Source: a virus. Taken from it: a stretch of 64,000 nt of DNA. A program made the position numbers and the translations under genes. The stretch is from positions 2,803 to 66,802 of the IMG/VR virus record IMGVR_UViG_3300045922_000151. One strand, written 5' to 3'. Under the pieces are notes generated by a model, which was not told the DNA's origin, ran no database searches, and saw only the letters and a program-made list of their open reading frames with translations. Shown one piece after another: positions 1 through 64,000 of this stretch (the first letter of the stretch is position 1; each line of letters begins with the position of its first letter).

Positions 1-70
1 TTTTGTAATCCTCTGGGATGAATTCCCACTCACTTCGACACACTTTGCAGTTATAGTATTTTGTCGTCAT
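1..70 (-). CDS. N-terminal fragment of small CxxC protein (MTTKYYNCKVCRSEWEF...), runs off window
   Basis: ATG overlaps stop of upstream nuclease (ATGA); open to window edge. Confidence 0.5.
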   Translation of the reverse strand, partial: MTTKYYNCKVCRSEWEFIPEDYK

Positions 71-666
71 AGCAGTTCTTTTTCGCACATCTCGCCTATC
101 TCCCTCCACACTCGCTTCATGTCGGCCATCTCATTGATGACCTGACCCATGCTTCGCTTGGTCCTGAATCTCTCGATCCGTCCCGTGCAGACGATCTCTC
201 CCACTTCGTATCCATCCTTAGTTTCGACCCAGACCAGCTCGATGTCGTTCGGTATCTTCTTCGTGAGGATGTATATCATCGTCGCGTAGAACGTGATCTG
301 CTCATCCTCATCGACTCTCCTCTGGGTCCATCCGTTCTTGCCGGTTTTATATTCCTTGAACCCAGAGAGGTCTATCTTGCATGTATCGATCTGCCCATAG
401 AGAGGCACCCTGTCATTTGCGATGATGAGTTCCGCTGATACCGGATACTCCATCTTCTCGAACTTCGGTATCTGCGCGATCATGAGATCGAGTAGCGGAT
501 CTCCGGATGCCTCGTCATCTTCGAGAGCGACGGCCATTCGTTTTCCGAACGCCATCTCTTTGGTGACGAACTTCGCTCCCTCGAACAGATACTTTTCTTT
601 GTATTGAGCGGGCGACTTCTTCCAGAGAGATTTTTGAGTGTATGAGAGGTATTCCCGAGGCCTCAT
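67..666 (-). CDS. PD-(D/E)XK exonuclease of phage recombination module
   Basis: YLSYTQ N-terminus, GQID...EYKTG and QITFYA motifs; adjacent to SSAP-like gene. Confidence 0.75.
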   Translation of the reverse strand: MRPREYLSYTQKSLWKKSPAQYKEKYLFEGAKFVTKEMAFGKRMAVALEDDEASGDPLLDLMIAQIPKFEKMEYPVSAELIIANDRVPLYGQIDTCKIDLSGFKEYKTGKNGWTQRRVDEDEQITFYATMIYILTKKIPNDIELVWVETKDGYEVGEIVCTGRIERFRTKRSMGQVINEMADMKRVWREIGEMCEKELL

Positions 667-1556
667 TTTGTTTTCGTCTTGGCGATCTGCGCGTCGATGA
701 TCTTGAGGAGCTCGACCTTTTCCTCGTCCTTATACTTGTCTGACTTCCCGATCTTCTTGCGGTAATCTTCAAGCGTCGCTTTGTCCTTGAGGAGAGCGAG
801 GTTCTTTTTTGCCGTTTCGAATACCGTCGTCACTTTGCCTGCCTCTTTGGCGGCGGCCTTTGCAGGAGTCTTTGCGCTTTCGTAGTAGTCTACCTGGATG
901 TCCATGTCCTCCACGTCCTCCACGTCCTGAGTGAATCGGCTTGATGAGTTCGTTGCTTCGAGGATCGCTCCCACGTAGCTTCTCTTTTGAGCCATCTTCA
1001 TGATCGTGTTCTCGAGGTCATAGAAGTCCTTTCTCTCGATCACGTAGACCGTGTACTTCTTACCGGCCTTTGAAATGCGTTCCTGCTTCTCTCCGATCTT
1101 CTTCTGTTCAGGCGTTGCCTGATTATCGAAGACCGTCGTGTATCGGTACTTCTTTTCCTTGCTGTTGCATGTTCCCTCGCACGTCGCTACCACCTGACCG
1201 CTCTTGTTATAGACCGTTGTGCGATAGGTGTACTTGATGAATGATCCGTCGTCCGCCACTTCCTTGAAGACGCAGGACTTCTGGCTTCGGAGGAAGAAGA
1301 ACTTCTCGAGCTTCTCGGCCCCTGGCTTGAGCAAGGTCGGCTTATCGACTCCCGGTATGGTCCCGTAGTCGATTCCGTCCTTGAGCATTCGATTGACGAA
1401 TGCGTCGTAGTTCTTGAGGAATGATTCGTACTCGGCGATCTGTTTTTCTGTCGGCAGGTTATATGCCGACACCGGCATCGGTTGATCGTGCACCGTGATG
1501 CCTGTCTCCGGTTTCTCATCTTTGATAATCTCCGGTTCTTGTTGGTTGTTTTGCAT
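663..1556 (-). CDS. Putative single-strand annealing/recombination protein
   Basis: DYGTIPG..KPTLLKPGAEKL and KMAQKRSYVGA...FTQDVED motifs typical of phage SSAP-like proteins; position next to exonuclease. Confidence 0.6.
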   Translation of the reverse strand: MQNNQQEPEIIKDEKPETGITVHDQPMPVSAYNLPTEKQIAEYESFLKNYDAFVNRMLKDGIDYGTIPGVDKPTLLKPGAEKLEKFFFLRSQKSCVFKEVADDGSFIKYTYRTTVYNKSGQVVATCEGTCNSKEKKYRYTTVFDNQATPEQKKIGEKQERISKAGKKYTVYVIERKDFYDLENTIMKMAQKRSYVGAILEATNSSSRFTQDVEDVEDMDIQVDYYESAKTPAKAAAKEAGKVTTVFETAKKNLALLKDKATLEDYRKKIGKSDKYKDEEKVELLKIIDAQIAKTKTK

Positions 1557-1558
1557 GG

Positions 1559-2173
1559 TTATGATGCCTTTGATACCATCTCCGGCTTTTCGAATATCTC
1601 AACTCCAGGGATCGACACCCCTGCGAGTGCGACTTTCCTGATCTTTACCAGATCAAGCTCGCGTGGTTTGTAATACTCATCCGGGATGAGTTTCTCGTCG
1701 ACGATGCGATAGTCCCTGACCATCTTCATGGTCAGCTTCGATGTCCCTGCGTCGACTGTTTTCTTGGCCTCCGGGATCGCTTCGATCTTCTTGGCGGCCG
1801 TTTCCGGTTTCTGGTAGCCGGTCTCTACTTTTTTAATCTCTTTTGCTTTCAGCTCATCCTCCTTTTTCTTCTCCTCGAGCATGAATGTCTGCGCCTTGCT
1901 TTTGAGGATTGCTTCTGCTTCATCACACGCGGTGATGTAGGGATCGTATTGTTCTTTGGCTTTGGAGATGATCTCCTTGGCCGGAGTGATGTATTTGTCA
2001 CGCTCTTGCGTCACAAACTTTTTCATCTTTTTTACGTTCCCGATGTGCTCTGCGACCGCTGTCAACTCCTCTTGCGAAGTCACCTTGATTGCGAGCACCT
2101 GCTCCCGCATCGCTTCGATCTTGGTCTTTACGACCGCAACCTCCTCTGCGGGTATTACTTCTGTTGTTTGCAT
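1559..2173 (-). CDS. Coiled-coil recombination-module protein (Gp157/Gam-like)
   Basis: Long K/E coiled coil, C-terminal IVDEKLIPDEY...IPGVEIFE motif. Confidence 0.55.
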   Translation of the reverse strand: MQTTEVIPAEEVAVVKTKIEAMREQVLAIKVTSQEELTAVAEHIGNVKKMKKFVTQERDKYITPAKEIISKAKEQYDPYITACDEAEAILKSKAQTFMLEEKKKEDELKAKEIKKVETGYQKPETAAKKIEAIPEAKKTVDAGTSKLTMKMVRDYRIVDEKLIPDEYYKPRELDLVKIRKVALAGVSIPGVEIFEKPEMVSKAS

Positions 2174-2197
2174 GGTTCGTTTCGTTGTTGTTGTTGA

Positions 2198-2479
2198 TTA
2201 AGTTTCGTCATCGACCTTTGGAAACGCTTTGAGCGGAGATGTCTCCTCCCAACACTTGCCTCCTCGGCAAATGTGGTACCGAATCTCATCCCCGTCTACC
2301 ATCGCGACCACGATGCGCTTCGGGACTCTTTCGAAGTCCGCGCCCGCTTTCAGTACCTTGACTTGGTACTTTTGATCCACGAGTAGATCGTATTCGAGCC
2401 CAGGGATATCCGACACATCCTTGACGGAGTATGCGAACGTCCAGAGCTTTCTTTTAACTTTATCGACCGCGTTTTCCAT
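2198..2479 (-). CDS. Hypothetical protein
   Basis: 93-aa ORF directly after a sigma70-type promoter. Confidence 0.6.
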   Translation of the reverse strand: MENAVDKVKRKLWTFAYSVKDVSDIPGLEYDLLVDQKYQVKVLKAGADFERVPKRIVVAMVDGDEIRYHICRGGKCWEETSPLKAFPKVDDET

Positions 2480-2488
2480 GACCTCTTT

Positions 2489-2535
2489 ATTATAAATGAT
2501 TTATAGTTTTGCGTCTAATCATCCTGTTGATAACT
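2489..2535 (-). promoter_or_regulatory. Early promoter: AGTTATCAACAG box, TAGACG -35, TATAAT -10 overlapped by palindrome TATAAATgATTTATA
   Basis: Same architecture at 6277-6322 and 32781-32826. Confidence 0.7.
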
Positions 2536-3707
2536 CAAGGCTCGAGCGGTACCCCTGTTATCTGCCTTTCCTTGCTCATCACTGCCCACTTGCCCTTTGG
2601 ATTGAGCCGATATTCCACGTCTGTTATCTCGCCGAAGCGGGAGTAGTTCCCGCACATGTCCACCACGAAGCAGTCCTTTTTGCTCTGGTGCGGTCGTATG
2701 CCTCTGCCGATCATCTGCATGTATAAGGCCATGCTCATGGTCGGCCGGGCGATGATGATCGTGTCGAGCTCGGGGAAGTCAAACCCTATCGTAAGCACCC
2801 CGACATTGAAGACCGTCGTGATGATGCCCCGCCGGAACTTCTCGATGATCTGCGCCCGGTCCTTTGGATGTGTCTTTGCCGAGACGGCGGCCGAGTCCGG
2901 CACCTGCGTCGCGAGCAGTTCTGCGTCCACTACATTTTTCACATACACGATCCGGAACTTTCTGCCTTTCTTTTTCGATGCTTCGATGATGCCCGGGATG
3001 CGTTCGTAGACCATCTGCAATTTTATTTCCCGATCCACGACCTCCTCGTCGTATTCCGCGCCGGTTGAGTTGGCGATGAGCCGTTCGTTATCCCACGGCA
3101 CTTCGTGATACCTGACCTGTGAGAGAAACCCTTGATCGTAGATTTCCTTGATCTGAGTGATGTGCAGAAACCTATTGAAGAATCTCGGCCTCTCTCGCGT
3201 AAGCAAGTTGAGCATAGAGAATTGTCTGTTGGTCCAAGGATCGAGGTATGTCTTGAGCCGGAACGCCGTCGCCGTAAGCCCGAGCACTTTTACATCCGTC
3301 ATCTGACCGAGAAAGTTCATAAACATGGAACCGCTGAATGGCGGCACCAGATGACACTCGTCGATGATGATGTACTTCACATGCGCGAAGAGTTCCGGCT
3401 TTTTTGTGATCGACCCTATGGTCGCGAACGTCACATGCCCGACCTCCTTGCGCTTCATGCTCGCCGAGTAGATTTTTGCCTCGCCTCCGTAGGCGATATA
3501 CTTGGCATAGTTTTGCTCGAGCAGTTCCTTGCTCGGTTGAATGACGAGGACGCCCTCCTTGAGAGCGTTCGCCATGTGGCCGATGTAGATGCTTTTTCCT
3601 GAGCCTGTTGGAGCTACAATTATCGGATGATCTTCGTGATCGCCGTTCAGGAAGAAGTCCACTCCCTTATCGACCGCCTTTTTTTGATATTCTCGTAATG
3701 TGAACAT
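2535..3707 (-). CDS. SF2 DEAD/DEAH-box helicase (RadD/YejH-like)
   Basis: LREYQ, APTGSGKS (Walker A), DECH, TATA, GFDFP and QMIGRGIR motifs. Confidence 0.9.
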   Translation of the reverse strand: MFTLREYQKKAVDKGVDFFLNGDHEDHPIIVAPTGSGKSIYIGHMANALKEGVLVIQPSKELLEQNYAKYIAYGGEAKIYSASMKRKEVGHVTFATIGSITKKPELFAHVKYIIIDECHLVPPFSGSMFMNFLGQMTDVKVLGLTATAFRLKTYLDPWTNRQFSMLNLLTRERPRFFNRFLHITQIKEIYDQGFLSQVRYHEVPWDNERLIANSTGAEYDEEVVDREIKLQMVYERIPGIIEASKKKGRKFRIVYVKNVVDAELLATQVPDSAAVSAKTHPKDRAQIIEKFRRGIITTVFNVGVLTIGFDFPELDTIIIARPTMSMALYMQMIGRGIRPHQSKKDCFVVDMCGNYSRFGEITDVEYRLNPKGKWAVMSKERQITGVPLEP

Positions 3708-3756
3708 TGCTTGTCTTGCCCTAGCGGGTGTATAATTTTCTTGTAGTTCTTTCCTC

Positions 3757-3867
3757 TTGGCAGACCGGTCATCCCGTGCTCCGCTTGCGGATGCACAACC
3801 CTCGGAAGGTTATCCCGTTAGACCGGTCTGCCAACCCACCTGGCCCCCTCTCTACGGATTGGGGGCC
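3757..3867 (-). ncRNA. Candidate structured RNA: multibranch element plus GC-rich hairpin upstream of helicase
   Basis: Perfect 14-bp inverted repeat TTGGCAGACCGGTC (3757-3770) / GACCGGTCTGCCAA (3821-3834) enclosing two hairpins; adjacent GGCCCCC/GGGGGCC hairpin. Confidence 0.45.
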
Positions 3868-3873
3868 TTTCTC

Positions 3874-4170
3874 TTATGATTCGTCTGTGGCCTCCTGGGA
3901 GCCTCCCTGGGTTGCGTTACCCTCGTTTTCGACCTCTGAGCCGTCCCCGGGCTCTAACCCCTCGGATTCGCTTGTTTCTTTCGATTCCTGCCCATCCATG
4001 ACCGGTCCTGGAATCGGTGGAGTGAATACGTTGCCCGGAGTGTAGCCCGTTTCGTACTCCCACCCCTGCCCTTTGATGTATCCCTGCTCGATCCGGCCCA
4101 CGACGTACCCGAGGAACTCTATCGCCTCGTGGCTGTTCTCGACATCGTGCTCTATTTTTAGTGTAGCCAT
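3874..4170 (-). CDS. Hypothetical protein with acidic C-terminal tail
   Basis: 98-aa ORF tightly packed in operon. Confidence 0.6.
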   Translation of the reverse strand: MATLKIEHDVENSHEAIEFLGYVVGRIEQGYIKGQGWEYETGYTPGNVFTPPIPGPVMDGQESKETSESEGLEPGDGSEVENEGNATQGGSQEATDES

Positions 4171-4171
4171 A

Positions 4172-4387
4172 TTACCAATTTGTCACCTTGCGTCCTTGTT
4201 TGTCCGCAAATGATCCGATTAAGATTCGAATAAAATCGACCAGTGTGCCGACTCCGAGGAGTCCGAGCGTGAAGAGGTACAGGAATCCGGTGCCGATCTT
4301 CCCGACGTAGAAGCGATGCGCTCCGAACCCGCCGAGGAAGATGCAGAACAGTAGTACCGCTACGCGCGATTTGTCTGATGCTTCCAT
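4172..4387 (-). CDS. TM2/NINE-domain membrane protein
   Basis: KSRVAVLLFCIFLGGFGAHRFYVGKIGTG..LFTLGLLGVG..VD signature. Confidence 0.9.
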   Translation of the reverse strand: MEASDKSRVAVLLFCIFLGGFGAHRFYVGKIGTGFLYLFTLGLLGVGTLVDFIRILIGSFADKQGRKVTNW

Positions 4388-4388
4388 G

Positions 4389-4571
4389 TTACTTTTTCTC
4401 TACCGTTGCTTGGATAAGTTCGACCAGGTCTTTTTGAGCGGCCTCGAGGCACTCCTTGAAGTCCTCCATGTCCGTCTTGCTGTCCGGATTGAGGTTTAAG
4501 CTCAGGTTGACCATGTCTTTTTTATAACTGAATGTTTTCACGTTGCCGATTGCTTTTTCTATTGTGTCCAT
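4389..4571 (-). CDS. Hypothetical protein
   Basis: 60-aa ORF abutting neighbours. Confidence 0.55.
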   Translation of the reverse strand: MDTIEKAIGNVKTFSYKKDMVNLSLNLNPDSKTDMEDFKECLEAAQKDLVELIQATVEKK

Positions 4572-4624
4572 GATGATTTTTTCATTTAGTAATTCACAGT
4601 CCTTTCGATGCCGTGATCCTGTCC

Positions 4625-4834
4625 CTACGTCGCACTCGGGGCATCTGCCTTTGCGACTACAACGCTTCCGACGTACCTCACTTTAATGCTGATCTCTTTG
4701 GGACGCCTCCGCGCTTTCTTGTAAGCCATTCCACCCGCCCTCCGGAACGCCACCCCGAACGAGCTCGCTTTGATCTGAACGTCGTTGTAGATGATTCCCC
4801 AGTCGCATGTTGCGTTTGCTACGAAGAGCTTCAT
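4625..4834 (-). CDS. Small basic hypothetical protein
   Basis: 69-aa ORF starting 2 nt after ssb stop. Confidence 0.55.
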   Translation of the reverse strand: MKLFVANATCDWGIIYNDVQIKASSFGVAFRRAGGMAYKKARRRPKEISIKVRYVGSVVVAKADAPSAT

Positions 4835-4836
4835 GG

Positions 4837-5259
4837 TTAGAACGGAATGTCATCCGGGTTGAACTCCTCTCCCGAGTTTCCCTCCGGCTCTTTTCCATAG
4901 TTATCGAATTGCTCATCGACCTCGCCCTTTGGCTTCTGTCCGAAGTCAAACCGCTCTGCGATGATCTGCGATCTATACCCCTTGCCCGATCCGTCTTTCT
5001 TATCGTAGGTCTCATGTTCCTGACGACCCTCGATGTAGATTTCCTGACCTTTGACGAAGTACTGCGCGATCACCTCGGCGGTCCGGCCGAACGTCACTAC
5101 GTTGTGGAACGTCACCTTTTCCTGCTTCTCGCCTCCGTCATTTTTCCAGACGTGATTCGTTGCTACCGAGAATGTGCATACCTGCGTTCCGCTCGGTGTT
5201 AACCGCAGTTCGGGCTGTTTTGTCAGACGCCCGATGATCTGAATTTTATTTAGGTTCAT
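4837..5259 (-). CDS. ssb: Single-stranded DNA-binding protein
   Basis: NLNKIQIIGRLTKQPELRLTPSG OB-fold start; C-terminal DDIPF. Confidence 0.97.
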   Translation of the reverse strand: MNLNKIQIIGRLTKQPELRLTPSGTQVCTFSVATNHVWKNDGGEKQEKVTFHNVVTFGRTAEVIAQYFVKGQEIYIEGRQEHETYDKKDGSGKGYRSQIIAERFDFGQKPKGEVDEQFDNYGKEPEGNSGEEFNPDDIPF

Positions 5260-5464
5260 TGTCGTTTGTTACATAGCACTCCGGATATGATCCGTGATCC
5301 GCGTACCACGCTGACGGTGTCGTGTGGTATTGCTCCGCCACACACGCTTCGTATTTGTCCGCCCACTCCATGAGCTTCGCGTCCCTTTGGTTTGTCCACC
5401 AGAGGATGAGACCCATGACGGTGATCAAGACGATGATCCAGATTGCTATCTTAGTGTTTTGCAT
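5246..5464 (-). CDS. Small single-pass membrane protein
   Basis: N-terminal hydrophobic helix, two Cys in the C-terminal part. Confidence 0.6.
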   Translation of the reverse strand: MQNTKIAIWIIVLITVMGLILWWTNQRDAKLMEWADKYEACVAEQYHTTPSAWYADHGSYPECYVTNDNEPK

Positions 5465-5496
5465 GGTGTTTTTTTGTTGATAAAAGCCCCCGATGC

Positions 5497-6225
5497 CTAT
5501 CGCGTCGTGAGGCCGAAGTATTTCCCGATCTCCTGCGTCGCGCGGAAGCGCGTCGTGATCGGCATCTTTTTTGCTGATTTGGTGAATGCGTTATGGAGCG
5601 ACCACATTGATCTCGCTTGGAACTCCGGATGTATCGGATTCTCGAAATTGTTTCTAACCTCTTCCATGAACTTTTTCGGCATGATCCCTTTCGAGAAGAT
5701 GTCGAACATCACCGCCTTTGCTTTCTCGTCGCTTATTGATGTCTTTTTGAGCGTCTGCATCTCATCGTTGAGGATGCCGAAGTGATCCCGGAGCTTTCCT
5801 ACCGCCTCCGTGATCTCCGCTTCAAGGTCTAACCCCGATGTGTGCTTTCGCCTGAGCGCGATCATGTCGCCTCGGAAGACGAGGTTGTCGCAGACGAACA
5901 CCGTAAATCCGGCGCATATCTGGATCGACATCGTTTTGTTGAGAGCCTGCCTAATGCCTAAGGTCGCGGTCCCGTCGTTCCCGAACGGGCTTCCCGTCGT
6001 GAACTTGAGCTTCGACACCCAGAACATAAGGAGTCCCTTTCTCCCGATTCCGAACTGTTCCTGCTCTACCCATATGCCCTCCTTGCGGAGAACCCTGGTC
6101 ATTGTCTCGAGGAGCTCGATGTGAGGTACCGGTTTCCAGGTCTCGGTACTCTCCGGAGTTTCTAGTTTTGCGATCTCCGATCGCTTCATCTCATGAGTCC
6201 CTCGATGTAGCATCAATCCTTGCAT
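5497..6225 (-). CDS. DUF932-family protein
   Basis: WKPVPH, AGFTVFVCDNLVF, RRKHT and WSLHNAFT motifs. Confidence 0.8.
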   Translation of the reverse strand: MQGLMLHRGTHEMKRSEIAKLETPESTETWKPVPHIELLETMTRVLRKEGIWVEQEQFGIGRKGLLMFWVSKLKFTTGSPFGNDGTATLGIRQALNKTMSIQICAGFTVFVCDNLVFRGDMIALRRKHTSGLDLEAEITEAVGKLRDHFGILNDEMQTLKKTSISDEKAKAVMFDIFSKGIMPKKFMEEVRNNFENPIHPEFQARSMWSLHNAFTKSAKKMPITTRFRATQEIGKYFGLTTR

Positions 6226-6276
6226 GGTTTTTTTGATTCTTATTGGTTTCTAATTATCGACCTTTACACTGTCTAT

Positions 6277-6322
6277 ATTATAAAAGTTTTATAACCCCGT
6301 AAAATGACAGCTGTTGATAACT
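6277..6322 (-). promoter_or_regulatory. Early promoter: AGTTATCAACAG box, TTTACG -35, TATAAT -10 with palindrome TATAAAAgTTTTATA
   Basis: Motifs read directly; repeated architecture. Confidence 0.7.
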
Positions 6323-6359
6323 CCGTCTGTAAGCCTCCTTGCCCCGCCCCTTATAAAGT

Positions 6360-6470
6360 CCATGTTCACGACGTGGACATGGTGTCCATGTTCACCTGGT
6401 GGACATGCCCATGTTCACGGGGTGAACATTAACAATACACATAGAACAAAACTCAGTATAGGTAGCAAAA
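6360..6470. repeat. Three tandem palindromic iterons plus A-rich tract: putative replication origin of phage A
   Basis: CCATGTTCAC-NNN-GTG(G/A)ACAT at 6360, 6386 and 6409, followed by AACAATACACATAGAACAAAAC. Confidence 0.7.
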
Positions 6471-6510
6471 TTCCCTGTAGCGATTCTTTTCTCCGTCATT
6501 CAGGTATGAG

Positions 6511-6536
6511 AAAAACCGCCCTTTCGAGCGGTTTCT
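6511..6536 (-). terminator. Intrinsic terminator ending the late/lysis transcript
   Basis: Minus strand AAACCGCTC-GAAA-GGGCGGTTTTTCT. Confidence 0.75.
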
Positions 6537-6587
6537 CCCTAACCAACAAGAACCACGAAGCGATGAGGCCCATGCAAAACCTCCCCC

Positions 6588-6791
6588 TTAGTGTAGCCTA
6601 CCTGGCTTTCCTTGTCGATTTTCGCTGGCCGGAGCTTTCTTCTTCGGCTTCGCGACCGGCTTTGGTCCCGTTACCGTTTGATACTTGCCAACGATCCCTG
6701 CGAGTTCTTCCTTGGAGATCGTTTCACCAACGCGCTCGGAGAGCTCCGGGCACTTCTTGGCGATCTCGGCAGTGATAGTTGTGTATACCAT
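6588..6791 (-). CDS. Small basic hypothetical protein
   Basis: 67-aa ORF with upstream TGGTATAGT extended -10. Confidence 0.55.
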   Translation of the reverse strand: MVYTTITAEIAKKCPELSERVGETISKEELAGIVGKYQTVTGPKPVAKPKKKAPASENRQGKPGRLH

Positions 6792-6835
6792 GGTCTTTCT
6801 TGTTAGCTGATAATAAAAATACTATACCACTTTTC

Positions 6836-7282
6836 TTAATCCTTGGGAGGCCTCCCGAGCTTCTTCACGCACCCTGGGAACTGCTTCTCCCATTCGACCC
6901 CCGGATCGTGGATCATGTTCGTGACGATCTCTTTTTGGAGGTCGTGGCTCTTGAGGAGTTCCATCAGCTTTTCATGTGGAACGCCTGCCTCGATGACCCC
7001 GTAGAGCTCCCCGTAAAACTTGAATGTAGACGGCTTGAATTGAAATGAGTAATAGCTTGGCGTCCCGTCCAGGTCTTCTTCGTTTATGGCGGTTGTGACC
7101 CCCTGACTTTCGCACCATTCCAGTGCGTTGATCCATACCTCCTGGCGATGCGATAACGTCACCGGAGGTTTCTCCGGAGTCTGATCTGCTATCGCCTCCG
7201 GTTCTACCGTCGTATGAGGCCACAATGTGATTGCCGATGCCCCCGCCACGAGCACTGCGACAAAAAATAAGTGTTTTTTCAT
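6836..7282 (-). CDS. Signal-anchored lysozyme-fold transglycosylase (Rpf/SLT-like)
   Basis: MKKHLFFVAV.. signal, ALEWCESQG (catalytic Glu), YYSFQFKPSTF; homologue at 39533-39985; start re-called to ATG 7282. Confidence 0.7.
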   Translation of the reverse strand: MKKHLFFVAVLVAGASAITLWPHTTVEPEAIADQTPEKPPVTLSHRQEVWINALEWCESQGVTTAINEEDLDGTPSYYSFQFKPSTFKFYGELYGVIEAGVPHEKLMELLKSHDLQKEIVTNMIHDPGVEWEKQFPGCVKKLGRPPKD

Positions 7283-7390
7283 AGGTGCGTCGGTTTCGCT
7301 CCGACAACTCCGTGTCTGCTTTCCACCGTATCCGACCCCTATATTGTAGCACTTTTCCGGCAGGATTTCCGGCTTCTTGTCCACCCCGGA

Positions 7391-7570
7391 CTAGCCGTTA
7401 TTGACGTCCGTCTTTACGTCAATGCCCTGCTTTTGAAGCCATGCTACCCCTACTTTGAGCAGAACGCCTACACCTATGAGTGTGAGCGCGAGCACGATGT
7501 CATCGAGCTTTGTCAGACCTGCCCCGATGAGAAGCGATCCCGCGTCTCCGATTGATAGTTTGTTGTCCAT
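7391..7570 (-). CDS. Putative holin (59 aa, not in ORF track)
   Basis: Hand-translated MDNKLSIGDAGSLLIGAGLTKLDDIVLALTLIGVGVLLKVGVAWLQKQG...; hydrophobic; lies between lysin and transglycosylase. Confidence 0.6.
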   Translation of the reverse strand: MDNKLSIGDAGSLLIGAGLTKLDDIVLALTLIGVGVLLKVGVAWLQKQGIDVKTDVNNG

Positions 7571-7584
7571 GTTCGTGTTGTTAG

Positions 7585-8646
7585 TTAATAAATCTCGTTC
7601 AATTTCGCCCGTGTACGAGGCCCGACCCGACCGTATCCCGGGTCCGTTGACACGGCGATGTTGTACTTGTCCTGGAACTTCTGGACGGCGGTCTTTGTTA
7701 TCGCTCCGAAGTATCCCGTCGATGCGGCGTTCGTCGGGAAGAGACCCTCGTACTTGAGGCAGTCTTGAAGAGCTTTGACGTCGTTGTTCGTCATGCCGAA
7801 CACGAGGTCTGTGTTGAATGTGTAGCTTGGCTTTACGGGAGTTGATTGCTGTTCATCGAATACGAAGCTCATCGGATAAGCGGCGAACCAGTTACGAGCT
7901 TTGAAAAAGTCCTCGTCGATGATCCTCTGTCCCGCAAGTCCGTAGGAGCTACCCCATGAGTCCTCGATGATCAGAGCTTTCTTGCCGTCAACAAGCGTAT
8001 AGTCTACTGCGGTAACGCTGTGGCGAGCTGTAGAACTAGCGTACAGGTCAAGGTTCGGGTTCATCACGACAGGGCGTGCGGTCCATTCCCTATCCTCAAA
8101 ATAGAACCAAACCATCACTGCCTTGCCGGTGGTCTGAATGATTGAGGCAATCTTGTCTATGTCCTTTGTTCCAACGACGAGGTAGTTATCAATCTTGAAA
8201 ATCTCCCCGACTTCCTGTTTGTAGGTTTCAATTTTGGCCGAATCCATCTGCGCGTCGGTCATATTCTGCGACGGTGCGAGAACTTCGAGGGTCACGCCTT
8301 TACGGGCGATGTCTAAAGCGTCGATGCCCCACATCCCGCTCGCTGGCCTGTTAGACCTTCGCTGATAGATATGTGTCGCGCTGAAATGAACGTACACGCC
8401 ATTTTTGAGCCAATACATAACGCCCAAGAGCTTCGCCATCGTTTGAGCCACGCAAGACCCTGAACCGTTCTGGTTGAATATCGGAAACTTGCGCCACTGA
8501 CTTTGCGGCTTCTCTACCCAGTTGACTGGGTTCACTGAAGCAACTATTTCCTCAAACTTGTAGTCTTTCAACTGCTCCTCAACAGGACGAGGGTCAATGT
8601 TTGCACCTGTACCTTTCTTCTCCTTGAAAATGTTTAGTATGTCCAT
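7585..8646 (-). CDS. Putative endolysin: papain-like (C1) cysteine peptidase plus peptidoglycan-binding domain
   Basis: QNGSGSCVA (Cys), RHSV (His), IEDSWG; C-terminal DVKALQ..L...TGYFGAITKTAVQKFQ...GRVGPRTRAKLN. Confidence 0.8.
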   Translation of the reverse strand: MDILNIFKEKKGTGANIDPRPVEEQLKDYKFEEIVASVNPVNWVEKPQSQWRKFPIFNQNGSGSCVAQTMAKLLGVMYWLKNGVYVHFSATHIYQRRSNRPASGMWGIDALDIARKGVTLEVLAPSQNMTDAQMDSAKIETYKQEVGEIFKIDNYLVVGTKDIDKIASIIQTTGKAVMVWFYFEDREWTARPVVMNPNLDLYASSTARHSVTAVDYTLVDGKKALIIEDSWGSSYGLAGQRIIDEDFFKARNWFAAYPMSFVFDEQQSTPVKPSYTFNTDLVFGMTNNDVKALQDCLKYEGLFPTNAASTGYFGAITKTAVQKFQDKYNIAVSTDPGYGRVGPRTRAKLNEIY

Positions 8647-8654
8647 ATATTTTT

Positions 8655-9068
8655 TTATTTAGCTCGTGAATTCTTCTTTGTAAGAATTGCCACAAGCTCC
8701 ATTATGGCTTTATTCGTTGCGACCACTAAATCGTGTGTGTCGTTACGATGTCGGATTGCTTCCATCACGTCTCGTTGGAAACGGAGCGTACCTTCATCTC
8801 TGCCTTGAAGCACGGACGCAAGTGTCTCGTTTGTTCTCTGTAACTCGTTTACTTTATTTATCAAAAGTTCTTGTTCATTTTCAAGAAGTGCAACCTTCTT
8901 TTCAAGCTCTGCAACTGTTCCTTGTAATATCTTGATGAGACGTTCATCTGCTCTGTCAACACCAGTTTTGTATGTACGAAACGTCAACAATGCGGAGAGA
9001 AAGATAGCGAGAACTACCCCAACCCAGCCCAGCAACGTATTCGGTAATGAAGTGATAAATGTTTCCAT
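8655..9068 (-). CDS. Membrane-anchored coiled-coil protein (holin/spanin-like)
   Basis: One TM helix then coiled coil; immediately upstream of lysin. Confidence 0.5.
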   Translation of the reverse strand: METFITSLPNTLLGWVGVVLAIFLSALLTFRTYKTGVDRADERLIKILQGTVAELEKKVALLENEQELLINKVNELQRTNETLASVLQGRDEGTLRFQRDVMEAIRHRNDTHDLVVATNKAIMELVAILTKKNSRAK

Positions 9069-9077
9069 AGGTTTTCT

Positions 9078-10262
9078 TTATCGGTAAAAGTAATTAGTGC
9101 CTGATATTGAGCGGTTTGAACCATTGCTCATGTCATTACTCATAGACGAGTTCGCAATATAATTTGCGTACCAAAAATCCGCATAATCGGAGCTATATTG
9201 CTCACCAGTTGAGGTATGACCTACTTTATAGTACCTGCCTTGCGACGATGTTCCAGCAGTACCAGAAAGAGAAGCACTTGCTGAGCAAAATCTAGCCCCA
9301 CTAAAAAATACAGTATGACCAGAGGCACCGTAAGGACTAGCACTGTCTTGTGTGAGACTAGCACTACCAATATATTCGTCAGAATACCGCTCAATGAGAA
9401 TACTTGTTTCGGAGATAGAACGCCCGACACCTGTTTCGTATGTACCAACTGTTTCACTGATTGTGCCGACAGTATCGGACACAAAGTATTTTTTTGTAGG
9501 CGAAAGACCTGTAAAGCCAGTTACTAGACCGCTCGTCTGTACACTTACATTGTTGCCTGCTGAAGCCGCGTCGGATATTGCAAAACCATCAAACCAGTGC
9601 AATCCCACCAAGTCAGCGTCAGACCTCCACGCAGTATACGAAGAACCGCTTGCAGGTGTCATATCAAAGTACATCAAGTCTCCAGCAGTCCACGATGAGC
9701 CATCGTATTTTTTACCTACAAAACTAGCGTAGTCGTTTGTAATGCTTAGTACTTTGACGTAGTTTGAACTATTCACTGCGTCAGAACGCTTCAAGACAAC
9801 CCAGTAAGTAGTACCTGCTGAAAGCGAGAAAGCAGAAGCGAATGTGAACGTGGTCTCTGCATAACTCGTAGTGAGACCAGACATCGCAACAGTGTTTGAC
9901 GTTCCGTTTGTAATTGGTGTTCCAGACGGAGAGCCAGCACTGTTTGTCTGAACTTCAATAGTAAGGTTTCCAGTAGGAGAACCGACCTTCGAAAGTATCA
10001 TTTTTATAGTGGAGGACGTTACATTTCCGCGAGGAATAATTCTTACTGCTCGTCGTGTGTTGCCAGTAACATCACCGTGATTTGACTCTGCGCGGTATTC
10101 GCGCTGGAAAATATCACTCAATATGCAAACTGGTTGCGGTACTGGTGTTCCATCAAGTGTCTCGCCAGCAAGCACTTGTATTTTATGACCCTCAAAGTTT
10201 CCATTGAGGTCTGCGGCGAGAACCTCATCTCCTGTAGCCCAAATTTTTAGTGCGGTACTCAT
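9078..10262 (-). CDS. Tail fibre / receptor-binding protein
   Basis: WATGDEVLAADLNGNF N-terminus; S/T/G-rich beta domains; last tail gene. Confidence 0.7.
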   Translation of the reverse strand: MSTALKIWATGDEVLAADLNGNFEGHKIQVLAGETLDGTPVPQPVCILSDIFQREYRAESNHGDVTGNTRRAVRIIPRGNVTSSTIKMILSKVGSPTGNLTIEVQTNSAGSPSGTPITNGTSNTVAMSGLTTSYAETTFTFASAFSLSAGTTYWVVLKRSDAVNSSNYVKVLSITNDYASFVGKKYDGSSWTAGDLMYFDMTPASGSSYTAWRSDADLVGLHWFDGFAISDAASAGNNVSVQTSGLVTGFTGLSPTKKYFVSDTVGTISETVGTYETGVGRSISETSILIERYSDEYIGSASLTQDSASPYGASGHTVFFSGARFCSASASLSGTAGTSSQGRYYKVGHTSTGEQYSSDYADFWYANYIANSSMSNDMSNGSNRSISGTNYFYR

Positions 10263-10268
10263 ATATTT

Positions 10269-10805
10269 TTATGCGCTTAGAAGATTCAACGTCCAGTCGA
10301 TCGTGAGCTTCTGCGTGTTCGACTTCGTGACGTTGATTGCGACGTGCGATACCAAAATGCCGGTATTGGCCGATCCGGTCCCGTTGCTGAATATACCCGC
10401 CTCAAGGAACGTCCCAGTCACTTCCGTCTGATTGAAGAACGCTGTTGCATATGCGACGTTGTTTACGTTCGTTCTCGACGCAATGGCGTTTCTGTAGACC
10501 TCGTTTCCGAGTGTCGTATCTCCCTCGGCCGGAGTCGTCCCGTCATCGCCAAGAGCGGCGTGGGTTATAAGCATGTTGTTGTCCGGTGTCGGGTCCGTGA
10601 GGTTGTTCGCGATCATCGTTCGTCCCACTCTGCAGATGACGTTGTGATGGAACGATACTTGCTTTTCTCCCGTGATCACATCGAGTAGTTCCACGCGGTA
10701 GGTTCCGAGGAATCCCATGCCTTGACCTATCCGTTCTTTTATGTCTTGCGTGAATTTCGCAAGCTCTTTGATTCGTGTTTGTTTGTAGGTTCTTCGAGAT
10801 TTCAT
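10269..10805 (-). CDS. Tail-collar/baseplate-associated protein
   Basis: HNVICRVGR...ALGDDGTTPAEGDTTLGNEVYR...EAGIF motif of tail-collar-like proteins. Confidence 0.6.
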   Translation of the reverse strand: MKSRRTYKQTRIKELAKFTQDIKERIGQGMGFLGTYRVELLDVITGEKQVSFHHNVICRVGRTMIANNLTDPTPDNNMLITHAALGDDGTTPAEGDTTLGNEVYRNAIASRTNVNNVAYATAFFNQTEVTGTFLEAGIFSNGTGSANTGILVSHVAINVTKSNTQKLTIDWTLNLLSA

Positions 10806-10828
10806 GTTGATTTTATTATAGCACGTTC

Positions 10829-12331
10829 TTACCCGAGGCGAGAACCGTTGAGTATGAACACCCGCTTATAATCTCCGGAGTCTGACGGGTCCGGTACGTA
10901 CGGCCCTGCAACGAACTGCACCGGGAAGTCTATCGCTTGCGGATAGAGTGCCTCCTCGACTTCGAGCGTTTCCGCTTTCTGTACGTCGTCCGTATTGATC
11001 GCGATCTCATCTCCGAACGTGAATGTTTCTATCGGAAATACTGTCTTTTCCAGTACCACGTCGCCCTTGTCCTCGATCAGACGCTCTCCGCTTTTTAAGA
11101 GTCCAATCAGGAACTCTATAATGCCCACCGTTCGGAGCGTCGCGAGCTTCACTTTCCAGAGACCTTGGTCTTTGGATATCATCTTGAACGATGTCTGTTG
11201 CACGAGAAAGAGCTCGTCTATGTCCATAATGTCCGAGGTCACCCGGATCACTTGCCCCGATCGGAGTCCCGGAGTGTAGGTATCAAATGACCCCTCGACG
11301 AGCCCGTCTTTGTATGCCTGGATTTCAGTCTTTGCCAGTGAGACCGCCTCCTCTCTGGACTTTATGGTCTTGTCTGTTTTGGCGAATTCAAACACCCCGT
11401 ATTGAGCGATGCTCACCGGTTCCTCTACCTGCACCATAAGCGTATAGAGAGGCAGTCCGGTCACCTCGATGTTGTTCGTTCCCGATCCCGGAATGGTTGT
11501 GTCTTTGAATCTGATGTACTGCTGATTGAAGTCCCAGAAGCAATCGTAGTCATCCTCGTTTGAAAGGAAGTCTACACCGACTGTCTTGCTTACGCCTGAG
11601 ACCGATACTGTCGGCAGTGACGAGAACTTGTTCGAGAGTTTGAATTGCTTTTTTACTCCGTTACCATCAAACACTTCTGTTCGTTCCTCTCCCTCAATTT
11701 CCGCGCCTTTTATAAAAACCCTGTTTCGTATTTGTGAGAAGTCTTTTGATACTTCGAGCGAATCCGGGATGTAGTTGCCGTTGTTGTCGGTCACATTGAA
11801 CGGAGCCGGTTCGCTGTTCTTTTCGAAGAAGTGAATGTCTTTGTCGTAGCCCACGTACCATGCGAAGCCGGTCAGGTCGGAGAGCTTCTGGATTGCGCTT
11901 GAGACCGTGATCCTATCAAAGACCACTTTCGTCACGGGCAGTGTGCAGACCACGTTTGCGTATGTAAATGTCGGAGCGTAGGTGTCGATGATGTCGGCGA
12001 TGATGTCCTCTACCGTCATCTCCTCGTATCCCTCGTTCACGAGCTCGCGATCCAGATCGTAGGAGTAGTCTTTGCACTTCACCTGATATCTCACTATCCC
12101 CTGTTCGTCTTGGCTTTTGGCCACAGAATAAATGCGACCTGCGAAGACAATCTCCGAGTCGTCCATCATCACCACCTCCGAGTTTGTTTCCGGTCGGTAC
12201 GTCTGACCCTCATGCACGAGGATGGAGAACGAAAGGGTATCCACGAGCTGATTGATCGCGTCGATTTTTGAGACCGAACCGAACTCGATGATGGATGATC
12301 GGTCTACGTTGTCGATCTTTATGCTGATCAT
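10829..12331 (-). CDS. Baseplate hub / tail tip protein
   Basis: Directly after tape measure; VFAGRI, WYVGYDKDIHF, IRNRVFIKG and GLRSGQVI motifs. Confidence 0.7.
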   Translation of the reverse strand: MISIKIDNVDRSSIIEFGSVSKIDAINQLVDTLSFSILVHEGQTYRPETNSEVVMMDDSEIVFAGRIYSVAKSQDEQGIVRYQVKCKDYSYDLDRELVNEGYEEMTVEDIIADIIDTYAPTFTYANVVCTLPVTKVVFDRITVSSAIQKLSDLTGFAWYVGYDKDIHFFEKNSEPAPFNVTDNNGNYIPDSLEVSKDFSQIRNRVFIKGAEIEGEERTEVFDGNGVKKQFKLSNKFSSLPTVSVSGVSKTVGVDFLSNEDDYDCFWDFNQQYIRFKDTTIPGSGTNNIEVTGLPLYTLMVQVEEPVSIAQYGVFEFAKTDKTIKSREEAVSLAKTEIQAYKDGLVEGSFDTYTPGLRSGQVIRVTSDIMDIDELFLVQQTSFKMISKDQGLWKVKLATLRTVGIIEFLIGLLKSGERLIEDKGDVVLEKTVFPIETFTFGDEIAINTDDVQKAETLEVEEALYPQAIDFPVQFVAGPYVPDPSDSGDYKRVFILNGSRLG

Positions 12332-14043
12332 AGTTTCACGTTTGCCCGGATGGCTTGCATGATGCTCTGACCGATGCGATCAGCAATTCCCTCCTCACCG
12401 ACGAATGAGTTTCCGGTTATGTTTATCGTTATCCCTCCCACGCCTGCGCCTGCGATGCGTCCGAATGTATTCGGCACGAACATCTCCGGTCCGCGCTCTC
12501 CCACGAGATACGGAAGCCCGGATGACACCGGCCCACCGCTTGCCCGGGCCCCGAGGATGCTTGCACCCTTTGCCACCACGGCACCGAATGCGTTCGATAC
12601 TGCCCCGCCTACGGCTGAGAGCTTGCTCATGAGCTTGTCGATGAGATCGAATATCGGCTGAATGGCCGAGCTGATCCAGTCGAAGACCTTTTTGATTTCG
12701 TCTTTTGCCCAGTTGAATACCGCCACGATCGCTCCCCAGATCGTCTGGAAGTATCCTTTCATGCTTTCAAATACGATCTTAATGCCTCCCCAGACCGCTA
12801 TAAAATATCTCTTTATACCATCCCAGATTTGAGACCAGAATGCGGCGATCTGTTGAAGCCCCTCCTGCCAGTTCGGCCATATCAAATCCATCATCATGGC
12901 GAAGAGTCCTACGATGAAGTAAATGTATGTTTGGAACGCCGTAATGATGCCGTCCCATATACTCTTGAAAAAATTAGCGATTGCGAGCATGGCATTCGAG
13001 ATCGTGTCCACGATGCCGTTCCATATTGAAACTGCGAACCCTTTCACCTCGTCCCAGTGCTTATAGAGCAGGACTCCTGCGGCTATAAGAGCGTCGATGG
13101 CGAGTACCACCAGTCCGAATGGTCCGAGCATGAGTTGAAAGCCCGTAATGACCGCCGGGAGCACCAGTCCTATGGTCCCGAGTACCGCCACCAGTCCTGC
13201 GATCGCGGCCGACACCATAATGATTTTACCGAGCAATTCTGGATTTTTTTCTGCCCATTCTGTCATCTTTTCAATAACAGGGGTGATTTTTTCTAGTAAC
13301 TTTGTGATGGCTGGAGCAAGAGAAGCACCTATCTGTTCTTTTAGGTTGTTGAATCTCTCTGTAAGAATTCTGGTCTGACCCTCCAAACTTTTAGCCGCTT
13401 TTTCTGCACTTCCTTGAACCCTTTTGTTAACCATGTCAAGCGCATCTAACGCTGTTGTGCCCTCCTCTACTTGTATTCCAAACTCTTTTAGTACCCTAGT
13501 CTGTCCTGCATAAACCTTTGTTAGAGCGTCTGCACTTTCTTCGAGTGTCCTACCTGAGAAAGCTGACAAGTCCATTGCCAATTTTAGGTCTTTCTGTGAC
13601 TGTGTTACGTCTCCAGTGACTTGAAAAAGTTTAGCAAACGAGAGTCGTGCGGTGTCATCATCGTATCCTAATTTAATCGCCGCTTCTCCCGCTGATTTCA
13701 TTTCTGCTTGTAAGAATTTTAATGCGTCACTGGCATTATCCATTCCTCCAGTGAAGTCCATCAACTGCTTTTTCGTCATTCCATTGATAGCATTTTCAAG
13801 TGCAGTGTTCGCTATGATTGCCTGTTTTTCACTGTCTGCAAACTCCTTGAGAGCTGATACACCTATTGCACTTATTGTTGCAAAGGCGGCAGTTCCGGCT
13901 ACTGCCATTGCCTTGAATGCTGGTTTCCATGATTCGAGATTCTTCTTGAACTTGTCTAGGTCTTTTGAGACATCAGAAAGAGCCGCGCCTGATTTGTTCT
14001 GGGCGTCGATAATGATTTGTAGTCTTTGTTCAAGAGTCGCCAT
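12328..14043 (-). CDS. Tape measure protein
   Basis: Helical A/L-rich, W/F-spaced repeats, C-terminal RASGGPV...YLVGERGPEMFVP. Confidence 0.9.
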   Translation of the reverse strand: MATLEQRLQIIIDAQNKSGAALSDVSKDLDKFKKNLESWKPAFKAMAVAGTAAFATISAIGVSALKEFADSEKQAIIANTALENAINGMTKKQLMDFTGGMDNASDALKFLQAEMKSAGEAAIKLGYDDDTARLSFAKLFQVTGDVTQSQKDLKLAMDLSAFSGRTLEESADALTKVYAGQTRVLKEFGIQVEEGTTALDALDMVNKRVQGSAEKAAKSLEGQTRILTERFNNLKEQIGASLAPAITKLLEKITPVIEKMTEWAEKNPELLGKIIMVSAAIAGLVAVLGTIGLVLPAVITGFQLMLGPFGLVVLAIDALIAAGVLLYKHWDEVKGFAVSIWNGIVDTISNAMLAIANFFKSIWDGIITAFQTYIYFIVGLFAMMMDLIWPNWQEGLQQIAAFWSQIWDGIKRYFIAVWGGIKIVFESMKGYFQTIWGAIVAVFNWAKDEIKKVFDWISSAIQPIFDLIDKLMSKLSAVGGAVSNAFGAVVAKGASILGARASGGPVSSGLPYLVGERGPEMFVPNTFGRIAGAGVGGITINITGNSFVGEEGIADRIGQSIMQAIRANVKL

Positions 14044-14046
14044 AGT

Positions 14047-14207
14047 TTATTTTTTGAGCCCACTCAAGAGCTCTTGATTCTGCTCTTTCTCTTTGAGGTG
14101 TTTGACGAGCTCTAGGATGAACCATTCCGGCTGATCCAGGTACTCGTCGTACGTCCAGTTCATCCAGAAGCAGAGTGCGACTATGACGTCAGAGTTTCTT
14201 TTTTTTT
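14047..14207 (-). CDS. -1 frameshift extension of tail chaperone (gpT-like)
   Basis: Slippery GGT AAA AAA AAA G; -1 frame reads RNSDVIVALCFWMNWTYDEYLDQPEWFILELVKHLKEKEQ...LKK* and ends 3 nt before the TMP start. Confidence 0.8.
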
Positions 14208-14531
14208 ACCTATCGCTTCTATAGCGTCCTTGATGAACTCATAGTCACTCTCATGCATGTCGAGGACTGCTTCGAGGACTTTCTCCTTGTTGCCGTCGAT
14301 CGACACCACGAATTTTTCTATCTCCCGATGCCCGGATTCCGTAATGAACCCCTGCACATCGAACTTACCGAACTCCACGTCCGGCTTGCCCGCGATAACT
14401 CGAGGCTTTGTCTGGACGGCGTTGTACATCGGTTCGTTGATGTACTCGCGATCCCTGCCGGTGATCCATTCCTTGATCTCGACTTTGTGCTTGCCTACCG
14501 GCGTTTCTATGATTTTTGTTGGTATTTGCAT
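14181..14531 (-). CDS. Tail assembly chaperone (gpG-like)
   Basis: Between tail tube and tape measure; ends GKKKETLTS over an A9G run. Confidence 0.8.
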   Translation of the reverse strand: MQIPTKIIETPVGKHKVEIKEWITGRDREYINEPMYNAVQTKPRVIAGKPDVEFGKFDVQGFITESGHREIEKFVVSIDGNKEKVLEAVLDMHESDYEFIKDAIEAIGKKKETLTS

Positions 14532-14542
14532 GGTGTTATTTT

Positions 14543-15547
14543 TTAGCTTTCAGATTCGTATGCGGGGATTTCGTTCGTCACTACGACGCGGATTCCGTAT
14601 CCCGCTGACTCATCGTAATGAGCCATGTAATCGATGCCCTGAGCAACGATATCGTCGATAGGTCGGTCCGGAGTGAAGTTTGTGTAGCTGATCTTCGGAA
14701 GTGTGATGACAATCTTCGGATTGTCTCCGGCCGGTGATTCACTCCCGATCTCTATGTCCGTTCTTTGGAGAGTGATCTGCAACGCCTTATAGGTGTTGTT
14801 GACGTAGATGTCGTGATGTGTTTCTCCGTCGTAGTCTATCTTCATCGATCCGCTGACCTCATGGAGAATGCCGAGTACGTCGCCTGGATTCAACTCAGAG
14901 ATGTTCTGATTGACTCGTCCGTTGTTGTTGATGTTCAGGTTGAACTCCTTGAGTTTGAGAGGAGATGCGGCACCGAGTCCTGCAACGTTATCCGCGATCT
15001 TAATCGTGACATCGTAGTGTCGGAAGAAGTAATCCGAGCTTGGGAATGACGGTGTGTAGTCCGCGTGAACCGCTTCGTCCACTCCAACGAATGTGACCTT
15101 GGCATTCACCAGATCATCTACCGGAGTTTTGAGCTCGAACGATGTGACGAGCACTTTCTTGTACTCGTAGTCCTGCTGACCGAGCTGTGAGAGCGCAAGT
15201 GTCAATGTCGGATACTGAGGATTGCCCGTGAGGATGTCGAACGTGTGAGTGTATGCATCGCCTGACGGTGCGCTTGTAACTTTACCGAGGAGCGAGAGGA
15301 GGAAGTATCCTATCGATCCGTTTCTGACGTTGAATTCAAGGTCGCCCTCTGATCGCTTTTGAATGATCACCGAGCCCTGCGAACTCATGCCCGATCCTTT
15401 TGTCTCCCGGATCTGGGTCTTTTCCACCTGTACTTTGACGCCGGTTGGTGTGCGTCCTGGAATCCAGATCGTCGGACTCACGGCTGTTCCGCGAGGTTCC
15501 TCCACTCCTACTCCCAGATTTATATCTTCGCCTTTTAGGTATGACAT
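14543..15547 (-). CDS. Major tail tube protein
   Basis: Position and beta-rich sequence ending GIRVVVTNEIPAY. Confidence 0.8.
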   Translation of the reverse strand: MSYLKGEDINLGVGVEEPRGTAVSPTIWIPGRTPTGVKVQVEKTQIRETKGSGMSSQGSVIIQKRSEGDLEFNVRNGSIGYFLLSLLGKVTSAPSGDAYTHTFDILTGNPQYPTLTLALSQLGQQDYEYKKVLVTSFELKTPVDDLVNAKVTFVGVDEAVHADYTPSFPSSDYFFRHYDVTIKIADNVAGLGAASPLKLKEFNLNINNNGRVNQNISELNPGDVLGILHEVSGSMKIDYDGETHHDIYVNNTYKALQITLQRTDIEIGSESPAGDNPKIVITLPKISYTNFTPDRPIDDIVAQGIDYMAHYDESAGYGIRVVVTNEIPAYESES

Positions 15548-15552
15548 AATGG

Positions 15553-15705
15553 TTATTGTTTATTGCTTATAATTCTCTCCGCTTCCTCCTGCGAGAACGC
15601 CTCGACAGAACGTCCGTATTGCGGGAAGAAGTATCGCGTTTTTTTATTGCGCTTGTTGCGCTCATCGCGCGTTTGGATCATCTTGTTTCGAGGTGTTCGC
15701 TTCAT
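15553..15705 (-). CDS. Small basic protein (50 aa, not in ORF track)
   Basis: MKRTPRNKMIQ...RYFFPQYGRSVEAFSQEEAERII; TGCTACAAT 6 nt upstream of ATG; fills the gap exactly. Confidence 0.65.
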   Translation of the reverse strand: MKRTPRNKMIQTRDERNKRNKKTRYFFPQYGRSVEAFSQEEAERIISNKQ

Positions 15706-15723
15706 GTCTTTATTGTAGCACAA

Positions 15724-16161
15724 CTAAACCGTGTCAACATAGGTCGCACATGTGAGCAAGACCTGTGCGGTCCGGTATGTGGCTTCGCCCACCGTGGTTT
15801 CTCCCCATGGCGTGAGCCCGACCTTTGCCAGATCGCACTTCGTGAGGGGTTTCTTAACGCAGAATACCCTCATGAGTTCGCTGACAGCTTCTCCCATGGC
15901 CTTCTCGGCTTTCTCCTGTTCGGCTTCTTTCGTCGCCGGATAGTAGACGTTGAGGCTGAAAATAAGGGAGATTTTACGGGAGTCCTGGCTTCCGGTCGAT
16001 GCGAATGCCACGTCATTTTCCGAGAGCATGACGATCACGGCCGGAAAGCCGTCTATCGTTGTTTTCGGGAATGCCGAGATGTGCTGAAAAAGCGTTGAAC
16101 TGCCTTGTATTTTGGCGGCTATCTCCTCGCGTATATCGTTGATGAAGTCTTTTGTGATCAT
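15724..16161 (-). CDS. Tail terminator/completion protein
   Basis: Position before tail tube; GFPAVIV motif. Confidence 0.6.
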   Translation of the reverse strand: MITKDFINDIREEIAAKIQGSSTLFQHISAFPKTTIDGFPAVIVMLSENDVAFASTGSQDSRKISLIFSLNVYYPATKEAEQEKAEKAMGEAVSELMRVFCVKKPLTKCDLAKVGLTPWGETTVGEATYRTAQVLLTCATYVDTV

Positions 16162-16162
16162 G

Positions 16163-16615
16163 TTATGTGAGTGCGTTTTGCACAGCTTTTATGAAAAATC
16201 GATCGATGTCCGCTCTCGACTGGTCGACTCCGCGAGAGAAGAACGGATTGGCTTTGGTCCCGGGATGATTTACCAGTCTCCCGAATATCTCTCCGGTCCT
16301 GCGGTTCGCGAGCACCATCTTGCGTACCGGTCTGATCTGGTGAGGCCTTGTCCCTCCCTCCACGTAGATGCCGTACTCTGCGCCCACCTCCACCGTGCCG
16401 GATGCCACCCCTAGCATGGAGCTTCGAACACTCTGCCTCAGGTTTCCGCCTCCGGGTTTTTTGTTCACTGGTGCTTCTCGTTTGACGTTACGCTCTATCG
16501 TGAGGATGCTTCTTTGAATTGCCTTGTGGATTTCGTCAGTCATCTTGAGCGGAGCGGCCCGGAAGACCGTCTGCACCGCGTCGATATTCTTTATCTCGAT
16601 TCTGATCGGTTCCAT
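16163..16615 (-). CDS. HK97 gp10-like tail completion protein
   Basis: APV..GNLRQSV, AEYGIYVEGGT, HPGTKANPFF. Confidence 0.85.
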   Translation of the reverse strand: MEPIRIEIKNIDAVQTVFRAAPLKMTDEIHKAIQRSILTIERNVKREAPVNKKPGGGNLRQSVRSSMLGVASGTVEVGAEYGIYVEGGTRPHQIRPVRKMVLANRRTGEIFGRLVNHPGTKANPFFSRGVDQSRADIDRFFIKAVQNALT

Positions 16616-16617
16616 AG

Positions 16618-16944
16618 TTATTCGAAGATGCGAATGATGACCTCCATGTGACTCTGCCCTTGGAAGTCGAAGCTCTCGGATGCCACGACTCGGTACTCTC
16701 TCCCATCTCCCGACTCATCCACATCCCGGATGATTCTGTCACCCTCTTTGAGATCGACCACGGGACAGAACATCAGGAAGCTCTTGCCGAACCCGCCCGG
16801 AATGTCCTGCGTCGTGTCCGCCTCGAGCGGTTGAATGGCACACCGAAGCGATGCGATGTGGATCGCGAATGCTTTTTTGTTGGTGCCAGGCACGTCTACG
16901 AGCCGATGCACCTGCACTGTTTCTGTAAATTGTGATTCAATCAT
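16618..16944 (-). CDS. Head-closure (stopper) protein
   Basis: Position, size and DLKEGDRII motif. Confidence 0.65.
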   Translation of the reverse strand: MIESQFTETVQVHRLVDVPGTNKKAFAIHIASLRCAIQPLEADTTQDIPGGFGKSFLMFCPVVDLKEGDRIIRDVDESGDGREYRVVASESFDFQGQSHMEVIIRIFE

Positions 16945-17525
16945 ACGGTGTATCGTTTGTTGTTCTTCAGGATTTCCTGAACCTTTTCGAAGTCACTGAT
17001 CTCTTTTTGGTTCTTGTACGTCACTGAGTATCGACCTATGGTGATGGATTGCACTTCGCCCTCGCTCTGCCATGCGAAGTTTATAATCCCCGCCACGAGC
17101 ACTGTCGCGGCGAACTCGATGTCTGCCGGGACAGCGTCGAGTCCGAATCTCCCTCCCACTACGATATTCTGGAGTCCTCGAGGGAATCGCAGGTTGCGAA
17201 GCACTATCTTGTCCTTGACTGTTTTGTTTGCCGGATAGAGAACATACTTCTCCGCGTCGAGTGCGTTGTCAGTTGGTGATAGCTTGACTGACGTGACCTC
17301 TACTGCCGGATCGATGCGGAGCGTGTTTGACCCGTCCCCGTCATAGACCCTTTCCTCCTCGCTACCGGATTCATCCTCCGCTATGGCGAAGTCACGGTCC
17401 GTTTGGTTGTCGATGTATTTCTCGACTGCACCGATCCACTTATCTATCTGACTGTCAAATGATGGATCAATGTCAATGAGTAAGTAATTCTCTATTGCAA
17501 TTTTTGATGTGTATCCTTTGATCAT
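16941..17525 (-). CDS. Head-tail adaptor (gp6/gp15-like)
   Basis: YTSKIAIENYL, FPRGLQNIVV, VPADIEFAAT, SITIGRYSVTY. Confidence 0.75.
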   Translation of the reverse strand: MIKGYTSKIAIENYLLIDIDPSFDSQIDKWIGAVEKYIDNQTDRDFAIAEDESGSEEERVYDGDGSNTLRIDPAVEVTSVKLSPTDNALDAEKYVLYPANKTVKDKIVLRNLRFPRGLQNIVVGGRFGLDAVPADIEFAATVLVAGIINFAWQSEGEVQSITIGRYSVTYKNQKEISDFEKVQEILKNNKRYTV

Positions 17526-17542
17526 GTTGTTTTAATTATACA

Positions 17543-27337: not shown

Positions 27338-27848
27338 GTTGATCTGCGTATTCGTCTAATAAATCCTCTAGGGTACGCTTGCCGGTGACAACCTCCACCT
27401 TACCCTTTGGCTGATACCGACCGCTTCGTCGCTCGAGGAAGAAGCGGATACTCGGCCCGTCATCCTGCTGAATGAGCTTAAACAGGCGGTCCTCCACCAT
27501 ATCCACCCTATGACTGTCGATCTTTGCGACTGCCTCCCGGAAGACCGGGTCCTTTTTGATCCAATCGTAGAACGTTGTCCTGTCGATGTCCGCCTTTTCA
27601 CATGCCACGGTAATCGTCCCCATAGTGATAGCGTAGACCTTGAGAAAATTTTCCTTGCCTATTCTCGTCCTCTCCTGCTCTTTTTTGACCTCGTTTACAC
27701 TCTGTGCGCTCTTTTTTATGGCATTCCACACCCTCGCCATTGCGAAGATGCTCGACAGCATGTCCTGTTTTTCCTCGTTTGAAATACCTTCATTGTGTAG
27801 GATTTGTGGGATTTCAGAGTTTGTGTTGTTATCTTGAGTAGATTCCAT
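27255..27848 (-). CDS. terS: Terminase small subunit (HTH)
   Basis: GTITVACEKADIDRTTFYDWIKKDPVF; directly upstream of terL. Confidence 0.8.
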   Translation of the reverse strand: MESTQDNNTNSEIPQILHNEGISNEEKQDMLSSIFAMARVWNAIKKSAQSVNEVKKEQERTRIGKENFLKVYAITMGTITVACEKADIDRTTFYDWIKKDPVFREAVAKIDSHRVDMVEDRLFKLIQQDDGPSIRFFLERRSGRYQPKGKVEVVTGKRTLEDLLDEYADQHGNEPTGESQTDAIERCAQGEAPQDTK

Positions 27849-27977
27849 GTTGATATTATGCCACGTTTTGTCCTCTTTGGCCTCTCCCCTTTCGAATGTC
27901 CTGTTTTGTCCCTTAATGTCCTGTTTTGTCCCTTGGTGTCCTGAATTGACCGACCCCCGAGCGGAGCGGAGTGGAGG

Positions 27978-28333
27978 TCATACCCTCGGCCATACCCCCA
28001 TACCCCCTCCCTGGCCTCCTAGGTTGTCTTCTGGGCCTCGGAATGGCCATATCCGAGCTTGGAGTCGTTTCCTCACTTCCTCCGTCATCTTGGCCTGAAT
28101 TTTGCTTATACAGCCCTTACAGACCATGAGGTCGACTATCGGCGGTCCGGCCCTATGCCGAGCTTGGTCTCTATCGGATAGAGCTCGTCGATCGCTTCCC
28201 CTACGATCTTGCCGGTACTTGGGTCCCAGAGATCCATCAGCGGTATCCTGTTGCACATGACACAATAGACCTCCGGGAAGTATCCCTGCTCTTTGTTGTC
28301 CGGATGTCCGTATCGTTTTTCTTTCATACTCAT
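27978..28333 (-). pseudogene. Probable single CxxC...CxxC protein split by a frameshift near 28150
   Basis: CVMC in ORF 28136-28333 and CKGC in the overlapping frame 27978-28265; frames cross at ATA GGG CCG. Confidence 0.45.
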
Positions 28334-28431
28334 TCCACGCTCTTACCGCACTTCGAGCAGACCAGTCCGTCCTGCTTATAACTCCACCCGAAGCGTAGTC
28401 CTATAAGCAGTTTTTTGAGTCAGTTTTTCAT
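28330..28431 (-). pseudogene. Tiny CxxC gene with in-frame TGA at codon 4 (MKN*LKKLL...CSKCGKSVE)
   Basis: ATGA overlaps with both neighbours; TGA falls where Trp would fit. Confidence 0.4.
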
Positions 28432-29165
28432 ATTCGTTCTATTGAGCTCGGCTTTGGGAACTCGTCCTTGAACCAAGACTGCAACTCCGGCTCGAGGCAG
28501 ACCCGGTTGTCTGTCGACATCAGATCAGGTTTGCCCATCTTCTTCCAGTCCTCTATGTCGTATATCTTCACGTCCTCTCTGTACGTGCTTCTAAGAGGCG
28601 CGAGGTTTCCATAGACGCTTCGGAAGAGTATCGGCTTCTGCGAGTAGTACACCTCATCTATCAGGTCCAAGAACTTCTCCTTGTTTAACATCATCGGATA
28701 ATGCACCTCGAATGAGAGCGGATTTTTTACGCCCTTTGATTTGAGGTATTCGAGCGTTTCTTCCATCGCCCAGTAGTAGTATCCGGACTTAGTTTTGTGA
28801 TTCTTGATGCGCTCCTCTAGTGTCCCGATGTTGTAGTTCGGGATGTGCTTTGCTTTCTTGAGGAATATAAAGTCATCGTTCATGAGAATGAAATCGTCTG
28901 AGAGGTCTTTTTTGAGGCATGCCAGTCGTATCTTGTGGATCGCATTGAGGAGCTTGTGCTTACCGAGGTCGTTCGCCTCGATGTACTCGTATCTCCTCAG
29001 GTCGAAGAACTTTGGCATGGCACCGCAAACGAATATCCTCCCATACTCCTCGAGGTGTTTCTCTACGCTTCTCACTGAGTACCTGATCTCGTTGTCGTAC
29101 CACTTCGAGCCGGTCCCCAGGATGTATAAAATGTCTGGTTTTTTTCTCATGGCTTTTTTCTGCAA
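28428..29165 (-). CDS. Stealth-like / glycosyl-phosphotransferase-related protein
   Basis: DNEIRYSVRSVEKH, FILMNDDF, EVHYPM and FRSVYGN resemble Stealth conserved regions. Confidence 0.6.
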   Translation of the reverse strand: MQKKAMRKKPDILYILGTGSKWYDNEIRYSVRSVEKHLEEYGRIFVCGAMPKFFDLRRYEYIEANDLGKHKLLNAIHKIRLACLKKDLSDDFILMNDDFIFLKKAKHIPNYNIGTLEERIKNHKTKSGYYYWAMEETLEYLKSKGVKNPLSFEVHYPMMLNKEKFLDLIDEVYYSQKPILFRSVYGNLAPLRSTYREDVKIYDIEDWKKMGKPDLMSTDNRVCLEPELQSWFKDEFPKPSSIERI

Positions 29166-29213
29166 ATGATTACTTTTTCCACTGGTCCGTGCTCGTCATT
29201 GAGAGAGTCGGTT

Positions 29214-29999
29214 TCATATAAGCGTTGCTTTTCTTCCGGTTAGCTTTTCCCACCGCGCGATTATGGTGTCGCAGTACACCGGATCAATCTCGACCATGTA
29301 GCATTTTCGTTTCGTGTGTTCACACGCCATGAGCGTACTCCCTGATCCTCCGAATGGGTCGTACACGACCTCTCCGATCTGCGTTGAGTTGAGTATCAGT
29401 TTTCTCATCAGTCCGACCGGCTTCATGGTCGGGTGCAGTTTCGATGACGATCGCTTGTCCTGATAAATAAGCGGATCGACTTCTTCCGGTACGGCCATGA
29501 TTGTTTTTCCTTTGCTTCGTTCGAACTTGTGCTTGCCATGCCACCCGTAGGCGATGAGTTCGTGCTGTGGCAGATAGTCTTTTCGTCCCACAACTACGCT
29601 GTTCTTAATCCAGATGATCATCTGACTGTAGTAGAATCCCGCGTCTGCCATGCCCTTTCGAAGAGCGCAGAACATCAGCTCTGCATTGAAAATGTAGGCG
29701 GCATTATAATCGGCCAGGTGAGGCACCGCTTTCTCAAGCCACTTTTTCGTGAACTCCGCGTACTCCTCCGGAGTCTGGAGTTGATCATTCGCGATCTCCC
29801 GATCTACGCTGATCTGCGTTTCCACGCCCTCTTTTTTGAAGCCCTTTTTGTTCTCCACATACGCCACACCATATGGCGGCTCCGTTGCGATGATCCGTAC
29901 CGGTATCTTGAATAGCTTCGTGAGGTCGTCGTTCACGCAGTCAGCCACCATGAGGCGGTGATCTCCTAACTCCCAGATTTGTCCTCGTTCTGTTTTCAT
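29214..29999 (-). CDS. N6/N4 DNA methyltransferase (beta class) with EPPY in place of DPPY
   Basis: GQIWELGDHRLM, TEPPYG, HPTMKPV, DPFGGSGST. Confidence 0.85.
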   Translation of the reverse strand: MKTERGQIWELGDHRLMVADCVNDDLTKLFKIPVRIIATEPPYGVAYVENKKGFKKEGVETQISVDREIANDQLQTPEEYAEFTKKWLEKAVPHLADYNAAYIFNAELMFCALRKGMADAGFYYSQMIIWIKNSVVVGRKDYLPQHELIAYGWHGKHKFERSKGKTIMAVPEEVDPLIYQDKRSSSKLHPTMKPVGLMRKLILNSTQIGEVVYDPFGGSGSTLMACEHTKRKCYMVEIDPVYCDTIIARWEKLTGRKATLI

Positions 30000-31291
30000 A
30001 GTTTTTCAGCTTGCTTACCTGTTTGCGCCTCCCATCGCCTTATAATTTTTTCGCAGAATATCGGGTCGAGTTCCATTGTGCGGTTGAACCTGCCCATCTG
30101 CTCGCATGCCATCATCGTTGATCCTGATCCTCCGAAGAGGTCTACTACAATGTGACCGGCGGCCGTGCATCTTCGCAGAGGCTTCTCGTGGAGCTCGAGC
30201 GGTTTCTGCGTCGGGTGAATGTAGTCCGTCGTGACTTCCCGGTCCACGAGCCAGATGTTGATCATGTCGAGTATCTCCTCATGCACCTGATTGCCGGTCT
30301 CGACGTTCCTGTTCAGTATCTCGTTGAGCTTGGTGTACTTCTTATCGAGGTACGGACTTCCGATCGTGCCGTAAACGCATGGTTCGTACACCTTGTTGAA
30401 TGCGATCTGTGGAGTCACGTTGAAGTTGTTTTTGACCCATATACAGACACGCTTGTTCGCTACGCCATTCTCCTCGAAGAGCGATTGCATCATGCCGATA
30501 TACCGCTCGTCGCACCAGTAATAAACGTGGACGTTTTCCTTTGAGTGCGCTATCGCATTCTCGAGCGTCTTGCCGATCATCGTTCTGTACACATCATCTT
30601 TTTTGGAGTCGTCCTTGCCCGAATACGAGCCTTGGTATTTCTCCTTGTTGCCGACACCTTTGGAGTAGTCGAGTCCGATGTTATATGGCGGGTCGCAGTA
30701 GATCATGTCCGCTTTGTCCTCACCCATCAGCTTTGCGACGTGTTCCGGATTCGTCGAGTCTCCCATCATGAGCCGGTGATTGCCGAGCTTATAGACATCT
30801 CCGAGAGCCATGCGAGGCACGATCGGGTCCTCCGGATCGCTTCCTCCGTTTTGCATTCTGTCTTCGTCCTCTATCAAATCCACGTCATCCCACATGCTTG
30901 AGAGTTCCTCGTCGTTGAATCCCGACCGCAGGAGAGTTTCTATATCGAAGTTTTTGAATAGCTTGTCCCAGTCGAATTGTCCGCCTATGCGGTTGAGGCT
31001 CACGTTGAGTTCCTTTTCTTCATCGAGCGTCAGTTCCCGGTCCGGAACACGCACGTCTATCTCCTCCTCGGTGCGCCCGAGCGCGGCCAGTAATGCCACG
31101 CGCTGATGACCTCCTATAAGCACGTTGTTCCTCGATCCGATGTTGATCGCCACCGGGATGACGATGCCCCAGGTCGTGAGCGAGTGCTCGAGGTCTGCAC
31201 GTTCTTTGTCGCTGATCTTGCGAGGGTTATACTCGGCCGGTATCAGGTCTTTGACTACTCTCTTTTCGTTTTTCCAGTTGATTTGTTTCAT
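29996..31291 (-). CDS. ParB-like domain fused to N6/N4 DNA methyltransferase
   Basis: PAEYNPRKI...IGGHQR N-domain; CDPPYN, HPTQKP, DLFGGSGST. Confidence 0.9.
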   Translation of the reverse strand: MKQINWKNEKRVVKDLIPAEYNPRKISDKERADLEHSLTTWGIVIPVAINIGSRNNVLIGGHQRVALLAALGRTEEEIDVRVPDRELTLDEEKELNVSLNRIGGQFDWDKLFKNFDIETLLRSGFNDEELSSMWDDVDLIEDEDRMQNGGSDPEDPIVPRMALGDVYKLGNHRLMMGDSTNPEHVAKLMGEDKADMIYCDPPYNIGLDYSKGVGNKEKYQGSYSGKDDSKKDDVYRTMIGKTLENAIAHSKENVHVYYWCDERYIGMMQSLFEENGVANKRVCIWVKNNFNVTPQIAFNKVYEPCVYGTIGSPYLDKKYTKLNEILNRNVETGNQVHEEILDMINIWLVDREVTTDYIHPTQKPLELHEKPLRRCTAAGHIVVDLFGGSGSTMMACEQMGRFNRTMELDPIFCEKIIRRWEAQTGKQAEKL

Positions 31292-31470
31292 TTTACTTTT
31301 ATGAAAATCTTAATGCCTCGCATCCACAGCCACCATGGCACCCACCGAGGCTTTGGTTTGAGGATGTTGCCGATCATCCTGCCCATCTCCTCTGCCTCTT
31401 TTTTCATCTCCTTGCGGAAGATTTTTCTGGCCTTGCGAGCTATTTTTGCCGGTGAGGTGATGTCTTTCAT
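31288..31470 (-). CDS. Small basic hypothetical protein
   Basis: ATGA overlaps on both sides; KPKPRWVPWWLW. Confidence 0.6.
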   Translation of the reverse strand: MKDITSPAKIARKARKIFRKEMKKEAEEMGRMIGNILKPKPRWVPWWLWMRGIKIFIKVK

Positions 31471-32129
31471 GATTTTAGTCGGCGATCTTCGCCTCCGATA
31501 TTGATAATGCCCCGATCCCCGCCCACCATTTCAAAGATGCGGGACGCGATGCGGTCCCCGTACTTCTGGGCTACCTCCTCGAGGTCTAGGTTGCCGGAGA
31601 AAATTGTCGGCCTGATCTGCTCGTACCGGTTGTTCACGAGCCGGTACATGATCTCGTTCGTCCATTCTGTTTGCTTCTCCGACCCGAGGTCATCGAGGAT
31701 AAGCACACACTCGTCCCGGAGTTCGTCCTTGATCTCCTGTTCGCTGTTGCTTCTCTCGTAGTTACTTCGAAGAGAGTCGAGCCAGTCCGGGACGTTCTTC
31801 ACTTTGACCTCGTACCCGTTCGCCCGGATGAGCTTCGCGAGCGCGTAGAGCGCATGCGTCTTGCCCGTGCCTACCGGCCCATACACGTACATCCCGCGCG
31901 ATCCGTCCGTTGTTGCCCACCATTCTTTGATTGCTTTCGGCAGGTCGGCCGGGAACGCGTGAGTGAACCTATCCGGACACTGCACCTGCTTGTTGATCCA
32001 CTTTATAAAATCCTGCACGTTCTTGCCTTGCGCCTCCACGCCTGCGGCCACATCTTCAAATGACCGGAGCTTCATCTCCGATCGTGCTTTCCTTTCCGCG
32101 AACATTTTTTGTAAATCACTTAGTTCCAT
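31467..32129 (-). CDS. DnaC/IstB-like AAA+ helicase loader
   Basis: YGPVGTGKT, LILDDLGSEK, RYEQIRPTIFSGNL, RIASRIFEM, GEDRR. Confidence 0.92.
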   Translation of the reverse strand: MELSDLQKMFAERKARSEMKLRSFEDVAAGVEAQGKNVQDFIKWINKQVQCPDRFTHAFPADLPKAIKEWWATTDGSRGMYVYGPVGTGKTHALYALAKLIRANGYEVKVKNVPDWLDSLRSNYERSNSEQEIKDELRDECVLILDDLGSEKQTEWTNEIMYRLVNNRYEQIRPTIFSGNLDLEEVAQKYGDRIASRIFEMVGGDRGIINIGGEDRRLKS

Positions 32130-32772
32130 ACTTTGCGTATTTGCCGGGTGTCGCCGGGAACGCGTTGGCCGGTGTTCTCATGGCCGTCTTTTTTAATGGA
32201 AACAGTCCGGTCCAACCTTGCCTGATAGATGTCATGATGATCTCCTCGTAGTCCGTCTTATGCTTTTCAAGAAATGAAATCTGAAGTCTGATCGTGGATG
32301 GCTTGAGCGACTGCCTTTTCTCTTTTCTAAACTGCACCCACTGATTCCATACATCTCGCTTGATCCATTCCGGGAGCTCGATCTCCGGCTCTTTTGCTTT
32401 TTCCTCTTTCACATGAGGCGTGTTGATCTGCGGTATCTTTTTCCAGAAAGACCGCGATAGGAGAGTGTACGTGTTGTTTTTTCTCCTGCCGGTACCCTCC
32501 TCGAATTGTCCCCGAATTGAAATGATCGATAACTCACGGAGTGCCGTGAGTCCTTTGATCACTGTCGTTCTGCTTTTTATGCCTGTCTCCTCGCAGATCG
32601 TCTGAATTGAGGGGAAGCATTCTTGAGTTTCGTTCGCGGCGTGTCGGCAGAGTGCCATGTACACGAGCGTCCCGTATGGTCCCACCAGTTTGGAGTACCC
32701 ATTCAGGAACTCATTATCCATCCAGAACCATTCTTTTTGCCTTTGATCACGAATGTTGAGGTGAGATTGCAT
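32116..32772 (-). CDS. Phage replication initiator (N-terminal HTH), lacking the usual internal iteron linker
   Basis: VYMALCRHA...CFPSIQTICEETG HTH; LPEWI..WNQWVQFRKEKR C-domain; upstream of loader; N-domain homologous to 36326-37222. Confidence 0.85.
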   Translation of the reverse strand: MQSHLNIRDQRQKEWFWMDNEFLNGYSKLVGPYGTLVYMALCRHAANETQECFPSIQTICEETGIKSRTTVIKGLTALRELSIISIRGQFEEGTGRRKNNTYTLLSRSFWKKIPQINTPHVKEEKAKEPEIELPEWIKRDVWNQWVQFRKEKRQSLKPSTIRLQISFLEKHKTDYEEIIMTSIRQGWTGLFPLKKTAMRTPANAFPATPGKYAKYGTK

Positions 32773-32780
32773 AGGTATAT

Positions 32781-32826
32781 ATTATAAAACTTTTATACTT
32801 TCCACAAATCCAAACTGTTGATAACT
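32781..32826 (-). promoter_or_regulatory. Initiator promoter: AGTTATCAACAG box and TATAAT within palindrome TATAAAAgTTTTATA
   Basis: Same spacing as the promoters at 2489 and 6277. Confidence 0.7.
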
Positions 32827-32961
32827 TGTGAGTATCCTAGTACCTATCCCCTCGCAACAAAACATTTTGCTGTGATAGAATGTTTTCATCCTATTCCTTT
32901 ATCTCCCTCCCTTTTTTTAAGTTTGATTGACTTCATAAATTTATTATAAAAGTTAAATTCC

Positions 32962-32992
32962 AAAAAACCTCCTTTAATCCCTTAAAGGAGGT
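32962..32992 (-). terminator. Intrinsic terminator inside the repeat
   Basis: Minus strand ACCTCCTTTAA-GGGA-TTAAAGGAGGT then T run. Confidence 0.8.
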
Positions 32993-33088
32993 GAAAGAGC
33001 ATATAAACTTTCTTCATTGCGATACAAAATCCGACACAATACCTTGAAACTCCTTGGCTTATTAAAAAAGATAAACACTTTTCTGGGC
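32962..33088. repeat. Direct repeat copy 1 (identical to 63874-64000)
   Basis: AAAAAACCTCCTTTAATCCC...CACTTTTCTGGGC matches the last 127 nt of the window; left flanks differ. Confidence 0.95.
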
Positions 33089-33106
33089 TGTTTTCGGGCG
33101 GCTTTA

Positions 33107-33349
33107 TTATTCACTTTGTCTGTTTTGTTTCTCATAAGGGAGAATTACCGCTAAACGCCTCTTTGCTTCTACCTCCATTTGAAGTAAAAGAAGGCGTTTT
33201 AACATATAGTTTTCTCGGCACTTCTCACAGCAGAAAAAGAAGACACCGACCTGACTAGCGCCGTATTTACCCTTTTCAATCCATTCTCGGGGGAAATAGG
33301 CCTCGCAAGTTCCGCAACGCGCGGTATTGTTATTTTTTGTATTGAGCAT
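33107..33349 (-). CDS. Small Cys-rich (TRASH/Zn-like) protein
   Basis: CGTC...FFCCEKC; GGAGG SD upstream. Confidence 0.6.
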   Translation of the reverse strand: MLNTKNNNTARCGTCEAYFPREWIEKGKYGASQVGVFFFCCEKCRENYMLKRLLLLQMEVEAKRRLAVILPYEKQNRQSE

Positions 33350-33377
33350 AGAACCTCCAGAATAATCATAGCATAAA

Positions 33378-33533
33378 CTAAACTAAACCGCCGCTAAATA
33401 CCTTGTTATCTATAATCTGCAACAAAACCTCCGCTTGCTCTCTGGTAAAACCGACATTAACCAATTTCTTAATTTGCTCTTCTTTTATTTTATTAAGAAA
33501 TTCTATTTCCTTTTTTTCTTCTTTGTGAGACAT
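33378..33533 (-). CDS. Small hypothetical protein (51 aa, not in ORF track)
   Basis: MSHKEEKKEIEF...LVNVGFTREQAEVLL; fills the gap. Confidence 0.55.
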   Translation of the reverse strand: MSHKEEKKEIEFLNKIKEEQIKKLVNVGFTREQAEVLLQIIDNKVFSGGLV

Positions 33534-33542
33534 AAATCCTTG

Positions 33543-33854
33543 TTAGGTTTGTAAATTAGTTTGCCGACCCCTGGATTCCTCCAGTTTGGAGAGGAGAAGA
33601 TTGATTGATCCGCAAGCATCACACATTGCCTGTTCTTCTGAGTCTTCTTCTATCCCGCCGTGACTATCTTTTTTAATAGTTTCAGCAATTTGTCTCACAT
33701 TCTCTAATACTTCTTGACGGGTTTGGTCTAGAGCGGAGGAGAAAAATGACTTAATGTCGTAAAAATCTGGCATCATTTTGTCTGTTGGACGAAAACTATC
33801 CCACCATTCCTCAAACCCCTCTAATATCTTCTTTTTTAATTCTTCGTGGGACAT
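33543..33854 (-). CDS. Hypothetical protein
   Basis: 103-aa ORF in operon. Confidence 0.6.
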   Translation of the reverse strand: MSHEELKKKILEGFEEWWDSFRPTDKMMPDFYDIKSFFSSALDQTRQEVLENVRQIAETIKKDSHGGIEEDSEEQAMCDACGSINLLLSKLEESRGRQTNLQT

Positions 33855-33887
33855 ATTTTTAATTTATTTAATTCATAATATTTTAAT

Positions 33888-34373
33888 TTATTTTAACGAA
33901 CTTTTTATCCACGACCCGCACTGCTTGCAGTGAAGCCATTCCTCAACCTCTTCGTGCGGGCATTCGGCTTCTTTAATCCCTTTTCTTTCTTTTTCCAAAT
34001 CTTTCAAAGTTGTTGCTTGAGCAACACTTATTAACTCTTTAACATTTTGGGGATTGGCTTGGTCTTTAAGGAAGTAAAGTTTTCGGGGCGAAACTTCTAA
34101 AAAGATAGTTTCCGGAAGTTTTAATTCAACGACATATTTTTGATATGCTTGAATAAGTTGCGTTGCCCATTCTCGGCTAATTCCCAAGCCGCCCGAACTT
34201 ACTGGACTTGAAACATAACTTTTCCAATCTTCAAATCCGAGCTTATCATAATCTTTTTTTCGCCACATTTCATACAAAATCTTAATCTCTAACAGCCGGA
34301 CTTTGCCGTGAATTTCTAAAAAGTATTCTCGGCGAGAATGGGCTGAATTAACCTTTTGGAGATTGGATTTCAT
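33888..34373 (-). CDS. Hypothetical protein with C-terminal Zn ribbon
   Basis: Start re-called to MKSNLQ; CPH...CKQCG. Confidence 0.6.
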   Translation of the reverse strand: MKSNLQKVNSAHSRREYFLEIHGKVRLLEIKILYEMWRKKDYDKLGFEDWKSYVSSPVSSGGLGISREWATQLIQAYQKYVVELKLPETIFLEVSPRKLYFLKDQANPQNVKELISVAQATTLKDLEKERKGIKEAECPHEEVEEWLHCKQCGSWIKSSLK

Positions 34374-34761
34374 AATACCCCTGCAACTCCCTAACAATAT
34401 CCCCGAAAGTATCATAATCCATTATAACAACCTTTCGGAAGCCGACCTTTTCACCCCTTGCCTGCTGTTCGGCAAAGAGGATATAACTTTTTTTGTTCCA
34501 CCATTTGGCATCATCTCTTGCTTTTTCAACAAAGCTCCATAAATCAAGGCGGGCGTGGCGTTTAACTTCAATCAAGTAATTGCCTAAAACACATTGCTTT
34601 TCTCTGCCTCTTACAATTGCCACATCGCCGGCCAATACTTTCTTGTTCCGTTCCGTCCCGCCGACTCTTGCCCATTTAATCCCAAACGGCTCAAAGATAG
34701 AATTCAAGAATTGCTCAATCTCTTTTTCGGCGTCGTAGCCTTTTTTTGTTGAGTAAGACAT
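34348..34761 (-). CDS. Holliday junction resolvase-like PD-(D/E)XK nuclease (Hjc type)
   Basis: KKGYDAEKEI...GDV...IEVKR. Confidence 0.75.
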   Translation of the reverse strand: MSYSTKKGYDAEKEIEQFLNSIFEPFGIKWARVGGTERNKKVLAGDVAIVRGREKQCVLGNYLIEVKRHARLDLWSFVEKARDDAKWWNKKSYILFAEQQARGEKVGFRKVVIMDYDTFGDIVRELQGYYEIQSPKG

Positions 34762-34787
34762 TATTTTAATTCTATGCTTTATTCAAG

Positions 34788-35099
34788 TTATTTACTACAT
34801 ACAATAAAAACATCTCTACCAATCGCCTTGAAAAATAAAAAATGTGGTTCCCCATCCAGTTCCTCTCCCGCAAGTTCCATTTCAACATCTTTCAAGTAAA
34901 AATAAAATGTCGGAACACCATCAGCCTCTAATACAATTCTTCTTTCGCCATTTGGATATTGAAGACTGATTTTGGTATTTTCGTTTTTTTGATTATAAAA
35001 GTAACAAAAATTACCACTACAACCAAGTCTCCACCCAATCTTTCCTAAATATTCTTGTATCTGTTCTTTTGTTGGATTTTTTATTTTTTTAATCATCAC
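34788..35099 (-). CDS. Hypothetical protein
   Basis: 103-aa ORF. Confidence 0.55.
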   Translation of the reverse strand: MMIKKIKNPTKEQIQEYLGKIGWRLGCSGNFCYFYNQKNENTKISLQYPNGERRIVLEADGVPTFYFYLKDVEMELAGEELDGEPHFLFFKAIGRDVFIVCSK

Positions 35100-35119
35100 A
35101 AGATTGATTTAATATTAAT

Positions 35120-35491
35120 TTATTTATTTTTCCGACTTTTTATTTCAACTATCTTATAAAAACTCTCATTCCTCCACGACGGATATAAATCCCTTTTCAC
35201 AATTTCGTATTCCGGCTTACATTCGGGGCAATAATAATACCAATCTGTTTCTTCGGGGTAAGAATACATAATTTCAACGCTCTTGGCGTCTTTTTTATAC
35301 AATAATCTCTTACACTTAAAACAAGAAACTATCGTATAATCATATTCTTTTTTTTCTCTTCGTATCATTTCTTCTTTCCTTCTCTTAAAGAAGTCATAGA
35401 AAAAATCAGCCAGCCAGTTGTATATTGCAACTACCAACATCATCAATAATATTCCTAAAATTATAAGTAAAATTATATTTAGTATTGGCAT
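35120..35491 (-). CDS. Membrane-anchored Zn-ribbon protein
   Basis: N-terminal TM helix; CFKC...CPEC. Confidence 0.6.
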   Translation of the reverse strand: MPILNIILLIILGILLMMLVVAIYNWLADFFYDFFKRRKEEMIRREKKEYDYTIVSCFKCKRLLYKKDAKSVEIMYSYPEETDWYYYCPECKPEYEIVKRDLYPSWRNESFYKIVEIKSRKNK

Positions 35492-35514
35492 TTTTTAGTT
35501 TATTTATTTCCCAA

Positions 35515-36051
35515 CTATTTAATAACAGCTTCATAGGTTTTACCGTCTAATTCAACTTTCACAACCTTGCCAGATAAACTTTCAATTTCTTTATTCTCTT
35601 TCGGTAATAATTTCACATTTCCGTAGGCAACAGTTCCTATAATTTCTTGTGCCTCAATATCTTTTTCTCCACTATCAGAAAATATACCAGCGACAATACC
35701 ACATTTTTCGTTAACTTTAATTCTTGAACCTGCCTTTATTCCACCGTATAAACAAATAATACCCTCACCAGCTTTAATTCCCTCGCCAGCTTCAATTGCC
35801 CAGCCAGCTTTAATTCCCGATCCAGCTTCAATTCCCGAGCCAGCTTTAATTCCCCAACCAGCTTCAATTCCCGAGTCAGCTTTAGCAATTATTGAACCAA
35901 TAACATAAATACCCTTTTTGAACTTCACAATGCCCAATCCTTCTTCAATTTCCACATTTGCATATTCATAGTTATCCCATTCACCTATACCATCATATTT
36001 ATAAAAATTATCCTTATCTAAATCTTGTTTTGTTATTTTTATTGTTTTCAT
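35515..36051 (-). CDS. Beta-helix protein with GI(K/E)AGx hexapeptide repeats
   Basis: GIEAGWGIKAGSGIEAGSGIKAGWAIEAGEGIKAGEGI. Confidence 0.7.
   Translation of the reverse strand: MKTIKITKQDLDKDNFYKYDGIGEWDNYEYANVEIEEGLGIVKFKKGIYVIGSIIAKADSGIEAGWGIKAGSGIEAGSGIKAGWAIEAGEGIKAGEGIICLYGGIKAGSRIKVNEKCGIVAGIFSDSGEKDIEAQEIIGTVAYGNVKLLPKENKEIESLSGKVVKVELDGKTYEAVIK
35760..35885 (-). repeat. About seven 18-bp tandem repeats encoding the hexapeptides
   Basis: CCAGCTT(T/C)AATTCCC recurring every 18 nt. Confidence 0.85.
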
Positions 36052-45383: not shown

Positions 45384-46679
45384 TTATTTGAATGGATTAA
45401 CGATTTCCTCGCTCGTGCTGCCAGCGGTTTTTTTCTGCTCTAAATTCTTCTTAAACTCATCCCAATAAACCTGAAGTATTGATGGCAGAATAGACGACCG
45501 AAGTCTATTTTCCGTCATCGTCTTAAACCAATTTGGCGGCGTTGGATTTTCTAAATCTCTTCCAATCTCTGCCTCACTCATACCAACTAAAGATGTTGGC
45601 AAACCAAGATTTTTTGCTTCAATAAGTGTTAATCTATTTCCACCTCCAGTCTGTTGGACTTCTAACCTCTGTCTTGCCAAATCAAGATTTGCGGCTTGCG
45701 CTTGCATTTGATCCAATGTCTTTTGTATCTTTAAGTCATTCCCTTGCTTTACCGCCTTCCTTAACGATTTAAGACTTTCAAGGGGATATCCACTTACACT
45801 TGCCCATTGATTTAATTCATCATCGGACAATCCGCCAAGCCCGCCAGTAGAAATAAGTTGCTGTATCATTTGCCTTGCGTTGTCTCTCTGTCTTTCTTGG
45901 GCGGTTGTAATGTTGCTTACCTCCGACTTCGCTAAATCAAGCGACTTATTATAGTCGTCAATTAAGAAGTTATATTGAAGCTCTAACGCTTTAAGGTTTT
46001 TGTCGGCTTGATTTTGAAGATACTGAACTCTTTTTTGGCGGATATTTTCGGGAACTCCGCCTTCCTGCGAAAGTTCTTTCACGGCATCATCAAAAACTTG
46101 GGTCGCCGCCAAAATTCTTTGTCTCATCGTATCTATTGCTTGCTGTTTTTCGGAGATTTTGTATTTATTGATAACTGACTGGAATATATTTTCGTCGGTT
46201 ATCTGGCCGCCTAAAACTTGCGACTGGCTCGGCGGTGTAATCGCTTTTGGAATTGACTCTTGAAGAGAAATAGTGGTCTTGTATAACTCGTTTAGCCGAC
46301 TGCTTAAATCAGCAATAGTTTTTTGGTCAACGGTCGGTGTTTTTGTCGGAGTAATCTTCCCTAAATCAATAACATCTCCGCTTATATTCGGGCTGATTTT
46401 CGGCGACTCAAGGGTTATTTTCGGCTCTGGTAAAGTAATAGAAGAAACAGGAATGGTTGAAGCGGAAGTGGTTGAAGTTAAGGTCGGCGGCGATTTCGGC
46501 TGATAAACATTAGGGGAAATCTGAGGTTTGGATTGATAAACATTATTGGCAGGAGTCATTTGTGGTGTTGCTTGAGCAACTGGAGTCGGCGGCGGTTGAG
46601 TCGTAGTCGCCCCGCTACCGCCAACAAATAAATTCTTAATCGCTTTTATTGGTGATGTTATAAAATCAAGTAACGCCAT
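45384..46679 (-). CDS. Putative ejection/internal virion protein
   Basis: P/T-rich N-terminus, Q-rich coiled coils; position. Confidence 0.55.
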   Translation of the reverse strand: MALLDFITSPIKAIKNLFVGGSGATTTQPPPTPVAQATPQMTPANNVYQSKPQISPNVYQPKSPPTLTSTTSASTIPVSSITLPEPKITLESPKISPNISGDVIDLGKITPTKTPTVDQKTIADLSSRLNELYKTTISLQESIPKAITPPSQSQVLGGQITDENIFQSVINKYKISEKQQAIDTMRQRILAATQVFDDAVKELSQEGGVPENIRQKRVQYLQNQADKNLKALELQYNFLIDDYNKSLDLAKSEVSNITTAQERQRDNARQMIQQLISTGGLGGLSDDELNQWASVSGYPLESLKSLRKAVKQGNDLKIQKTLDQMQAQAANLDLARQRLEVQQTGGGNRLTLIEAKNLGLPTSLVGMSEAEIGRDLENPTPPNWFKTMTENRLRSSILPSILQVYWDEFKKNLEQKKTAGSTSEEIVNPFK

Positions 46680-46725
46680 AATATAGTAATATAATTATGA
46701 TATAACTCTAGGTCTTTTGTCTACC

Positions 46726-48228
46726 TTATTGATACCAAACAATAACCTTTTTTACTGCTCCCGACCAGTTATCCGTTCCGCCGTGTGTAATTGTTAATTT
46801 CAATCTGAACTTTGAACAGGATTTGCCGACTGAGAATACTTTGCGATGCTTGCTGTCGGAATTAGTAACACTCCCGATGCTTGAAGTGGCAAAATCCGCG
46901 TATAACTCCTCATTCTTTGTATCTAGCGAAACGGCAATTGAGCCGCCGGCATCAGGTTTGCCATCATAATAAACCTCAATTTTGCGGATAGTTATAGTCT
47001 GATGGAAATTTATCCAATTAGAAACATAAGAACCAGTAAGAGAGGAGGAGAAGTAAGCCGATGGCGAAGTTGCCCCCAAACCTCCGGTTAGTTTCCATCT
47101 CATCTCTCCTTCCGTGCCAGAGAACAAAACTAAATAATCGTTTGTCTGAATGGCCTTTTTAATCCCATATTGAAAAACTGTATTTGAAGAAACTTTATCC
47201 ATAAACAGCTCATCTTCAAAAGGATTGAAGAAAAGAAGGTAATAACCATCAACCGAAACCGGTATAACCAAATTATTGCCGATAGATGTTATAGCGGAGC
47301 GAAAAATGAATTGATTGAAAAATGGTCTTATTCCATAAAGAACCTTTTTTAACAAAAGTGTTAATCCCGATAATTCATAAATGTATAAATCATTGTATAG
47401 AGTGCTTACCAAAAACCAACTATTGCCGACTTTGGTCAACCCTTTATATTGCCCCAAAAACGGAATTTCTTTTATAAATGAAACTCCCGGCAATCCCTCC
47501 CAGATATAAACCTTATTTTCGGAATTAAAAGAAACCGATTGACCGACAACGGCTATGTATTGATTATTGATATTCCTAAAATCAACCACGACATTGCCAA
47601 CCCCCAAATCAAAAGCAGGGTTTAGCGGATTAAAAGAAGTATCAAAAATCTTAATATACCTCCTTGTCCCTAAAGCCGTATCAGTATCAGCTACATAAAG
47701 CCAATTAGCGAATGTTCCTACTATCCTCGGGGTGCTAAAAGAACCAAAAACTGACCAAGACCCGGAATTATCTTCATTTTTGTAAAAACTACTTCCACCC
47801 AAAGGATAGATAACAACGATTTTCCCATTAAAAACAGTAATATCAACTGCATTATTATTATTTATTGCCGAACCAGTAAAATATCCATAATCCGCTCCAG
47901 TAACAACTCCGTTTTGGTTTAACCCCAAGACTCTTCCTTTTGAGGTAACAACATAAAAATCGCCTTTACCGCTTTGAGTAATAGGATCAGCGGCAGAAAC
48001 TATATTGCCATAACTTCCAAAAGAAGACGGCACATTCTCTTTAAGAGACGGCATAAGCGGATAAACCGCGTCATTATTATCAACCGTCAATTCTCCGCTT
48101 GGAAGTCCATACTTCCACATAGGATTATATCCGACGATAAGCCGATGATAAAGTTCTTCATCATTCTCATATGTCTCAAGAGATTTAATCGTGCATTTAT
48201 TGAAGTTTTGGAATAATATTGGCTTCAT
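46726..48228 (-). CDS. Tail hub/stabilisation protein (P22 gp10-like beta-propeller)
   Basis: All-beta 500 aa preceding ejection genes; C-terminal KFRLKL. Confidence 0.55.
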   Translation of the reverse strand: MKPILFQNFNKCTIKSLETYENDEELYHRLIVGYNPMWKYGLPSGELTVDNNDAVYPLMPSLKENVPSSFGSYGNIVSAADPITQSGKGDFYVVTSKGRVLGLNQNGVVTGADYGYFTGSAINNNNAVDITVFNGKIVVIYPLGGSSFYKNEDNSGSWSVFGSFSTPRIVGTFANWLYVADTDTALGTRRYIKIFDTSFNPLNPAFDLGVGNVVVDFRNINNQYIAVVGQSVSFNSENKVYIWEGLPGVSFIKEIPFLGQYKGLTKVGNSWFLVSTLYNDLYIYELSGLTLLLKKVLYGIRPFFNQFIFRSAITSIGNNLVIPVSVDGYYLLFFNPFEDELFMDKVSSNTVFQYGIKKAIQTNDYLVLFSGTEGEMRWKLTGGLGATSPSAYFSSSLTGSYVSNWINFHQTITIRKIEVYYDGKPDAGGSIAVSLDTKNEELYADFATSSIGSVTNSDSKHRKVFSVGKSCSKFRLKLTITHGGTDNWSGAVKKVIVWYQ

Positions 48229-48488
48229 ACAAGTATTAAATAATAAACATCGGAAGTATCAGTCGCGCTTGAGCTTGTGATTGTCGCCTGCCCGCCCGAA
48301 CAAGATATTCTTAAATCTCCCGTTGTTCCACCTGCTGTTTTTCTTGAAACAAGTCCGACAGAAGAAGTTGATATTCTGGGATTGATAATTGTCGCCGAAC
48401 CGGAAACAAGTGTGGCTGTCCCCTTTACAAACAAGGTCTCTTTAATCGCAATTTTGTCGTCTTGGTCTAATGGAAAATCTAACCTCAT
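48225..48488 (-). CDS. Small virion protein
   Basis: GTATLVSGSATI...TITSSSATDTSDVYYLI beta motif. Confidence 0.55.
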   Translation of the reverse strand: MRLDFPLDQDDKIAIKETLFVKGTATLVSGSATIINPRISTSSVGLVSRKTAGGTTGDLRISCSGGQATITSSSATDTSDVYYLILV

Positions 48489-48781
48489 AATTTTTTTGTT
48501 CTTTCTTTTATAATCTCTATCCCTTCAATTACACGGCTAATTTTATTATCTGTGCGATAAACAATATCTCTAATCTCTTGGAGAACTCCTAATATTTGGT
48601 GATGATTATCGTTAGAAATAATATTAAGTTTATCGTAAATATCAGGCGAAATGCCGTTATTTATTTTCTTATCAAGAAACTTAGCCAATACCTTTATCAA
48701 GGGCAATAAAGAAATAACAAAAATCCCTAGTATTGCCAACCCTGATAAATTATCCACGGATTGAAATAGGTAATCTGACAT
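48485..48781 (-). CDS. Holin-like TM plus coiled-coil protein
   Basis: One TM helix then coiled coil. Confidence 0.45.
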   Translation of the reverse strand: MSDYLFQSVDNLSGLAILGIFVISLLPLIKVLAKFLDKKINNGISPDIYDKLNIISNDNHHQILGVLQEIRDIVYRTDNKISRVIEGIEIIKERTKKL

Positions 48782-48803
48782 AATCTAAAAAACCCATTAA
48801 CTA

Positions 48804-49700
48804 TTAAAAGATAAAGAATGCGTTGCCAAAAAATGGTGTTGGCGCGAAGGCCACATAATAATAACCGCCGCTAGAATTAACTACCGCATTGTTCCCCACC
48901 TGAAATCCATCTGCTTCAAACGCTTGAATCGCGTTTGTTATCGGGGTCGTGTTCCCTTTTGATAAACTTGTTAAATCTCCTGAATGAGCGCTAGTCCTCC
49001 AACCTGCTTGTGTTGAACTGGCCGATTTTACCAAAACAGCTGTCGGCTCAAACCCTACGCCTGTAATAGAACGATTATCATTGTTATCACCGCTATAGCT
49101 TCCAGTTTTGAACGAACCACTTGCTTTGATTGCGAAATAATAATAAGTCTTTCCAGAAGCATTAACCGTCCCATCAGTCCCAATCTGAAATCCATCAGCT
49201 TGTAGAGCTTGAATACCATTAGGTTCTTCGGCAAAATCAGAAAAGTATTGTGCAATATCTGTGCTATTGCCGGAGGAGGCCGGTTTTTGAACAGCATTGC
49301 CAGTATCTCCCTGCAACACAACCCATTCGGGCTGAAAACCAACCCCCGTGATATTTCTATTATCCGAATTATTACCAGTATAAGTCCCTGTTTTGACATC
49401 CGTCCCCGCCAAAGCAAGGTAATAATAATCTACCCCCGATGTATTTTTTTCACCTCTCACCGTAAAACCATTAGAATCCAAAGAATCAATACCCACGGCT
49501 TGTCCGCTGTCTCCCATCGTTGAAGAAACACTACTCGCGCCTTGGGGATGTTGGTCGGTTTTGAATAAAGTAGCGGATGTATTTACCGACCCAGTTGTAG
49601 CGAAAATAATAACCACTTTCGGGGTAAAACCAAGACCAGTTATCCCTCTTGGGCTTGACCCATCTCCTGTATATGTTCCTGTCGCAACATTTAACGCCAT
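48804..49700 (-). CDS. Tail-fibre-associated protein with three internal domain repeats
   Basis: TGTYTG(D/N)...R.ITG(L/V)GF.P ... DGF..G ... YYY.A three times. Confidence 0.65.
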   Translation of the reverse strand: MALNVATGTYTGDGSSPRGITGLGFTPKVVIIFATTGSVNTSATLFKTDQHPQGASSVSSTMGDSGQAVGIDSLDSNGFTVRGEKNTSGVDYYYLALAGTDVKTGTYTGNNSDNRNITGVGFQPEWVVLQGDTGNAVQKPASSGNSTDIAQYFSDFAEEPNGIQALQADGFQIGTDGTVNASGKTYYYFAIKASGSFKTGSYSGDNNDNRSITGVGFEPTAVLVKSASSTQAGWRTSAHSGDLTSLSKGNTTPITNAIQAFEADGFQVGNNAVVNSSGGYYYVAFAPTPFFGNAFFIF

Positions 49701-49703
49701 ATT

Positions 49704-50930
49704 CTATAGATTATCTAACTTCGCCACAAAATCCCATTTAGAAAAGTCGGCATTATAAATAAACCCTAAATACATTGTTTTACCCGCTGTTGTCGCGGTA
49801 GGTAAAGGTAAATCAGAACTTCCTCTATAGGCAGTCCCCCACGAGATTGTTCGGCTAGCTCCATTGTCTTTAATACGAATAGTCAATCGTTGCCCATCAG
49901 TCGGCGTGCCGGTTGGATTAGCAACCGTCAAATTCTGGTTAAGACTCAAAATAACTTCCATATCGTAGCTGTCTATATTGGGAGTAAGAGTAGCCACGCT
50001 TGTAGAGCTATCCACCCTCAAGTTTATTCTTTTATTAGTCAAAGTTTGGCTATCAGAAGTCCCAACTACACTGCCGCTTACTCCGTGGACGCTAGAACTA
50101 GCTGATATGTGGCTGTCAATTTGAGCGTGGGTGTTTGTGCCGATGTTTGAAAGTTGTGTATGATCTGCTGTTCCCATCAAAACCCAAGCAGACCCATCGT
50201 CTCGGTATATTTTCTTTGTATCAGTGGCAATATAAATCCTTCCCGCTGTTCCCGCCGCTGGTTTGCCTGCGTCTGTTCCCGCCTGAATAGATGGAGACGA
50301 GCCGGCGTTTGAAACAAAATCAGCCGAAGATTTGCCGCTATCTTTTATAAGTTTCCCAGTAGTGCCGTCAAAGGCGACAAGATTGTTATTTGTGGAGGAA
50401 GCTGGGCCAACGACTACTGAAGAAGCGGATACGCCACTATCCTTAATAACTTTTCCTGTAGTGCCATTAAAAGAAGCTATATTGTTATCGGTGGCAGAAG
50501 AGGGACCGACAACATCTCCCGTCCCAGTCCCATCAGTTCCTTTTTGCGCTAATAACTCCCAATAAGTAGCGTTTGGCGGTGATTGATTTGTATTTGCTTG
50601 AATACAAACATAAGACGAGCCGTTGCGTTCAACCGCATCATCAACAACATAAGAAGTAGAATTATTCCAAGTCCCTCTCCAGTTTAATCCTTTTGCTCCT
50701 TGTGGCCCAGTTGCTCCTGTTGGTCCTTGAGAACCTGTAGCGCCAGTATCCCCTTTTTGCGCCAAAAGTTTCCAATAAGTCCCGTTAGTATCTGTTGCTG
50801 GGTCTTGGTTAGTGTTGTTAGAAACACAAGCATAAGAAGAACCATTGCGAACAACAATATCACCCACGGTATAAGCAGTGGTGTTGCTCCAAGTCCCTCT
50901 CATCAGTTGTGAAAATAATTTATTTGCCAT
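49704..50930 (-). CDS. Tail fibre protein (carbohydrate-binding-like and collagen-like segments)
   Basis: RGTW...Y.V.D.V.RNGSSY.C x2, GxyGxy run, VVGPSSATDNNIASFNGTTGK.IKDSG x2. Confidence 0.75.
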   Translation of the reverse strand: MANKLFSQLMRGTWSNTTAYTVGDIVVRNGSSYACVSNNTNQDPATDTNGTYWKLLAQKGDTGATGSQGPTGATGPQGAKGLNWRGTWNNSTSYVVDDAVERNGSSYVCIQANTNQSPPNATYWELLAQKGTDGTGTGDVVGPSSATDNNIASFNGTTGKVIKDSGVSASSVVVGPASSTNNNLVAFDGTTGKLIKDSGKSSADFVSNAGSSPSIQAGTDAGKPAAGTAGRIYIATDTKKIYRDDGSAWVLMGTADHTQLSNIGTNTHAQIDSHISASSSVHGVSGSVVGTSDSQTLTNKRINLRVDSSTSVATLTPNIDSYDMEVILSLNQNLTVANPTGTPTDGQRLTIRIKDNGASRTISWGTAYRGSSDLPLPTATTAGKTMYLGFIYNADFSKWDFVAKLDNL

Positions 50931-50932
50931 AT

Positions 50933-51109
50933 TTATGATTTATTTTGATATGACCAATTAAATTCTGGATCGCTCCAAACCAACACCTCATTTTCGGCCA
51001 CTCCTAATAAAACATAATCAGAATTATCTGTTAAAATATACGCCAAAACACCACTCTTATCCTGATATGTTAAACTCCCACTATGTTTTGTTTGATAACT
51101 CCAACTCAT
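50933..51109 (-). CDS. Small protein (58 aa, not in ORF track)
   Basis: MSWSYQTKHS...FNWSYQNKS; ATGA overlap upstream, ends 2 nt before the fibre gene. Confidence 0.6.
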   Translation of the reverse strand: MSWSYQTKHSGSLTYQDKSGVLAYILTDNSDYVLLGVAENEVLVWSDPEFNWSYQNKS

Positions 51110-51603
51110 TTTTTCTTAAAAATAAACCTTATATCTTGTTTTTGTTCGTCCTCCTCTATTGTTAAAATTTCGCAATTATCTAATTCCCCAGCCCATTTTT
51201 CAACTCTTTCCTTGCTTATATTCTCATAATAGTTGTCCTCTCCAACTTCTTGATAATGCGGCGCTCTGCCTACATTTGCGGCGGTTATAATTAAATAACC
51301 TCCTTTTTTTAATAATTTCCAAGCATTTTTTATACTCTCATCTGCGTATTTATCGTGTTCCAGCATTTCTGTTGAAATAACAACATCAAATTTTGTTTTG
51401 CTCTTAAATTCGTGGGCTTTTGAAACAACATCAACTCCATCTCCTTCAATTTTGTCTATGCCTGTATAATTACAATTTTCAAAAAACTCTCTAGGTGTTC
51501 CATTTATATTCAAACTCCCCAACTCTAAAACTCTCTTACCAGTAAAAATATCCGGCTTTTGTTCTTTTATTTTACTTAAAAATTGTTTAACTTCTAAATG
51601 CAT
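51106..51603 (-). CDS. Class I SAM-dependent methyltransferase (type 11-like)
   Basis: VLELGSLNING, YTGID..G.GVDVV, FDVVISTEMLEHD, LKKGG. Confidence 0.85.
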   Translation of the reverse strand: MHLEVKQFLSKIKEQKPDIFTGKRVLELGSLNINGTPREFFENCNYTGIDKIEGDGVDVVSKAHEFKSKTKFDVVISTEMLEHDKYADESIKNAWKLLKKGGYLIITAANVGRAPHYQEVGEDNYYENISKERVEKWAGELDNCEILTIEEDEQKQDIRFIFKKK

Positions 51604-51604
51604 A

Positions 51605-52333
51605 TTATTGATAATTTTCTTTTCTTGGTATTAAAACATTTCTCCTATTCGTCCCTTGTCTCTCTTGAAGCCAAGAGATAAAAGACGCCTTTAACTCTAA
51701 ATGGGCTTGTTTTACCGCATTGTATTTGTCCATATCATTCCCCAATAAATAATCCATAGCCGCCTTCAAAGATAAAATCCTGTGAAAAGCAGGATTAAAT
51801 CCCGGAGTTTTTGTTGTATCGCTTGCGACAAATTTACCCTCATTAGAAAGTTTTGAAAGGTAAATCTTTAATCCATCGCTTTGGGTAACATCATTAGACG
51901 AAGGAGCAGGGAATAAGAAAAGCGAATTACCCCTAAACGAGTATTTGGCTGGAAGTCCGGGGTCGCCCGCCCACTCTTCTGGATTATAAGGAATATCGCT
52001 CCAAGCAATAAAATATAAATCTCTCCAATTTCCGTCCTTGTCTTTAATAGCGGCTCTTTCAATGTGAATAATATCGGTGTCCAATGAATAATCCATTTGG
52101 CCATTAACCAAATCAGTCGTAGCAATGTTTAATTTGCTCTCATTAGCGTCCATAAAAGACCATTTGGGAGAATGCTTCCAATGCAAAATCCCCACTTGGT
52201 ATAATTCTTCATTCATATTTCTGGCAATATCAGCAACAGGATATTCCGCAGAATGGTCCAAACTATCTCCAAAAATATGAAACCAAGTATCCTGAACTAA
52301 TCCCTGTTTATTTGTTGTATCATTAAATACCAT
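51605..52333 (-). CDS. Head-tail adaptor (podovirus tail tubular A-like)
   Basis: DLVNGQMDYSL, GLPAKY..RGNSLFLFPAP, PGFNPAFHRILSL. Confidence 0.65.
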   Translation of the reverse strand: MVFNDTTNKQGLVQDTWFHIFGDSLDHSAEYPVADIARNMNEELYQVGILHWKHSPKWSFMDANESKLNIATTDLVNGQMDYSLDTDIIHIERAAIKDKDGNWRDLYFIAWSDIPYNPEEWAGDPGLPAKYSFRGNSLFLFPAPSSNDVTQSDGLKIYLSKLSNEGKFVASDTTKTPGFNPAFHRILSLKAAMDYLLGNDMDKYNAVKQAHLELKASFISWLQERQGTNRRNVLIPRKENYQ

Positions 52334-52334
52334 A

Positions 52335-52733
52335 TTATTTTTGATTTTCTTTTATTTTATTTTCGTATTTAACTCTATTTTCTAAAAACTTGTCTTTGGC
52401 AATGACTTTCAACTCTTCAACCGCGTCTTTTAGTTTCAAAATAATTTTTTCTTTATCTCCCAATCTCACTTCTGAAATATCTTCAAACTCTCTAAAAAGG
52501 AAAAGATAATTTTTATACACAACCTCTAAAATCTGCTCATTAAACTTTGTAATCGTTTTTTGTAATTCGTTATACTCCGCCTCTAGTTTTCTCATCTCCT
52601 TTACAACCCCCAACTGCTTTTCAGCATATTTGGAACGCCTTTGTAAAAGGCCTTTAATCTCTCTGTCGTCTAATAAAATCTCTCTCGTCCCGACTTCTTT
52701 ATTTATTTGATTTTGTTGTATATCTTGTCCCAC
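52335..52733 (-). CDS. Coiled-coil hypothetical protein
   Basis: 132-aa ORF. Confidence 0.55.
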   Translation of the reverse strand: MGQDIQQNQINKEVGTREILLDDREIKGLLQRRSKYAEKQLGVVKEMRKLEAEYNELQKTITKFNEQILEVVYKNYLFLFREFEDISEVRLGDKEKIILKLKDAVEELKVIAKDKFLENRVKYENKIKENQK

Positions 52734-53634
52734 AATTTATATTTTGTCTTTATATTATAATTTTCTAAAACATATTTTCTCGCTTCTTTCGCTTTTTGTT
52801 TTAATTTTTCTAAATTATTTTTTGCCTCCATAACCACATTATACCAGTTATCATAAACAATAGTCATATATTTCTGGTCTTCCTTGTTTTGCTGATATGG
52901 AGAAGTCCCGTCATAAAACCCTTGCGCCAAAACGGGAATTTCAAGCATTGTCATTTCCAAGAACTTTATATTTGACTTACATCAATTCTGACATACGGAT
53001 TAAACTCATAATTAATATTCATCCATCCTTTTAAGTCTTCATCGCTTTCAGAATGAAAAGCAAATAATACAATCTGAATATCCTTCTCCTTGCTTAATTT
53101 CTCTAAATCACCTTTACAAATCTTAAAATCGTCATACGCTACCGAACCTACAATTCCAACCCTTATCTTCTCATTCTGATATTCTTGCGGAGCCGGCCAA
53201 TCGTCTGGATCAATACAATTCGGCAAGACGTAAACATTTTTATTTATGCGTTGATATTCTTCTTTTAGAAACTCTGTTGAGCAAGTAACTAAATCAGCAT
53301 TCCTGATAAAACTCTCAATTCTTTTGTCTATATTTTCCGCATATTCTTTTAACTTGCCTTTTACTCCAATCGGGTCTTTATAGGTATCATCATTATCAAC
53401 CACCAACGCCTTCCCCATTTTCTTAATAATTCCTGCTATCTCTATTCTTTGAACCTCAAATGGTCTATGCATTACCACAATATCTGACTGAAGCATTAAT
53501 TGAGTAGCATCTTTCGGGTCTCGCCTTTCTTCCAAGGTTTTATAATCGCCAACCCAACCATTATATTTCATCGGCAGCCAAAGTCTCACATAATTACAAC
53601 CTTGATATAATCCAAAAGAAAAGTAGGGTTTCAT
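52703..53634 (-). pseudogene. GT-B glycosyltransferase broken near 52980 (frameshift, probable deletion)
   Basis: GCNYVRL..P, DIVVMHRP, VDNDD, ADLVTCSTEFL, VLPNCID in frame 1; CKSNIKFLEMTMLEIPV...ARKYVLENYNI in a second frame. Confidence 0.7.
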
Positions 53635-53852
53635 TTTACTATATCTTTCCAAGTCTCGGGCTTAATTCCTTTTTCCTCCATCTCTGCTTGCTTTTTTAAT
53701 TTCTCCTCCATCTTTGCCAATTGTTCCGGTGTAGGAGTTCTCAATACTTCTTTTGGTTTAATTACTTCGTGGGTTTCGGGATTTATTTCATCCCCATTGA
53801 TGTTAAAGAACCTTTTTTCTTTATGTAGATTTTTTGCAATAAATACTCCCAT
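53631..53852 (-). CDS. Small protein downstream of capsid
   Basis: Start re-called to MGVFIAK after GAGGAGG SD. Confidence 0.6.
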   Translation of the reverse strand: MGVFIAKNLHKEKRFFNINGDEINPETHEVIKPKEVLRTPTPEQLAKMEEKLKKQAEMEEKGIKPETWKDIVK

Positions 53853-53919
53853 ATTTTTAATCCTCCTCACAGAGGAGGCGGGGTCGTGAGGAAACCCCAC
53901 CCCCTCAAAGGATAACCAC

Positions 53920-54532
53920 TTATTCAGCAGTTATAATCGCAACACCACCATTGGTTCTATTGAGGACAACTCCGTAGAGAATATCCGCAGTAGTCAATGT
54001 ATGGAGGTATGCTTGCTGGTAAGACGACTGCACACGAATGCCGTGTTTGCCAACTGTTCCGTTTTCTGTCATCACAGGCAACGAAGCAGTGGCATAGTGA
54101 ATAGCATCATTCACGGCAAGCGCATTGTATCTTCCCGTTGAGCCGCTAACATTCTTAATGAAGTTAGAGGCATAGAGAGGAATACTATACAACTTGCCCA
54201 TAACACCCTTGCCGATAGGAGACATCTCCGGAGCATTGACAGCCAAAGTGAACTTATCAATGCCCATCAAGTCATCCCATACAACAGCGGTGTCAATGAA
54301 GAATGCCGCTTCACCAAGATTAGCGCCCGTAGCCGCCAAAATAGCAATCGCCTTGCGAATATTTGAGTCAACAAGATCAGTAGTAGAAGTGCCAACCGAA
54401 GAAGTAAATGAACTAAACAAGTCGGTAATTGCCTGTTCTAACTTCTTTGCTAACTCATATCCGGCATTCTTTGCCAACCTGTCTTGGAGGTAGAAAGAAC
54501 GCATAACCTGAACAGCTTCTTTATCCTCAATT
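53920..54532 (-). CDS. Major capsid protein exon 2 (P22/T7-like coat)
   Basis: Frame open upstream of annotated Met: IEDKEAVQVMRSFYLQ...TADILYGV. Confidence 0.9.
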
Positions 54533-55445
54533 CAATTTTGTTATCACAAGAACATCTCTTTCTCGTTTCCTTGTATTACTACAAGGTTCGGGTCATATCA
54601 CGCCTTTCGGCTGGGACATTTGTGGGGATTATATTTATTCACCCCTGACCTCCTCACTCGCCCGGAGAGCCTTTCGCAATCTCTCCTGCTGGCTCTGTAT
54701 TATCCAATTTCTGGACTTCTACAGAATTAGCCCCATTATTCAATAATTCGTCATCATTATCTCTCCTGTATGTTTTTCTATGACAGATTTTACATAGGGT
54801 TATCCCGTTATTTATATCGTAAAAATAAGGATCATTTAACCAAAATGGATTATTTCTGTCTCCGGGATAATCACTCAATAACTTCCATAATCTTACCTTA
54901 TGGTGCGGTTCAAGCATTTTTCTCTCTAATTTTTCCCCGCATATTTGACAGGTAAAATTATCTCTCTGAAAAACCGCAAGCCTCCATTTCTTGTAAGCAA
55001 TCAATCCTCTCATTCTCGTTCCGATATACCTTAATCCATTTTTGTAATTTGGGTTTAATTCCCCCAGATATAATATTCTTCTATAGTCGGCTAAACATTT
55101 TCTTGAGCAATAAGTTCTTCTATCTTTTGCATAACTCTTAAATGTAGAAAATTCCTTTCCGCAATTTTCGCATTTTAATTTTACCCTTCCATATTCACTT
55201 CTGCATTTCAAAGAGCAAAATAATATTTTTTGCTTTTTAAGATAGCTCTTTCTTCTGTAAAACTCTTTTCCGCAATTCAGACAAAATCTTTGCACTGCTC
55301 TATTTTTTCTACTCCATTCAACAAAACATTTCCAAGAACAACATTTTTTATGGTCTGGAGGAATTTCCTTATTCTTACAATTTACGCATAACATTGATTG
55401 TAAAAGAGCAATAATGATTGGCGAATTAAGGTCGTAATTGTGCTT
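54533..55445 (-). ncRNA. Group I intron (IA-like, 913 nt) in capsid gene
   Basis: P3 TGGGGC/GTCCCA, P4 TTCTGT/ACAGAG, P7 GGTCA/TGACC, P8 GCC-GAAA-GGC, P9 CCTTGTA-GTAA-TACAAGG, terminal G at 54533; removal restores the frame. Confidence 0.9.
54654..55394 (-). CDS. Intron-encoded HNH homing endonuclease with N-terminal Zn-finger repeats
   Basis: C..CGKEF...FCS..C repeats; WRLAVFQRDNFTCQICG...EPHH...NGITLCKICH. Confidence 0.92.
   Translation of the reverse strand: MLCVNCKNKEIPPDHKKCCSWKCFVEWSRKNRAVQRFCLNCGKEFYRRKSYLKKQKILFCSLKCRSEYGRVKLKCENCGKEFSTFKSYAKDRRTYCSRKCLADYRRILYLGELNPNYKNGLRYIGTRMRGLIAYKKWRLAVFQRDNFTCQICGEKLERKMLEPHHKVRLWKLLSDYPGDRNNPFWLNDPYFYDINNGITLCKICHRKTYRRDNDDELLNNGANSVEVQKLDNTEPAGEIAKGSPGE

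Positions 55446-64000: not shown

Follow-up and report, generated by a model that had tools for sequence, protein, structure and literature searches.

The gene of interest lies on the minus strand of the window, the 64,000-nt stretch of DNA that was analysed, and all coordinates given here refer to that strand. The source is a hot-spring phage. The gene is split into two exons by an insert. Exon 1 matches the major head protein family phrog_267 in a profile comparison (E 2.6e-06) and covers residues 1–96 of intron-less homologues, and exon 2 matches phrog_283, also a major head protein family (E 4.9e-07). When the exons are joined, their 284 and 613 nt give 299 codons including the stop, and hence the 298-aa coat protein proposed in the earlier note, which is colinear with the intron-less homologues. 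Protein homologues of exon 2 number 127 at E ≤ 0.001, and most of the 120 listed are 280–308 aa in length. Two full-length homologues, P0002 (E 1.3e-15, residues 8–295) and P0030 (E 2.9e-26, residues 10–303), match phrog_267. Pfam gave no match for the major head protein, and a tblastn search of 50,697 phage records with exon 2 as query found none either. Upstream of the capsid gene are a 605-aa open reading frame (ORF) with a match to SU10_portal below the cut-off (19.5 bits, cut-off 30) and a 209-aa ORF without a PHROG match and with Pfam matches only below threshold; judged from its position, the latter may encode a scaffold-like protein. By family similarity and by its position in a head-gene module, the interrupted gene is assigned as that of the phage major head (capsid) protein.

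The split falls exactly where uninterrupted homologues of 298–300 aa read WYEVSFAIEDKEA, and the window supplies WYEVSFA at the end of exon 1 and IEDKEAVQV at the start of exon 2, on the two sides of the insert. The comparison with intron-less coat homologues that had been suggested as a check was informative, as SFAIED or SFxIED is read with zero indels in 11 of them (alignment A1). A TGA (54534–54532) lies in frame immediately ahead of the exon-2 ATT, and the last base of the insert is G54533, which is positioned by P9.0 and P10. Because the reading frame, the zero-indel fit to the homologues and the terminal G, which follows a P9.0 that covaries, all point to it, C55446 is taken as the last exon base, and the predicted junction is fixed to within one base. 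A cut one base later, after A55445 and with A54532 as the intron end, would give an identical mRNA; the cut after C55446 is preferred because of the terminal-G rule and P9.0. Homologue alignment and core covariation agree on these boundaries, which are those between which the earlier note had placed a group I intron in the major capsid gene. The insert is absent from 80 of 80 viral loci carrying the capsid gene, and searches for relatives among viral contigs and one metagenome scan turned up no other intron at this capsid site. An intein or translational bypass was considered and rejected, since the ORF within the insert is not in the exon-1 frame, a stop lies ahead of exon 2 and the RNA structure covaries.

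Table 1. Features of the split capsid gene and of the predicted intron, in window coordinates.
Feature	Position	Strand	Details
Exon 1, major head protein gene	55446..55729	-	284 nt, 94 codons + 2 bases; end ...UUCGC
Predicted group I intron	54533..55445	-	913 nt; placed by homologue alignment, in-frame TGA, P9.0, terminal G, guide sequence and core covariation
P1 hairpin	55432..55449	-	exon UCG/CGA; C55446 opposite A55435; intron AA/UU; loop GCACAA
Internal guide CAAUU-A-CGA (CAAUUACGA)	55432..55440	-	CGA with exon-1 UCG; A opposite C(-1); CAAUU with exon-2 AAUUG (P10, 5 bp)
P2 5' strand	55401..55428	-	inverted repeats I2, I14
Predicted HNH homing-endonuclease ORF	54654..55394	-	246 aa; in P2 loop; tail through P2', P3–P6, stop in J6/7
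P2 3' strand	54744..54770	-	within 3' part of HNH ORF
P3 5' strand UGGGGC	54730..54735	-	pairs with 54617–54612; 6 pairs, 100% paired in 3 sequences, 2 compensatory
P4 enclosing P5	54694..54725	-	P4 54725–54721/54698–54694; P5 54716–54713/54705–54702; MFE fold, covariation
P6 (GCC/GGC) and P6a (GGAGAG/CUCUCC)	54660..54693	-	P6a in MFE fold; P6 closing pairs by eye, outside pair counts
P7 5' strand (G, bulged A, GGUCA)	54646..54652	-	pairs with 54595–54590
P7.1 hairpin (GGGG, 14-nt loop, CCCC)	54624..54645	-	between P7 and P3'; MFE fold; 4/4 pairs compensatory
P3 3' strand GUCCCA	54612..54617	-	pseudoknot with P7
P8 (GCC-GAAA-GGC)	54602..54611	-	MFE fold; 2/3 pairs compensatory
J8/7 (GUGAUA) and P7 3' strand (UGACCC)	54590..54601	-	similarity to RIO-1 intron
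P9 hairpin	54569..54586	-	5/7 pairs compensatory
P9.1 hairpin	54546..54566	-	conserved AGAGAUG loop; 7/7 pairs compensatory
P9.0 UU and terminal G54533	54533..54535	-	UU pairs with A54587, A54588
Exon 2, major head protein gene	53920..54532	-	613 nt; start AAUUGAGG

The insert contains the conserved helices P3-P4-P5-P6-P7-P8-P9 in canonical order, with a P3/P7 pseudoknot and A-rich J4/5 and J5/4 joining segments. Covariation with four phage introns related to it is seen in P3–P9, P7.1, P9.0 and P9.1. When the window is aligned with the introns of two IMG/VR contigs, L173 and L242 (alignment A2, mean column identity 78%), 99.2% of the cells in the eight core helices (42 pairs) are paired and 22 of the 42 pairs show compensatory changes, against 2–4 in a control in which the partner strands were slid. 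For P9.0 (A54588–U54534 and A54587–U54535) all 6 cells in the three sequences are paired and both pairs are compensatory, a result equalled by 43 of 500 shuffles. Across 21 introns (alignment A4) the structure is 95.5% paired, in an alignment made to the covariance model and so favouring its structure. P7 is formed by GGUCA (54650–54646) and UGACC (54595–54591); it is paired in all 21 aligned introns (100%), with four of its six pairs switching between the GACUA and GGUCA types. The G–C pair next to the P7 bulge is invariant in the same introns (21/21) and corresponds here to G54650–C54591 after the bulged A54651, so that the guanosine-binding pair of P7 is retained. A 16-nt motif of P9 is shared by nine introns. 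The P7 sequence, the P7.1 hairpin, P10 and the terminal G54533 are all as they had been described previously. On this structure the insert is assigned to the group I introns, and it is predicted to be self-splicing.

The intron also has a long P2, the loop of which holds the HNH ORF. The P2 duplex has a folding energy of -20.6 kcal/mol, matched by none of 1000 shuffles and none of 117 windows from the interior of the ORF. The ORF matches phrog_1271 (HNH endonuclease, E 5e-22) and 10 further PHROGs of the same name, and an HH...N...CxxCH pattern is visible in it; its Pfam scores lie below the cut-offs (HNH_2 18.3 bits, cut-off 21; HNH 15.7 bits, cut-off 21.4). Its GC content is 31–34%, compared with 42–46% for the exons. 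Motif and family match together identify the product as an HNH endonuclease, for which a role in homing is predicted.

A search with group I models had been put forward as a check on the assignment, and Rfam RF00028 did not bear it out: no match was returned at the gathering score on the window, nor at E ≤ 10 on the sub-regions 54300–55700 (1401 nt) and 54520–54775 (256 nt). The same model misses the introns of L173, L242 and two further IMG/VR contigs, L090 and L247. Weak Rfam matches of other kinds (STnc480, snoRNAs and others) fell far under their cut-offs and were treated as chance. A covariance model built in the analysis (R1) scores 208 bits on the window, 119 bits on L090 and 91.5 bits on L247. 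It also scores 74.2 bits on L139 (8685–8896), which Rfam Intron_gpI recognizes with 59.2 bits, above its 50-bit cut-off, and 31.3 bits on the intron of Pseudoalteromonas phage RIO-1, to which Rfam gives 56.8 bits. R1 connects the window intron to Rfam-certified introns by this indirect link.

The RIO-1 intron interrupts a primase/helicase gene and is annotated as an ncRNA (NC_021300.1); according to the note in that record it resembles the introns of Staphylococcus phage PH15 and Bacillus phage beta22. It has the same core order as the window intron and, in its Rfam alignment, an insertion between P7 and P3'. The J3/4-P4, J8/7 and P7' segments are similar, the P9 hairpin sequence is identical and a terminal ...AUUG is common to both, with 85% identity over 34 nt across J8/7, P7' and P9. 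However, P7 of RIO-1 is GACUA/UAGUC, the intron is without an ORF or a long P2, its 5' site, read by eye, is a canonical U·G (AUGCGU with GCGCAU), and it is detected by Rfam whereas the window intron is not.

The closest relatives are the introns of L173, L242, L247 and L090, all of which lie in major capsid genes. They share with the window P7 GGUCA/UGACC, a single P7.1, a P8 abutting P3' and the 3' tail GAUAACAAA..G. The P9.1 loop is of the AGAGA type (AGAGAUG, AGAGAUA or AGAGACG) in the window, L173 and L242, and is different in L090 and L247. L090 also has an HNH ORF within a long P2, whereas the ORFs of L173, L242 and L247 are of the LAGLIDADG type. The capsid gene families that the four interrupt are other than that of the window, and so are the sites. 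All of their 5' splice sites read as U·G (4/4), the reading having been compared with homologues for L090 alone: exon CCACU with guide GGUGG in L173 and L242 (by eye), exon ACU with guide GGU in L090, where homologues set the junction, and exon GUCCU with guide GGGAC plus a 7-bp P10 in L247 (by eye).

The near-universal 5' splice site pair of group I introns is U·G. In the window P1 and the guide are present, and the pair at this position is C55446/A55435. The guide CAAUUACGA is Watson–Crick complementary to the joined exon ends at eight of nine positions, the sole mismatch being A55435 opposite C55446, as the earlier note had observed. No other of the 889 9-mers in the spliced coding sequence is fitted at 8/9, and when the first 30 bases of the intron were shuffled 20,000 times, 62 shuffles reached this value. 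The exon part of P1 is short, at 3 bp plus C·A; the MFE fold contains the UCG/CGA and AA/UU segments of P1, and the 5' region alone folds like its shuffles (z 0.00). Each U in 55455–55449 was compared by eye with each G among the first 40 bases of the intron, and no alternative U·G register with flanking pairs was seen. The C·A is treated as a variant of the P1 wobble feature and as no ground for excluding group I membership. C at position -1 is accounted for by the coding sequence, since it stands second in a conserved Ala codon (GCN). Of the 65 intron-less alleles in which the motif was matched, 60 carry C at the corresponding place, 3 carry A and 2 carry T (15 of the 80 loci were unmatched).

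On these sequence features, it is likely that the insert is a mobile phage-type group I intron, with P7.1 and a long P2 carrying the HNH gene, that splices after C55446 opposite A55435. The transcribed RNA would fold into the P3–P9 core, and the guide would align the two exon ends. An external guanosine would then attack after C55446, opposite A55435 in P1. G54533, held by P9.0, would next take its place in the G site, and joining of the exons would give the 298-aa capsid protein ...WYEVSFA-IEDKEA.... We infer in this scheme that splicing occurs, that it takes place at the C55446 phosphate and that C·A acts as the wobble.

Engineered splice-site variants of the Tetrahymena ribozyme were reportedly studied by Doudna, Cormack and Szostak in 1989. 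In the portion of PMC11417360 that is available, an engineered c-A is described as splicing accurately in this ribozyme, at a level slightly below that of u-G, and as the best-working u-G substitute in engineered ribozymes. As in the window, an exon C faces a guide A at the reactive position of P1; however, the engineered case is a laboratory change in a eukaryotic rRNA intron, whereas that of the window occurs naturally, in a phage intron that interrupts an essential gene and whose activity is predicted. By analogy with what that portion reports, the chemistry of a C·A splice site appears feasible, and with A in place of G in the guide the wobble geometry may be kept, as in the engineered c-A ribozymes. 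Two fungal introns with C·G are said to have been described by Hur and Waring in 1995. Group B IStrons, according to the accessible text of PMC4227781, splice after G. In both, as in the window, the 5' exon ends in a base other than the U of a U·G, but the fungal cases are C–G Watson–Crick pairs, the IStrons show a one-base shift beside U·G, and neither places C opposite A. The earlier note had called C·A a rare substitute. This holds for engineered ribozymes, whereas no natural C·A 5' splice site was found in the literature searched, which took in few subscription papers and in which C·A is only engineered.

Two other readings keep the group I intron and differ at the 5' splice site. The cut may instead follow a U, for example U55449, which would give ...WYEVS-L-IEDKEA, one residue shorter, and would make the C·A an artefact of assuming a homologue-colinear product. 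With the terminal G54533 this cut does leave TT + A in frame. However, U55449 forms a Watson–Crick pair with A55432 at the base of P1 rather than a wobble, no U in 55455–55449 could be placed by eye opposite a 5'-intron G with flanking pairs, and the product would lack F94, a nearly invariant residue, and would be shorter in a stretch free of indels in the 11 homologues. The 8/9 fit of the guide to the colinear junction, unlike any other 9-mer of the coding sequence, also argues against such a cut, which is very improbable. Splicing at C55446 without a C–A55435 wobble is distinctly unlikely; here the site would be set by helix position, or by the HNH or a host protein, and A55435 would be a spacer. 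The short exon part of P1 is consistent with this, and when read by eye the guides of both L247 and L173 leave a single base unpaired between the P10 part and the base that pairs in the wobble. In the window, however, it is a single base between CGA and CAAUU that faces C(-1) exactly, flanked by a stacked pair to either side, and the performance of c-A in engineered ribozymes noted above favours its role as the wobble partner.

It is also conceivable that the insert is kept in the RNA, a free-standing HNH gene having split the capsid gene into two separately made polypeptides or left it dead. This is highly improbable, even though Rfam returns no match to the insert and exon 2 has an internal ATG (54504) from which a second polypeptide might start. 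Around 200 nt of structure of a non-coding type covaries with related introns, and the guide and P10 fit the exon ends. No ribosome-binding site is evident by eye ahead of ATG 54504, and the predominance of homologues of 280–308 aa also counts against this reading. The viral record is rated 100% complete, and a minor contig from the same sample, about 87% identical and uninterrupted (...WYEVSFAVEDKE), has a depth of 4.6 compared with 66.8 for the intron-bearing contig. By contig depths the intron-bearing genotype is the major form in its sample. These contigs are DNA, and no RNA run is among the runs listed for the sequence. X1 and X2 may themselves be where the DNA of the window comes from and so give no independent confirmation of C55446 or A55435, and X3 and X4 gave no coverage.

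Returning to the intron that splices after C55446, the C·A could be a true protonated A+·C wobble that makes intron removal a pH- and temperature-dependent checkpoint on late genes in the hot-spring host. In that case intracellular pH and temperature would control the supply of the most abundant virion protein. This elaboration is unlikely, and the regulatory checkpoint suggested in the earlier note is unsupported, as nothing in the sequence speaks for regulation. That the Ala codon fixes the C and the guide has adapted to it would be the simpler reading.

Insertion after U is taken to be the rule for group I introns. In one survey a C at the site is given as the explanation for the absence of the intron from some recA alleles (PMC2504315, accessible text). 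If a natural intron does live after C, its guide having exchanged G for A, the target rule would prove to be flexible in nature, and in the way predicted by ribozyme engineering. Such an intron would also widen the sites that can be colonized, here to the second base of Ala codons. A lineage of capsid-gene introns invisible to RF00028 represents a detection gap, and since the model is blind to it, split capsid genes in metagenomic phages are expected to be annotated wrongly, as a pair of ORFs and an HNH gene.

Further members were sought in several ways. A pattern search for relatives yielded 114 loci, only 18 of them with an R1 match at E ≤ 1e-4; the remainder were set aside as chance or coding matches. 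A further pattern search recovered L247 together with the already known L173 and L242. One metagenome scan gave four loci, two being the L247 intron again and two (L249 and L250) having no R1 match. The HNH protein, compared with the viral contigs, has distant relatives only, at 39 loci with 26–42% identity, and five of these 39 loci have an R1 match at E ≤ 1e-4.

The capsid gene is divided into two outer ORFs with a third lying between them in a different frame (see table). In PHROGs, the outer ORFs are both matched to the major head protein (E 2.6e-06 and 4.9e-07) and the one between them to an HNH endonuclease (phrog_1271, 5e-22); the HNH matches of the latter in Pfam are all sub-threshold. 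Upstream lie a 209-aa ORF, which from its position is probably scaffold-like, and one of 605 aa that weakly matches SU10_portal. The source record is a 66.8-kb virus contig with a completeness rating of 100%, the sequence of which is present in hot-spring and microbial-mat runs. Neither the HNH gene nor the intron core was found a second time in the window or its record. Across the window (1-64000) the minus strand carries all 24 of the 24 ORFs of at least 250 aa, and no tRNA genes were found.

Features of the interrupted capsid gene
Feature	Position	Strand	Remarks
Outer ORF 1	start 55729	minus	MPWPTGTF...NQWYEVSFA, then 21 further codons; stop 55384-55382
Outer ORF 2	ends 53920	minus	open upstream only as far as ATT at 54531; preceded by in-frame TGA 54534-54532
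Inner ORF, 246 aa	55394..54654	minus	between the outer ORFs, different frame
P2 strands	55428-55401 with 54770-54744	minus	duplex -20.6 kcal/mol

A search with exon 2 returned 127 homologues at E <= 0.001, the majority of 280-308 aa among the 120 listed. When 11 homologues were aligned with the two pieces from the window they read ...(D/N)QWYEVSF(A/N/S/M)IEDKEA... across the junction without indels, WYEVSFA being supplied by exon 1 and IEDKEAVQV by exon 2. The joined exons give the 298-aa product described in the earlier note. Given the TGA before ATT, no more than four cuts are compatible with a colinear product, and only that after GC and before A ATT yields an intron ending in G; a cut one base later leaves the mRNA identical and the intron ending in A. 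None of 80 related viral loci contains an insert. Of the 65 loci matching the motif, 60 have C, 3 A and 2 T at the base equivalent to -1, the last of exon 1 and the second of the motif's X codon; the count leaves out the 15 loci that did not match. The window's joined-exon sequence occurs verbatim in several intron-less loci. Among the DNA contigs of the runs containing the record, a minor contig from the same sample, about 87% identical and at a depth of 4.6 versus 66.8, has an uninterrupted ...WYEVSFAVEDKE. With this contig the sample contains an allele lacking the intron, which marks the boundaries at the level of DNA and not of splicing. The minor contig (runs X1 and X2; window 54530-55482) is 969 nt long, encodes the capsid gene without the intron (...SFAVEDKE) and shows three base differences from the window exons close to the insertion site. 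This allele may be either a target of homing or resistant.

The 205-nt core was aligned with those of two related viral loci, L173 and L242 (mean column identity 78%). A structure of 42 pairs (P3, P4, P5, P7, P7.1, P8, P9 and P9.1) is 99.2% paired in this alignment, with changes on both sides in 22 of the 42 pairs versus 2-4 in controls with a slid 3' partner; compensatory pairs make up 7/7 of P9.1, 5/7 of P9 and 4/4 of P7.1. P9.0, consisting of the two pairs that directly precede the terminal G, has 6/6 cells paired and both pairs changed on both sides, a small sample in which 43 of 500 shuffles reach the same result. In a model-fitted alignment of 21 introns P7 is 100% paired, and four of its six pairs switch jointly between GACUA/UAGUC (7 sequences) and GGUCA/UGACC (14 sequences, a count biased by loci having been sought by that variant). 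The P7 G-C adjoining the bulged A is invariant (21/21), and is expected to be the guanosine site. Pseudoalteromonas phage RIO-1 has an annotated group I intron, in which the Rfam alignment shows a large insertion between P7 and P3'; in the window this position is taken by the GGGG...CCCC hairpin, so that the name 'P7.1-type' given to it earlier is apt.

The energy of the P2 duplex is reached by none of 1000 shuffles and none of 117 ORF-interior windows. Since its strands pair, the HNH gene lies in the P2 loop, the low-complexity tail of the ORF overlying P2' and P3-P6 and its stop falling in J6/7. The intron of another locus, L090, has the same layout with an HNH gene in a long P2, and by E-value the HNH protein of the window matches that of L090 best (7e-20; 39% identity). 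The GC content is 31-34% in the ORF region versus 42-46% in the exons. The exon 1 frame passes through both P1 and the P2 5' strand ahead of its stop (window 55382-55445). It is read for 21 codons within the intron, whereas L173 and L242 stop after 5-7 and the intron of locus L247 starts with UAA; interference of ribosomes with the folding of P1 and P2 could therefore be greater in the window than in these relatives.

Immediately past the junction the intron begins AAGCA-CAAUUACGA. CGA pairs with exon UCG, CAAUU forms P10 with the five bases that open exon 2, and the intervening A lies opposite C55446. Of the 9 nt of the guide, 8 are complementary to the joined exon ends, the sole mismatch being at -1; this fit is unique among the 889 9-mers of the spliced coding sequence, and a score of 8 is reached by 62 of 20,000 shuffled versions of the intron's first 30 bases. 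An exon U would give a Watson-Crick U-A pair, and therefore both partners depart from U·G. The changes of U to C and G to A would jointly preserve the wobble geometry. The four closest relatives were read by hand as canonical U·G, with a homologue check for L090 alone: L173 and L242 (exon ...ACCACU/, the slash marking the cut, with guide GGUGG), L090 (exon ...AAC U/ with GGU directly before P2; junction AAEFN-W-KQYSV, set by Stenotrophomonas and Bradyrhizobium phage capsids) and L247 (exon ...GUCCU/UAA with GGGAC and a 7-bp P10). The RIO-1 site was likewise read by hand as canonical.

Junction, covariation and guide together bear out, at the level of sequence, the prediction of a capsid-gene group I intron with C opposite A at its 5' splice site. 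Phage structural genes, capsid genes among them, are already known to harbour group I introns that carry homing-endonuclease genes. Known departures from U·G comprise two fungal introns with C·G (cited in PMC6468297) and IStrons, which splice after G (PMC4227781). For natural C·A 5' splice sites our literature search, incomplete in coverage, gave engineered pairs only, and absence from print is not claimed. The chemistry of C·A splicing was foreseen decades ago; in an engineered Tetrahymena construct a c-A pair allowed accurate two-step splicing somewhat below that of u-G (PMC11417360). A homing intron of the capsid-gene lineage most probably arrived at, or adjusted to, a site with C at -1, fixed because it belongs to an Ala codon, and its guide carries A at the facing position. 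Splicing would follow the usual two steps, with G54533 placed by P9.0 and P10. By DNA contig depth the intron-bearing genotype is dominant in its sample, which argues that the capsid is made. The regulatory checkpoint also proposed in the earlier note found no support in any result and is an improbable speculation.

The group I model search suggested for verification gave no Rfam group I match at the gathering score on the window, and none at E <= 10 when stretches of 1401 and 256 bases were searched. Comparison of the 3' 238 nt with phage records (blastn) gave one weak but telling match, to the RIO-1 intron, 34 nt of which (J8/7, P7' and P9) are 85% identical to the window's and which scores 56.8 bits in Rfam. 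When viral contigs were scanned for the P7 variant of the window together with its J8/7, 114 loci were returned, mostly chance or coding matches but including a family of group I introns to which L173 and L242 belong. The covariance model R1, built from the core alignment of the window, L173 and L242, scores the window at 208 bits, L090 at 119 bits, L247 at 91.5 bits and RIO-1 at 31.3 bits, and detects about two dozen more introns; L139:8685-8896 scores 74.2 bits with R1 and is Rfam-certified at 59.2 bits. RF00028 (Rfam Intron_gpI) gave no match at E <= 0.01 or E <= 10 on window 54533-54775, L173, L242, L090 or L247. The capsid-gene intron lineage is thus missed as a whole by RF00028, though the more distant L139 (59-68 bits) and RIO-1 are certified, which leaves a gap in the annotation of metagenomic phages.

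Contig L139 has four tandem R1 matches in about 1.4 kb (8121-9542, minus strand), three of which are also Rfam Intron_gpI, in a gene whose exon translation we take to resemble photosystem II D1 (psbA); elsewhere on this contig is a glutamine riboswitch match (2310-2362, 45.7 bits). The capsid region of L242 (5108-7468, minus strand) has three consecutive LAGLIDADG-type ORFs (6836-7468, 6146-6700 and 5108-5653) and a single intron core by R1; other introns, or inteins, may house the remaining two ORFs. Two or three neighbouring R1-positive introns per contig are present in L136, L187 and L155/L223, and clustering of introns appears to be common in the R1 family.
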